A stretch of 52,633 nucleotides of DNA from an uncultured Mycoplasmatota bacterium (GTDB taxonomy: Bacteria > Bacillota_I > Bacilli_A > RF39 > UBA660), in assembly GCA_946553095.1 (NCBI GenBank), contig CAMNRN010000002.1, forward strand, positions 1 to 52,633, in the 5' to 3' direction. A program made the translations under genes and the position numbers. Positions 1-52,633 of this stretch are shown here, in pieces. The notes under the pieces are model-generated. The model did no database searches. It was not told the origin of the DNA and saw only the letters and a list, made by a program, of their open reading frames with translations. Numbering within the stretch: position 1 is the stretch's first letter; each line of letters opens with the position of its first letter.

Positions 1-105
1 CTTTATATTTTCCCCGGAGGAAAATTTTGAAAACGGGTTCTGGGTTTCTGGACCCCGTGATATTTATTCACCAAACTCGAAAAGAACCTATACATAATAT
101 TAATA

Positions 106-339
106 ATCTAATAAGCACTACTTAAAGCGGCTTATAAGATTACAAACTATGGCTCCAAATAATCATTAAGCCCAAATGATTTCATAGTTAGACATATATA
201 CCTCCTTAGGTAGTAAAAAATACTAACCAGTAATAAGTATTGTTCTGTTAACATAATCGCATATCGATATAAAATCTTTTCAAGTTCTTAAAAAATATAT
301 TAGAAGTATCTTATAAGTCGCTTTAAGTAGTGATTAGAT
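106..339 (+). repeat. Long-range inverted repeat (25-bp arms 116-140 / 308-332 plus 7-bp outer arms) upstream of first gene
   Basis: CACTACTTAAAGCGGCTTATAAGAT (116-140) is the reverse complement of 308-332 except one G-T pair; ATCTAAT 106-112 pairs with ATTAGAT 333-339. Confidence 0.9.
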
Positions 340-382
340 GATTGTATAATATTATAGAAGACTTAGGAAAGGAGTAATAAGT

Positions 383-718
383 ATGGCAAAAGTTAAGTCG
401 GTGAATAGTGAAACTAAAACCAAAAAAATGAGACCAGCCTTAACACCTGAAGCTAGGGAGAATCAGATGATTTATCTTGCTACAGAATTAGCTGAACAAC
501 AACTTCGTGATGGAACTGCTTCATCACAAGTTATTACTCACTTTTTAAAACTAGGTTCTACTAAAGAAAAACTTGAACATGAAATATTAGCAGAACAGAA
601 GAAGCTTATTACAGCTAAAACTGAGCAATTAGAATCAGCTAAACGAATTGAAGAGCTTTATGCTAATGCCATAAACGCTATGCGTGAATATGGTGGACAT
701 GGAGGATCTGATGAATAA
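383..718 (+). CDS. Conserved phage protein, possible terminase small subunit
   Basis: AAGGAG RBS; helical 111 aa; first gene of packaging module ahead of HNH and TerL. Confidence 0.5.
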   Translation: MAKVKSVNSETKTKKMRPALTPEARENQMIYLATELAEQQLRDGTASSQVITHFLKLGSTKEKLEHEILAEQKKLITAKTEQLESAKRIEELYANAINAMREYGGHGGSDE

Positions 719-1133
719 AATTCGTTGTTACTCAGAATTAATAAAGCTAAAAACATTCAAAGAGCGATATGAATATCTAAAGCTTGATGGTAAAGTTGGT
801 GAAGAAACATTTGGATTTGATAGATGGCTTAATCAAGCATTCTATAAATCTAAAGAATGGCAAAGAATCAGAAATGATGTAATTGCTAGAGACTTAGGTT
901 GTGACCTAGGTTGTATAGATCGAGAGATCATAGATGAAATGATACTAATTCATCATATGAATCCTATATCAAAAGAAGATATCATTAATAAAACGGATTT
1001 TCTTCTTAATCCAGAATATCTTATAACTACAATCGACAATACACACCGTGCAATACATTACGGTAATGAGGAGATGCTATATCAGCCTCCTATTGAAAGA
1101 TTTAAAAATGATCAGTGTCCATGGAGACACTAA
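711..1133 (+). CDS. HNH endonuclease (packaging-associated)
   Basis: FY.S.EW...R..VI.RD.GCDLG, IHHMNP and H..IH motifs; GGAGG RBS before ATG 711. Confidence 0.85.
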   Translation: MNKIRCYSELIKLKTFKERYEYLKLDGKVGEETFGFDRWLNQAFYKSKEWQRIRNDVIARDLGCDLGCIDREIIDEMILIHHMNPISKEDIINKTDFLLNPEYLITTIDNTHRAIHYGNEEMLYQPPIERFKNDQCPWRH

Positions 1134-1150
1134 GAAAAGAGGTTATAATT

Positions 1151-1669
1151 ATGGGAAATAAAAATTACAATAACTACTACAATAATAAACATGAGATGGC
1201 TCAGCATAGTCACAATGTTCCGCCTATTGTAGAGGAGACTCCTGTCGAGGAGGTTAAACAAGTCGAAACTGAAATAGAAAAAGTTGAAGATACTATTGTT
1301 GAATCTACTGATCCTTCTACAGTTGAAACAACTCCTATTTCTGGTATAAATGAAACTCTTGTTGAAGACGAAAATACTGGTGAAGTAACTGTTGAACCAG
1401 TTGAGAATGCTGAAGAACAAATTCGAAATGAAAATGTTTTAGAAGAAACTCCAACAAGTACTCAATCTAATGTTGTAAATGTTAGAGTAAATGCTAACGC
1501 ATTAAATATCCGTAAGGAACCAAAGAAAGACGCAGACATTGTAACTATTGTTTATAAAGATGAACTTTTAGTTTTACTTGAATCTACATCTATTGATGGA
1601 TTCTATAGAGTTAAAACTCTTACAGGTATTGAAGGTTATTGTATGGAACAATTTGTTGATTTAGTTTAA
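1151..1669 (+). CDS. Acidic protein with C-terminal SH3b-like domain
   Basis: C-terminal VNANALNIRKEP...GFYRVKT..GIEGY matches the bacterial SH3_3 pattern; E/T/V-rich low-complexity N-part. Confidence 0.7.
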   Translation: MGNKNYNNYYNNKHEMAQHSHNVPPIVEETPVEEVKQVETEIEKVEDTIVESTDPSTVETTPISGINETLVEDENTGEVTVEPVENAEEQIRNENVLEETPTSTQSNVVNVRVNANALNIRKEPKKDADIVTIVYKDELLVLLESTSIDGFYRVKTLTGIEGYCMEQFVDLV

Positions 1670-1682
1670 GGAGGTGTTTAGG

Positions 1683-2102
1683 ATGGAAGAGAATGTTGAA
1701 ACTAAAGATCCAATAGTTGAAGAACCAAAAGTGGGAGCTTTAGAAAATAGTATACTTGGTGATATTAAAAGTATGTTAGGACCGACTTATGATGATGAGA
1801 GTTTTGATACAGATATAATCATATACATAAATTCAACATTTACAATTCTTAGACAACTTGGTGTTGGACCAAAAGATGGATATCGAATAAAAGATAAAAA
1901 CAATATTTGGTCTGAATTTGTTAAAGATACAGAAGGCTTAGATGCGGTTAAAACTTACATTTATTTGAAAGTTAAACTTGTATTTGATCCCCCATTAAAT
2001 GCTTCTTTAGTTGAAGCTTTTAACACTCAAGTTAAAGAGTTGGAATGGAGATTAAATGTATCTGTTGAATCTGATCCGATTGGAGGAGAGAATAATGAAT
2101 AA
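1683..2102 (+). CDS. Putative head-tail connector/adaptor
   Basis: SIL..IK.MLG...FD.DIIIYINS.F..L.QLGVGP pattern of phage connector-like proteins; start uncertain (1674 or 1683). Confidence 0.55.
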   Translation: MEENVETKDPIVEEPKVGALENSILGDIKSMLGPTYDDESFDTDIIIYINSTFTILRQLGVGPKDGYRIKDKNNIWSEFVKDTEGLDAVKTYIYLKVKLVFDPPLNASLVEAFNTQVKELEWRLNVSVESDPIGGENNE

Positions 2103-2883
2103 TGAAGAAGTTATTGCTCACCATGGTGTAAGAGGTCAGAAATGGGGGATTAGAAGATATCAGTATTCTGATGGAAGTCTAACTCCTGCCGGTAGAAGAA
2201 GAGCTCAAAAACTCAAAGAAGATTATAAATCTTTAACCGGTAAAAAATTAAAGGGTAAGATACCAAAAGAAAGTCCCGAAGGAAAACCAGTTAAAAAATT
2301 GAATGATACTGAGTTATCAGATAGAATTAATAGACTAAGAAAAGAGAAAGAAGCTCTTGCGTTAGAAAAGGATTTATCTAGTAACGGCAGTAAATTTATT
2401 AGAACTGTTGGATCACAAGTTATTGCTCCAGCAGCAATTAGTGCTGGTAAAAGTTTGTTAGAAAAGAAACTTATGGAATGGGGTTCATCGGCTTTAGGTT
2501 TAAATAAGAAAGAAGTAAAATCTACTTATGAAAAATTAAAAGAAGAAGCCAATATATCCGATCTTAAAAAAAAGATTGCTGATAATAAAAGATGGTTAAA
2601 CGATGAAGCTGCCGGATTACATGATACAAAGAGGCAGAAAGAATCGAAACAAAATCAAAATAAGAAATCGGAATCGAAAGATAATAATAAAAGTTCGGGT
2701 AATAACTCAACCTATAATTTTAATTTCTTCGCAAATGAAAAGAAATATAATGAATATCGAGATGCTGGTAAAAAAGTATATGATGCAGTATATGAAGAAA
2801 AATCATCTACAAACATATATGACCAAGCATTATTAAAAGATAAAAGAAAGGGACAAAAGTTATTAGGTTTCTATGGTAGATAG
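2095..2883 (+). CDS. HHGV.GQKWG-motif phage protein
   Basis: N-terminal AHHGVRGQKWGIRRYQ..DGSLT.AG motif, typical of this phage group; GGAGG RBS. Confidence 0.75.
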   Translation: MNNEEVIAHHGVRGQKWGIRRYQYSDGSLTPAGRRRAQKLKEDYKSLTGKKLKGKIPKESPEGKPVKKLNDTELSDRINRLRKEKEALALEKDLSSNGSKFIRTVGSQVIAPAAISAGKSLLEKKLMEWGSSALGLNKKEVKSTYEKLKEEANISDLKKKIADNKRWLNDEAAGLHDTKRQKESKQNQNKKSESKDNNKSSGNNSTYNFNFFANEKKYNEYRDAGKKVYDAVYEEKSSTNIYDQALLKDKRKGQKLLGFYGR

Positions 2884-4627
2884 TAATCTATCTAATACCG
2901 CTGTACCCAAATATTATGGTGAATTTAGAGACGCTGTAATCCGTGGTGAAACACCAGTTTGTGAAACAATATCTATGGAAATGAATCGAATAGATCAATT
3001 GATAGCAAATCCTGGTATATACTACGACTGTAATGCGGTTGAAGGATTTATAAGATATTGCGAAAGAGAATTAACGTTAACAGATGGAGAGGATTTAATA
3101 CTATTAGATTCTTTCAAACTTTGGGCTGAACAATTACTTGGTTGGTATTATTATGTTGAACGTAGTGTCTATGTTCCATCAGAAGATGGTAGAGCTGGAC
3201 ATTACGAGAATAGACGAATTAAAAAACGTCTTATAAATAAGCAATATTTGATTGTAGCGAGGGGTGCTGCAAAATCACAGTATGAATCTTATGTTCATAA
3301 CTATTTTTTGAATGTTGATACAACAACAACTCATCAAGTACATACTGCTCCTACAATGAAACAAGCTGAAGAGGTCTTATCACCTATTAGAACTGCTATA
3401 ACTAGATCTAGAGGTCCGTTGTTTCAATTCCTTACTGAAGGATCAATAAATAACACAACTGGATCTAAAATAAATAGAGTTAAGTTAGCATCTACCAAAA
3501 AGGGTATTGAAAATTTCTTAACCGGATCTTTATTAGAAATTAGACCGATGACTATAGACAAATTACAAGGTTTAAATAGCCGAATTAATTCTGTCGATGA
3601 ATGGTTATCTGGAGATATCAGAGAAGATGTTATAGGTGCGCTGGAACAGGGTGCTTCTAAGAATGATGACTATTTAATATTAGCCGTTAGTTCTGAGGGT
3701 ACAGTTCGTAATGGACCAGGTGATACAATAAAGATGGAGTTAATGGACATCCTAAAAGGAGAATACGTTAATCCACATGTATCTATATTTTGGTATAAAC
3801 TTGACAATTTGGATGAAGTTTCTGAACCAGATAAATGGGTCAAGGCTAATCCAAATATTGGTAAAACTGTTAGTTATGAAACATATCAGTTAGATGTTGA
3901 AAGAGCCGAAAAGGCCCCAGCAAACAGAAATGATATTTTAGCTAAAAGATTTGGTATACCAATGGAAGGTTATACTTATTTCTTTACTTATGAAGAAACA
4001 CTTCCTCATAGGAAAAGGGATTACTGGCAAATGCCTTGCGCTCTTGGAGCGGATTTATCACAAGGTGATGACTTCTGTGCATTTACCTTCTTATTTCCAC
4101 TTCCTAGAATGGCTTTTGGCATAAAAACCAGAAACTATATCAGTGAAAGGACATTAATGAAATTACAGCCAGCAATGAGAATAAAATATGAGCATTTTAT
4201 CAAAGAAGGTTCTCTAATAGTAATGGATGGCACTGTTCTTGATATGATGCAAGTATATGAAGATCTAGATGAACATATTATCGCTACCGGTTACGATATA
4301 CGAGCATTTGGATATGACCCATATAATGCGAAAGATTTCGTTGAGAGATGGGAAAGAGAAAATGGTCCATTTGGAATTGAAAAAGTTCCACAAGGTGCCA
4401 AAACAGAGTCAGTTCCTTTGGGTGAACTAAAGAAAATGGCTGAAGACAGGTTATTGATCTTCGATGAGGAATTAATGACATTTACTATGGGTAACTGTAT
4501 AACTCTAGAAGATACTAATGGTAACCGAAAACTTTATAAGAAACGTTACGATCAAAAAATAGACGCTGTTGCAGCTATGATGGATGCGTACATTGCTTAT
4601 AAGAATAATAGAGATGCGTTTGAATAG
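2873..4627 (+). CDS. terL: Terminase large subunit
   Basis: Walker A-like ARGAAKS, Walker B VDEW, nuclease GADLS and C-terminal KIDAVAAMMDA. Confidence 0.95.
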   Translation: MVDSNLSNTAVPKYYGEFRDAVIRGETPVCETISMEMNRIDQLIANPGIYYDCNAVEGFIRYCERELTLTDGEDLILLDSFKLWAEQLLGWYYYVERSVYVPSEDGRAGHYENRRIKKRLINKQYLIVARGAAKSQYESYVHNYFLNVDTTTTHQVHTAPTMKQAEEVLSPIRTAITRSRGPLFQFLTEGSINNTTGSKINRVKLASTKKGIENFLTGSLLEIRPMTIDKLQGLNSRINSVDEWLSGDIREDVIGALEQGASKNDDYLILAVSSEGTVRNGPGDTIKMELMDILKGEYVNPHVSIFWYKLDNLDEVSEPDKWVKANPNIGKTVSYETYQLDVERAEKAPANRNDILAKRFGIPMEGYTYFFTYEETLPHRKRDYWQMPCALGADLSQGDDFCAFTFLFPLPRMAFGIKTRNYISERTLMKLQPAMRIKYEHFIKEGSLIVMDGTVLDMMQVYEDLDEHIIATGYDIRAFGYDPYNAKDFVERWERENGPFGIEKVPQGAKTESVPLGELKKMAEDRLLIFDEELMTFTMGNCITLEDTNGNRKLYKKRYDQKIDAVAAMMDAYIAYKNNRDAFE

Positions 4628-4666
4628 GGTTATCCTATCGACAAATTATTAAAGGGAGGATTCAAA

Positions 4667-5956
4667 ATGGAAAATAATTTAGGATCACGTATTAAAAAAG
4701 CGTGGAACATATTTCTAAATCCAAACCTCTTTGTTAATTCTACTTCTGGTGGTTCTTATAGTAGACCAGATAGACCTAGATTAAGAAATCTCAATGAACG
4801 AACTATAATAACATCTGTTATAACAAAACTTGCAGTTGATGTTAGCACTATAGATATAATGCATTGTAAATTAGATGATAAAGATAGGTATAAAGATGTT
4901 CTTAATACTAAATTAAATGAACGTTTAACAATAGATGCAAATATCGATCAAACATCAAGAGCATTTATAAGAGATGTTGTTATGACAATGCTTGATGAAG
5001 GATGTGCAGCAATAGTGCCTGTTGACACTACGCTAGATCCTAACGATACGCAATCATATGAAATCGACAGTATGCGTGTCGGTAAGATTGTTGGTTGGTA
5101 TCCAAAACATGTCATGGTCAGTTTGTACAATGATAAAGTTGGATATAGACAAGACGTTTTAGTGCCTAAAAAGAATACAGCTATTATTGAAAATCCATTA
5201 TTTCCAGTAATGAATGAATCCAATTCAACTTTAAAAAGACTTACTAGAAAACTAGCGTTACTAGATGTTATAGATGAACAAAGTGGATCTGGTCGATTAG
5301 ATTTGATTATTCAATTGCCTTACACTGTTAAATCCGAGGCAAGAAGAAGTCAAGCTAATCAAAGAAGAGACGAAATTGAACAACAGTTAAGAGGTACCAA
5401 ATATGGTATTGCTTATACTGATGGTACTGAAAAGATTACTCAGTTAAATCGTCCTGTTGAAAATAATCTGATGAAACAAATCGAATATTTAACGAGCATG
5501 CTTTATAGCCAGTTATGTATTTCGCAGACCGTTTTAGATGGTACGGCAGACGAGAAAACCATGAATAATTATTATACTAGAACCGTTGAACCTATTATTA
5601 CATCTATTGTTGATGAAATGAATAGGAAGTTCATTAGTAAAACTGCTAGGACTCAAAAACAAAAGATTTTATTCTTTAGAGATCCATTTAAGTTAGTTCC
5701 TGTAAGTCAAGTAGCTGAAATAGCTGATAAATTTACAAGAAATGAAATCTTGTCTTCTAATGAGGTTAGACAAGTTATAGGACGTAAACCATCAGACGAT
5801 CCTAAGGCAGATCAACTTATAAATAGTAATATATCTCAAGCTAAGACTGATGTCCAAGCTAATCAAACTCCTACTGCACCAACTTCTGGTGAGGAATCTG
5901 ATAAAAAGACTGATACAATTTATGGTAACCTGCCTAAAGAAGAATCAGATACATAA
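4667..5956 (+). CDS. Portal protein
   Basis: 429 aa directly after TerL; C-terminal ILSSNEVRQVIG is an HK97-like portal signature. Confidence 0.9.
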   Translation: MENNLGSRIKKAWNIFLNPNLFVNSTSGGSYSRPDRPRLRNLNERTIITSVITKLAVDVSTIDIMHCKLDDKDRYKDVLNTKLNERLTIDANIDQTSRAFIRDVVMTMLDEGCAAIVPVDTTLDPNDTQSYEIDSMRVGKIVGWYPKHVMVSLYNDKVGYRQDVLVPKKNTAIIENPLFPVMNESNSTLKRLTRKLALLDVIDEQSGSGRLDLIIQLPYTVKSEARRSQANQRRDEIEQQLRGTKYGIAYTDGTEKITQLNRPVENNLMKQIEYLTSMLYSQLCISQTVLDGTADEKTMNNYYTRTVEPIITSIVDEMNRKFISKTARTQKQKILFFRDPFKLVPVSQVAEIADKFTRNEILSSNEVRQVIGRKPSDDPKADQLINSNISQAKTDVQANQTPTAPTSGEESDKKTDTIYGNLPKEESDT

Positions 5957-5974
5957 TGAAAAGGAGGATTCAAA

Positions 5975-7981
5975 ATGGAATATGATTTTAGTGGATGGGC
6001 TACCAAAAATAACATTAAATGTTCCGATGGTAGAACTATTATGCGTGATGCTTTCAAAGATAACGATGGACAAAAAGTTCCATTAGTTTGGAATCACCAA
6101 CATAATCATCCTGATGAGGTTCTAGGACATGCTTTATTGGAAAATAGAGCAGAAGGTGTTTATGCTTATTGTAAGTTCAATGACACTGAGTCTGGACAAA
6201 CCGCTAAAAAGCTCGTAGTTAATGGCGATGTAGACCAATTATCTATATATGCGAATAAACTAAAATCTCAAGCTAATAATGTTATCCATGGTTGCATTCG
6301 AGAAGTTAGTTTAGTATTAGCTGGAGCAAATCCTGGTGCTTTTATTGATTCTGTAATTAGTCATAGTGAAGACGGAGATGATGAAGAAGAAGGTGTAATT
6401 TACACTGATGAAAACATCGAAGTTGAAACTACTAAGGAAGAATCAGAAGAAGATACTGGGGTTGTTGAAACTGATGAAGTTGTTATTGATGATCCAGAAG
6501 AGTCTAAAGAATCTGAGGAATCAGAGAAAAAAGATGAATCTGAAGAAGATAAAACCGATTCAGGAAATGATGAATCTGGAGAAGAAGTTAAGCATTCAGA
6601 TGATAAAACTATCGAAAGTGTGTTTAATACTTTGAATGAGGATCAAAAGAAAGTCGTTAATACCATGACTGGTATTGTTTCTAAAGGTAAAAGTTTAGAT
6701 GAACAAAGCGATGAATTCAAAACTACTGTAAGTAATATGATGGACTCTTTGAATGATGAACAAAAAGACGTTGTATACGCTTTAGTAGGATCTGCTTCAG
6801 AAGTAAAATCTTCTGATAGTGGAAAAGAAAACAAAGATAATGAAGGAGAGGATTCTAATATGAAACATAATGTTTTCGAAAATGAAGAGAAGAATGACAC
6901 TTTAGTACATTCAGAAATCATAGCTGATGCCCTTGCTGATGCTAAAAAATATGGTTCTATGAGGGATAGCTTTATAGAACATGCTGCTGCTAATAATATC
7001 GAAAATATCGATTATTTATTCCCAGAAGCAAAAGAACTTAATACCCCACCAGTAGTTATCAAAGATAACGAAGAATGGGTTGGTGTTATCATGAACTCTG
7101 TTAGACGTAGTCCATTCTCAAGAGTAAAAACTACTTTTGCTAAAATGGATGAAACAACTGCCAGAGCTAAAGGTTATATTAAAGGTAACATGAAAGCTAA
7201 TATTGCTTTATCATTACTTAAACGTATAACTACTCCAACAACTGTATACATCAAAAATACTATGGATAGAGATGATGTTATCGATATCACTGATTTTGAT
7301 GTAGTTGCTTGGTTAAAAGGAGAAATGAGAGGACAACTTAATAAAGAATTAGCATTAGCTATGTTATTAGGTGATGGTAGAGATGTTTCTGATGATAATA
7401 AAATCAACGAACAAAATATCAGACCTATCGTTTCTGATGATAATCTTTATACTATTAAATATGAAGTTAAGAGTGGTAGAGATTATAAAAATACTGCTAA
7501 TAGTGTATCAGAAAATGATTCATTATCTAAAGGTATTATTCGTGCTGCTATTAAGTCACGTAAAGATTATAAAGGATCAGGTAAACCAACATTCTTCACT
7601 ACTGAAGATATCTTAACTGATCTATTATTAATCGAAGACCAAAATGGTCGTATTATTTACGATTCTATTGAAAAATTAGCTACTGCTATGAGAGTAAGTA
7701 AGATCGTAACTGTTCCAGAAATGGAATCAAGAACTGATATCTATGGTGTTATCGTTAACTTCAACGATTATACTGCAGGTGCAGACAAAGGTGGACATGT
7801 TGGTATGTTTGATGATTTCGATATCGATTACAACCAAATGAAATACCTAATGGAAACAAGAATGTCTGGCGCATTAACTGTTCCATATTCAGCTATTGTC
7901 CTTAAGAAGGAAACAACTACTTCTAGCAGATCTAGTTCAGGTACCACTGGAGGCGAAGAAACTAATCAACCACAAGGTTAG
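5975..7981 (+). CDS. Prohead protease-scaffold-major capsid fusion
   Basis: N-terminal HK97-type protease (VPLVWNHQH, LSIYA, EVSLV..GANP), acidic linker, capsid region (ALAMLLGDG). Confidence 0.9.
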   Translation: MEYDFSGWATKNNIKCSDGRTIMRDAFKDNDGQKVPLVWNHQHNHPDEVLGHALLENRAEGVYAYCKFNDTESGQTAKKLVVNGDVDQLSIYANKLKSQANNVIHGCIREVSLVLAGANPGAFIDSVISHSEDGDDEEEGVIYTDENIEVETTKEESEEDTGVVETDEVVIDDPEESKESEESEKKDESEEDKTDSGNDESGEEVKHSDDKTIESVFNTLNEDQKKVVNTMTGIVSKGKSLDEQSDEFKTTVSNMMDSLNDEQKDVVYALVGSASEVKSSDSGKENKDNEGEDSNMKHNVFENEEKNDTLVHSEIIADALADAKKYGSMRDSFIEHAAANNIENIDYLFPEAKELNTPPVVIKDNEEWVGVIMNSVRRSPFSRVKTTFAKMDETTARAKGYIKGNMKANIALSLLKRITTPTTVYIKNTMDRDDVIDITDFDVVAWLKGEMRGQLNKELALAMLLGDGRDVSDDNKINEQNIRPIVSDDNLYTIKYEVKSGRDYKNTANSVSENDSLSKGIIRAAIKSRKDYKGSGKPTFFTTEDILTDLLLIEDQNGRIIYDSIEKLATAMRVSKIVTVPEMESRTDIYGVIVNFNDYTAGADKGGHVGMFDDFDIDYNQMKYLMETRMSGALTVPYSAIVLKKETTTSSRSSSGTTGGEETNQPQG

Positions 7982-8032
7982 TAGTGAGAGGGAGTTTCCT
8001 CTCTCCCAATAAAAAGTAAAGGAGGAATCAAA

Positions 8033-8353
8033 ATGGCAAAATTTAGCGGTAAAATAGGTTTTATGGTTACTGTTGAAACTGAACCTGGATACTGGGAAGA
8101 GACAATTGTTGAAAAACCATATCGAGGAGATGTTACAAGAAATACTAGCCGTATGCAACCTAATTCAAACACTATTGATGATATAACTATAAGTAATAAC
8201 ATTAGTATTGTTGCAGACCCATTTGCTAATGAGAATTTTATGCATATGAAATATGTTACATTTATGAAAAATAAGTGGAAAATTTCTAATGTTGAAATTC
8301 AGTATCCAAGAATACTCTTGACTTTAGGAGGTTTGTATAATGAGCAAAAATAA
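8033..8353 (+). CDS. Head closure / head-tail joining protein
   Basis: 106 aa beta-rich, position after capsid, GGAGG RBS. Confidence 0.6.
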   Translation: MAKFSGKIGFMVTVETEPGYWEETIVEKPYRGDVTRNTSRMQPNSNTIDDITISNNISIVADPFANENFMHMKYVTFMKNKWKISNVEIQYPRILLTLGGLYNEQK

Positions 8354-8651
8354 ACGATTAGAACTACATCAAAAATTAGTAGATTTATTCGGGAATGATC
8401 ATGTTTATTATCGACCTCCTGAAAATCTCAAGAGAGAATATCCTTGTATACAATATAAAAAAGACGATATAGAGCTAGAGCACGCTGATAATATCGCCTA
8501 TCGAAAGACTGATCGATATGTACTAACTATTATCGATAAGAAACCCGATAATCCTGTGATTAATAAATTATTAGATTTACCAATGTGTAGTTTTAATACT
8601 CACTATGAATCTAATGGTTTTAATCATGATGTGCTCACAATATATTATTAA
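8340..8651 (+). CDS. Tail completion/terminator protein
   Basis: VYY.PP....YPCI.Y pattern; sits just before major tail gene. Confidence 0.65.
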   Translation: MSKNKRLELHQKLVDLFGNDHVYYRPPENLKREYPCIQYKKDDIELEHADNIAYRKTDRYVLTIIDKKPDNPVINKLLDLPMCSFNTHYESNGFNHDVLTIYY

Positions 8652-8669
8652 TAAGGGAGGAATTTTATT

Positions 8670-9323
8670 ATGCCTAAAATAGAATGGGATAAAACTGGCG
8701 AAAGATATTACGAAACTGGTGTCAGTAAAGGTGTTCTTTACCCTATGGCTAGTGGTACATATGGTAAAGGTGTTGCTTGGAATGGTTTGACTAACGTTTC
8801 TGAATCTCCAGAAGGAGCTGAAGCAACAGCATTATATGCAGATAATATCAAGTATCTTAACTTGTTATCAAATGAGGAGTTTAAAGCTACTATTGAAGCT
8901 TATACTTACCCAGATGAATTTGCTGAATGTAATGGTGAGAAGGCTCTTGTTGAAGGAGTTAACGTTGGTCAACAAAAACGTAAAGCATTCGGTTTAAGTT
9001 ATCAAACTAAAGTTGGTAACGATGTTGATAGTGATCTTGGTTATAAGATTCACTTAGTTTACAATTGTTTAGCTGCTCCAAGTGAGAAAGCTTATGCAAC
9101 TGTAAACGATAGTCCAGAAGCAATTACTTTCTCTTGGGAAGTTTCAACTACTCCAGTTGAAGTACCAGGTATGAAACCAACTGCATTATTGACTATTGAT
9201 TCTACCAAAGTTGATGCTGCAAAATTAGTTGAATTAGAGAAAATCCTTTATGGAGATGAAACTAATGAACCTAAATTACCTACACCAGCTGAGGTAGCGG
9301 CTCTTTTTAATACAGCCGGATAA
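8670..9323 (+). CDS. Major tail (tube) protein
   Basis: GVAWNGLT, LYADN.KY, AYTYPDEF, TVNDSPEAITFSWE are siphovirus tail tube motifs. Confidence 0.9.
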   Translation: MPKIEWDKTGERYYETGVSKGVLYPMASGTYGKGVAWNGLTNVSESPEGAEATALYADNIKYLNLLSNEEFKATIEAYTYPDEFAECNGEKALVEGVNVGQQKRKAFGLSYQTKVGNDVDSDLGYKIHLVYNCLAAPSEKAYATVNDSPEAITFSWEVSTTPVEVPGMKPTALLTIDSTKVDAAKLVELEKILYGDETNEPKLPTPAEVAALFNTAG

Positions 9324-9364
9324 TATTAATATTAAATTATCTGGTAGAAAACTAGAGAATATTT

Positions 9365-9404
9365 AAAAGGACTTGTATTATAATCGAACAGGTCCTTTTT
9401 TTTT
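9365..9404 (+). terminator. Intrinsic terminator after major tail gene
   Basis: AAAAGGACTTGT / ACAGGTCCTTTT stem followed by T run. Confidence 0.8.
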
Positions 9405-9434
9405 AATTTAAATTTTGAAAGGATGGATACGATT

Positions 9435-9953
9435 ATGTTAAAAAAAACTATTAAATATACTGATTACAATGGAGTTGAAAGAACTGAAGATTTCTTATTC
9501 AACTTAACAAAAGCTGAAATTATGGATATGCAAATGGGAACTGCTGGAGGATTAGCTGATATGATAGCATCTCTAGTTAGATCTCAAAACATGCCTGAAA
9601 TCATAAGAATCTTTAAGAACATTATTCTTAAAGCTTATGGTGAAAAAAGTGCTGATGGTAAGAGATTCGTTAAAACTGGACCTAATGGTGAATCTTTGGG
9701 ACAACAATTTAGCGAAACTGAAGCATTCTCTATTCTTTATATGGAATTAGCTACAGACTCTAAAGCTGCTGCTAAATTCGTAAATGGTATTATACCTGCA
9801 GATATGGAAGTTAGTGAAGCTAAACAAAATGAAGTAATGAAGGAATTATTCGGCGAAAGTGCTCCCGAGGTTGCTTCACAAGAAACAGCTCAAATAACTC
9901 AAGCTCCTGTAGAGGAAGTTGTAAATCCTGTAGTAAACAATACACAAAATTAA
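9435..9953 (+). CDS. Tail assembly chaperone (putative)
   Basis: Position between tail tube and tape measure; start 9423 or 9435. Confidence 0.65.
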   Translation: MLKKTIKYTDYNGVERTEDFLFNLTKAEIMDMQMGTAGGLADMIASLVRSQNMPEIIRIFKNIILKAYGEKSADGKRFVKTGPNGESLGQQFSETEAFSILYMELATDSKAAAKFVNGIIPADMEVSEAKQNEVMKELFGESAPEVASQETAQITQAPVEEVVNPVVNNTQN

Positions 9954-9982
9954 TTATTGGTTAGTTAAAAGGAGGTAAGAGA

Positions 9983-10522
9983 ATGTTAAAGATAACTATA
10001 CCTGGTAGAGAAATGTTCAATGAGAAAACTCAGGAATTTTTTTATACGAAAGAGTATACTCTTCAATTAGAACATTCTCTTGTGTCTGTTTCAAAATGGG
10101 AATCCAAATGGAATAAACCGTTTCTAGGTAAACAAGCAAAAACTATCGAAGAAACAATTGACTATATCCGATGTATGACTATTACACAGAATATTAGTCC
10201 CGATGTATATAATAATTTGACTCAAGAGAATATTGATGAGATTAATAAATACATCGATGCTCCTATGACAGCTACAACATTTTCTAATAATAAAGGTAAA
10301 ATTAATAATGAAGTTATTACTTCTGAATTGATTTACTATTGGATGACAGCACTTAATATTCCAATGGAAGCTCAAAAGTGGCATCTCAATAGATTGTTAA
10401 CTTTGATCCGAGTATGTAATGTTAAGAGTCAACCTGGTAAGAAAATGTCTAAACGAGAGTTAATGCAACGTAACGCATCACTTAATGCTGCTCGTAGGGC
10501 TAAATTAAATTCCAAGGGTTAA
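9983..10522 (+). CDS. Second tail assembly chaperone-like protein
   Basis: AAGGAGG RBS; TSELIYYWM...WHLNRLLTLI; synteny. Confidence 0.55.
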   Translation: MLKITIPGREMFNEKTQEFFYTKEYTLQLEHSLVSVSKWESKWNKPFLGKQAKTIEETIDYIRCMTITQNISPDVYNNLTQENIDEINKYIDAPMTATTFSNNKGKINNEVITSELIYYWMTALNIPMEAQKWHLNRLLTLIRVCNVKSQPGKKMSKRELMQRNASLNAARRAKLNSKG

Positions 10523-10535
10523 TGGGTAGAGTAAA

Positions 10536-10623
10536 TTAAGTTAGTTATTACACTAACTTAAAGAAGCATATTATGTCCAGTCACCCCGGATACATAGTGT
10601 GTTTCTTTAAATTAATGTAATAA
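10536..10623 (+). promoter_or_regulatory. Intergenic structured element with two mutually exclusive hairpins
   Basis: Perfect 10-bp stem 10536-10545/10552-10561 overlaps an approx. 32-bp imperfect stem 10545-10623. Confidence 0.6.
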
Positions 10624-10640
10624 GAAAGAGGCGATGAACG

Positions 10641-11015
10641 TTGATTACAATAAGACAAAGAGGCGATTTTAAGAATTTAACATCGTTTCTTGAGCGCTCT
10701 AAAGAAGCGTTTAACTTGGGCATATTAGATAAATATGGGAGACAAGGTGTCGCCGCTTTAAAGGCATCTACACCAAAAGACACAGGAAAGACGGCTGATT
10801 CTTGGTATTATAGAATAAACAGAAATAATGGTACGGTGTCATTATCCTTTCATAATTCTAATGTGAATAAAGGTGTTCCAATAGCAATCATATTACAATA
10901 TGGTCATGCTACAGGAAATGGGGGATATGTTGAAGGAGTGGATTATATAAATCCAGCTCTACAACCAGTATTCCAAAAACTTGCCGACGAGGCATGGAAG
11001 GAGGTTAAGAAATAA
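10641..11015 (+). CDS. HK97 gp10-like tail component
   Basis: TP.DTG.TA.SW and LQYGH motifs; TTG start after AAGAGG. Confidence 0.7.
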   Translation: MITIRQRGDFKNLTSFLERSKEAFNLGILDKYGRQGVAALKASTPKDTGKTADSWYYRINRNNGTVSLSFHNSNVNKGVPIAIILQYGHATGNGGYVEGVDYINPALQPVFQKLADEAWKEVKK

Positions 11016-14000
11016 TGGCTACTACAATAGATCAAAAAGTAGTTGAGATGAAGTTTGATAATAAAGATTTTGAAAGAAATACAAGACAAACAATGTCCAC
11101 TCTTGATAAACTTAAAGCTAAACTTCATTTTAAAGGTGCTTCTAATGGATTAGAGGAAGTTGGTAAAGCTGCTAGAAAAGTTAATATGAATGGTCTAGCC
11201 GATAGTATACAAACTGTAAGTGCTAAATTTAGTGCTATGGAAATTATCGGTACAACAGCGTTGGTTAATATAACTAATAGCGCGGTTAATGCTGGTAAAC
11301 GAATGGTTTCATCTATAAGTTTCGATCAGATAGCTTCTGGTTGGAATAAGATGGGTCAACAGATGTCATCTATGCAAACTCTAATGAATTCTACAGGTAA
11401 AGGTATAGAAGAAATCGAAGGATACTTAGACGAGTTAATGTGGTATTCAGATGAAACTTCATATAGCTTTACTGATATGACAGCTGCATTAGCAAACATG
11501 ACAGCTACTGGAGGTCAAATAGAGAAGTTAGTACCTATGATTATGGGTATGGCTAATGCTACTGCTTATGCTGGTAAGGGTGCGGCTGAATTTAGTAGAG
11601 TTATCTATAACTTAAACCAATCTTATGGTGGTGGATACTTAACTTTAATGGACTGGAAATCTGTTAAGTTGGCAGGAGCAAATTCTAAACAATTAACAGA
11701 ATCATTAATTCATTGGGGTGAAGCGTTAGGAACTATTAAGAAAGGTCAAGTTTCAATTGCAAATTTTGACGATACTTTAAAAGATAAATGGGTAACAACT
11801 CAAGTAATGGAAAAAGCATTTGGAGAATTTGCCGATTTTACTTTAAAGGTTAAGGAAGCAGTTGATTCTGGTAAATATGATACAGCTTCAGAAGCAATTG
11901 ATGCTTTAGCTGGAGGTTATGAAGGAATAAGTAAGGACGCATTTAAAGCCGCACAAGAAGCAAAAAGTTTTTCGGAAGCGATTGATGCAACCAAAGATGC
12001 AGTTTCTTCTAAGTGGATGCAAGTATTTAAAACTATATTTGGTAATTATAATGAACAAAGACAGTTATGGACTGATTTAGCTAATAGTTTATGGGAAATA
12101 TTTGCTGAACCAGTTGAAAAGCTAAATTCGTATTTACAGAAAGCTTTAGGATTTACCGCTATTAAAGAAGTGTGGGATAAAATTAATAATAATCCTATGA
12201 TCCAAGCTATTAAAGAAGTAGATGGAGCTATAAAGAAAAGCTCTAGATCATTAGAAGAATATCAAGCTATAGTTAAAAAAGTATGGCGAGGAGATTTCAA
12301 TAATAGAGGAGATAATCCAGATAGATTTGATTTGCTATCACAAGCTGGATGGGATCCTAGAGTTGTTCAATCGTTGGTTAACAAAACTGATGAAATGGCA
12401 GGACACGGAAAAGGTTGGACTGTAATTGACAAATTAACAATTGATGATGTAACAGCTGCAGAACAGAAATATGGTATTCAAGTTGATAAGACAACCATGT
12501 CTGTAAAAGAACAGCAAAAAGCTCAAAAAGCTTTAGATAAATTAACAGATGATTATTTAAGAGATACCTGTGATTTAACAGAAACTCAAATAGAATTATA
12601 TCATGATTTGGTTGCTGCTTCTCGTAAGTATGGAATTTCTATTGATGAAATAATTAAGAAAATGGAAACAACTAATGGTCGCCAACATTTAGAAGGTTCT
12701 TGGAGAGAAATAGGTACAATAATTAAAGAAACTTTAGGTGCTATAGGCAAGGCATTTGGAGAAGTATTTCATTTCAATCCAATTAATTTATATTTATCAT
12801 TAGAAAAATTACATGAAAAATTAATTCATATAAGAGAAGTCTTAATCGGTAAATGGATCGAAAAAGATGGCGAAAAGGTAATGGAATATTCTAAACATTA
12901 TCAAAATCTTGTTGATACTCTTAAAGGATTTATATCTATACTTAAATTAGCAGGAACGATTGTTGGTGGAGGATTTAAAATTGCTTTAACAATAGTTAAT
13001 ACAATTCTTAAAACTTTCGGTTTAACAGTATTAGATGTAACAGGGGCAATAGGTAATGTTGTAAGTGAACTTGTTGCTTGGATAGAAGAAAATGAATTTA
13101 TATTAAAAGGTATCCAATGGCTTGTAACAACATTGATGGGCGGTCTAAGTAAATTATGGGATTGGGCTGACGCACAATGGGGTGTAAATAAAGCCGTTAA
13201 AGCATTTTTATCAATATTAAAAAGTGGAAAGAACGGTCTTAAAACATGGATCGAAGGTCTTATGGCTGCTGATGATGTTGGAGAATACTTAGCAGATACT
13301 TTTGGTAAAATACCAGCAAAAGTAAAAGAATTATGGAATGCATTTAAACAAACCAAAATAGGTCAAGTTATACTTGGTTGGTGGGACGCTATAAAGAAAT
13401 CTGATTTCGGAAAAGCTATAGCTGGATGGATTAATGATCTTAAAAACCTAGATTTTATTCAGGATTTAAAGAATTATTTTAATTCATTTGATACTGGTTC
13501 TATAGGAAAAAATATAATGCTTGGTCTATGGGAAGGTATTAAAAAATATGGTAAGATAGCAGTCGATGGAATTAAGAATTTTGGTTTATGGTTGCTTGAA
13601 GGAATAAAGAAGGTATTAGGTATTCATTCACCTTCTGTTGAATTCTTTGAAATTGGTAAGAATATAGTTCTTGGTTTATTCAATGGTATTAAATCTATTA
13701 TTGGAATGGTTTATACACTAATAACAACGGTTGGCGGAAAGATAATAGAGATAATAAAAGATTTTGATATCGGTTCGGTTTTTGTAGCATTAGTTAGTGC
13801 TGGAGCCATATTCGGTTTAGTGAAATTAGCTCAAGCGTTAAACATATTAGCTGGTGGATTACAAAATATAAATGCTGTTATTGGAGAATTTGCTGGTGTA
13901 TTGAAAGCATTTAAGAGCGTATTAAAAGCATTTAAAGTTAAATTAATAACTTCTGCCATGAAAGATTTTGCAATATCAGTTGCAATATTAACGGCGTCAA

Positions 14001-17000
14001 TCTTTGTGTTAACAAAATTAGATGTAGGTCAAGTTTTTACAGCAATAGGTGCAATAGCTGCTCTTGCTGTAGTAATGGGAGTATTAATTGCTTGTGCTGG
14101 AAGATTTGGAAAAGGTGAAGGTCTTAAATTTGGTAAATTAGCATTAACTATATTGGCTGTTGGTGTTGCTATGGGTCTTATGGCTTCAGCTTTAAAGAAA
14201 ATAGCAAGTATAGAAAACGTATCATGGCAAGCATTAACAATATTTGGCTCTATGTTGTTAACTTTAATAGCAATAGCAATACTATCTGGAAGGAATAGTG
14301 CTAAAATATTAGAGTTAAGTGGAACAATGGTCGGCATTGGTGTTGCTATATATTTAATGGCTAAAGCAGTAAAAGGTCTTAAAGATTTATCACGGGGAGA
14401 GATAGCTAGAGGTATAATATCCCTTGGTGGATTTATGGTAATGATTGGTATATTAGCTTTATGTACAAAGAAAATATCTAAAAGTCAAAATATAGACAAA
14501 TTTGCTAATATGCTATTAAAAGTTGGCGTAGCTTTTTATATGATGGCTGTGGTAACTAAGAAATTAGGTAGAATGGATCCTGGCGAATTAAAACAAGGTA
14601 AAAATGCTTTGTGGTCATTTGTTGGTATGATTTCCGTTCTTATGGTTGCGACTAGAATGCTTACTGGTAGTAAAAATGTTGCTGCTATAGGCTCTACTCT
14701 TGCTGCTGTTGGTGGCGCTATTTTCATGATGGGATTGACTACTAAATTACTTGGTGGTATGGATGTTGGTCAATTAAAAAAAGGCGGAATAGCTGTTACA
14801 GCATTTGTTGGTATAATAATTGGACTTATATATGCAATAAAGAAAATAGGCGGAAAAGATATTAACAATATAAATAAGACACTATTAGGTGTTGCCGCTT
14901 GTATAGGTGTGATGGCATTAACTACTGCATTGTTAGGTTTAATGGACATTACAAAATTAGCTATAGGAATAGGTGCGGTTGGTATATTAACATCCTTTAT
15001 AAAAAAACTTATAAAGGCTACAGAAAATGCTAGAAATGTTGGTAAAGGTCTATGGCCTATAGTTACAGCAATAGGCGTATTAGCTTTAGCTGTCGGTATA
15101 TTATCGCTATTGGATCCTATACGTTTAATCGCTCCAACAATAGCTATGGGATTGCTAATGGGTGTATTCTCTATAATGATCAAAATGGCTAAAGATATAG
15201 GTGGTCAAAAAGGCGTATTTAAAAACATCATGATGATGACTATATTAGTTGGATTGATTGGTGGATTAATATTTGCATTATCATTTATTAATATAAAAGA
15301 TCAATTAGGTGTTGTTGCTTCTATATCATTATTGTTGTTAGCTTTAGCCGGAGCAGTAACAATGCTTGGTAAGGTTAAAATAAACCCAAAAGATTTACTA
15401 GTTGGAATTGTTGGTATGGTCGCAATAATTTTAGCATTAATACCTTTATTGGCCGTAGTTGGTGTATTATCATTATTTGGTAATGCTGCGCCTACATTAC
15501 TTGCTTTATCTGTATTCCTTGGTGCTCTAACTGTTATGCTATTGGGAATAGCTGCTGTCGGTGCAATTTATACTGCTACTGGCGGAATGGCTATGCTTGG
15601 TATAGTAGGAGTATATGCCTTAATACCAGCATTAATACAATTAATGACCGGTGTTGTAGCATTAGTAGCACTTTTAAGTATAATACCAAATGCGATGCAA
15701 GGTTTCGTTATGTTATCATCAATGTTTGGTGTTTTAACAGCAATGTTATTAGTATTGGCATTAGTTGGTCCTATGGCTTTGGTTGGAGTAACCGCTCTTG
15801 GATCATTAATAGGTTTAATGGTCCCATTAATGTTATTCTGTACATTGATTGGAGCTTTGGTTACTTATATACCAGCTCTTGAAGAATTTATGAATAAAGG
15901 CCTTGGTCTTTTAATAACACTTGCTGGTGGTCTTGGTCAAATGATCGGAGCGTTTGTTAGTGGAATAATGACACAAATATCTGGTTCACTACCACAAATA
16001 GGTAAAGATTTATCACAATTTATGATGAACGTTATGCCATTTGTAATGGGTGCAAAACTAGTTGATGGTAAAGTATTAAAAGGAGTAAGTATTCTTACAC
16101 TAGCTATACTAGAATTATCTGCAGCTAGTTTAATCCGAGGTATAACAAATTTATTACCATTATGTCCAAGTATGGCTCAAATGGGTAAAGACTTATCGCA
16201 ATTCATGTCATACGCATTACCATTTATAATGGGGGCTAAGATGATAGATCAAAGTATTGCTACTGGTATAAAAGCCTTGGCAAGTGCTATGTTATCATTA
16301 ACCGCTGCCGAATTATTGAATGGTCTTGCTGGTTTCTTAGGACAACAAGCATCATTAGATGAGTTTGGTAGACAATTACCTGGTTTAGGAACAGGTCTTG
16401 CTGGGTTTGTTAAGGAACTTGGTGAGTTCTCGGAAGCTCAAGTAACTACTGTTGAATGTGCTGGTACAGCTGTTGAAAAATTAGCTGACACAGCTAAGAA
16501 ATTACCTCCTGAAGGTGGAGTATGGGAAGCTTTAGCTGGCAAAAGTAGCCTAGCTGAATTCTCTAATTCATTACCAAATGTTGCTAAAGGTATTGTTGGG
16601 TTTGTCAAAGAACTTGGAGAGTTTAGCGATCCTCAAATAAAAACAACAGAATGTGCTTGTAAAGCTTTAGAAGCATTAGCTGACGTAACTAAAAAATTAC
16701 CTGAAGAAAAGGGATTCTGGCAAAAATTAGCTGGAGAACAAAGTTTAAAAGCCTTTGCTTATAATTTACCAGAGGTTGCTAAAGGTATTGTCGGATTCGT
16801 TAATAAATTAGGAAATTTTGGTGATAAGACAAAATGCGTTGAAGCTGCTGGAAATGTTATTAATGGTTTAGCTGAATTAGCAAAGCAAGATCTTAAAAAG
16901 GCTAGTGAAAATCTTCCAGCATTTGGAGACAAAGCTAATCAATTCGGCGATAAATTAAAAACATTTATCGATAAATTTAAAGATGTTAGTGAATCAGATG

Positions 17001-17788
17001 CTAAGAACACAACCGGAGTAATAGCTATAGTGGCTGAGGCAGCTAAGACTATGATTGAAAAGATTAAATCTACATTTAATGAAAATGCAGATGGGGTTAT
17101 AACTAGTGTTTCTGATGTAGCTAATAAAGCTGCTGATGCATTAGGTTCAGATAGCGTTTTAAATAAAGTAAAAGACAAAGCTAAAAACTTTGTTCAAGGT
17201 TTTGCTAATGGTATAACAGAAAATCAAAATCTAGCAACTTATGCTGCCGAACAACTTTCTAAGAAGGCTTTGATACAGATGGATAAGACCCTTGATGAGC
17301 ATTCACCTTCTAGAGAAACACACAAACAAGGTGCTTTCTTTGGTGAAGGATTTGTTATGGGTATTAATGAATATCAAAGTAAGGTTTATAAAGTTAGTGA
17401 AAATGTTGGTAATGAAGCTAAAAGAGGTCTTTCAGCTGCAGTTGCTAAAATTTCAAATCTTATGGAAACCGACATGGATGTTAATCCTACAATAAGACCA
17501 GTTCTTGATCTAAGCGAAATTAGTGATGGCGCTGGTTACATAAATTCTATGTTTGGAAATCCATCATTACAATTAGCATCTAATTTAAATTCTATTAGTT
17601 CTGGAATGAAATCAAGAATTCAAAATGGAAATTCAGATGTAGTTTCAGCTATAGATAAATTAGGTAAAAATTTAGGAAATGGTGGTAACACATATAATTT
17701 AGGTAATGTATCATATAGTGATGACAGCACTATCGGTAAAGCTGTACAAGAACTTGTAAGAGCGATCGAAGTTGAAAGGAGAGTGTAA
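11015..17788 (+). CDS. Tape measure protein
   Basis: 2257 aa, Ala/Gly-rich helical, N-terminal tape-measure domain, IHSPS and EHSPS motifs, hydrophobic segments, internal repeats. Confidence 0.95.
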   Translation: MATTIDQKVVEMKFDNKDFERNTRQTMSTLDKLKAKLHFKGASNGLEEVGKAARKVNMNGLADSIQTVSAKFSAMEIIGTTALVNITNSAVNAGKRMVSSISFDQIASGWNKMGQQMSSMQTLMNSTGKGIEEIEGYLDELMWYSDETSYSFTDMTAALANMTATGGQIEKLVPMIMGMANATAYAGKGAAEFSRVIYNLNQSYGGGYLTLMDWKSVKLAGANSKQLTESLIHWGEALGTIKKGQVSIANFDDTLKDKWVTTQVMEKAFGEFADFTLKVKEAVDSGKYDTASEAIDALAGGYEGISKDAFKAAQEAKSFSEAIDATKDAVSSKWMQVFKTIFGNYNEQRQLWTDLANSLWEIFAEPVEKLNSYLQKALGFTAIKEVWDKINNNPMIQAIKEVDGAIKKSSRSLEEYQAIVKKVWRGDFNNRGDNPDRFDLLSQAGWDPRVVQSLVNKTDEMAGHGKGWTVIDKLTIDDVTAAEQKYGIQVDKTTMSVKEQQKAQKALDKLTDDYLRDTCDLTETQIELYHDLVAASRKYGISIDEIIKKMETTNGRQHLEGSWREIGTIIKETLGAIGKAFGEVFHFNPINLYLSLEKLHEKLIHIREVLIGKWIEKDGEKVMEYSKHYQNLVDTLKGFISILKLAGTIVGGGFKIALTIVNTILKTFGLTVLDVTGAIGNVVSELVAWIEENEFILKGIQWLVTTLMGGLSKLWDWADAQWGVNKAVKAFLSILKSGKNGLKTWIEGLMAADDVGEYLADTFGKIPAKVKELWNAFKQTKIGQVILGWWDAIKKSDFGKAIAGWINDLKNLDFIQDLKNYFNSFDTGSIGKNIMLGLWEGIKKYGKIAVDGIKNFGLWLLEGIKKVLGIHSPSVEFFEIGKNIVLGLFNGIKSIIGMVYTLITTVGGKIIEIIKDFDIGSVFVALVSAGAIFGLVKLAQALNILAGGLQNINAVIGEFAGVLKAFKSVLKAFKVKLITSAMKDFAISVAILTASIFVLTKLDVGQVFTAIGAIAALAVVMGVLIACAGRFGKGEGLKFGKLALTILAVGVAMGLMASALKKIASIENVSWQALTIFGSMLLTLIAIAILSGRNSAKILELSGTMVGIGVAIYLMAKAVKGLKDLSRGEIARGIISLGGFMVMIGILALCTKKISKSQNIDKFANMLLKVGVAFYMMAVVTKKLGRMDPGELKQGKNALWSFVGMISVLMVATRMLTGSKNVAAIGSTLAAVGGAIFMMGLTTKLLGGMDVGQLKKGGIAVTAFVGIIIGLIYAIKKIGGKDINNINKTLLGVAACIGVMALTTALLGLMDITKLAIGIGAVGILTSFIKKLIKATENARNVGKGLWPIVTAIGVLALAVGILSLLDPIRLIAPTIAMGLLMGVFSIMIKMAKDIGGQKGVFKNIMMMTILVGLIGGLIFALSFINIKDQLGVVASISLLLLALAGAVTMLGKVKINPKDLLVGIVGMVAIILALIPLLAVVGVLSLFGNAAPTLLALSVFLGALTVMLLGIAAVGAIYTATGGMAMLGIVGVYALIPALIQLMTGVVALVALLSIIPNAMQGFVMLSSMFGVLTAMLLVLALVGPMALVGVTALGSLIGLMVPLMLFCTLIGALVTYIPALEEFMNKGLGLLITLAGGLGQMIGAFVSGIMTQISGSLPQIGKDLSQFMMNVMPFVMGAKLVDGKVLKGVSILTLAILELSAASLIRGITNLLPLCPSMAQMGKDLSQFMSYALPFIMGAKMIDQSIATGIKALASAMLSLTAAELLNGLAGFLGQQASLDEFGRQLPGLGTGLAGFVKELGEFSEAQVTTVECAGTAVEKLADTAKKLPPEGGVWEALAGKSSLAEFSNSLPNVAKGIVGFVKELGEFSDPQIKTTECACKALEALADVTKKLPEEKGFWQKLAGEQSLKAFAYNLPEVAKGIVGFVNKLGNFGDKTKCVEAAGNVINGLAELAKQDLKKASENLPAFGDKANQFGDKLKTFIDKFKDVSESDAKNTTGVIAIVAEAAKTMIEKIKSTFNENADGVITSVSDVANKAADALGSDSVLNKVKDKAKNFVQGFANGITENQNLATYAAEQLSKKALIQMDKTLDEHSPSRETHKQGAFFGEGFVMGINEYQSKVYKVSENVGNEAKRGLSAAVAKISNLMETDMDVNPTIRPVLDLSEISDGAGYINSMFGNPSLQLASNLNSISSGMKSRIQNGNSDVVSAIDKLGKNLGNGGNTYNLGNVSYSDDSTIGKAVQELVRAIEVERRV

Positions 17789-17791
17789 TAT

Positions 17792-20410
17792 ATGGCAATG
17801 GAAGGCGATAAATGGCGTGTTCGGAGAGGCGATTGTCTTTGGAATATTGCTAAAACTGTTTACAAAAATCCATATAAATGGACTCTAATTGCTGATTATA
17901 ATGGTGTAAGTCGTAAAACAGCATTAATATATCCAGGTCAATTATTTACTCTTCCTGGTATAACAGCTGGTACAAATGGAGGAGGAGCGTCTACTCCTGC
18001 TCCAACACCAGTATCAAATAAAGTAACTATACAATGGTGGGCCCTTGATGCTGGTACAGATAAAGACATGTTTTGTACTTGGACATTCAACAGAGAACAT
18101 ACCGCTGGATACAATATAGAAGTATGGTATGATACAGGATCTGGCGGATGGCGAAATCAAGTAAAAGATACTAATACGACATTACAACAATATGGTTTTA
18201 CAGCTAATGCAAGTGCTAAAAAAGTAATGTTGAAAATAAAGCCATACTCAACAACACATAAAGTTGGCAACAATGAAGTCAATTGGTGGACAGATGGACA
18301 ATGGGTCGAAGTTATTTATGACTTTTCTAATAATCCACCGCTTATTCCATCTACACCAACTGTTGTTTTGGATTCAAATACTGGAAAGTTAACTTGTTCG
18401 TTAAGTAATATTTCAGAAGATATTAATGGAAATCAAATAGAATTTGTAGTTTATAAGGATAATACTTATAAATACAAATCTGGTATTGGTAATATTAACG
18501 CTGAGACCAGACATGTTAGTTTTACATTCGATGTTGAACCGGGTGGTTCTTATACAGTAAAATGTAGAGCTATTAGAAATGGGAACATCTATAGTAACTG
18601 GTCTGATTATACAGATTCTATAAAAACTATTCCTTTAGCACCTACTGCTATTACAGAATTAAGACCACAAGTTATAAGCGAACAGGGTAGTAAACAATAT
18701 GGGGTTTATATAGAATGGACTCCTGTTGATACTGCTAAAAATTATGAAATTCAATATACTACAGATCCAACTTACTTTGATGTATCAAGTAATGTTGAAT
18801 CGGTTACTACTGATGAAACTCAAGGTAATAAAATGCTTATTACTGGAATTGAGTTAGGTCATGAGTATTTCTTTAGAGTTAGATCAATAAATGACTCTGG
18901 TAATTCTGGATGGACACCAATTAAATCTACAAAATTAGGAAGTAGACCTTCTGCTCCTACAACTTGGTCTAATACTCAGAATTGTATTACAACAGAGATT
19001 TTAAGACTTTATTGGACACATAATTCTACAGATGGTTCATTAGAATCACTTGCTAGAATACACTTTACAATAACAAATACTATGCATCCAGAACTTCCAC
19101 CAAATGAAATAATAAAAACTATTAGAAACGATAGACCCGAAGAAGATAAAGGTAAAACAAGTGTCTTTGAACTAAATCCTCAAGATTCTAGTTGGGGTTT
19201 ATCTGAAGGTTGTATTATTAAATGGAAGGTTCAAACCGCTGGTGTAGTTGAGGAATATTCCGATTGGTCAATTGAACGCGAAATAAACGTTTATGTTCAA
19301 CCAGAGGTAGCGGTTGATATAAAAAATCAAAATGGACAATCTATGAATGAAGTTAGTTCGTTTCCTTTCTATATCAACGTTCTTGCCACTCCACCATCTC
19401 AAATTCCTATAAGTTATTATGTAGAAATAATAGCTAATCAAGGATATGAAACAGTAGATGATGTTGGTAAACGATTAGTAGTCAATCAAGGAGACAAAGT
19501 ATATCAAAAATACTTTGATCCTACTGATAGTGCATGGGAGTTTATGTTAGAGATGACTCCTGGAAATATAGATCTTATGAGCGGAATAAGTTATACTGTA
19601 AATTGTACAGTAGCAATGAATTCTGGTCTTACAGCATCTAATTCTACAACTTTTGATGTTATATGGAATGATTTATTCTATGAAGTTGGAGCTAATATTA
19701 TTCTAAATAAAGATACTTTAGAAGCAAGTATTAATCCTTATTGTAATGAATTTTACACAGACGAAGCATCTGGAGAAATTTTACCAAAACTTACAGAAAA
19801 TTGTACTTTATCAGTTTATAGAAGAGAATATGATGGATCATTTACTTTAATAGCTGAAGGAATAGATAATAGTGAAAATACGTATGTTATCGATCCTCAC
19901 CCAGCTTTAGACTATGCTCGTTATCGTGTTACAGCTATTAGTAAGGATACTGGATCGATTAGTTTCGGAGACATTAAAGCTGTTAAATTTGGAGAACCAT
20001 CATTGGTAATTCAATGGGCAGAAGAATGGACTAAATTTGAAACTACAAATGAGGAATTAGAAGAACCAGTTTATGCAGGATCAATGATCAAAATTCCTTA
20101 TAATGTAGACATATCAGAAAGTGCTAAAATTGATGTCGAGAAAATTGATTATGTTGGACGTCAACATCCTGTTAGTTACTATGGTACGAAAACTAATGAA
20201 TCATTTACAGGTAATGTGGAAATTCCTAGAGAAGATACTAACCTTATATATGATTTAAGAAGACTTGCTAAGTATGCTGGAGATGTTTACGTACGTGAAC
20301 CTTCTGGTATTGGTTATTGGGCGACTATTACAGTTTCATTTAGTTTGAAACATAATGCTGTAACAGTTCCAGTAACATTTAATATTACACGTGTGGAAGG
20401 AGGAATTTAA
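17792..20410 (+). CDS. Distal tail/baseplate protein with LysM and fibronectin III domains
   Basis: N-terminal VRRGDCLWNIA...LIYPGQ LysM; Fn3 motifs (Y.FRVRSIN..GNSGW); follows TMP. Confidence 0.8.
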   Translation: MAMEGDKWRVRRGDCLWNIAKTVYKNPYKWTLIADYNGVSRKTALIYPGQLFTLPGITAGTNGGGASTPAPTPVSNKVTIQWWALDAGTDKDMFCTWTFNREHTAGYNIEVWYDTGSGGWRNQVKDTNTTLQQYGFTANASAKKVMLKIKPYSTTHKVGNNEVNWWTDGQWVEVIYDFSNNPPLIPSTPTVVLDSNTGKLTCSLSNISEDINGNQIEFVVYKDNTYKYKSGIGNINAETRHVSFTFDVEPGGSYTVKCRAIRNGNIYSNWSDYTDSIKTIPLAPTAITELRPQVISEQGSKQYGVYIEWTPVDTAKNYEIQYTTDPTYFDVSSNVESVTTDETQGNKMLITGIELGHEYFFRVRSINDSGNSGWTPIKSTKLGSRPSAPTTWSNTQNCITTEILRLYWTHNSTDGSLESLARIHFTITNTMHPELPPNEIIKTIRNDRPEEDKGKTSVFELNPQDSSWGLSEGCIIKWKVQTAGVVEEYSDWSIEREINVYVQPEVAVDIKNQNGQSMNEVSSFPFYINVLATPPSQIPISYYVEIIANQGYETVDDVGKRLVVNQGDKVYQKYFDPTDSAWEFMLEMTPGNIDLMSGISYTVNCTVAMNSGLTASNSTTFDVIWNDLFYEVGANIILNKDTLEASINPYCNEFYTDEASGEILPKLTENCTLSVYRREYDGSFTLIAEGIDNSENTYVIDPHPALDYARYRVTAISKDTGSISFGDIKAVKFGEPSLVIQWAEEWTKFETTNEELEEPVYAGSMIKIPYNVDISESAKIDVEKIDYVGRQHPVSYYGTKTNESFTGNVEIPREDTNLIYDLRRLAKYAGDVYVREPSGIGYWATITVSFSLKHNAVTVPVTFNITRVEGGI

Positions 20411-20411
20411 T

Positions 20412-21470
20412 ATGGTTGATTGGACCAAGTCAATGGAACAAACTTTTGAATATTACGAAGTTGATCCTATATCTTGGAAAGATAAGAAGAGGTTAACCAA
20501 TATTAAATCCTCTTCTATCACTCGTGATTTAGAGACTGATACTCTTGGATCAGCTACGATAGATGTTACGAATATGGTAGGAGAATCATACATTAGAATT
20601 TATCTTGTAACAAATCAAAATGGACAAAAAGAGAAACATCCATTAGGTACATATTTAGTTCAAACACCTCAATCGGATTTTGATGGTAAAGTGAATAGTG
20701 TGTCTTTGGATGCTTATACTCCATTGATTGAGTTAAAAGAAAACCCTCCACAATTAGGATATAGTTTACTTGAGGGTGAAAATATAATGGAAAACGCTTA
20801 TCGTATAACTAAGGAAAATTGTAGATGTCCAGTTATAGAAACTAAGTCGGATAAAACTTTACAAAAAGATTTTGTGTCAAATGCTGATGATAAATATATG
20901 ACATTCCTGATTGATTTAATAGCTCAAGCTGATTATAAGTTTGATTGTGATGAATTAGGAAGAATATTATATAGACCAAATCAGAAGACAGAAGCTCTTC
21001 AACCAGTTCATACATTCGATGATGGAAATAGTTCAATATTATATCCAGATTTAACTTTGAAACACGATATATTCGCTACACCAAATGTAGTTGAAGTATA
21101 TTGTACTACTGGAGGAGAAGTTCTTTATAGTAGAGTCGAGAATAGAGATATTAATAGTCCTGTTTCTATACAAAATAGAGGAAGAGAAATTATTCAAAGG
21201 ATAACTAATCCTAATTTACCTGGAGTTACAACCCAGGCGCAAATAGATGAATATGCTCAAAACTTGTTAGAGGAGTTATCCACTTCTACATATACTATTA
21301 CTTTTAGTCATGGTTATTACCCATGCAGACCTGGCGATTGCATAAGACTTAATTATAAGGCGGCCGGATTAGAAGATATTAAGGCTAAAATTGTTAGCCA
21401 AAATATAAAATGTACTCAAGGGGTAGAAGTTAAAACCACTGCTACATTTAGTAAAAAACTTTGGAGTTAG
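20412..21470 (+). CDS. Baseplate hub/tail protein
   Basis: Synteny; CDELG, RPGDCIRL pattern of hub proteins. Confidence 0.65.
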   Translation: MVDWTKSMEQTFEYYEVDPISWKDKKRLTNIKSSSITRDLETDTLGSATIDVTNMVGESYIRIYLVTNQNGQKEKHPLGTYLVQTPQSDFDGKVNSVSLDAYTPLIELKENPPQLGYSLLEGENIMENAYRITKENCRCPVIETKSDKTLQKDFVSNADDKYMTFLIDLIAQADYKFDCDELGRILYRPNQKTEALQPVHTFDDGNSSILYPDLTLKHDIFATPNVVEVYCTTGGEVLYSRVENRDINSPVSIQNRGREIIQRITNPNLPGVTTQAQIDEYAQNLLEELSTSTYTITFSHGYYPCRPGDCIRLNYKAAGLEDIKAKIVSQNIKCTQGVEVKTTATFSKKLWS

Positions 21471-21485
21471 AGAGGAGAGTGAAAT

Positions 21486-23618
21486 ATGGCATTATCTCAA
21501 GATATTAAAATGCAGTTTGCAAAGACTGTAGTACCAAAAAGAGTATCACAAGAAACAACTGTTGAAGGTACTTTTAAAACTATTAATGGTAAAGAGTATG
21601 TTCAATTAGATGGTTCTGATATATTAACGCCAGTTAAAAGTATAGTTTCAGCTGAAATTGGAGATAGAGTTAAAGTTTTAATAAAAGAGCATGAGGCCAC
21701 AGTAAATGGTAACATCACTTCTCCTTCTGCTCGAAGTAAAGATTTAGATAATATTAAAGATAAAGTTGATGAATACGGTAATACCATCAAACAATTGGAT
21801 ACAAATATTCAACAACAAGAAACTAGCATTATACAAATGCAAACCAATATTAATCAACACGAAGTTACAATAAACCAACATGAGACGACAATACAACAAC
21901 AAGGTGATAATATTGTTAGTATTAATAATGACTTATTACTTAAAGGTAATGAAATATCAGCAATTAATACTGATTTAGCATTACAAGGTTCCAAAATAGA
22001 ATCTATGGATGATACTATTAAATCTCATGGAAATAGTATAACTGAATTTAATAACACTATAGTAGAGGTCAATAATAAAGTAGAATCTTATGATAATAGT
22101 ATTAAAGAAATGGGTAACCAGATAGAACTATTTAATAATAAGATAATCGAACAAAATACTCAAATAACAGCTATAGATACAAAAGTACAATCGTATGATA
22201 CAACTCTGATTACCATGGGTAGTGATATTTTAATTCTTAATTCTGGTTTTCAAATAGTTGATGGTAAACTCACTGGACTATCAGAAGCTGTTATAGAATC
22301 ATTAAAAACAGGAAGTTTAAATGCTGAATACGCAACTATAGATTTTTCTAATATTGGTGAAGCAGCAGTAGAAAAGTTATTTACAGAATCTGGTATAATC
22401 AAAGATTTAGTTATGTCAGAAGGTCAAGTAACAGGAGAATTAATCGGTGTTGTTATTAAAGGTGATTTAATTGAAGCTAATACAATAAGAGCTGATAGTT
22501 TAGTTATTCGTGGTGAAAACGGTTTATATTATCGATTAAATCATACAGGAGAAACTATCGAGGCTCAACAAACAGATCAAAATAGTTTAAATGGACAATT
22601 AATAACAGCTAAGACAATAACAGCAAATAAAATAGCTGTAGAAGATTTAGTTGCTTTTGGAGCTACTATTGGAAAATTTATAATAGGTCAAGATGCATTA
22701 TATTCTGCTGGAAAAGGAAATGTTGACGCCACTACTCCTGGTATATATCTTGGTTCTGATGGACAAATGTGTGTCGGTGATGATAAAAATGCTATTAAGT
22801 TTTATAAGGACGAAGAAGGAAACTGGAAACTAGGAATTAGAGCGGACACATTACAATTTGGTGCAGACGGTATATCTGTTGAGATGGCTATGGGTAGTAT
22901 GACAACTACTATACAAAATAGTGGTGGTTCCAACCTATTACGAAATTCTGTTGGTTATGCTGGATTGGATTTCTGGACTAGATCTAACACTTCAAAAGAA
23001 ATAACAACATATCAGGATGAATTAATGTCTTTATCTGGTAGTAAATTTATAATTACAGGTAATCAATCAATCTCTCAAAAATATAATACAGAAATTGGTG
23101 CATCATATATGATAAGTTGTAAAGTTACTCATAAAAGAGTTGGATCTGGTGGTAATCTGAAAATTGAAATAAAAGACTCATCTAGTACTAAAAATATTGT
23201 TGTATACGATTCAAATGAGGTTTTAACTAATTGGACAACAATAGCATTAAATGAACCTTATATAGCTAGTATATTACAACCAGAATTAGTTATAACAGTC
23301 GGTGGATCAGATGTGGTAGAGATTACAGACCTAATAATTAGTAATGGTGATTCAAGAGTATGGTCGTCATATTTTGATGAACTTTATGGATCTGGTCACA
23401 GATTAGATGGTAAAGGATTGAAATTCTACGATACAAAAACCGATAGAGAATCTAATTATACTATTAGCGGTTTAAACTATATAGTTAAGGATTCTGATGT
23501 AGCAGGTATCAATCCAGATAGAATGTATAGTAGAAAATCTGAAGTAACAAATGAACAAGTTATTGGTAAATTAAGAACAGTTGTTCTAGATGCTAATAAT
23601 ATAATCGAATATATATAG
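21486..23618 (+). CDS. Tail fibre/minor tail protein with long coiled coil
   Basis: Heptad I/Q/N repeats, ITAKTITANKI repeats, GGSNLLRNS preceding a carbohydrate-binding-like region. Confidence 0.75.
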   Translation: MALSQDIKMQFAKTVVPKRVSQETTVEGTFKTINGKEYVQLDGSDILTPVKSIVSAEIGDRVKVLIKEHEATVNGNITSPSARSKDLDNIKDKVDEYGNTIKQLDTNIQQQETSIIQMQTNINQHEVTINQHETTIQQQGDNIVSINNDLLLKGNEISAINTDLALQGSKIESMDDTIKSHGNSITEFNNTIVEVNNKVESYDNSIKEMGNQIELFNNKIIEQNTQITAIDTKVQSYDTTLITMGSDILILNSGFQIVDGKLTGLSEAVIESLKTGSLNAEYATIDFSNIGEAAVEKLFTESGIIKDLVMSEGQVTGELIGVVIKGDLIEANTIRADSLVIRGENGLYYRLNHTGETIEAQQTDQNSLNGQLITAKTITANKIAVEDLVAFGATIGKFIIGQDALYSAGKGNVDATTPGIYLGSDGQMCVGDDKNAIKFYKDEEGNWKLGIRADTLQFGADGISVEMAMGSMTTTIQNSGGSNLLRNSVGYAGLDFWTRSNTSKEITTYQDELMSLSGSKFIITGNQSISQKYNTEIGASYMISCKVTHKRVGSGGNLKIEIKDSSSTKNIVVYDSNEVLTNWTTIALNEPYIASILQPELVITVGGSDVVEITDLIISNGDSRVWSSYFDELYGSGHRLDGKGLKFYDTKTDRESNYTISGLNYIVKDSDVAGINPDRMYSRKSEVTNEQVIGKLRTVVLDANNIIEYI

Positions 23619-23634
23619 GGAGGTGTAAATCAAA

Positions 23635-25386
23635 ATGGCAAGTATATATATGGGTAGATTTAACGGTTTAAATGGAAACAGTAATTATGGTAGTTATAAC
23701 GTTTATTTCAATTATAATTCTAATGGAACTACATTAACCGATATGTCTATATCATTCGCAGATGCTACTGGTAATGGAAAATACACCACAAATTCTATGT
23801 GGCTTGCAGATGTCAGTGTTGCTGGACAAAAACCAGGTTTTGATTCATCTAAACAAAAAGGTTATGTTAATGGTGGAAAAGTATACAACTGGTCTAGAAG
23901 TATATATGGTTCTATAAATGCCGGAGGGACTAGTGCTTACATATGGGTAAGAATCTATAGATCTGGTAATACATATACTGATTTGGATTGTACTGTAACT
24001 GGTTTAGCCACACCACCTACAGGTGTTTGGTGTAGTGCTAGTGCCGCAAGTGAAACTGGTATTAATCTATCTGGAGGATATTCATCAAATGGTGGTGCTG
24101 GTGTAACCGGTACACAATTCCAGTATTATACGGTAGGTGGTAGCTGGACTAATTGTGGTTCATCGTTAACTGGTTTATCAGCTAACACAACTTATTATTT
24201 TAGAGTTGGATACACTAATGCTGCTGGTACTAGTTGGTCTGGTGAAACGTCAGCAACTACATATGATTACCCAAAACCAACTTCTTTAAATGATGTAACA
24301 ATTGGTGGGGCTATAACTACCGAGATATACAATCCACTTAAACGAGCTATAACTATAGGTTTCTATGATAGTGGAGGAACACTATTATTTAGTAGAACAT
24401 CATCGGCAAATGGATCTCATAGTTATACACCAACAACCGCAGAATACGATAAATTTTATGCGCGTATACCGAATGATAAACGGGGTTCATATTATGTTAA
24501 GGTCACATATGGATCTTCTAATAAGACTTACGGAAATAGAACATATTCAATAAAGAATACAGAGAACCCAGTATTTGATAGTTCATATATTATTAATGTA
24601 GTTAATACAAAGCACACAGATATAGCTGGTAGTAGTAAATTTATTAGTGGACATAATACCTTATCTGGTTCTATTAAGCCGATGATTCCACAAAAGTCGG
24701 CAAATGGTAGTAAGTATAGTTTATCCACATCTGGACAAACTCAAGAAAAAACTTTCTCAACTAGTAATATTCCGTTCACATTTAATGATATAACAAATAA
24801 TACTTTAAGTATAACAGCCCAGGATTCAAGAGGTTTAACAAAACAAGCATCTGTAACTTTAGATATAGTTGCTTATAATAAACCATCGGTTAGTAGTTAT
24901 ACATTAGTTAGACAGAATGGTACCGGCACTCATGCTATTTGGAATGTTACCGGAGTATATACCAACTGGACTGGGCTAACCAAATCAAATACTATAAAGA
25001 AAGTTGAATGGAGATGGAAACCTAATACAACATCTGGAACGTGGTCCAATTGGGCTGATATTACTTCAAGTCTGGCTACGAACGCTAATGGAGTATGGAA
25101 AGTTTCAATTATCCCATCACAAACGTTTAATAATGCTTCTGAATTCTTATTGCAATTGAGAGTTACAGATATGTTAGAAACGGTAGAAATGTCAGAAATG
25201 ACTTTATCTACAGCCAATGCTTTTATATGGAAAGATTTAGCTAATAAAAGAGTTGGTATTAATAAAAAACCTACTGAAGCATTAGATGTCGCTGGTAATA
25301 TAAAAGGTAGCGGTAATGTCGAAGCACCAAATATCAAAGGCAATGCTTTATATATTAATGGTATTAAAATGCTTTGGTATGAATAA
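23635..25386 (+). CDS. Minor tail protein with Fn3/Ig-like domains
   Basis: S/T/G-rich beta protein, GL.ANTTYYFRV Fn3 motif, C-terminal VGINK.P.EALDV.G fibre motif. Confidence 0.75.
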   Translation: MASIYMGRFNGLNGNSNYGSYNVYFNYNSNGTTLTDMSISFADATGNGKYTTNSMWLADVSVAGQKPGFDSSKQKGYVNGGKVYNWSRSIYGSINAGGTSAYIWVRIYRSGNTYTDLDCTVTGLATPPTGVWCSASAASETGINLSGGYSSNGGAGVTGTQFQYYTVGGSWTNCGSSLTGLSANTTYYFRVGYTNAAGTSWSGETSATTYDYPKPTSLNDVTIGGAITTEIYNPLKRAITIGFYDSGGTLLFSRTSSANGSHSYTPTTAEYDKFYARIPNDKRGSYYVKVTYGSSNKTYGNRTYSIKNTENPVFDSSYIINVVNTKHTDIAGSSKFISGHNTLSGSIKPMIPQKSANGSKYSLSTSGQTQEKTFSTSNIPFTFNDITNNTLSITAQDSRGLTKQASVTLDIVAYNKPSVSSYTLVRQNGTGTHAIWNVTGVYTNWTGLTKSNTIKKVEWRWKPNTTSGTWSNWADITSSLATNANGVWKVSIIPSQTFNNASEFLLQLRVTDMLETVEMSEMTLSTANAFIWKDLANKRVGINKKPTEALDVAGNIKGSGNVEAPNIKGNALYINGIKMLWYE

Positions 25387-25408
25387 ATTCAAAATGGAGG
25401 AATTTAAA

Positions 25409-25600
25409 ATGAAAAAAATATTAAATAGAAATGGGGGAGGGGCAAAACTATTAAGTAGCCCTTCTCCTGAAGGAATTCTATATTATAATCACCTCTTAAA
25501 ATCGGGGGGGGGGGTGCACAGAATAATTTATGTGCCTCTTTTAACGATTTTAGAGGACTCTATACCAAGTTTGGAGGTGAGCGTTATAACTTACGCTTAA
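25409..25600 (+). CDS. Leader ORF containing G11 tract (63 aa as assembled)
   Basis: GGAGG RBS at 25396-25400; ORF spans three hairpins and the G11 run at 25504-25514. Confidence 0.55.
   Translation: MKKILNRNGGGAKLLSSPSPEGILYYNHLLKSGGGVHRIIYVPLLTILEDSIPSLEVSVITYA
25504..25514 (+). repeat. Poly-G homopolymer (G11)
   Basis: Longest G run noticed in this AT-rich window. Confidence 0.95.
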
Positions 25601-25621
25601 CCTCTAATGAGGTGTCATATT

Positions 25622-26038
25622 ATGTCTAATCCAAGAATTAATCAAGATTTAATGATTGGCGAAAGCGATGTAACATTAGCGGATATTAATTATACAAGGA
25701 CCAAACTAAATAATGCTAATTTAAAATTCAAATCGCAAACAAATTATGTTGATGATATGGGACCAGATACAAATTATCAAATACCCTATCCAAATGGAGA
25801 ACCTATATTTGTAGAACCGTTATTTAAAATGGCTGGTACAGATTTTTCTGGTGGTCATTTCGTAATACCAGGATCATCATTCACATATATTCCATGTAAA
25901 GAACAACCAGGAAGTGGTTATACGGGGGTATATGTGTTTTGTTCATCCAATTTATATATATCAATATCAGCCTATTGTCATTGTGGCAATACTATTAAAG
26001 GCTTTAGAACATGGTATTTAGACAAATATGACTCTTGA
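25622..26038 (+). CDS. Short tail-tip / receptor-binding module (class A)
   Basis: GAGGTG RBS; N-terminus IN....IG....TL similar to 27170 gene; beta-rich C-terminus. Confidence 0.55.
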   Translation: MSNPRINQDLMIGESDVTLADINYTRTKLNNANLKFKSQTNYVDDMGPDTNYQIPYPNGEPIFVEPLFKMAGTDFSGGHFVIPGSSFTYIPCKEQPGSGYTGVYVFCSSNLYISISAYCHCGNTIKGFRTWYLDKYDS

Positions 26039-26054
26039 GTTATAACTTAAATTA

Positions 26055-26525
26055 ATGGAATTAAAATGTTCTGATGATTTAAAAAAGTTATTCTTAGATT
26101 TTGCTTATCCGATAGGTAGTGTATATATGACCAGAACTAATAACGATCCAAATGAATTATTTGGTGGAACTTGGGTTAGGAATAATAATGCCTATATTTA
26201 TGCTTGCTCAGGAGATATCACAGATGGATATCAAGGAAATGGTAATATAACTAGACCGTCGTCTGGAAACACGGGGAGTACTATATTAACCATTGATCAA
26301 ATCCCATCACATACGCATGCTATAAAATCAGGTTACGGCGGTGAAGATAATATAGCTTATGATAGTTATAGATATCAATATTGGGGACATTATTCAAATG
26401 GATGGAAAAGTGGTGACTTAGGAACAGGCGCAAATGGCGGCGGAAAGGGTCATACTCATACATTAGGAGATCATACTCATACCATTCCATGGATAGGAGT
26501 ACATTTTTGGTATAGAACAGCATAA
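26055..26525 (+). CDS. Tail collar/baseplate gp10-C-like short fibre protein (class B)
   Basis: YPIGSVYM, P.ELFGGTW, LTIDQIPSHTH and HTH motifs, C-terminal WYRTA. Confidence 0.8.
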   Translation: MELKCSDDLKKLFLDFAYPIGSVYMTRTNNDPNELFGGTWVRNNNAYIYACSGDITDGYQGNGNITRPSSGNTGSTILTIDQIPSHTHAIKSGYGGEDNIAYDSYRYQYWGHYSNGWKSGDLGTGANGGGKGHTHTLGDHTHTIPWIGVHFWYRTA

Positions 26526-26541
26526 ATAATTCAAAATCAAA

Positions 26542-27000
26542 ATGGCTACATTAAAAGCTAGTTCGGATTTACAATCACTAATTAAAAAAATTGTTTTAGA
26601 TACATATTTTCCAGTTGGAAGTATATATCTTTCAGTTAATAAAACTAATCCTGGATCTACATTTGGTGGAACTTGGGAGTTAGTAACTAATGATTCATAT
26701 TTACATTGTTATAATCCTAATAATCAATGGTTTGCTAATATAGGTGTGAATAATAAGGGAACTGGTAATCAACAAGGAAGCTTCAATACTAATGATACAG
26801 TATTAACGATTGAACAATTACCGCCTCATACACATAATGCGAAACATTTAGCATCATTGCGAGGTAATAGTAATGGTTGGGCTGGTTCTCTTGGTACATT
26901 ATCTGGAGAAGTCACAGGTCCGATGGGATCTGCAAAGGGACATAGTCATTATCATGTCTTACCCTTTTACATAGTTGCTGTATGGAAAAGAATTAAATAA
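26542..27000 (+). CDS. Tail collar/baseplate gp10-C-like short fibre protein (class B paralog)
   Basis: FPVGSIYLS, NPGSTFGGTW, LTIEQLPPHTH, C-terminal WKRIK. Confidence 0.8.
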   Translation: MATLKASSDLQSLIKKIVLDTYFPVGSIYLSVNKTNPGSTFGGTWELVTNDSYLHCYNPNNQWFANIGVNNKGTGNQQGSFNTNDTVLTIEQLPPHTHNAKHLASLRGNSNGWAGSLGTLSGEVTGPMGSAKGHSHYHVLPFYIVAVWKRIK

Positions 27001-27032
27001 TATAGAATTTACTTAAAAACTTGCCAAAATAT

Positions 27033-27173
27033 ATGATACAAAATATCTTAAGTCATATATATACGCAAGAATCGAGGTGGATCACAAGTAATTTATGGTC
27101 CACTAAACAAGGAGGCGAAAGGCGTTTAATATCTTATTCGTCTTTACCTCTTGGAAGCTGGTGTTATCTATGA
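27033..27173 (+). CDS. Second leader ORF (46 aa), stop overlaps next start (ATGA)
   Basis: MIQNILSHIYTQESRWITSNLWSTKQGGERRLISYSSLPLGSWCYL*; TGA 27171-27173 overlaps ATG 27170; no clear RBS. Confidence 0.4.
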   Translation: MIQNILSHIYTQESRWITSNLWSTKQGGERRLISYSSLPLGSWCYL

Positions 27174-27592
27174 ATAGTCTTCATATCAATGAAAATACTG
27201 AAATAGGTAACACAGGAATAACTTTAAAAGAGTTATTAAATAAATTAAATGATAAAGCTGAGAATTCAGCGATAACATCTATAAATAACAATATTGAAAA
27301 TCTAACTACCATTACAAATAGGCTTAATACATATCGTTTTTATTATGGAACTGAACATTCTACAGATTATTGCAATGAAATGATACACAATGGAGTATAT
27401 TGGTGGGGACCAGAACATGCTAATCGACCAGGTTCACAATATGGAACAATGATCGTGGTTAATTCCACTGGTATTGAATATAATAAAATAAATAACTGGT
27501 GTAATCAATTAGCATTTGGAACTGATGGTGTTATATGGTTTAGACAAAGTATAAATGCTGGTCCATTTGGTAATTGGGTTAGAGTTAATTAA
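27170..27592 (+). CDS. Short tail-tip protein with pyocin-knob-like domain (class A)
   Basis: GVY...N.P....G.MIV...Q.AF.....WFR.......W pattern of fibre knob domains. Confidence 0.7.
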   Translation: MNSLHINENTEIGNTGITLKELLNKLNDKAENSAITSINNNIENLTTITNRLNTYRFYYGTEHSTDYCNEMIHNGVYWWGPEHANRPGSQYGTMIVVNSTGIEYNKINNWCNQLAFGTDGVIWFRQSINAGPFGNWVRVN

Positions 27593-27611
27593 AAAGGAGG
27601 AACTGAAAAGA

Positions 27612-27992
27612 ATGGATGCTTTTTGGCAATTTCTTAGTGCTGTCATAGTAGCTGGTATGGGTGTTATAACAGTGGTTATACAAACTAGAAATAAAAATAA
27701 GTTAGATAATCAAAAAACTTTACTTGATACAGTAAATGCAAATATTGCAGCTATGCGAAAAGAAAGTAAAGATGATGATGAAAAACTTAGTAAAAAGCTA
27801 GATACTCACGAACTAACCTCGCTGAAAAGATTCTTAGTAGATGAATTAGCAAAGATTAAAAACGGGGTTTATATCCCTACTGACAATCAGAAATCGTTAA
27901 TACACGAAGCTAAAAAAGAATACAATGATTTAGGCGGAGATAGTTACGTAGATGAAATGTTTGATGATTTAGTAGAAAAAGGTCTACTTTAA
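27612..27992 (+). CDS. Membrane-anchored lysis-module protein (holin-associated)
   Basis: N-terminal TM helix, coiled coil, C-terminal Y..LGGDSYV; AAGGAGG RBS. Confidence 0.6.
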   Translation: MDAFWQFLSAVIVAGMGVITVVIQTRNKNKLDNQKTLLDTVNANIAAMRKESKDDDEKLSKKLDTHELTSLKRFLVDELAKIKNGVYIPTDNQKSLIHEAKKEYNDLGGDSYVDEMFDDLVEKGLL

Positions 27993-28023
27993 TCATAAAT
28001 TTAATAAAGGAGGTGAAATCAAA

Positions 28024-28323
28024 ATGGAATTCTTTGAAGTAGTAAAAGATTATATTAAACCAGAATTACTAATATTAATCCCAGTATTATATCTCATAGG
28101 TATGGGAATTAAAAAGACAGCTTTGAAAGATGAAATTATACCATTCCTATTAGGAACTGTAGCAATCATTCTAAGTGCCTTATATATATTTGCCACTGGT
28201 GATATACATACGGCTAAAGAAGTTGCTATGGCTATATTTACGGCTATAACCCAAGGTATATTAGTATCTGGAGCTAGTGTATATTTCAACCAATTATACA
28301 AACAAATTAAAAAGTTCGATTAA
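28024..28323 (+). CDS. Holin
   Basis: 99 aa, three hydrophobic helices, PELLILIPVLY..G..IK and QGIL..GASVY.NQ; precedes endolysin. Confidence 0.85.
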   Translation: MEFFEVVKDYIKPELLILIPVLYLIGMGIKKTALKDEIIPFLLGTVAIILSALYIFATGDIHTAKEVAMAIFTAITQGILVSGASVYFNQLYKQIKKFD

Positions 28324-28342
28324 ATGAGGGAGGTGTTCTTAA

Positions 28343-28564
28343 ATGAACGAAAATAGCGAACAAGTTGTAGAAGTTGAATACAACAAAGATCTTGTAGAAG
28401 AGTACAAGAAAAATTATATTATGGAAGAGGAAGGAACTGGGGCAGATCCTGATGCTGAACCATTCGATACTCAGACAAATATTAACGAAGTACCTTTAGA
28501 GAACATGTTTGATGAAGGTGAAGTTACTGTAGAGGAGGTAGTTGAAGATGATAAGAACAACTAG
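28343..28564 (+). CDS. Small highly acidic protein overlapping endolysin start
   Basis: GGAGG RBS; 73 aa, very E/D-rich. Confidence 0.7.
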
Positions 28565-29435
28565 ACCTGGTGCAGGTAATAAATATTTCATAACTAGAAG
28601 TGCTGGAGGTTATTCTACGTGTATCGTAGGTAAACCAACCGATGCTTTATGTAACGTATTATCTAACTGTGTTGGATATGCATGTGGCGCAGCCAATGAA
28701 GAATTAGGTTTAGGATATGAAAAGTATCATTTAAATTGTAATGCTGAAAACTTTATCGAAAGAGCTATTGCTTCTGGTTTATCAGTATATAAAACTCCTC
28801 AAGTTGGAGATATTATTTGTTGGGAAGGTAAAGGAAGTCTAGCAGGACATGTTGGTATAGTTATTGAAGTAATCAATAGTAATTGTATTAAAGTTGCTCA
28901 AAGTGGTTATGGTTCATCTAATCCTTTCTATATAACTACTAACTATAACAACAACGGTCGTTGGGGATTAAGTGCTAACTATCCATTCAGAGGGTTTATT
29001 AGAATTTTACCAAATCAACCAAAACCTGTACAACCTACTCCAAATCAAACACCAGCACCAAGTACAGACGGAGAAACAGTTTATACTGTAGTTGCTGGTG
29101 ATACTTTAAGCGGTATTGCTTCAAGATATGGTACTACATATCAAAAGTTAGCAGAATATAATGGTATTGCTAATCCAAATCTTATTATTGTAGGACAAAA
29201 GATTAGAATTCCAGGAGCTAACAAACCTACTCCAACACCTACACCAACTCCAAGTAGAGAATTTAAAGTTGGTGATAGAGTTGCTCCAACAAGACTTGTA
29301 GACTATAACGGAACTCATTTAAGACAATATGATGATTCATATACTATTTCTGAACTAAAAGGAAATAGAGCAGTTCTTGTAGCTAGAGGTCAAGTATGGG
29401 CTGCAATGAGAACTGAGGATTTAAAACACGTATAA
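28548..29435 (+). CDS. Endolysin (CHAP + LysM + C-terminal SH3-like domain)
   Basis: NCVGYA (Cys) and GHVGIV (His) CHAP motifs, P/T linkers, canonical Lys[14 protein letters not shown]. Confidence 0.9.
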
Positions 29436-29443
29436 TTCAAAAT

Positions 29444-29476
29444 GGAAAGCGGAATAAACATTCCCTTTTCTTTTTT
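29444..29476 (+). terminator. Intrinsic terminator after endolysin
   Basis: GGAAT/ATTCC stem with flanking GAAAG/CTTTT then T run. Confidence 0.6.
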
Positions 29477-29500
29477 CGCTTTGAAAACATAGTGTATTAT
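29475..29500 (+). promoter_or_regulatory. Phage promoter motif copy 1
   Basis: TTCGC-tttgaaa-ACA-tagtg-TATTAT. Confidence 0.75.
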
Positions 29501-29622
29501 AGAGAGGTTAGAAGCGAACTTTAGAAAGACAAATTTATAAGATCTGGACGTCTATACTAGGTGATTATAGCAATATAAGTATCTAGAGGTATTAACGCAT
29601 CCCAGGCCCTTTCTATTTTATT

Positions 29623-29648
29623 TTCGCGTGGTTTACACGTCTTATTAT
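29623..29648 (+). promoter_or_regulatory. Phage promoter motif copy 2
   Basis: TTCGC-gtggttt-ACA-cgtct-TATTAT. Confidence 0.8.
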
Positions 29649-29671
29649 AGAAGGAAAAGGAGATGTAGATT

Positions 29672-29890
29672 ATGACAAAAATATTTGGAATCATTTGTTT
29701 AGGAGGTGTAGGTTTACTATACGGAACTGTATTATCAATGATGTATATATTAAGTTTAGGATACTTAGTTATTACTGAAATTATAGGTACAAAGAAGTTT
29801 AATGGTAGATTCAAGAAATTAAACCAACTAATATTTGGTGAATTCAAAGAAACAATCAAAACATTTAAATCTATATTTGAATTAGTCTAA
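29672..29890 (+). CDS. Small membrane protein
   Basis: AAGGAG RBS; hydrophobic N-terminal half. Confidence 0.75.
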   Translation: MTKIFGIICLGGVGLLYGTVLSMMYILSLGYLVITEIIGTKKFNGRFKKLNQLIFGEFKETIKTFKSIFELV

Positions 29891-29907
29891 CAAAGACTAT
29901 TCATTTT

Positions 29908-29933
29908 TACGCGTGAAAAACACTCTGTGTAAT
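29908..29933 (+). promoter_or_regulatory. Phage promoter motif copy 3
   Basis: TACGC-gtgaaaa-ACA-ctctg-TGTAAT. Confidence 0.75.
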
Positions 29934-29954
29934 GAAGAAAGGATGATGAAATTT

Positions 29955-30095
29955 ATGAGAAATTTTGTATTAGGAGTTATTGCAACGATTGGAGCTTTAG
30001 CAGTAGGTAATAAAATCTACGAAAAAGGTTACAATGAAGCAATAGAGGATTCAAAAACTAAAAAAGAATCATCAAAGAAAAAAGAGGAAAAATAG
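29955..30095 (+). CDS. Small membrane-anchored protein
   Basis: Hydrophobic N-terminus, K/E-rich tail; start 29943-29955 uncertain. Confidence 0.65.
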   Translation: MRNFVLGVIATIGALAVGNKIYEKGYNEAIEDSKTKKESSKKKEEK

Positions 30096-30108
30096 TACTC
30101 TTTTATTT

Positions 30109-30134
30109 TTCGCTTGATAAACATTCTATATTAT
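30109..30134 (+). promoter_or_regulatory. Phage promoter motif copy 4
   Basis: TTCGC-ttgataa-ACA-ttcta-TATTAT. Confidence 0.75.
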
Positions 30135-30174
30135 GAAGCGTTATTACTAATCATAGTTCAAAAGATACTAAAGA

Positions 30175-30203
30175 AAAGACTGAAGCATAGTCTTTACTTT
30201 TTT
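30175..30203 (+). terminator. Intrinsic terminator
   Basis: AAAGACT/AGTCTTT stem then T-rich run. Confidence 0.65.
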
Positions 30204-30205
30204 AT

Positions 30206-30231
30206 TTCGCGTAAAAAACACGCCTTATTAT
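30206..30231 (+). promoter_or_regulatory. Phage promoter motif copy 5
   Basis: TTCGC-gtaaaaa-ACA-cgcct-TATTAT. Confidence 0.8.
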
Positions 30232-30253
30232 AGAAAGAAGGAGTGTTATTATT

Positions 30254-30490
30254 ATGAAAACAATTAACAAAGATGAAATTAAAATGGATTCAATCAGAAA
30301 GGATATTGAAGATAGACACGAAAGTGTAAAGGAAATGATTTCTTGTCTTGATGAATGGAAAGATTCAGAAGAGATTAGAGGATTATTACTTGGACAAATT
30401 CGTAAGGCTAATTTTGATATAAAGATGATGGAAGCTAAATTAAAAGTAATGAATGTTATACAAGGTTTCAAAACTAAGGTAACAGCTTAA
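30254..30490 (+). CDS. Hypothetical helical protein
   Basis: GGGAGTG RBS, own promoter motif, downstream hairpin. Confidence 0.75.
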   Translation: MKTINKDEIKMDSIRKDIEDRHESVKEMISCLDEWKDSEEIRGLLLGQIRKANFDIKMMEAKLKVMNVIQGFKTKVTA

Positions 30491-30552
30491 GTCACGGTCA
30501 GCAATGGCTTTGACTTTTAGTTTTTACATAAATTTAAGGAGGTGGATCAAAA

Positions 30553-30810
30553 ATGGAGTATTTTGTTCCTATTATATTTTTTACACTAGGATTCATAATT
30601 GGGGGAATCCTAATAAAAATATCTGTAGGAAAAGAACGAGTAACCGGTGTTGTACAGATCGATCACTCGAGTGGGCTATGCAGATTTCGAGTCGAAGATG
30701 AGACTTTGTCTGATTTGAAATGCAAAAAAGTAGTATTTAGAGTCGACCATAATGCTATTATTAATGAAGACACAGTATTCAATAATTCGCAAGAAAAACA
30801 AGTACTATAA
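30553..30810 (+). CDS. Small membrane-anchored protein
   Basis: AAGGAGGT RBS; N-terminal TM helix. Confidence 0.75.
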   Translation: MEYFVPIIFFTLGFIIGGILIKISVGKERVTGVVQIDHSSGLCRFRVEDETLSDLKCKKVVFRVDHNAIINEDTVFNNSQEKQVL

Positions 30811-30811
30811 T
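30786..30811 (+). promoter_or_regulatory. Phage promoter motif copy 6
   Basis: TTCGC-aagaaaa-ACA-agtac-TATAAT overlapping the upstream stop codon. Confidence 0.75.
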
Positions 30812-30844
30812 GAGTAAGTAATTAGTTTGATAAGGAGGAAAATT

Positions 30845-31204
30845 ATGAAAAAAACTAGAGAATTACTAATGAATGACTACAATGCAGTAGGTGATTTGTT
30901 AAAAGTTGTTCAAAACGAAGATGAAAGGCAGGGTAAACTGTTAAAAGAAAAGGATGATATTCGTAAGGAATTAATTGAATTAGATTCTATCGAAATGCAG
31001 GCTAAGATGAAAGAAGCTGAAATTAAGGCAGAAGATAAAAGAGAGAAAATTCGTAATGGAATAACAATTGGAACTTTTGCAGTGACATCCCTAATAAGCA
31101 TCTGGGCAGTTGTGAAAACATTTAAATTTGATCAGGAAGGCACTGTAACCAGCACATTAGGTCGAGGTATTTTGAGTGGTATTATACCTAAGTTCAAAAA
31201 ATAA
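30845..31204 (+). CDS. Coiled-coil protein with C-terminal TM helix
   Basis: AAGGAGG RBS; hydrophobic segment followed by FDQEGTVTS. Confidence 0.8.
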   Translation: MKKTRELLMNDYNAVGDLLKVVQNEDERQGKLLKEKDDIRKELIELDSIEMQAKMKEAEIKAEDKREKIRNGITIGTFAVTSLISIWAVVKTFKFDQEGTVTSTLGRGILSGIIPKFKK

Positions 31205-31253
31205 CTAGCTCAGAGATTTACAGCATATAACAGGTGCTGTTAGTCTTTCTACG

Positions 31254-31279
31254 TACGCGGCTCAAACATGAGCTATAAT
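31254..31279 (+). promoter_or_regulatory. Phage promoter motif copy 7
   Basis: TACGC-ggctcaa-ACA-tgagc-TATAAT. Confidence 0.8.
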
Positions 31280-31293
31280 GGAAGGAGAACAAT

Positions 31294-31386
31294 ATGCAAA
31301 AGAAATCTATTTGGAAATGGGTATTCTTCGGATTAATTGGAGTATTTATATCTGGGTTTATCTATTTAGTATTTAGAAGGAAGTAA
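31294..31386 (+). CDS. 30-aa membrane peptide (not in ORF track)
   Basis: AAGGAG RBS; MQKKSIWKWVFFGLIGVFISGFIYLVFRRK*. Confidence 0.75.
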   Translation: MQKKSIWKWVFFGLIGVFISGFIYLVFRRK

Positions 31387-31403
31387 TTTGTTTCCTTTGA
31401 TTT

Positions 31404-31429
31404 TTCGCGTAGAAAACATCGCTTATTAT
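31404..31429 (+). promoter_or_regulatory. Phage promoter motif copy 8
   Basis: TTCGC-gtagaaa-ACA-tcgct-TATTAT. Confidence 0.8.
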
Positions 31430-31445
31430 AGAAGGAGATGAAAGT

Positions 31446-31613
31446 ATGATTTTATTATCAATTTTATTATTGACGTTATTATTATTAATTGTGATTGGAG
31501 TGGTATTATTTAGCGTATTTGGCGCAGGTGTTATCATTGTATTCGGAGATGTAATAGTTTGTGCAATAATTATTATATGGTTGATCAAAAAACTACTTAA
31601 GAAAAGAAAATAG
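31446..31613 (+). CDS. 55-aa two-helix membrane peptide (not in ORF track)
   Basis: AAGGAG RBS; MILLSILLLTLLLLIVIGVVLFSVFGAGVIIVFGDVIVCAIIIIWLIKKLLKKRK*. Confidence 0.75.
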   Translation: MILLSILLLTLLLLIVIGVVLFSVFGAGVIIVFGDVIVCAIIIIWLIKKLLKKRK

Positions 31614-31667
31614 TGTTTACAGACACTATATCTTTTTCTATTAATTTTTAAGAAAGGACTTGTTAAG

Positions 31668-32420
31668 ATGAATAATATTCAATATTTATTAAAGAAACAT
31701 TCGACTTTAATAATGACTGTTGTTGCATCTGGAGGAGTTATAGCTACTACGGTATTGGCCGTAAAAGCAACCCCTAAAGCTCAAAAATTGCTAAAGCAGG
31801 CAGCATTATCTAAAGGCAAACCATTAACGACTATTGAAAAAATTAAATATGGTTGGAAACCATATATTGGTTGTGGTATATCTTGTCTTGCTACACTAGG
31901 TTGTATAGCTAGTATAGAATATTTAAACCATCAAAAACAAATCTCACTTATCTCTGCTTATACTATATTGCAAAACTCCTTCGAGCAGTATAGAGGTAAT
32001 ATTAAACAAATTTGTGGAGATGATGTAGATTTGTTAGCTCGACAAGAGATTGTTAGAGCGAGATATGAGGGTATGGATGATCCTCATATGCCGGAGGACG
32101 AAGAAATATTGTTCTTTGATTATCAAGGAATGAGGTTCTTTTGGAGTTCATTTCATAATGTAATGACTGCAGAACATAAGCTTCTAGAGTCATTACATGC
32201 ACGAGGGTATGCTTGTCTTAATGAATATTACGACTATTTAGGTATACCGCGATTAGATTATGGTTATCAACTGGGGTGGGCAGACTATGAGAGCTGTGAT
32301 CCATACAATGTTCATGAATTAGAATTCAACTACGAACAAACATTTATGGGTAAAGATAAAGACGTACAATGCTTTATTATATCAGCTAGTTTACCCGCAA
32401 CATTTGATTATATATTATAG
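31668..32420 (+). CDS. DUF6353-like membrane-anchored protein, paralog 1
   Basis: KHS..I..., TTVLAVKATPKA, GY..LNEYY..LG, GW motifs shared with 32661 and 34428. Confidence 0.75.
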   Translation: MNNIQYLLKKHSTLIMTVVASGGVIATTVLAVKATPKAQKLLKQAALSKGKPLTTIEKIKYGWKPYIGCGISCLATLGCIASIEYLNHQKQISLISAYTILQNSFEQYRGNIKQICGDDVDLLARQEIVRARYEGMDDPHMPEDEEILFFDYQGMRFFWSSFHNVMTAEHKLLESLHARGYACLNEYYDYLGIPRLDYGYQLGWADYESCDPYNVHELEFNYEQTFMGKDKDVQCFIISASLPATFDYIL

Positions 32421-32438
32421 GAAAGGAGATATGCAAGT

Positions 32439-32648
32439 ATGAAAAAAGTTCTAAAAAAGATAGATTGGTTTCAAGTTGGTGTATTAGGCTTAGGAATAGC
32501 TGCATCTATAGCTAAATCTTTTTATGAAAATAAGAAATTTGACGAAGCTCTTAATAAGAAATTCGACGAAAAGATTGAGAAAAAAGTAGACCAATTAATC
32601 AAAGACGGCTTAATTAAGCCTGTAAAAGACATAAGTAAAATAAAATAG
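32439..32648 (+). CDS. Small membrane-anchored protein
   Basis: AAGGAG RBS; hydrophobic stretch then charged coil. Confidence 0.7.
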   Translation: MKKVLKKIDWFQVGVLGLGIAASIAKSFYENKKFDEALNKKFDEKIEKKVDQLIKDGLIKPVKDISKIK

Positions 32649-32660
32649 GAGGATTGAAAT

Positions 32661-33425
32661 ATGAACGAGAAGATTCATAATGCTGTTAAAGCAGCAAAGG
32701 GATTCATATCCAAACATAGTCCTGAGATTCTTACTGGTATAGGACTAGCTAGTATGGTAACTTCTACTGTATTTGCAGTTAAAGCTACTCCAAAAGCTTT
32801 AGAATTAATACAAAAAGAAGAGTACGAACGTAAGGAAAGATTGAAACCAAAAGATGTACTTCTAACTACTTGGAAAGAGTATATACCTGCTGCATCATTT
32901 GGTATAGGGGGATTAATATGTATCATATCTGGATGTAGGATTGGTGCAAAAAGAGGAGCTGCATTAGCAACCGCTTATACTGTGTCCGAACGAGCTTTCA
33001 GAACTTATAGAGAAAAAGTTGTTGAAACTATAGGTGAGAAGAAAGAAAAAGATATCAGACAAAAGATAAACCAAGAGGATATAGATAAGAATCCTCCAGT
33101 TGAATCTAAAATTGTTATTACTCAAAAAGGTAATACTTTGATTAAAGATGAACATTCTGGTAGATATTTTAGATCTGATTTAGATACTATAAGAAAAGCT
33201 GTGAACGAACTCAATAGAGAGATGTTACACAGCAATTATATTTCACTAAATCAATGGTATAGTGCTATTGGACTGGAAATGGTTAAAGATGGTCATAGAC
33301 TAGGGTGGAATATAGATAGAGGTCTTATCGAATTAGACTTTGGAACATGTCTTGCTGGTGATGAACCATGTATAACTATGGAATACTCAAGACCACCAGA
33401 GTATAATTTTGATATGATGTTTTAA
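32661..33425 (+). CDS. DUF6353-like membrane-anchored protein, paralog 2
   Basis: KHSPEILTGIG, AVKATPKA, ALATAY, YISLNQWY, LGW. Confidence 0.8.
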   Translation: MNEKIHNAVKAAKGFISKHSPEILTGIGLASMVTSTVFAVKATPKALELIQKEEYERKERLKPKDVLLTTWKEYIPAASFGIGGLICIISGCRIGAKRGAALATAYTVSERAFRTYREKVVETIGEKKEKDIRQKINQEDIDKNPPVESKIVITQKGNTLIKDEHSGRYFRSDLDTIRKAVNELNREMLHSNYISLNQWYSAIGLEMVKDGHRLGWNIDRGLIELDFGTCLAGDEPCITMEYSRPPEYNFDMMF

Positions 33426-33427
33426 AA

Positions 33428-33453
33428 TACGCGTGAAAAACACGTTATTTAAT
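33428..33453 (+). promoter_or_regulatory. Phage promoter motif copy 9
   Basis: TACGC-gtgaaaa-ACA-cgtta-TTTAAT. Confidence 0.75.
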
Positions 33454-33499
33454 GAAGAAATAAGTTCTTCATGATTATTGATTAAAGGAGGAAATTATT

Positions 33500-33694
33500 A
33501 TGGAAAATCAAAATGAAATCATGGAAGTTGTAGAACAAGGAGGTTCTAAGAAAGTACTAAAGAAAGTAGCAATAGTTGCAGCTGGAATTGCAGCTGGTGT
33601 TGCTGGAGTAGTTCTTTGGAAGAAAAGAAAAGCGAAACAACAAATTGAAGAAATTGAGATTTCCGAAGATTCTAACGAATCAGAAGAAAACTAA
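33500..33694 (+). CDS. Small single-TM protein
   Basis: AAGGAGG RBS; VAIVAAGIAAGVAGVVLW followed by KKRK. Confidence 0.8.
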   Translation: MENQNEIMEVVEQGGSKKVLKKVAIVAAGIAAGVAGVVLWKKRKAKQQIEEIEISEDSNESEEN

Positions 33695-33701
33695 TCTTTG
33701 T

Positions 33702-33736
33702 TAGAGGAGTGACTCATGTTGCTCCTTTGACTTTTT
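33702..33736 (+). terminator. Intrinsic terminator
   Basis: AGAGGAG / CTCCTTT stem followed by T run. Confidence 0.6.
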
Positions 33737-33761
33737 ATATTTTTAAGAAAGGAAAATAGTT

Positions 33762-34409
33762 ATGAGTAAAATAGACCCAAGTCAATCTATGGAAAATTTT
33801 GATTACAAATCTAACTCAAATAAGTCTAAGACTGAAGCAGTTAAGCAAGCCGAAGAAAAAAGAGTGGAAAAGGTTGTAACTGGTAAAGTGGTTACAAAGA
33901 AAAAAAGTGGATTCTCTAAATTTGCTGGTGAGTTTATATCCGAAGATGCTAAGAATATTAAATCTTATGTTATCGGAGATGTATTAATTCCAGCATTTAA
34001 GAAAGCTATATCTGATATAATAACTGATGGCATTGATATGATATTATATGGAGGAAATGGTCGAAGTCGTTCCGGAAGATCTAATGCTGATAGAGTATCA
34101 TATAGAAGTTATTATGATGATCGTAGACCATCTGATAGATTAACCACTAGTAGATATAGTAGTAATAGTTATTCATATGATGATATTATTCTTGATTCTA
34201 GAGGAGAAGCTGAAGAAGTTTTGGCTAGAATGGATGAATTAATGGATACATACGGATTAGTTAGAGTTGCCGACTTGAAGGATTTAGTTGGTATAACAGG
34301 TAGTTACACTGATAATAAATACGGTTGGACAAACATTCGTAATGCAGAAATAGTTCATGTACGTGATGGTTGGATGATCAAAATGCCTAGAGCAGTAGCT
34401 ATAGATTAA
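33762..34409 (+). CDS. Conserved hypothetical phage protein
   Basis: 215 aa; R.EAEEVL..M.EL...YG.V.VADL, YTDNKYGW motif distantly like the C-part of the DUF6353-like paralogs. Confidence 0.8.
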   Translation: MSKIDPSQSMENFDYKSNSNKSKTEAVKQAEEKRVEKVVTGKVVTKKKSGFSKFAGEFISEDAKNIKSYVIGDVLIPAFKKAISDIITDGIDMILYGGNGRSRSGRSNADRVSYRSYYDDRRPSDRLTTSRYSSNSYSYDDIILDSRGEAEEVLARMDELMDTYGLVRVADLKDLVGITGSYTDNKYGWTNIRNAEIVHVRDGWMIKMPRAVAID

Positions 34410-34427
34410 TAAAGGAGGAGTATAATA

Positions 34428-35363
34428 ATGGAATTATTAGATAAAGCAACTAGATTATTTTACGCTAGTAAAGCTACAATAGTAAAACATAGTCCTGAAA
34501 TCTTAATGGTTGCAGGCATAGCTGGTACTGTTGCTACTACAGTAATAGCTTGTAAACAAACTTTAAAAGTAGACAAAATAATGAAAGAGCATAAAGAAAA
34601 AGTGGATGCTGTTCATACTTGTATAGAAGAAAAAAGAGCAGATTACACTGAACAAGATGCTCAAAAAGATTTAACTATAACTTATACCCAAACCGGAGTT
34701 CAATTAGTTAAATTATATGCCCCAGCAATAGGATTAGGTGTATTATCTATTACAGCAATCGTGTCTGGTCATAAAATATTAAAGAAAAGAAATGTCGCAC
34801 TTGCAGCTGCTTATGCAATTGTTGATAAAAGTTTCAAGTCATATCGTTCTAATGTTGTAGAAAGATTTGGAGCACAAGTTGATGATGAGTTAAGACATAA
34901 TATTAAGGCTCAAAAAATGAAAACTAGGAATGAAGATGGAAAATCTGTTAATGAAGAAGTACAACTTATTGATGGAGATCTATCTCAATTAGAATGTAGT
35001 GATTATGCTAGATTCTTTGACTCTAGTTGTCAAGGTCATACAAAAGATCCAGAGTATAATTTAATGTACTTACGTCAACAACAATCTTATTGTAATGAGA
35101 TACTAAAATCACGAGGATATCTATTCTTGAATGAAGTATATAAAATACTTGATATACCTCAAACTAAAGCGGGTCAAATAGTTGGATGGGTATACAATAA
35201 GGATGAAAACAAAGTCGACGGTGATAATTATGTTGACTTTGGAATTTACAACACAAAATATGAACCTAGTAGAAGGTTTGTAAATGGTTGTGAATACAAT
35301 ATACTTTTGGACTTTAATGTAGATGGTCCAATTTTAGATAAAATAGGATTCGGTAGAATCTAA
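34428..35363 (+). CDS. DUF6353-like membrane-anchored protein, paralog 3
   Basis: KHSPEIL..AG, ALAAAY, RGYLFLNEVY, GQIVGW, LDFNVDG. Confidence 0.8.
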   Translation: MELLDKATRLFYASKATIVKHSPEILMVAGIAGTVATTVIACKQTLKVDKIMKEHKEKVDAVHTCIEEKRADYTEQDAQKDLTITYTQTGVQLVKLYAPAIGLGVLSITAIVSGHKILKKRNVALAAAYAIVDKSFKSYRSNVVERFGAQVDDELRHNIKAQKMKTRNEDGKSVNEEVQLIDGDLSQLECSDYARFFDSSCQGHTKDPEYNLMYLRQQQSYCNEILKSRGYLFLNEVYKILDIPQTKAGQIVGWVYNKDENKVDGDNYVDFGIYNTKYEPSRRFVNGCEYNILLDFNVDGPILDKIGFGRI

Positions 35364-35375
35364 TAAGGAGGATAT

Positions 35376-35942
35376 ATGAAAAATTTATTTATATTTTTAG
35401 CTGGTGGCGCAGTTGGAGCCGTTGTCACAGCAAAATTAGTTGAGAAATACTACAGACAAATAGCAGATGAAGAAATTGCTGATGTAGTTGAACATTTCAA
35501 GAATAAAGAAAAAGAATTAAAAAAATTAGAAGAAGAAAAAGTTGAGGATACTAATAAAACCGAAAAGAAAAATACGAAAAAGAATGAAAAGAAACAAGCC
35601 GCTAAAATAATTAACTCAGAAAATTATGGTGAGGCTAGTGTTGAAGAGGTTGAAGAAAAACTAATAAATACTCCAATAGAGAGTGTAACGGGAATCGAAA
35701 TCATAGACCCAATTGAATTTGGTGAAGAAGAGGGTTTTGATAGTAAAACTTGGATGTACTGGAACGATAATGTACTCACGAATGAATTTGATGAGATCGT
35801 AGAACCAGATGATATTGTAGAATTTATTGGTGATGCTTTAACACATTTCGGTGATATTGAACAGGATTCTGTATATGTTAGAAATAGAGCTAACAACACA
35901 GACTATGAAATCTTAAAATCAGAAAAAGAATTTTATGCATAA
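35376..35942 (+). CDS. Membrane-anchored acidic protein
   Basis: N-terminal FIFLAGGAVGAVV; C-terminal VYVRN....DYEI. Confidence 0.8.
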   Translation: MKNLFIFLAGGAVGAVVTAKLVEKYYRQIADEEIADVVEHFKNKEKELKKLEEEKVEDTNKTEKKNTKKNEKKQAAKIINSENYGEASVEEVEEKLINTPIESVTGIEIIDPIEFGEEEGFDSKTWMYWNDNVLTNEFDEIVEPDDIVEFIGDALTHFGDIEQDSVYVRNRANNTDYEILKSEKEFYA

Positions 35943-35958
35943 TAGGAGATAAAACATA

Positions 35959-36519
35959 ATGTCATATAGTGATCAAATTACCAACGAGTACTTTGATTGG
36001 ATGTATAATTATGTTTGTGAAGGTAGAGCTCATAAAGAAATATCATACAGAAAACTGTTTGTTTATTTACATGATACAGAATTTACGTATTCTATTGAAA
36101 GAGATGAAAATAGAGCATATGATGGAATATGTTTAAGAAAACGTTTTGCACATACAAAACCAGAAGAAGATTACAACTATATTCTTGATATTTTGGATGG
36201 TCCATGCTCAGTATTGGAAATGATGATAGCATTAGCTATTCGTTTCGAAGAAGAGATTATGGATAATCCACAATATGGTTGTAGGACTCAACAATGGTTT
36301 TGGTCTATGTTAAAAAACATGGGACTTAATCTTATGACAGATGCTGTATTTGATAGAAGATATACTGAACAAGCTGTAAATATTATGTTAAATCGCGAAT
36401 ACGAACGAAACGGACGTGGAGGCTTGTTTTATATACCAAATTGTAAAGACGATTTACGTAGATTCGAAATATGGACTCAACTTTGTTGGTTTTCAAATGC
36501 ATTTTTAAGTGATTTTTAG
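35959..36519 (+). CDS. Conserved hypothetical phage protein
   Basis: D.NRA.DG..LR, CSVLEMMIALA, G.GGLF, EIW.Q motifs; AGGAG RBS. Confidence 0.8.
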   Translation: MSYSDQITNEYFDWMYNYVCEGRAHKEISYRKLFVYLHDTEFTYSIERDENRAYDGICLRKRFAHTKPEEDYNYILDILDGPCSVLEMMIALAIRFEEEIMDNPQYGCRTQQWFWSMLKNMGLNLMTDAVFDRRYTEQAVNIMLNREYERNGRGGLFYIPNCKDDLRRFEIWTQLCWFSNAFLSDF

Positions 36520-36545
36520 TTAATTGAAAAAGGAAGATGTAAATT

Positions 36546-36755
36546 ATGACAAAATTAGATAATACACGTATCGATGGTTGCATCCCTTGGCTTAAGAAAG
36601 AAATGGATAAAAACGATCTATTTATATTTAGAGTCATAGATGAAGACCATATAGGGGCTTTCTTTAAAAATGACCCTGACCATTGTTTTTGTGTGTTTTA
36701 TGTCAAAGTTGTACAGCGTATTATTGATGAGGAGTTTGAATCGGAAGGAGGGTAA
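36546..36755 (+). CDS. Hypothetical protein
   Basis: 69-aa ORF with AAGGA RBS in operon. Confidence 0.6.
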   Translation: MTKLDNTRIDGCIPWLKKEMDKNDLFIFRVIDEDHIGAFFKNDPDHCFCVFYVKVVQRIIDEEFESEGG

Positions 36756-36760
36756 GTAAG

Positions 36761-39700
36761 ATGCCAGATTTCTTGATCATATCCATTCGACCTACTAAGG
36801 CCGGAGTTGATATAACGCCTACGTTCCGATTATATCCAAAGTCTCAAGATCTTATGATAAGAGGAGGAGACTTTTATGCGGTATGGATCGAGGAACGTGG
36901 ATTGTGGTCTACAAATGAAGACGATGCGTTAAATTTAATCGATCTACAACTGGCAAAGGCTTACGAAGAGTATAAATCCGAACATCCAGATGTAAGAGCT
37001 AATGTTCAATATACTTGGGATTCAAGCTCAGGGTCAATAGACCGTTGGCATAAATATTGTCAAAAACAAAAGAGAGATTCTTTTGAAATGCTAGACGAGA
37101 CTATTATATTTGCTAACACTCAAACAGATAAGAAAAATTATGCTAGTAAGAAACTTCCTTATTCTTTAGAACAGGGTAATATAGATGCTTATGATAAACT
37201 CATAGGAACTTTATACTCTGCAAAAGAAAGGCATAAAATTGAATGGGCTATAGGGTCGATAATACAAGGTGACTCTAAATTCATACAAAAATTCTTAGTG
37301 TTTTATGGTGCTGCAGGTACAGGTAAGTCAACAATATTAAATATTATACAGAAATTATTTGAGGGATACTATTCAGTATTTGATGCAAAAGCTTTGGGCT
37401 CTGCTAGTAATAGCTTTGCACTTGAAGCTTTTAAAGGTAATCCTCTTGTTGCAATTCAACACGATGGTGATTTATCAAGGATTGAAGATAATACTAGATT
37501 AAATAGTCTAGTTTCTCATGAATTGATGACTGTAAATGAGAAATTCAAGTCAACTTATGCAAATAGGTTCAAATGTTTCTTATTTATGGGTACAAACAAA
37601 CCAGTTAAGATTACGGACGGTAAGTCTGGTCTTATAAGACGTTTAATTGATGTACATCCATCTGGTGATAAATTACCAGCAAGAGAGTATAAAGATACTG
37701 TAAAGAAAGTAGACTTTGAATTGGGGGCAATAGCATGGCATTGCAGAGAGGTATATTTAAAGGACCCTGATGCATATGACGATTATATTCCTACTGCTAT
37801 GTTAGGAGCATCAAATGACTTTTATAACTTTGTTATTGATGCATATCATGTGTTTAAAAAACAGAATGGTACAACATTAAAAGCAGCTTGGGAAATGTAT
37901 AAAACTTATTGTGATGATGCAAAGGTTGGGTATCCTTTGTCTCAAAGAGCATTTAAGGAGGAATTGAAAAATTACTTTATAGAGTATAGTGATCGATTTA
38001 ATCTTGACGATGGAACAAGAGTTAGAAGTTATTATGAAGGATTCAAGACCAGTATCTTTGAACAAGAAGATAAGAAAGAAGAACCTCCTTCTACTACAGA
38101 TATTGATATTTTTGCCGATTTCAAAGAGCAGGATTCGATATTTGATAGAGAATGTAAAGATTGTCTAGCTCAATATGCTTCAACAAAAGAGACTCCTAGT
38201 AAAAAATGGGAGACTGTCAAGACTACATTAAAAGATTTAGACACATCAAGAACTCATTATGTTGCATTACCAGAAAATCATATAGTTATAGATTTTGATA
38301 TAAAAGATGATACTGGTAAAAAATCTTTCGAAAAGAATCTGGAAGCAGCTTTAAAATTTCCGGCTACGTACGCTGAACTCTCTAAAAGTGGAGAAGGTAT
38401 ACATCTTCATTATATTTACAAAGGAGATGTAACTAAACTTAGTAGGGTTTATGCAGATAGTGTAGAAATAAAGGTGTTTACAGGCAAAAGTTCTTTACGT
38501 AGACGATTAACTAAATGTAATAGTTTACCTATAAAGAGCATAAGCTCTGGATTACCTACGAAAGGAGAAAAGAAAATGGTAAGTTCGGATGTTATAAAGA
38601 GCGAAAAAGGGCTCAGACGAATGATTGAACGAAACATGCAGAAAGAGTTTCACCCAGGCACAAAACCTAGTATTGATTTTATTAATAAAATATTAGAGGA
38701 TGCATATGAGGGTGGAATGAAATATGACTTGAGTGATATGAAAAACGAAGTCTATGCTTTTGCTATGAATAGTACAAATCAAGCAGAATATTGTGTTGCT
38801 TTAGTTAAGCAAATGCATTTCAAGTCTGATGAAGCTTCTTCTCCAGTTGATACAAAAGAGGATACTATAGTATTTTATGATATAGAAGTATTTCCCAATT
38901 TGTTCTTGGTTAATTGGAAAAAAATGGGAGAAGAAAATAAGGTTGTTAGGATGATTAATCCTACATCTGAAGAAATAGAAGAACTACTAAAGTATAAATT
39001 AGTTGGTTTTAACTGTAGAAGATACGATAATCATATTATATATGCTAGATTAATGGGATATAGTAATGAGCAATTATATAACCTATCTCAGAGAATTATT
39101 AACGGAGAACGTAACGCATTCTTTGGTGAAGCATATAATTTATCATATACTGATATTTATGACTTCGCTTCTGCAGGAAATAAGAAATCTCTTAAGAAAT
39201 TAGAGATTGAGATGGGTATACATCATCAAGAATTAGGTTTACCATGGGATCAACCAGTACCAGAGGACAAATGGGAACAAGTAGCAGAATATTGTGATAA
39301 TGACGTTATTGCAACAGAAGCAGCTTGGTCTTATTTAAAATCTGACTGGACAGCTAGAGAAATTCTTGCAGATTTAGCTGGTTTAACGGTTAATGATACT
39401 ACTAATACACTTACTACTAGATTTATATTTGGAAGTAATAAAACTCCACAAGGAGAATTCTGTTATAGGAATATGGCAGAACCAGTATTTGAATTAGATC
39501 CTGAAGTAGAACAATTCTTAAAAGAAGCTTGTCCAGCTATGATGTCTCAGAAACATGGAGAAGCTAAAAGTTTGCTTCCATATTTCCCAGGATATACTTT
39601 TGAAGGTGGAAAATCTATCTACAAAGGCGAAGAAGTTGGAGAAGGTGGATATGTATATGCTGAACCAGGTATGCATTATAATGTAGCATTACTTGATATA

Positions 39701-40762
39701 GCATCAATGCATCCACACAGTCTAATCGGAGAGTGTTTCTTTGGACCACATTTCACCAGACGATTTAAAGAAATCGTTGACGGACGTGTTACAATTAAAC
39801 ATGAAGATTGGGACGAAGTTAATAAAATGCTTGATGGAAAACTTACCAAATATGTTAATGAAGTTAAAGCTGGAAAGATGAAATCTAAGGATTTGGCTAA
39901 CGCATTAAAGACAGCTATTAACTCAGTATATGGTTTGACATCAGCAAACTTTGATAATCCATTTAGAGATATTAGAAATAAAGATAACATTGTTGCAAAA
40001 CGTGGTGCTTTATTTATGATTGATTTAAAGGAAGAAGTACAAAAGAGAGGATTCACTGTTGCACATATTAAGACGGATTCTATCAAAATACCTAATGCCA
40101 CTCCAGAGATTATACAATTTGTTATGGACTTTGGACAAAAGTATGGTTATACTTTCGAACATGAGGCTACATACGATAGGATGTGCTTAGTTAACGACGC
40201 AGTTTATATTTGTAGATATGACGATGGTCATTGGGATGCAACGGGTGCACAATTCGCCGTTCCATATGTATTCAAGACATTATTTAGCAAAGAGTCAATA
40301 GAATTTGACGATAAAGTGGAAACCAAGTCTGTTACTTCTGCATTGTATCTAGATATGAACGAGAGTTTACCTGATGTTTCTTTAGAGGAAAAAGAATTAG
40401 CCAAACTTGAAAGTTCATTTAGAAAAGGATCAATGGATGAAGCAGAGTACAATACTAGGAAAGAAGGATTCAATTTGGCTATTGCTAAAGGTCATGATTA
40501 TCAGTTTGTTGGAAAAGTTGGTGCATTCTGTCCAATAAAACCTGGATGTGGTGGAGGATTATTAGTACGTGAAAAAGACGGAAAATATTATGCTGCTACT
40601 GGTAGTAAAGGTTATAGATGGCTTGAATCTGAAATTGTACGAAATAATCCAGATATTATTGATGAACAATATTATAAAGATTTAGTTAATGATGCTGTTG
40701 ATACAATATCTCAATATGGAGACTTTGAGATGTTTGTTAGTGATATAAAGGAGGAGAATTAA
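36761..40762 (+). CDS. SF3 helicase-primase-family B DNA polymerase fusion
   Basis: Walker A GAAGTGKS; prim-pol DFD and SKSGEGIHLHY; exonuclease YDIE, GFNCRRYD, YCDND; PolB motifs DIASMHP, K...NSVYG, KTDS. Confidence 0.9.
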   Translation: MPDFLIISIRPTKAGVDITPTFRLYPKSQDLMIRGGDFYAVWIEERGLWSTNEDDALNLIDLQLAKAYEEYKSEHPDVRANVQYTWDSSSGSIDRWHKYCQKQKRDSFEMLDETIIFANTQTDKKNYASKKLPYSLEQGNIDAYDKLIGTLYSAKERHKIEWAIGSIIQGDSKFIQKFLVFYGAAGTGKSTILNIIQKLFEGYYSVFDAKALGSASNSFALEAFKGNPLVAIQHDGDLSRIEDNTRLNSLVSHELMTVNEKFKSTYANRFKCFLFMGTNKPVKITDGKSGLIRRLIDVHPSGDKLPAREYKDTVKKVDFELGAIAWHCREVYLKDPDAYDDYIPTAMLGASNDFYNFVIDAYHVFKKQNGTTLKAAWEMYKTYCDDAKVGYPLSQRAFKEELKNYFIEYSDRFNLDDGTRVRSYYEGFKTSIFEQEDKKEEPPSTTDIDIFADFKEQDSIFDRECKDCLAQYASTKETPSKKWETVKTTLKDLDTSRTHYVALPENHIVIDFDIKDDTGKKSFEKNLEAALKFPATYAELSKSGEGIHLHYIYKGDVTKLSRVYADSVEIKVFTGKSSLRRRLTKCNSLPIKSISSGLPTKGEKKMVSSDVIKSEKGLRRMIERNMQKEFHPGTKPSIDFINKILEDAYEGGMKYDLSDMKNEVYAFAMNSTNQAEYCVALVKQMHFKSDEASSPVDTKEDTIVFYDIEVFPNLFLVNWKKMGEENKVVRMINPTSEEIEELLKYKLVGFNCRRYDNHIIYARLMGYSNEQLYNLSQRIINGERNAFFGEAYNLSYTDIYDFASAGNKKSLKKLEIEMGIHHQELGLPWDQPVPEDKWEQVAEYCDNDVIATEAAWSYLKSDWTAREILADLAGLTVNDTTNTLTTRFIFGSNKTPQGEFCYRNMAEPVFELDPEVEQFLKEACPAMMSQKHGEAKSLLPYFPGYTFEGGKSIYKGEEVGEGGYVYAEPGMHYNVALLDIASMHPHSLIGECFFGPHFTRRFKEIVDGRVTIKHEDWDEVNKMLDGKLTKYVNEVKAGKMKSKDLANALKTAINSVYGLTSANFDNPFRDIRNKDNIVAKRGALFMIDLKEEVQKRGFTVAHIKTDSIKIPNATPEIIQFVMDFGQKYGYTFEHEATYDRMCLVNDAVYICRYDDGHWDATGAQFAVPYVFKTLFSKESIEFDDKVETKSVTSALYLDMNESLPDVSLEEKELAKLESSFRKGSMDEAEYNTRKEGFNLAIAKGHDYQFVGKVGAFCPIKPGCGGGLLVREKDGKYYAATGSKGYRWLESEIVRNNPDIIDEQYYKDLVNDAVDTISQYGDFEMFVSDIKEEN

Positions 40763-40885
40763 ATGAATAATATATCATTTTATTTAACTACTTTTACTCT
40801 AGGTATGGTGGGTTACTTCGGTGTTAAAACCGGAGAACTTGTTTGGGGTAAGGTAGTAGAACCTAAACTAGTTTCAAAGAAATAA
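40763..40885 (+). CDS. 40-aa hydrophobic peptide (not in ORF track)
   Basis: AGGAGG RBS; MNNISFYLTTFTLGMVGYFGVKTGELVWGKVVEPKLVSKK*. Confidence 0.6.
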   Translation: MNNISFYLTTFTLGMVGYFGVKTGELVWGKVVEPKLVSKK

Positions 40886-40923
40886 TTTATATTTGTAAAA
40901 AATAATAGGAGGAAAGAAAAATT

Positions 40924-41394
40924 ATGCAAATTAGATTTAGAGGAGACATCTTAGAAATTGAAGATGCTCGAATTATTTATCGCAACTTTGAAGGAGTTGC
41001 TAGTAAATTTAACCGTGAAGGAGATAGAAACTTTGCAGTTATTATTCCAAATGAAGAGATAAAAGACCAACTAATAGAAGCTGGATGGAATGTTAAGGTT
41101 AAACCACCTCGTGATGAGGATGAAGGACCATTTATGTTCTTACCAGTTAAGGTTAAGTTTAATAACAGAGGACCTTCTGCTTATATTAGATCAGGTGAGA
41201 ATGTTACGCGACTTAATGAAGAAACAATCGCTATGCTTGATGAAGTGGATATCCAAAGTGTAAGTTGTGATGTGCGTCCATATGATTGGGATGTTAATGG
41301 AAAACAAGGTCGTACTGCATATTTGCAAGCAATTGATGTTATACAAAGTATAGATAGATTTGGTGATAGATATGCACAAGAAGGTAAAATTTAG
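40924..41394 (+). CDS. Putative single-stranded DNA-binding protein
   Basis: ARIIYRNFEG...FNREGDRNF, PY.W.VNG..G.TAYL; adjacent to polymerase. Confidence 0.7.
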   Translation: MQIRFRGDILEIEDARIIYRNFEGVASKFNREGDRNFAVIIPNEEIKDQLIEAGWNVKVKPPRDEDEGPFMFLPVKVKFNNRGPSAYIRSGENVTRLNEETIAMLDEVDIQSVSCDVRPYDWDVNGKQGRTAYLQAIDVIQSIDRFGDRYAQEGKI

Positions 41395-41578
41395 TCAGAT
41401 AGTAGCTCAACTTTTAGAGCTGCTTTCGATATGGCTAAGAAGCTGGGGTATAAATGCTATCATGGTAGCGCTTATATGCTGGTGTTTTAATATTAATTGT
41501 ACACTAAAATTGTGTACTGGAATTTGGCTAATATTTCTACTCATAAACATGAGTGTGAAAATTAGATATAGAAAGTAA
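41372..41578 (+). CDS. Small membrane protein
   Basis: GGTGA RBS; two hydrophobic segments. Confidence 0.55.
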   Translation: MHKKVKFSQIVAQLLELLSIWLRSWGINAIMVALICWCFNINCTLKLCTGIWLIFLLINMSVKIRYRK

Positions 41579-41598
41579 CAGATAAGGAGGAAATTAAA

Positions 41599-41802
41599 AT
41601 GAAAGAAAAAATGTTACAAGTAAAAGAATATGTTATTGCTCATAAAAAGCAAATTATTATTGGGGCTGGGGTTTTAGCAATTGCTGCTATTAGTGCTAAA
41701 CCTATTATTAAAAAGCTTAAGGCTGTAGAAGTATCTGATGATACTCTTGAAGAAATCACAGGTGGAGCTATCGAAGAAGTAACATCTACAGAGGAGGCTT
41801 AA
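41599..41802 (+). CDS. Small single-TM protein
   Basis: AAGGAGG RBS; resembles 33500 in layout (TM then acidic tail). Confidence 0.75.
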   Translation: MKEKMLQVKEYVIAHKKQIIIGAGVLAIAAISAKPIIKKLKAVEVSDDTLEEITGGAIEEVTSTEEA

Positions 41803-41803
41803 C

Positions 41804-42142
41804 ATGGAAGAAGTAAGAGAAGAAAACATGGTTTATGCTGCTAAAACAGCTGAAGATTATGTAAAAGCTTTAAATAACACAAATGGTATATCTTTGGATA
41901 TGACTATTGAAATGATGGAATCTACTGATTATAAAGTTAGATTTATCGCTGAATACGTACAAAATAAAATACGTTATAACAGTTTACATCAAATGCTAGT
42001 TAAGTTAGATGCTGGAACTTTGGAATTTACTCCAGATTGTCCTGCACAAATACTTAGAAACCAAAAAGCATTTATGGGAAATTATCTTAATCAATTAGAA
42101 ATTAGAGCCGAAATAGAAAAGATACCTTTACCTCATATGTAA
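41804..42142 (+). CDS. crAss001_48-like conserved phage protein
   Basis: M.S.DYK.RF.AEY.Q..IRY..L..ML....AGTL.FTP.CP...L..Q...M..YL..LE.RA..E.I. Confidence 0.7.
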   Translation: MEEVREENMVYAAKTAEDYVKALNNTNGISLDMTIEMMESTDYKVRFIAEYVQNKIRYNSLHQMLVKLDAGTLEFTPDCPAQILRNQKAFMGNYLNQLEIRAEIEKIPLPHM

Positions 42143-42168
42143 TACGCGTTTTAAACATGTCGTATAAT
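42143..42168 (+). promoter_or_regulatory. Phage promoter motif copy 10
   Basis: TACGC-gttttaa-ACA-tgtcg-TATAAT directly followed by GAGGAG RBS. Confidence 0.8.
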
Positions 42169-42182
42169 GAGGAGATGATATT

Positions 42183-42440
42183 ATGGAAACATTGATTGAC
42201 GTTGATGAAGCAATTAAAAATGTTAAAAAAGAAAAGGAAATGACAGAAGCTGATTTACAAGCTTTTATTAAAACATGTAAATGTTTAGTAAATGAGAGTA
42301 AATTAGAAGAAGGAGTATTTGATATTTTTGAAACATATACAAAAGCTATCAGAGACTTAAACAATGAACTTAATGTATTATTTAAATACAAAGGTTGGGC
42401 TACTTGTAGAGATGAGCAGACAAGGCTTAAAAACAAGTAG
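42183..42440 (+). CDS. Hypothetical protein
   Basis: Own promoter motif, GAGGAG RBS, 3' hairpin plus T run. Confidence 0.75.
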   Translation: METLIDVDEAIKNVKKEKEMTEADLQAFIKTCKCLVNESKLEEGVFDIFETYTKAIRDLNNELNVLFKYKGWATCRDEQTRLKNK

Positions 42441-42475
42441 TCTTGCTCTTTATATTTTTGAAAGGACTCTAAAAT

Positions 42476-42724
42476 ATGAAAAAAAGTGAAGTATTAGAAC
42501 TTAGCAAGTCTAAGGCGAAAGAATTATTTAAGGAATTAAAAAAATCGGGGGATTTGGATATTTTAAATGAGGAAATAGAAGTTATTGGACTAAAGGAATA
42601 TGAACATAAATTTAGAATTATGATAATGTATACAAAGTTAAAGAATATCTATATAGAATTCATTATGCCAAAAAAGTCCGGACGATTGACTCACACTATA
42701 TATAAAAAGATTGATATTAAATAA
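42476..42724 (+). CDS. Hypothetical protein
   Basis: AAGGA RBS, 82 aa. Confidence 0.65.
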   Translation: MKKSEVLELSKSKAKELFKELKKSGDLDILNEEIEVIGLKEYEHKFRIMIMYTKLKNIYIEFIMPKKSGRLTHTIYKKIDIK

Positions 42725-42737
42725 AAAGGAGTAAAAC

Positions 42738-42995
42738 ATGAATCTCGAAGATTTTAAAGATATGTCCAAACGAATGGTAGTGGAATATTATAATAGATAT
42801 GTTCATAACGTAGAACCCGACTATGAAGGGATAAAAATAGATAAAAATTATGTTAAAATAATTGAGGAGAACTTACAAAGTAATGGTATTATAGAGTTAG
42901 TTCTTCAAGTATCTATTGATATTTGGATTGAATACCATGTGGAGTACAATCCTAAAGCTAAGAATCAAATAAGTTCATTCGTCACTTTAAGTTAG
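42738..42995 (+). CDS. Hypothetical protein
   Basis: AAGGAG RBS, 85 aa. Confidence 0.7.
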   Translation: MNLEDFKDMSKRMVVEYYNRYVHNVEPDYEGIKIDKNYVKIIEENLQSNGIIELVLQVSIDIWIEYHVEYNPKAKNQISSFVTLS

Positions 42996-43005
42996 GAGGT
43001 GTAAC

Positions 43006-43563
43006 ATGAGTGCTAGATACAATGAATATATTCATGAGCATCAGAATGCAGTAAAGATGGCCTTTGATTGGTTATTAAAAAATACTTCTGGAATAACATC
43101 TGAAGATGTATGGAATAAAGCTTCTGAGTTAATAGATAAACATGATATGTCAAAATATTCTGAAGATGAATACCAAGCTTATGATCAATATTTTTATGGC
43201 AATAAATCATATCAGGCAACTGTAGATTTTGAACAAGCATGGAATTTACATATTCATAGAAATCCTCACCACTGGCAATATTGGGTATTAATACATGATG
43301 ATCCAAATAAACCATACACATATTTACCTATGCCATCTGAGTATATTATTGAAATGATATGTGATTGGTGGAGTTTCTCTTGGAGAAATGGAAATCTATA
43401 TGAAATTTATTCTTGGTATGAAGAACATAAAACAACAATGAAACTTAATGTGGGAACTCGAGAAACTGTAGAAATGATTCTTGAGACTATAAAAAATATT
43501 TTAATAAAAACCTATCATAAAGACATCGAAGAAATGATGGGTGATAATCATGAAGAAAATTAA
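43006..43563 (+). CDS. HD-like (DUF5662-type) protein
   Basis: HDMSK, H.HRNPHHWQYW, EMICDW motifs. Confidence 0.75.
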   Translation: MSARYNEYIHEHQNAVKMAFDWLLKNTSGITSEDVWNKASELIDKHDMSKYSEDEYQAYDQYFYGNKSYQATVDFEQAWNLHIHRNPHHWQYWVLIHDDPNKPYTYLPMPSEYIIEMICDWWSFSWRNGNLYEIYSWYEEHKTTMKLNVGTRETVEMILETIKNILIKTYHKDIEEMMGDNHEEN

Positions 43564-44785
43564 TAAAGAGGCTACACCTTTCTTATTTGACTATCAAATG
43601 GAAGCTGTCGAAAATATGAAAGATGGATGTATACTAAATGGTGGAGTTGGTTCTGGTAAATCTAGAACCTCTCTATACTATTATTTTAAATCTCAAGGTG
43701 GAAAAATAGAACCAGGAAAGTATACACCAATGAAAGAAAAACCTCTTGATCTTTACATTATTACAACTGCGAGAAAAAGAGACACTCTTGAATGGGAAGG
43801 TGAATTGGTGCCATTCATGATGACATCTTTTGCTGATCATACTCATCTATATAATCATACTGTGGTAATAGATAGTTGGAATAATATTAAAAAATATCAA
43901 GATGTTAAAAATACATTCTTTATATTTGACGAGCAAAGAGTTGTTGGATATGGGGCTTGGACAAAGGCATTCCTAAAAATAGCTAAAGCTAATAGATGGA
44001 TATTGTTATCGGCCACACCAGGAGACTCTTGGTCAGATTATATCCCTGTATTTATTGCAAATGGATTCTATAAAAATAAATCCGAATTTAATAGAGAACA
44101 TGTTGTATTCTCAAGATTCACAAAGTATCCTAAGATTGATCGATATGTTAATACAAAACGATTAATTAGACAAAGAAATGATATTCTTATTAATATGGAT
44201 ACTAATAGAACTTTTGTTGAACATCATAATGAAATTTATTGTCCATTTGATAGGGAAAAGTATAAAGAGGCTATGAAAAATCGATGGGATCCATTTAAAA
44301 ATCTACCTATGCAACAAGCAAGTGATTTGTGTTATGTATTGCGTAGAATTGTCAATGAATCTGAGATGAGAGTTGTAGCATTATTAGAGATTCTCGAAAA
44401 AGTAGATAGGGCTATTATATTTTATAATTTTGACTACGAACGAGAAATTCTATTAAATCTTGATGTAAGCTATACTATAACTGAATGGAATGGTCATAAA
44501 CATCAGGAAATTCCAGACTGTGATAGATGGTTATATTTAGTACAGTATGCAGCTGGTAATGAAGGTTGGAACTGTATTAAGACAGATACCATTATATTTT
44601 ACAGTCAAACTTACTCTTATAAGACATTAAAACAAGCCTGTGGGAGGATAAAAAGATTAAATACCCCCTACAATGATTTGTATTATTATCATCTTAAGAG
44701 TAATAGTAATATTGATTTAGCGATAAGTAGATCGTTAAAAAATAAGAAAAACTTTAATGAAGGAAACTTCGTTAAATGGAATTAA
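43550..44785 (+). CDS. SF2 (SNF2-like) helicase
   Basis: Q motif LFDYQ, Walker A GVGSGKS, FDEQ, LSATP, EGWN, QACGRI.R. Confidence 0.9.
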   Translation: MKKINKEATPFLFDYQMEAVENMKDGCILNGGVGSGKSRTSLYYYFKSQGGKIEPGKYTPMKEKPLDLYIITTARKRDTLEWEGELVPFMMTSFADHTHLYNHTVVIDSWNNIKKYQDVKNTFFIFDEQRVVGYGAWTKAFLKIAKANRWILLSATPGDSWSDYIPVFIANGFYKNKSEFNREHVVFSRFTKYPKIDRYVNTKRLIRQRNDILINMDTNRTFVEHHNEIYCPFDREKYKEAMKNRWDPFKNLPMQQASDLCYVLRRIVNESEMRVVALLEILEKVDRAIIFYNFDYEREILLNLDVSYTITEWNGHKHQEIPDCDRWLYLVQYAAGNEGWNCIKTDTIIFYSQTYSYKTLKQACGRIKRLNTPYNDLYYYHLKSNSNIDLAISRSLKNKKNFNEGNFVKWN

Positions 44786-44807
44786 AAGGAGAAGAATATA
44801 CAATTAT

Positions 44808-45392
44808 ATGAAAAAAATCATTAAGATAATAAAAATATTATTAATAGTAATGGTTTATGTAATTATGTTTTGGGGGTTAATTAAATGGATATCTTATCCG
44901 TTTACACATAAGACAGAACCTAAGTGTGAATGCGCATGCAACTGTGAATATACAGAACCTGTGATCAAGGAAGAGGTTCAAGAGACTGCTGTTGTAGTTG
45001 AAGAACCTCAACCTATTCCAGAGGAAACAAAAAAGGAGCCTCCCTCGAAAAAAGAAAGCAAGCCTGTAATTAAAGAAGTAAAAACAGCTAGCAAAGATAC
45101 ATACAAGGCGTTTGCATATGATTTAGTTATTAATGAGTATTTATGGTCAGAATCTGATTATCAAGCATTAGTTAAGCTTTGGACAAGAGAATCTGACTGG
45201 AATCCAAACGCAGTTAATAAATCAAGTGGAGCTTGTAATATACCTCAGGCTTTACCTTGTAGTAAAATTTCTAATATGTATGGAGATAATAGTTGGGATA
45301 GTGGAATTAAATGGGGCCTTGTCTACATTAAAAATAGATACGGAACACCTACAAAAGCATGGCAACATTTTCAAAACAAAAATTGGTACTAA
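44808..45392 (+). CDS. Membrane-anchored lytic transglycosylase-like protein
   Basis: N-terminal TM; RESDWNPNAVNKSSGA..IPQALP, WG..YI..RYG.P..AW......WY. Confidence 0.8.
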   Translation: MKKIIKIIKILLIVMVYVIMFWGLIKWISYPFTHKTEPKCECACNCEYTEPVIKEEVQETAVVVEEPQPIPEETKKEPPSKKESKPVIKEVKTASKDTYKAFAYDLVINEYLWSESDYQALVKLWTRESDWNPNAVNKSSGACNIPQALPCSKISNMYGDNSWDSGIKWGLVYIKNRYGTPTKAWQHFQNKNWY

Positions 45393-45408
45393 TTGTATAT
45401 AGAAAGAT

Positions 45409-45660
45409 TTGATATTTATGGGCAAGTATAAAGATCATGCTATAGATGCAATAAGATATGCTCACGGTCAATTGGGCTTTCTAGAAAATTGCTATGGTGG
45501 CGATGAAAAAGTTATCCAAAGTGAAATAAAAATACATAATAAATATTTAAGTATATTGGAAGGAGATAATTATGGAAAAAGAAAGAGTAAGTTTCGAACT
45601 AAGGCAAGACGACGTAATGGAATCTATAGCCTTATATGTAAGAGACGACAAAATAAATAG
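45409..45660 (+). CDS. Hypothetical protein
   Basis: ORF in operon; overlaps next gene. Confidence 0.5.
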   Translation: MIFMGKYKDHAIDAIRYAHGQLGFLENCYGGDEKVIQSEIKIHNKYLSILEGDNYGKRKSKFRTKARRRNGIYSLICKRRQNK

Positions 45661-45973
45661 AGCTTTGAATGAATTGAGAAGAGTTGATAAATCAAACTTA
45701 GCAATTATTCAAGACACTATAAAAATATTAGAAGAAGGATTTGTAGTTTCAAATAAGGAATTTGTAGATAAGTCATTTGCTGATTTAGCGACACCTTTAA
45801 CTCCGGATCCAAAAATTCATACGGCCGGATTATGTCAACCTATTGGGGAACCAGCTATACCTAATACAATAAAAGAAGGAAAAGTTGTACTCCCTAAAAT
45901 TGAAATTGCTTGTACAGATGAAGACTTGATTAAAAGTATGCAAGGAAATATGTTTAAAGGTGGTATGTTTTAA
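45572..45973 (+). CDS. Hypothetical protein
   Basis: AAGGAG RBS, 133 aa. Confidence 0.7.
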   Translation: MEKERVSFELRQDDVMESIALYVRDDKINRALNELRRVDKSNLAIIQDTIKILEEGFVVSNKEFVDKSFADLATPLTPDPKIHTAGLCQPIGEPAIPNTIKEGKVVLPKIEIACTDEDLIKSMQGNMFKGGMF

Positions 45974-46476
45974 TGAAATTAGAAAATGGATTATATAATG
46001 CATTATTTGGAGAGAATGAGCATGCCGATCAGTTACTTGATATCTTAGATCTTGATAGATCAATGTTCGGACGTTATAGAGATTGTTTTCCTAATGATAT
46101 CGGTACCAAGATTATAGTTCTAACCAGATGTGGTGGAGATAATCGAAATGAATATGAAATAGTATTTGATACTATGAGAAAACATCCACAATATTTAGGT
46201 GATTATGACGATCCTACAGATGAGACTTATTGTTATTTTGAGTTTCAGGTTCCAGTTTTATATTTACCACAGACCAGACCTCTATCTACTGGAAAGAGAC
46301 CATTGACAGTTGGTGAAAAAATGGAGCAGGAGATGAAACTATTAAATAATAATGATCCTGGAGCTTTAGCAAGGGCCGAAAAGATTGCTAAGTCTATGCA
46401 AAAACAAATAGACGCTCAACCAAATGGTGGTGTTATATTTGTGGGTGATCCAGATTGGAAATATAATAATGAATAA
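45973..46476 (+). CDS. Hypothetical phage protein
   Basis: Coupled start (TAATG); FGRYRD, TRCGG.NR, HP.Y..D.DD..D.TY motifs. Confidence 0.75.
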   Translation: MKLENGLYNALFGENEHADQLLDILDLDRSMFGRYRDCFPNDIGTKIIVLTRCGGDNRNEYEIVFDTMRKHPQYLGDYDDPTDETYCYFEFQVPVLYLPQTRPLSTGKRPLTVGEKMEQEMKLLNNNDPGALARAEKIAKSMQKQIDAQPNGGVIFVGDPDWKYNNE

Positions 46477-46551
46477 ACAAATGAAAGCTTTCTGTGATAA
46501 AAAAAGAAAGATCCAGAATATTATGAAGTAATACAAAAATATAAGATCGAC

Positions 46552-47100
46552 ATGACTCCCATAAATATTTTATTAGGACCTAATGGAACTGGAAAGACAA
46601 TGTCCTTACGAACTATTGAGGAAGAATGTAAAGATAAAGGATTGGTAGTATGTAGATTTTACACAGAGGGTTTTAATCCTGTAAATGATAGATATTTTAG
46701 GTCTGAAAGATTAATTACAGCTTTTCATTCAGAAGGAGAACATTTAAAGGAATCTATAGAATTTTGGTTTGGGGATTATGTTATAAAGGAATTATTATCT
46801 CACGAAAAAGATGTTTATATTTTGATTGACCAAATTGATAGCGGTATGTCTATAGATAAGATGTTAGGTTTTGTAAATAATATGTTATTTATTCTAAACG
46901 AGGAGAAGAAAAAACATCCTAATAGAAAAATAAGATTTGTGTTTACTAGTAATAGTTATGAGTTTATTGATATTTTCAAAAATGATACATTTGTATCTAT
47001 ATATTGGGTTCCTACCAAGTCTATAATAAAGGTCGGAACTTATGAAAAATTTAGGGAAAGATATTTAGAATATTATTCTTATATGCATAAGGAGGAATAA
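46552..47100 (+). CDS. ABC/AAA-type ATPase (possibly 5' frameshifted)
   Basis: Walker A GPNGTGKT, SEGE signature-like, Walker B-like ILIDQIDSG. Confidence 0.75.
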   Translation: MTPINILLGPNGTGKTMSLRTIEEECKDKGLVVCRFYTEGFNPVNDRYFRSERLITAFHSEGEHLKESIEFWFGDYVIKELLSHEKDVYILIDQIDSGMSIDKMLGFVNNMLFILNEEKKKHPNRKIRFVFTSNSYEFIDIFKNDTFVSIYWVPTKSIIKVGTYEKFRERYLEYYSYMHKEE

Positions 47101-47102
47101 AA

Positions 47103-47348
47103 ATGGATTCTAAAGAACATATAGTGGAATTTGATAAATATTGTGAACACTGTATTTATAAAGACCACCCAGACGATGTAACACCTTGTCACGAATGTTT
47201 AACAGAACCGGTTAATACTGATTCAAGAAAACCTGTATTTTTTGAAGGAACTAAAGAGTTTAAAAGAAAAGAAAAATGCAGAAACGAACGATTAAGGTTA
47301 GAGTCTAAAAGTCGAATGAAGACTATAAATTTAAACAAAGTTAAATAA
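47103..47348 (+). CDS. Small Cys-rich protein
   Basis: CxxC...PCxxC; AGGAGG RBS. Confidence 0.7.
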   Translation: MDSKEHIVEFDKYCEHCIYKDHPDDVTPCHECLTEPVNTDSRKPVFFEGTKEFKRKEKCRNERLRLESKSRMKTINLNKVK

Positions 47349-47389
47349 AAAATGATATTTTAAGGTATATATGTTAAGGAGAAATAAAT

Positions 47390-47800
47390 ATGAATCAATT
47401 AAATAATGATATGAGGGGATTTAAAAGAAGAGCGGTTGGAAAAAAGGAAGAGTTTAATGAGGAATTATTATATGAACTGTATAAGGAGAAACCGTTTGAT
47501 AATTCTCAAGAATTCAGGGGGTTCATATTTAGACAGCATGGTGTTTATGCTAGTACTAATCTAATCACTAGAATTACAAACTATCAAATTAGAAAATATG
47601 GTTGCATAAAATCTAGTGGTACAAGTCTAATTCCTATTATATTAGGGGGTAGAAAATCTTCTAATAGAAGACACAAAGAAAAGATTAATAGACAGAACAA
47701 TAATAAAACAAAAAGTTTCTTAAAAAGAACTGATAGGAGGAAATATAATGATGGGATTAAGAGATATGATGACACAAAGAAAAGCCAAAAAGAATTCTAA
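47390..47800 (+). CDS. Hypothetical basic protein
   Basis: AAGGAG RBS. Confidence 0.65.
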   Translation: MNQLNNDMRGFKRRAVGKKEEFNEELLYELYKEKPFDNSQEFRGFIFRQHGVYASTNLITRITNYQIRKYGCIKSSGTSLIPIILGGRKSSNRRHKEKINRQNNNKTKSFLKRTDRRKYNDGIKRYDDTKKSQKEF

Positions 47801-48164
47801 TGAGCCTGAAAGAAATCCTTATTTTATGCATGATTATTGTATAATAAAAAATAAGGTAACTCATCAAGACATAGGAGGCAAGAAGGGATATTTTGACCGA
47901 TCATTAACTATAGATGATATTTTAGAACAATATAGAGGCATGCAAAATATTGCAGTTCTTAATTTTGTATCTAGAAGACCTGACTTATTTGATGAAAGTC
48001 AACCACAATATAGAATGGATAAATCAAAAGCTAGAGATTTAAAATATCATTATGTCAAAGTTTGGAATACAAATACTATGATATATCCAGAATATTCATA
48101 TCTAGGATATGTAATAGCTTCTGACGAAATTAAAAAGACTGTGAAGGTGAAAAGAAATGACTAA
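47748..48164 (+). CDS. Hypothetical protein
   Basis: AGGAGG RBS. Confidence 0.7.
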   Translation: MMGLRDMMTQRKAKKNSNEPERNPYFMHDYCIIKNKVTHQDIGGKKGYFDRSLTIDDILEQYRGMQNIAVLNFVSRRPDLFDESQPQYRMDKSKARDLKYHYVKVWNTNTMIYPEYSYLGYVIASDEIKKTVKVKRND

Positions 48165-48435
48165 ATTGCCTGAAAGACCGGCCACTAAAACATATAATAA
48201 ACTTGGTAATGGGCTTATGAATGTGCCAGGTTGTAAATATGTTATAGAGTCTTATATTGGTGAGTACAAACGTTTAAATCAAAGTATAATGTTTAATCAT
48301 AACGATGATAGAGAACGCGAATATTATCGATCTACTGTTCATCCAATATTGTTTTTAAGAAAAAGAGAGTATTTTGATGAAAAAGGTAAATTGATATTTT
48401 TGGAGGATCATAAACATGAAACGAGAGATTCCTAG
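48157..48435 (+). CDS. Hypothetical protein
   Basis: AAGGTGA RBS, overlapping operon arrangement. Confidence 0.65.
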   Translation: MTKLPERPATKTYNKLGNGLMNVPGCKYVIESYIGEYKRLNQSIMFNHNDDREREYYRSTVHPILFLRKREYFDEKGKLIFLEDHKHETRDS

Positions 48436-48637
48436 AATACAACCAGTTTATAACTGTGTTAAAGTTAGAGAAAATTATAGAGATTCTAAAGGAAACCTTT
48501 ATTGGTGTTGGTTTAATCCTAAAGATAAACAAATAGCAGAAGGTATGAGATTAAAAATTCATGCTTATGATATGAAATTAGTTAGTAGAATTTATTATAA
48601 TAGTGAAAATAAAACTATATTTACGGAGGTATTTTAA
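48416..48637 (+). CDS. Hypothetical protein
   Basis: GGAGG RBS. Confidence 0.65.
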   Translation: MKREIPRIQPVYNCVKVRENYRDSKGNLYWCWFNPKDKQIAEGMRLKIHAYDMKLVSRIYYNSENKTIFTEVF

Positions 48638-49179
48638 TGTTAAATGGATGGGATGTATTAGCCATATTTGTAATAGGATTTATGGTTTATACAATTATTA
48701 AACAAATTTGTCTTGCTGTAGTATCAGCTAAAGCTGTCAAACAAGCTGGTATATTTGGTAAGACACAAGAAGAGATTCTTGATCAAGTTGACAGTATTGT
48801 AGCAAAAGCTATAAAAGATTCTCAAATCGCTATATTTAAGAAAGTTGGAGAATTAGATGAAAAATCTGAAGAAAAAATTGTTAAATTAGTAGATGAAGAG
48901 AGTAAAAAAATAGGACTTGTTGTAAAAGCTATCAAGAAAGATGTTGAGGCTATGCAAGAAGTTAAAAAACAAGTAGAAGATATGGGGGAGGCCTTTGGAA
49001 AACTTGGAACAACGGTTCTAGGTGAAGGTACGGACGAACCCAAGAAAACTACTAGAAAAAGAAAGATTAAAAAAGATACTGATATTCTTGATGAAACAGT
49101 TAAATCTTTTGATAAATTGAGTAAAAAGACACCGGTGAAAAAAACTTCAAAAAGTAAGAAAAAATCGGATGATAAATAA
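48637..49179 (+). CDS. Membrane-anchored coiled-coil protein
   Basis: GGAGG RBS; N-terminal TM, K-rich tail. Confidence 0.75.
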   Translation: MLNGWDVLAIFVIGFMVYTIIKQICLAVVSAKAVKQAGIFGKTQEEILDQVDSIVAKAIKDSQIAIFKKVGELDEKSEEKIVKLVDEESKKIGLVVKAIKKDVEAMQEVKKQVEDMGEAFGKLGTTVLGEGTDEPKKTTRKRKIKKDTDILDETVKSFDKLSKKTPVKKTSKSKKKSDDK

Positions 49180-49762
49180 AGATCTTAGTATAATAGTTAC
49201 AAATCATAATAGATGTCCTATGTTAAATTATGTTCTTGATACATTAATTGAAACAAATATGTATTCTAATGTTGAGTTAATATTAATTGACGATTGTTCA
49301 GAACAACCAATACAAAAATTAGAATATTATAAAGGTTTTATTAAATATTATAGAAATGATAAAAACATGGGGATCGGATATACACGACAAAAAGGATTAG
49401 AATTAGCTTCTGGGGAATATATAGTTTACATAGATGCAGATAATATACCTACAGAAAATTATATTAATATTATTTTAGACTGGATAGGATCTAAAAAAGA
49501 TATTTATAACTTTTATGGGATGTCTTATCCTGATCGTGATATATTTGATTTGAAAGCATCTTGTGTTTGTAATGTGTACAGACGAAAATTTTTATTAGAT
49601 AACAACATTAAATTTTCAAATGAACGTAACGGAGAAGATTTATATTTTTATGATGAAATTATTAAACATAATCCAAAAATAGAAGAGAAGAGATATATAA
49701 TGTTTTATTATAATAAAATAATAAATAGTTTATCACATGCCGGTTATATTCATGAACTATAG
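49169..49762 (+). CDS. Glycosyltransferase family 2
   Basis: LSIIV..HN, ELILIDDCS, N.GIG..R..GL..ASGEYIVYIDAD, GED. Confidence 0.9.
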   Translation: MINKDLSIIVTNHNRCPMLNYVLDTLIETNMYSNVELILIDDCSEQPIQKLEYYKGFIKYYRNDKNMGIGYTRQKGLELASGEYIVYIDADNIPTENYINIILDWIGSKKDIYNFYGMSYPDRDIFDLKASCVCNVYRRKFLLDNNIKFSNERNGEDLYFYDEIIKHNPKIEEKRYIMFYYNKIINSLSHAGYIHEL

Positions 49763-49770
49763 GAGGAAAA

Positions 49771-49941
49771 ATGAATTATAGTATTGGAGCAATTATTTGC
49801 TTTATATTAGTTGGGGCTTTAGCTTTAGTTGGATTAATATTATTATATTGGAATCCAAGTAAGAAAAAGGATAAGGGTCCTAGAATCACTAAAGTAGAAA
49901 GTGATTTTACTAAAACTATAAAGAATAAAAAGAAAAAGTAA
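49771..49941 (+). CDS. 56-aa single-TM protein (not in ORF track)
   Basis: AGGAGG RBS; MNYSIGAIICFILVGALALVGLILLYW... with basic tail. Confidence 0.7.
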   Translation: MNYSIGAIICFILVGALALVGLILLYWNPSKKKDKGPRITKVESDFTKTIKNKKKK

Positions 49942-49960
49942 TTTGGAGGTATTTATATTT

Positions 49961-50353
49961 ATGAAATGCGATTTAAGTTCAGATGCGCTGAAGGGAATAT
50001 CAGATGGTATGAAAAAACCTGCAAATAGTGCAATTGAGATAGTAGAGTCTACAAGATTTTATGCTGATGGTAAAGTTATAGCTAAAGTTGATACTACCAC
50101 TAAAGTTTTATACGAAACTAAAGGTAGTGTTGATTTAATAACTTTATTAGAATGGTTAGCTTCGGGTAAAGTTTTACCAAGAAAGATTGTATATGATGAT
50201 ATAATATATACAAATGTAACTAGAACTGGTATGGCTTTGTTATATTATAATGATGAAACAGAACAAAATTTTAAAGACACACTATTTCAAAGAAAACCAG
50301 GAGAGACAGATATTGATATTCTTAACAGAGAAATAAGAGTGATAGAATGGTGA
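49961..50353 (+). CDS. Hypothetical protein
   Basis: GGAGGT RBS. Confidence 0.7.
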   Translation: MKCDLSSDALKGISDGMKKPANSAIEIVESTRFYADGKVIAKVDTTTKVLYETKGSVDLITLLEWLASGKVLPRKIVYDDIIYTNVTRTGMALLYYNDETEQNFKDTLFQRKPGETDIDILNREIRVIEW

Positions 50354-50688
50354 AGAAAACTAAAACTCAAATTTATCAAGCAGGTAGGGCTAGTGGTAAA
50401 ACTAGCCTTCAACTTGAGATCTATGACATATGTCACAAGTATATTTGGGTAAAAAGGTGGCTCCTTGTAGTATCTATATTATGGTTTTTAACGAGTGTTT
50501 GGTCTTTTATGGAGAGTAATACGATAAATAGGCTAAAACGCGAAAATGAAGGCTTAAAACGCCAAATAGAGGTATGTTACGAGCAAAAAGACCGTTTAGA
50601 CAACGATGTTAGGTCTTGTTTAGAATTTGAACAAAATATAGACAAGTATTGTACTTGTAAGGAGGATATATATGAGAATAATGATTAG
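50347..50688 (+). CDS. TM plus coiled-coil protein
   Basis: WLLVVSILWFLTSVW followed by heptad coil. Confidence 0.65.
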   Translation: MVKKTKTQIYQAGRASGKTSLQLEIYDICHKYIWVKRWLLVVSILWFLTSVWSFMESNTINRLKRENEGLKRQIEVCYEQKDRLDNDVRSCLEFEQNIDKYCTCKEDIYENND

Positions 50689-51001
50689 TCAGCCAATGGC
50701 TGGTGTTTCTGACGAGGAATTAAGAATGAAATTTAATGCTTTAAGTAAGGAGTTTGCTAAACTACACATTGATGTAGTTGATAATATTTGGCAAGATGCT
50801 CCTACAGAGGGTAATTATTATACAGAACCTCTATTCTATTTAGCTAAAAGTATTAACGCTATGGGACAAGTGGATGCTGTATATTTTTCACCAGGATGGC
50901 AAAATGCTAGAGGTTGTTGCATAGAGCATAAAATTTGTGAATTATATGGTATAACAATCTTAGATGGTGATTTCTTAGATCAAATTAAATACAAAAAATA
51001 A
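50672..51001 (+). CDS. DUF4406 / nucleoside deoxyribosyltransferase-fold protein
   Basis: ISQPM.G and DAVYF..GW..ARGC.IEH motifs. Confidence 0.75.
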   Translation: MRIMISQPMAGVSDEELRMKFNALSKEFAKLHIDVVDNIWQDAPTEGNYYTEPLFYLAKSINAMGQVDAVYFSPGWQNARGCCIEHKICELYGITILDGDFLDQIKYKK

Positions 51002-51004
51002 TAA

Positions 51005-51280
51005 TTGAATAAAAAGAATGAAAGGATTTATAAAATGAATTACAAAGATAAACAAAAAATTGTAGATGATAATTTAAGTGAATTCAGGAGGGTTTGTAAA
51101 TGCGGGAGACATTGTATAGTAGCTCCTAGGGGTAAAGACGAGTATGTTGTTTGTACTTGGTGTGGAGGTAGACTATATCGCGACCCTGAGATGCAAAAGA
51201 TATGGGATGCTAAGTGTGAGAAAGAAGAATTTAGATTTAGGTTTGCTCAATTCTTGAAAACGAGAAATGCAGACGCATAG
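51005..51280 (+). CDS. Small zinc-ribbon-like protein
   Basis: CKCG...CTWCG; start probably the internal ATG after AAGGA. Confidence 0.65.
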   Translation: MNKKNERIYKMNYKDKQKIVDDNLSEFRRVCKCGRHCIVAPRGKDEYVVCTWCGGRLYRDPEMQKIWDAKCEKEEFRFRFAQFLKTRNADA

Positions 51281-51289
51281 GAGAAAGTA

Positions 51290-51499
51290 ATGAATATAAG
51301 TAATGTTAAGACAAGAGTCTTTAAAGATAATAACAAATATTTTAAATTCTCTAAAAGAGAGGACATTAGAATATATTCAGTGGGGTTTACTAAATCTCGT
51401 GATATTAGGGTTTATTATAAAACGGTTGCGGGAGACACGAAAAAAGTTATTAAGAAGAATAAAAAGCATGGGTTAGCTAGTAGTGTACTTTGTGTATAG
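51290..51499 (+). CDS. Hypothetical basic protein
   Basis: AGGAG RBS. Confidence 0.65.
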   Translation: MNISNVKTRVFKDNNKYFKFSKREDIRIYSVGFTKSRDIRVYYKTVAGDTKKVIKKNKKHGLASSVLCV

Positions 51500-51514
51500 G
51501 GAGGAATTATATTT

Positions 51515-51940
51515 ATGAATTGGTTAGATATTATAATGATATTTGTTGTTATAGCATGTTTCATCTGTGGACTTGTATGGATGATATTTGCTATTAAAGA
51601 AGATCAAACAGGAATTGGGGTATTCGGATTTTTTATTGCTTTAGGTTTATCTATATTTATAGGGGCTTGTACTTGGTTAAGTACTGATTTTAAATCTGGT
51701 CAGACTGTTGGAGAAATTACTAGTGTTGATAAGAATTTATTTGGTACTACTGCTGTTTATATTAAGACTACTGCTAATCAAGAAGAGGAGTATTGTGTTG
51801 AGTCCGATAACCTAGCCAAAGAAGCTAGCGAGTTAGTTGGAAAGAAAGTTAAAATCACTTATGGGAAGAGATTGGGATTCTATTCTACTGGAAAATGCGA
51901 TGATGCTCCGATAGATTCTATAACAGTTATTGAAGAATGA
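51515..51940 (+). CDS. Two-TM membrane protein with OB-like soluble domain
   Basis: GGAGG RBS; two hydrophobic helices then G.ITSVD...GKKVKITY. Confidence 0.75.
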   Translation: MNWLDIIMIFVVIACFICGLVWMIFAIKEDQTGIGVFGFFIALGLSIFIGACTWLSTDFKSGQTVGEITSVDKNLFGTTAVYIKTTANQEEEYCVESDNLAKEASELVGKKVKITYGKRLGFYSTGKCDDAPIDSITVIEE

Positions 51941-52125
51941 TAAAGATTACTGGATATAGTACATGGATGCCGGAAGACTTTGAGATTAAATCTGTAGAGA
52001 ACCCCGGTTATGGTACGGACGAAAAAACAATAATTTTAAAGGGTATTGCGATTCTTGCATATCCTTTTGTTTTATTCTGGTTTAAATGCTTTTTTGACTG
52101 GATTATTATCGATAAAAAATGGTAA
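51937..52125 (+). CDS. Small membrane protein
   Basis: ATGA overlap with upstream stop; hydrophobic C-half. Confidence 0.55.
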   Translation: MIKITGYSTWMPEDFEIKSVENPGYGTDEKTIILKGIAILAYPFVLFWFKCFFDWIIIDKKW

Positions 52126-52129
52126 AAAT

Positions 52130-52420
52130 CTGGCCATTTTTGGTCAAAAAAAGTGGGCTTTGGTCAAATCCAAAGTGGGCAGAGCTGTTTTTTGAGTATA
52201 ACCTAAAGGTTATATGGTCAAAAAAAGTGGGCTTTTGGTCAAGTTTTTTTGAAAAGTGGCCAGCCGGAAACCCGCATAAATAAAGGGATTGCGCCGTTTT
52301 TGCCCACTTTCCCACTTTTTTCTTTAACCGGACAGTTTTTTTAGAAAATATAACATATAGGTTATAAATTCAAAAAAAATAAGAGTTTGGCAAATAAAAG
52401 TGGGCTTTTGACCAAAACTT
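52130..52420. repeat. Iteron-like AAAGTGGGC / TGGTCAA repeats, candidate replication origin
   Basis: AAAGTGGGC at 52150, 52172, 52224, 52397; variant at 52253; inverted copies at 52302 and 52311; AT-rich spacer 52335-52385. Confidence 0.7.
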
Positions 52421-52447
52421 CAAATTTTTGTTAAAAAGGTGATAAAT

Positions 52448-52633
52448 ATGAGAGAATCAAATATTAGGCCTTTAACGAGGCAAGAACAGCTAGAATGGCT
52501 AGTTCCATTCCTAGAAGGGCAAATTAAAAGTTTGGAGCAAGATTTATATTTAGCAAGACAAGAACTTGAAGAAGAAAAGAAAAAGAATGAGGGAAAGAAA
52601 TTGGTGTTAACAAAGAAGGAAGAGAATTATGGA
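52448..52633 (+). CDS. Hypothetical coiled-coil protein, truncated by window end
   Basis: AAGGTGA RBS; open to end of window. Confidence 0.6.
   Translation, partial: MRESNIRPLTRQEQLEWLVPFLEGQIKSLEQDLYLARQELEEEKKKNEGKKLVLTKKEENYG

What the first reader, a model, noticed from the sequence alone, without database searches (positions are those of the whole stretch)
25394..25629. Poly-G leader ORF as a candidate phase-variation switch for the tail-tip (receptor-binding) cassette
Seen: a leader ORF (RBS GGAGG, ATG 25409) runs through three hairpins (25434-25467, 25492-25556, 25573-25605) and a G11 tract (25504-25514). Tract length gives three outcomes. G10 stops almost at once (...CTE*). G11, as assembled, stops at 25600. 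G12 or G9 reads ...AQNNLCASFNDFRGLYTKFGGERYNLRLTSNEVSYYV* and stops at 25627-25629, overlapping the start of the 25622 tail-tip gene (ATGTCTAA). CCTC at 25601 can pair with GGAGG 25573 or with the downstream gene's own RBS GAGG 25609. The G12 frame contains TKFGGER, matching TKQGGER in the second leader at 27033, which ends in an ATGA overlap. A second, interrupted tract (G5-A-G4, 25433-25442) lies in hairpin 1. Established: G homopolymers slip at high frequency and translational coupling can unmask occluded RBSs. Inference: slippage toggles which tail-tip proteins are made, i.e. host-range switching with no invertase or reverse transcriptase.
Basis: partly seen in the sequence, partly recalled or inferred. 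Interest (0 to 1): 0.88.

Follow-up and report, generated by a model that had tools for sequence, protein, structure and literature searches.

The report
Slippery poly-G leader before phage tail-tip genes
A mouse-gut phage carries two slippage-prone runs of G inside a short, hairpin-rich leader reading frame just ahead of its tail-tip genes, and the run lengths differ between public samples, so this is probably a stochastic on/off switch of a kind so far described mainly in Campylobacter phages.

Summary
G11 (25504-25514) and G5AG4 (25433-25442) lie in a 235-nt spacer. The spacer holds a short ORF with a strong SD and three hairpins (fold z = -5.6). G11 is the only G/C run of 8 or more in the whole 1.3-Mb assembly.

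Both tracts are hypervariable in nature. Contigs of three DNA runs show G9, an interrupted 10-mer, and an uninterrupted tract 1. Fourteen protein clusters from other assemblies imply tract-2 lengths of G8 to G13. All three downstream frames occur, plus deletions between the tracts.

The frame that ends on the next gene's ATG is open. A paralogous, tract-free leader (27003-27173) before a second tail-tip gene has the same design. Predicted folding buries half of the downstream SD in the base of hairpin 3.

One distant relative has a G12 seven codons into an ORF right after its tail gene. About a third of the sampled genomes of this family carry G10+ tracts.

Best reading, confidence about 0.5: a contingency leader ORF gates translation of the 138-aa tail-tip gene.

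Not shown: heterogeneity within one population, any effect on expression, receptor binding, or host range.

This is a new variant of a known kind. No recombinase or reverse transcriptase lies on the contig.

The parts
23635..25386 (+). 583-aa tail protein gene, the last constant tail gene before the spacer
   Evidence: phrog_372 'tail protein', E 8.8e-27. Distant homologues in 4 of 400 other genomes of the family.
25396..25400 (+). GGAGG Shine-Dalgarno sequence of leader ORF 1, 8 nt before ATG 25409
   Evidence: Read directly from the sequence.
25409..25600 (+). Leader ORF 1 as assembled (63 aa, frame a, TAA at 25598-25600)
   Evidence: Natural variants of this ORF form 14 protein clusters.
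25433..25442 (+). Tract 1: G5AG4 here; an uninterrupted A(n)G(n) compound repeat elsewhere
   Evidence: A25438G in 3 of 3 DNA runs, and +1 G in X2. Protein variants read NRNGGA, NRKKGGA, NRKKKGGA, NRKKKGGGA, NRKKRGGA and NRKKKRGGA.
25433..25468 (+). Hairpin 1: tract 1 pairs with CCCUUCUCC
   Evidence: -20.6 kcal/mol for 25430-25472.
25492..25556 (+). Hairpin 2: the outer stem encloses an inner stem in which tract 2 pairs with the C/U-rich arm
   Evidence: -28.7 kcal/mol. Three of 9 inner pairs are changed on both sides, yet kept, in the paralogue at 27076-27104 (my count).
25504..25514 (+). Tract 2: G11
   Evidence: G9 in X1 and an interrupted 10-mer in X2. Lengths G8 to G13 inferred from the protein variants.
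25489..25629 (+). Frame-c open stretch (46 codons) that ends at TAA 25627-25629, over ATG 25622
   Evidence: Chance of such an open stretch is about 0.015, calculated from the stop frequency of 0.087 per codon. Natural G9 and G12 variants read it (P0011, P0015).
25562..25615 (+). Hairpin 3 (core 25571-25607) with a basal extension that pairs 25562-25566 with 25611-25615, part of the downstream SD
   Evidence: pair probabilities 0.89-0.99.
25622..26038 (+). 138-aa tail-tip gene of no known family; SD GAGGTG at 25609-25614
   Evidence: No Pfam or PHROG hit. Only 4 close clusters, 85-94% identical, all starting MSNPR.
26055..27000 (+). Two paralogous Gp10_C tail-fibre tip genes (26055-26525 and 26542-27000)
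   Evidence: PF21939, E 1.2e-10 and 1.8e-14. 34% identical to each other.
27003..27173 (+). Leader ORF 2, a paralogue without a G tract. It is open across the whole spacer and ends in ATGA on the next gene. It holds the (AT)4 repeat at 27055-27062, hairpin 2' at 27076-27104 and hairpin 3' at 27110-27152.
   Evidence: Local alignment to spacer 1 scores 68.5, against 42.6 +/- 5.2 for shuffles and a maximum of 61.5 in 300. C27064T in 3 of 3 DNA runs makes an ATG at 27063. Variants P0021 and P0022 start there.
27170..27592 (+). 140-aa tail-tip gene that shares only its N-terminal ~50 residues with the 138-aa gene
   Evidence: BLASTP: 28% identity over 53 residues, E 0.005. No family found.

Best explanation
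The spacer 25387-25621 is a contingency locus built into a leader ORF.

Proposed mechanism:
1. A strong SD and ATG (25396-25411) load ribosomes onto a short ORF. That ORF must pass two slippage-prone tracts: an A/G compound tract at 25433-25442 and poly-G at 25504-25514.
2. Replication slippage changes either tract by single bases.
3. If tract 1 is out of phase, or tract 2 is in phase b, the ribosome stops 100-170 nt before the next gene.
4. In phase c it runs through hairpins 2 and 3 and terminates on the start codon of the 138-aa tail-tip gene (ATGTCTAA). In phase a it terminates inside hairpin 3, 7 and 22 nt before the two candidate starts.
5. Passing ribosomes would melt hairpin 3, whose base buries part of the downstream SD. 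They would also allow termination-reinitiation.

The outcome would be a phage population with a changing minority that makes this accessory tail-tip protein.

Shown: the tracts, the frames, the hairpin predictions, natural length variation between samples, and the paralogous non-variable leader.

Inferred: slippage within one population, dependence of the 138-aa gene on leader translation, and any effect on adsorption or host range.
For: 1. Non-random tracts. G11 is the only G/C run of 8 or more in 1.3 Mb. The expected count in the window is 0.0007-0.002.

2. Variation in nature, from contigs of three DNA runs from three studies. X1 has tract 2 shorter by 2. X2 has tract 2 shorter by 1 with G25509A, and tract 1 longer by 1. 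All three have A25438G. Contigs break at the tracts in X1 and X12.

3. Fourteen protein clusters (42 member sequences) match the leader.
- 5 clusters (19 members) are in frame a.
- 5 clusters (10 members) are in frame b.
- 2 clusters (11 members) are in frame c.
- 2 clusters (2 members) have the stretch between the tracts deleted.
- Implied tract-2 lengths by cluster: G8 x2, G9 x1, G10 x4, G11 x3, G12 x1, G13 x1 (my inference from the residues).

4. Between the two tracts only frame a is open, so the two tracts act in series.

5. Frame c is open for 46 codons and the second leader for 56 codons. The chance values are about 0.015 and 0.006, calculated from the stop frequency. Both end on the downstream ATG.

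6. In the three DNA runs laid, the second leader has a new ATG at 27063 (C27064T). Variants P0021 and P0022 start there.

7. Spacers 1 and 2 are homologous, and paired changes keep hairpins 2 and 3.

8. The downstream SD is half paired, p 0.89-0.99.

9. A relative whose tail protein is 28% identical has a stop, AAGGAG, ATG, 21 nt and then G12 (L007).

10. G10+ tracts occur in 37 of 120 other genomes of the family. They include a leader-ORF design before surface-protein genes.
Against: - Only contigs were available, not raw reads. Mixed tract lengths inside one population are therefore not shown, and Illumina assemblies miscall long G runs.
- Only 2 of 14 clusters are in the coupled frame. So the 138-aa gene is either dispensable or not dependent on that frame.
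- The clusters are ascertained by gene calling. Tract-1-out-of-phase forms cannot appear among them.
- The SD is held by only 3-5 predicted pairs, and the start codon is largely free. Independent initiation is therefore plausible.
- Tract length by itself changes nothing in the predicted SD accessibility.
- In spacer 2 the SD is not paired with hairpin 3'.
- Three of the 4 distant relatives have no tract and no spacer.
- The leader peptide has no relatives outside this lineage, so a peptide function cannot be judged.
- The receptor-binding role of the 138-aa protein is unproven. It has no family, its AF2 model has pLDDT 49, and the Atlas hits score below 0.9.
Confidence: 0.5

Rival explanations
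1. The tracts are hypermutable but have no consequence. On this view the spacer is a structured intergenic region, for example an mRNA processing or stability element or a recombination boundary between tail-tip cassettes. The G runs are only the G-rich arms of RNA hairpins, and their length drifts neutrally. The downstream gene is translated from its own SD.
For: - All three frames occur at similar frequency among the 14 clusters, with no excess of the coupled frame.
- Tract length does not change the predicted structure beyond bulged Gs.
- The paralogous spacer keeps hairpins 2 and 3 without a homopolymer.
- Cassette content differs between samples at the spacer 3' ends. There is 1.26-1.63 kb of extra DNA at about 27156 in X1, X12 and X13, and a 605-nt skip from 25618 in X2.
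- The downstream start codon is mostly unpaired.
Against: - It does not explain the strong SD plus ATG 8 nt apart at the head of the spacer.
- It does not explain the long open frames that end exactly on the next start codon in both spacers.
- It does not explain the new ATG that keeps the second leader open in other samples.
- It does not explain the same layout in L007, with a tract a few codons after an ATG directly behind the tail gene.
- A neutral G11 should decay. An interrupting A is seen in one tract per genome at most.
Confidence: 0.2
2. The switch acts on transcription: phase-variable attenuation. Hairpin 2 (G tract, GCACA...UGUGC, then CUCUUUU) would act as an intrinsic terminator. 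It would be suppressed only when a ribosome translating the leader reaches it. Tract 1 out of phase would then be OFF for all downstream tip genes, at the RNA level.
For: - Hairpin 2 is followed by a U-rich stretch, CUCUUUUAACGAUUUU.
- In a genome of the same family (G277), three paralogous loci have a leader ORF with poly-G. The long frame of that ORF runs into a 15-16-bp hairpin flanked by an A run and a U run, upstream of a surface-protein gene (reading this as a terminator is my inference).
- G427 has poly-G directly in a terminator-like stem.
Against: - The terminator scan did not flag hairpin 2. It flagged only a weak 5-bp site at 25460-25473.
- The U's of hairpin 2 are paired with the G tract inside a larger closed stem.
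- The paralogous hairpin 2' has no U run, so termination is not the conserved function of the module.
Confidence: 0.12
3. The leader ORF encodes a small protein of its own (38, 63 or 72-74 aa, by phase), such as a fibre assembly factor or adaptor. On this view the phase variation switches that protein's isoforms, not the next gene.
For: - Both spacers encode peptides that share NL(W/C)..TK.GGER..L and end at the next gene.
- Long open frames.
Against: - A full HMMER search of 1.84 billion representatives found only the peptide's own variant and two spurious repeat proteins.
- Many amino-acid changes separate close variants.
- The shared stretch coincides with hairpins 2 and 3, which show paired changes. 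RNA structure therefore explains the conservation as well.
Confidence: 0.1
4. Sequencing or assembly artefact: the true phage has one fixed tract length, and the differences come from homopolymer miscalls.
For: - Long G runs are error-prone in Illumina data (established knowledge).
- Contigs break at the tracts in X1 and X12.
- Only consensus contigs were seen.
Against: - Lengths span 8 to 13.
- Variants carry point interruptions (G25509A, A25438G), compound A/G changes of 3-6 nt, and clean deletions between the tracts.
- They come from several studies and lie on long contigs of 27-59 kb.
Confidence: 0.04

Closest known systems
Hypermutable poly-G tracts in Campylobacter Fletchervirus phages (Sorensen et al., Cell Rep 2021). 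I did not read the paper: it is not held. I saw only its description in PMC11959909 (passage) and its entry in reference lists.
   Same: A phage uses poly-G tracts of the kind found in its host group to diversify what its receptor-binding apparatus expresses.
   Different: As described there, the tracts sit in the receptor-binding protein genes. Here the 138-aa gene has no tract. Both tracts lie in a separate upstream leader ORF with three hairpins, and two tracts act in series. The phage is a siphovirus-like phage binned with an uncultured Bacilli genome, not a Campylobacter myovirus.
Contingency loci in T2/T4 and other phages (Gomez, Barrick and Waters, bioRxiv 10.1101/2025.10.21.683753; abstract and outline seen)
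   Same: Short repeats in phage genomes that give reversible frameshifts by polymerase slippage, creating population heterogeneity as bet-hedging.
   Different: According to the abstract, those lie within genes of every functional class. Here the repeat lies in a leader ORF and would act on the next gene.
Bacterial contingency genes with poly-G near the 5' end of the ORF or in the promoter, as in Campylobacter, Neisseria and Haemophilus (established knowledge; Campylobacter examples in passages of PMC10877375)
   Same: A homopolymer above the slippage threshold sits a few codons after a start codon, and the three phases give different stops.
   Different: The ORF that carries the tracts is only 38-74 codons long in any phase. 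The protein of interest is a separate downstream cistron.
Variable G-repeat in the Helicobacter pylori tlpB mRNA leader, targeted by the small RNA RepG (PMC8295292; only the start of the abstract seen, in the listing)
   Same: A length-variable G run in an mRNA leader pairs with a C/U-rich RNA partner and tunes expression of the downstream gene.
   Different: There the partner is a trans-acting small RNA and the control is gradual. Here the C/U-rich partner is in cis, and predicted SD accessibility does not change with tract length. No small RNA was looked for.
Translational coupling by overlapping stop and start codons, and leader-peptide control (established knowledge)
   Same: ATGTCTAA and ATGA overlaps; a hairpin covering part of the downstream SD that a translating ribosome would open.
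   Different: Whether the ribosome arrives would be set by a heritable, reversible DNA length change, not by a metabolite or a charged tRNA.

Membership tests
Contingency locus (repeat-mediated phase variation) | Simple repeat long enough to slip (homopolymer of about 8 or more) | tested here: met
   G11 at 25504-25514. Tract 1 is G5AG4 here and uninterrupted (10 or more) in 3 of 3 DNA runs.
Contingency locus (repeat-mediated phase variation) | Repeat placed so that a length change alters a reading frame or a promoter | tested here: met
   The tracts lie 8 and 32 codons into an ORF with SD and ATG. The three phases stop at 25521-25523, 25598-25600 or 25627-25629.
Contingency locus (repeat-mediated phase variation) | Repeat length polymorphic among natural isolates | tested here: met
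   G8 to G13 and all three frames in 14 protein clusters. G9 and an interrupted 10-mer in run contigs.
Contingency locus (repeat-mediated phase variation) | Mixed lengths and reversible switching within one clonal population | not testable with these tools
   All runs offered were kept as contigs. Contig breaks at the tracts in X1 and X12 are only suggestive.
Contingency locus (repeat-mediated phase variation) | Expression of a gene product changes with repeat length | not testable with these tools
   Needs reporters, proteomics or ribosome profiling.
Fletchervirus-type poly-G in receptor-binding protein genes | Tract lies inside the coding sequence of the receptor-binding protein | tested here: not met
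   No G or C run of 7 or more in 25622-27592 or anywhere else in the window. The tracts lie in a separate upstream ORF.
Translational coupling (termination-reinitiation or SD unmasking) | Upstream stop overlaps or abuts the downstream start | tested here: met
   Frame c: TAA 25627-25629 over ATG 25622. Leader 2: ATGA at 27170-27173. Met only in one of the three tract-2 phases.
Translational coupling (termination-reinitiation or SD unmasking) | Downstream SD or start occluded unless the upstream ORF is translated | tested here: inconclusive
   GGU of the SD is paired with 25564-25566 at p 0.89-0.99, but the first two SD bases and the ATG are mostly free. This is prediction only.
Leader-peptide transcription attenuator | Intrinsic terminator (G+C stem plus U run) inside or just after the leader ORF | tested here: inconclusive
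   The scan flags only a weak 5-bp site at 25460-25473. Hairpin 2 has a U-rich 3' side, but this is paired within a larger stem.
Invertase (Gin/Cin) switch, shufflon, or diversity-generating retroelement | Site-specific recombinase or reverse transcriptase encoded with the variable tail genes | tested here: not met
   Six-frame searches of the whole assembly with PF00239, PF00589 and PF00078 gave 9, 8 and 2 hits, none on contig C2.
Known RNA family (riboswitch, intron, leader) | Match to an Rfam covariance model | tested here: not met
   No hit at gathering score in the window. Over 25300-27300 there were only two chance-level hits, E 2.5 and 3.1.

The most novel reading that the evidence does not exclude
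The phage has placed two contingency repeats in series inside a leader peptide. Only the right phase of both (an AND gate, roughly 1 or 2 states in 9) lets ribosomes travel through two conserved hairpins and switch on an accessory tail-tip protein. This would be bet-hedging of adsorption specificity without a recombinase or reverse transcriptase.

The same principle, a repeat inside a leader ORF deciding whether a ribosome reaches a downstream hairpin, appears in paralogous surface-protein loci of a genome of the bacterial family the phage contig is binned with. There the hairpin looks like a terminator. Leader-peptide phase variation would then be a regulatory class shared by host and phage.
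Probability: 0.3. Interest if true: 0.8.

Novelty: new variant of a known kind. Interest (0 to 1): 0.62.

Why it matters
Repeat-driven phase variation in phages has so far been described mainly for Campylobacter phages and, recently, T-even phages, with the repeats inside the affected genes.

If this reading holds, a gut phage of an uncultured, small-genome Bacilli lineage does the same through a leader ORF. That is a compact, portable control module. A non-variable copy of it sits before a second tip gene in the same genome.

It would also give a sequence signature that can be searched for in metagenomes: SD, ATG, a few codons, a homopolymer, hairpins, and a stop on the next start codon.

It would help explain why tail-tip regions of gut phages assemble badly and differ between samples.

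It would link the phage's switch to the poly-G loci seen in about a third of the sampled genomes of the family the contig is binned with.

Tried and rejected
Relatives with DNA context:
- No megablast or tblastn hit for the region or the 138-aa protein in the phage collection.
- A blastn 'distant' search of the spacer gave only 30-45-nt SD/ATG/A-run matches.
- IMG/VR scans found nothing with the 138-aa and 583-aa proteins, with a 25-nt spacer word, or with the L007 tail protein.
- JGI metagenome scans found nothing with the 583-aa protein or with a 32-nt hairpin-3 word.
- The GTDB contig scan with the L007 protein returned only L007's own contig.
- A degenerate two-hairpin motif found one IMG/VR locus, L042. 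It lies inside coding sequence of an unrelated, G+C-richer contig, so it is a chance hit.
- Because of this, I could not align the DNA of the variants. Covariation rests on the two paralogous copies only.
- The automatic alignment of the two copies was poor, so I compared the hairpins by hand.

RNA run: X13 had no contig over 25419-27096. Its strain carries other DNA at about 27156 and contigs break at the tracts, so this says nothing about transcription.

Structure and function of the 138-aa protein:
- The AF2 model has mean pLDDT 49. I did not send it to fold search.
- All Atlas hits score below 0.9. The named ones (H_lectin, Gp53-like_C, BppL_N) are leads only.

Other checks:
- A pure RNA-structure switch set by tract length is rejected for cis pairing.
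- A G-quadruplex reading was considered. G11 alone cannot supply four G3 runs, and tract 1 is 60 nt away. I did not pursue it.
- No CRISPR spacer or other link ties the phage contig to the rest of the assembly, so host assignment rests on binning and on the family distribution of tail-protein relatives.
- The terminase tblastn gave no useful placement.
- Three literature searches listed no report of a repeat in a phage leader ORF. I judged only titles and abstract starts, so this is not proof of absence.
- Supplements of papers were not opened.

Full report
SETTING

The window is the whole contig C2 of a 1.30-Mb, 97-contig assembly. All long ORFs lie on the + strand, and G+C is 27-35% in 2-kb windows. 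It encodes:
- a terminase, a portal protein and a protease-capsid fusion;
- a 2257-aa ORF that I read as the tape-measure protein, by size and position;
- tail genes, then a holin and a CHAP-LysM endolysin;
- replication genes.

It is a siphovirus-like phage genome. Public runs that hold it are mouse-gut, gut or faecal metagenomes from 11 studies.

The finding lies between the 583-aa tail protein gene (23635-25386, phrog_372) and a row of small genes:
- 25622-26038, 138 aa, no family;
- 26055-26525 and 26542-27000, both Gp10_C tail-fibre tip domains and 34% identical to each other;
- a second spacer, 27001-27169;
- 27170-27592, 140 aa, no family;
- the lysis genes.

The 138- and 140-aa proteins share only their N-terminal ~50 residues (28% identity over 53 residues, E 0.005). 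This is what one would expect of alternative tips that dock on the same partner. That reading is inference.

THE OBSERVATION

The spacer folds into three hairpins at -78 kcal/mol. Shuffles give -53.7 +/- 4.3 (z = -5.62), and none of 200 folds as well.

G11 is the only G/C run of 7 or more in the window, and the only one of 8 or more in the whole assembly. The expected number of such runs in the window is 0.0007-0.002.

The second G-rich tract lies 60 nt upstream in the same ORF. Between the two tracts only the frame set by ATG 25409 is open. A shift at tract 1 therefore stops the ribosome within six codons.

ARE THE TRACTS VARIABLE?

Only contigs, not raw reads, were on offer. I laid three DNA runs from three studies and one RNA run.

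| Run | Tract 1 | Tract 2 | Contig behaviour |
|---|---|---|---|
| X1 | A25438G | two G fewer (G9) | breaks before tract 1 |
| X2 | one G more and A25438G (G11) | one base fewer and G25509A (interrupted 10-mer) | spans both tracts |
| X12 | A25438G | not covered | one contig ends inside tract 1, the next starts at tract 2 |

A second, independent view came from the protein database. The as-assembled leader peptide retrieved 14 clusters holding 42 member sequences. By frame after tract 2:
- frame a (...VHRIIYV...ITYA/ITHA): 5 clusters, 19 members;
- frame b (...CTE, CTV or RTE): 5 clusters, 10 members;
- frame c (...AQNNLCA...): 2 clusters, 11 members;
- the stretch between the tracts deleted (NRNGGG(G)HRII...): 2 clusters, 2 members.

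From the number of Gly codons and the next residue I infer these tract-2 lengths by cluster: G8 x2, G9 x1, G10 x4, G11 x3, G12 x1, G13 x1.

Tract 1 also varies. Variants read NRNGGA, NRKKGGA, NRKKKGGA, NRKKKGGGA, NRKKRGGA and NRKKKRGGA. It therefore behaves as a compound A(n)G(n) repeat.

Two caveats apply:
- These clusters can only contain forms whose tract 1 is in phase, because other forms give ORFs too short to be found.
- They are consensus calls from assemblies.

The spread of lengths, the point interruptions and the clean inter-tract deletions on contigs of 27-59 kb are hard to ascribe to miscalling. Heterogeneity within one population, which defines phase variation, still remains unshown.

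IS THE LEADER ORF MEANT TO BE TRANSLATED?

Evidence for translation:
- The leader has a GGAGG 8 nt before its ATG.
- Frame c after tract 2 is open for 46 codons and ends with TAA over the next gene's ATG (ATGTCTAA).
- The second spacer is open in the corresponding frame for 56 codons and ends in ATGA. With 0.087 stops per random codon, such stretches have chances of about 0.015 and 0.006. This is my calculation from that figure.
- The 3' parts of the two spacers are homologous. The local alignment scores 68.5, against 42.6 +/- 5.2 for shuffles and a maximum of 61.5 in 300. G11 is matched by GAGGTGG in spacer 2.
- In spacer 2 the window has ACG at 27063. All three DNA runs have C27064T, which makes an ATG in the same frame. 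Variants P0021 and P0022 start exactly there.
- P0021 and P0022 end differently after ...LGS, at the place (about 27156) where X1, X12 and X13 carry 1.26-1.63 kb of extra DNA.
- P0015 also ends differently (...EVFLCQA). All four 138-aa homologues start MSNPR, so a different gene probably follows in that variant. I can only infer that these two forms also stop just after a start codon.

Evidence against a peptide function:
- A full HMMER pass over 1.84 billion representatives found only the peptide's own variant and two spurious repeat proteins.
- Close variants carry many amino-acid changes.
- The shared peptide stretch coincides with hairpins 2 and 3. Between the two spacer copies, 3 of 9 inner pairs of hairpin 2 and 1 pair of hairpin 3 are changed on both sides and still pair (my count).

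I conclude that the act of translation matters, not the peptide.

HOW IT WOULD ACT ON THE NEXT GENE

In the predicted ensemble, hairpin 3 has a basal extension in which 25562-25566 pairs with 25611-25615. The GGU of the SD GAGGUG is paired with p 0.89-0.99. The first two SD bases and the ATG are mostly free.

Setting tract 2 to 7-14 G changes neither the fold of hairpin 3 nor the SD accessibility. So if tract length matters, it matters through the reading frame.

A ribosome in frame c ends on the start codon. One in frame a ends inside hairpin 3, 7 nt before ATG 25607 and 22 nt before ATG 25622. One in frame b ends 100 nt upstream.

I therefore expect c, and perhaps a, to be ON. I expect b and every tract-1-shifted state to be OFF or low. 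This step is inference.

The weak points are these:
- the sequestering stem is small;
- spacer 2 does not show it;
- only 2 of 14 clusters are in frame c.

The last point fits an optional, usually silent accessory protein. It equally fits no dependence at all.

CONTEXT IN RELATIVES

The 138-aa protein has only 4 close clusters, 85-94% identical. It was not found in 60 related genomes.

The tail protein has distant homologues (28-33% identity) in 4 of 400 other genomes of the family.

One of these is L007, whose record title is 'MAG: Bacilli bacterium'. It shows the same layout: tail gene stop, AAGGAG, ATG, 21 nt, G12. The contig ends 15 nt later, and no continuation was found in that genome.

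The other three relatives have no spacer and no tract.

The four genomes with tail-protein relatives carry 5-14 tracts of G9 or longer each (my count). In a wider draw, 37 of 120 other family genomes, one per genus, have at least one G10. The window's own assembly has none apart from the phage's.

The tracts in those genomes sit in repeated contexts:
- inside the 5' end of membrane-protein ORFs (G155);
- about 45 nt before the SD of a gene family (G362);
- in a G-stem followed by a U run (G427);
- in G277, inside a ~50-codon leader ORF. The long frame of that ORF runs into a 15-16-bp hairpin flanked by an A run and a U run, ~25-30 nt before the SD of a surface-protein gene.

The G277 case looks like a leader-peptide attenuator whose frame is set by a repeat. 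It shows that repeat-in-leader designs exist in this bacterial family. It also motivates the attenuation rival for the phage.

WHAT IT IS NOT

- There is no Rfam family here and no tRNA.
- No resolvase, tyrosine recombinase or reverse transcriptase lies on the contig.
- Known phages hold no similar DNA.

COMPARISON WITH WHAT IS KNOWN

Poly-G phase variation of receptor-binding proteins is reported for Campylobacter Fletchervirus phages. A 2025 review calls it 'an exceptional case' (passage in PMC11959909). The primary paper is not held.

A 2025 preprint reports contingency loci across T2, T4 and other phages (abstract).

A variable G-repeat in an mRNA leader is known in H. pylori tlpB, where a small RNA reads it (abstract start in the listing).

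The present case works like these. It fails the Fletchervirus membership feature 'tract inside the receptor-binding gene'. What it adds:
- a leader ORF;
- two tracts in series;
- conserved hairpins;
- a tract-free paralogue.

I therefore file it as a new variant of a known kind.

VERDICT

- Observation: confirmed.
- Hypermutability between natural samples: well supported (about 0.95).
- Regulatory phase variation of the tail-tip gene through leader translation: plausible but untested (about 0.5).
- Host-range switching: inference only.
- Interest: 0.62.

Noticed in passing
window 27055-27062 (and 27064): An (AT)4 repeat inside hairpin 1 of the second spacer is longer by 6 nt in X2 and by 8 nt in X1 and X12. 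C27064T in all three DNA runs creates an ATG just after it. This is a second variable repeat in the second leader.
   Followed up: partly
window ~27155-27157; 25618-26224; 27253: Tail-tip gene content differs between samples. X1, X12 and the RNA run X13 carry about 1.26-1.63 kb of extra DNA at ~27156, at the 3' end of spacer 2. In X2 a 58-nt contig joins 25618 to 26224 (skipping 605 nt; depth 19.7 against 7.9 for the unskipped form). X2 and X13 lack 27 nt at 27253. The inserted sequence could not be seen.
   Followed up: partly
L034, L035, L015, L023, L036 (genome G277): A paralogous family has this layout: SD, ATG, ~15 codons, G10-G18, small hairpins, and a leader ORF whose long frame ends inside a 15-16-bp hairpin flanked by an A run and a U run. 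A surface-protein gene with an N-terminal membrane segment follows ~25-30 nt later. Different copies are in different phases. It looks like a repeat-set leader-peptide attenuator.
   Followed up: partly
genomes G155, G362, G427 (loci L012-L039): Other poly-G designs occur in the same bacterial family. G155 has C4-G10/11 inside the 5' end of membrane-protein ORFs. G362 has G9/10 about 45 nt before the SD of a gene family, next to TATAAT-like boxes. G427 has G9-12 followed by ACA-CCCTCTTTTTT before genes. G10+ is present in 37 of 120 other family genomes.
   Followed up: partly
L007 16-27 (- strand), genome G155 contig C52: A G12 tract lies seven codons into an ORF that starts 14 nt after the stop of a tail protein 28% identical to the window's. 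The contig ends 15 nt after the tract.
   Followed up: yes
window 25351-25376 and 26048-26073: A 26-nt direct repeat, 85% identical, links the 3' end of the 583-aa tail gene (…NGIKMLW) with the start of the first Gp10_C gene, in different frames. It may be chance in A+T-rich DNA or a trace of cassette exchange.
   Followed up: no
window 31668-35363: Three paralogous DUF6353 genes (31668-32420, 32661-33425, 34428-35363) follow the lysis genes.
   Followed up: no
window 27555-27612: The listed ORF 27555-27992 overlaps the 140-aa gene by 38 nt. An AGGAGG at about 27596-27601, followed by the in-frame ATG of MDAFWQ..., suggests the real start is near 27612. A short A run at 27590 varies by one base between samples.
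   Followed up: no
rest of assembly G000: The 1.3-Mb assembly holds 9 resolvase-family, 8 tyrosine-recombinase and 2 reverse-transcriptase matches, all outside the phage contig.
   Followed up: no
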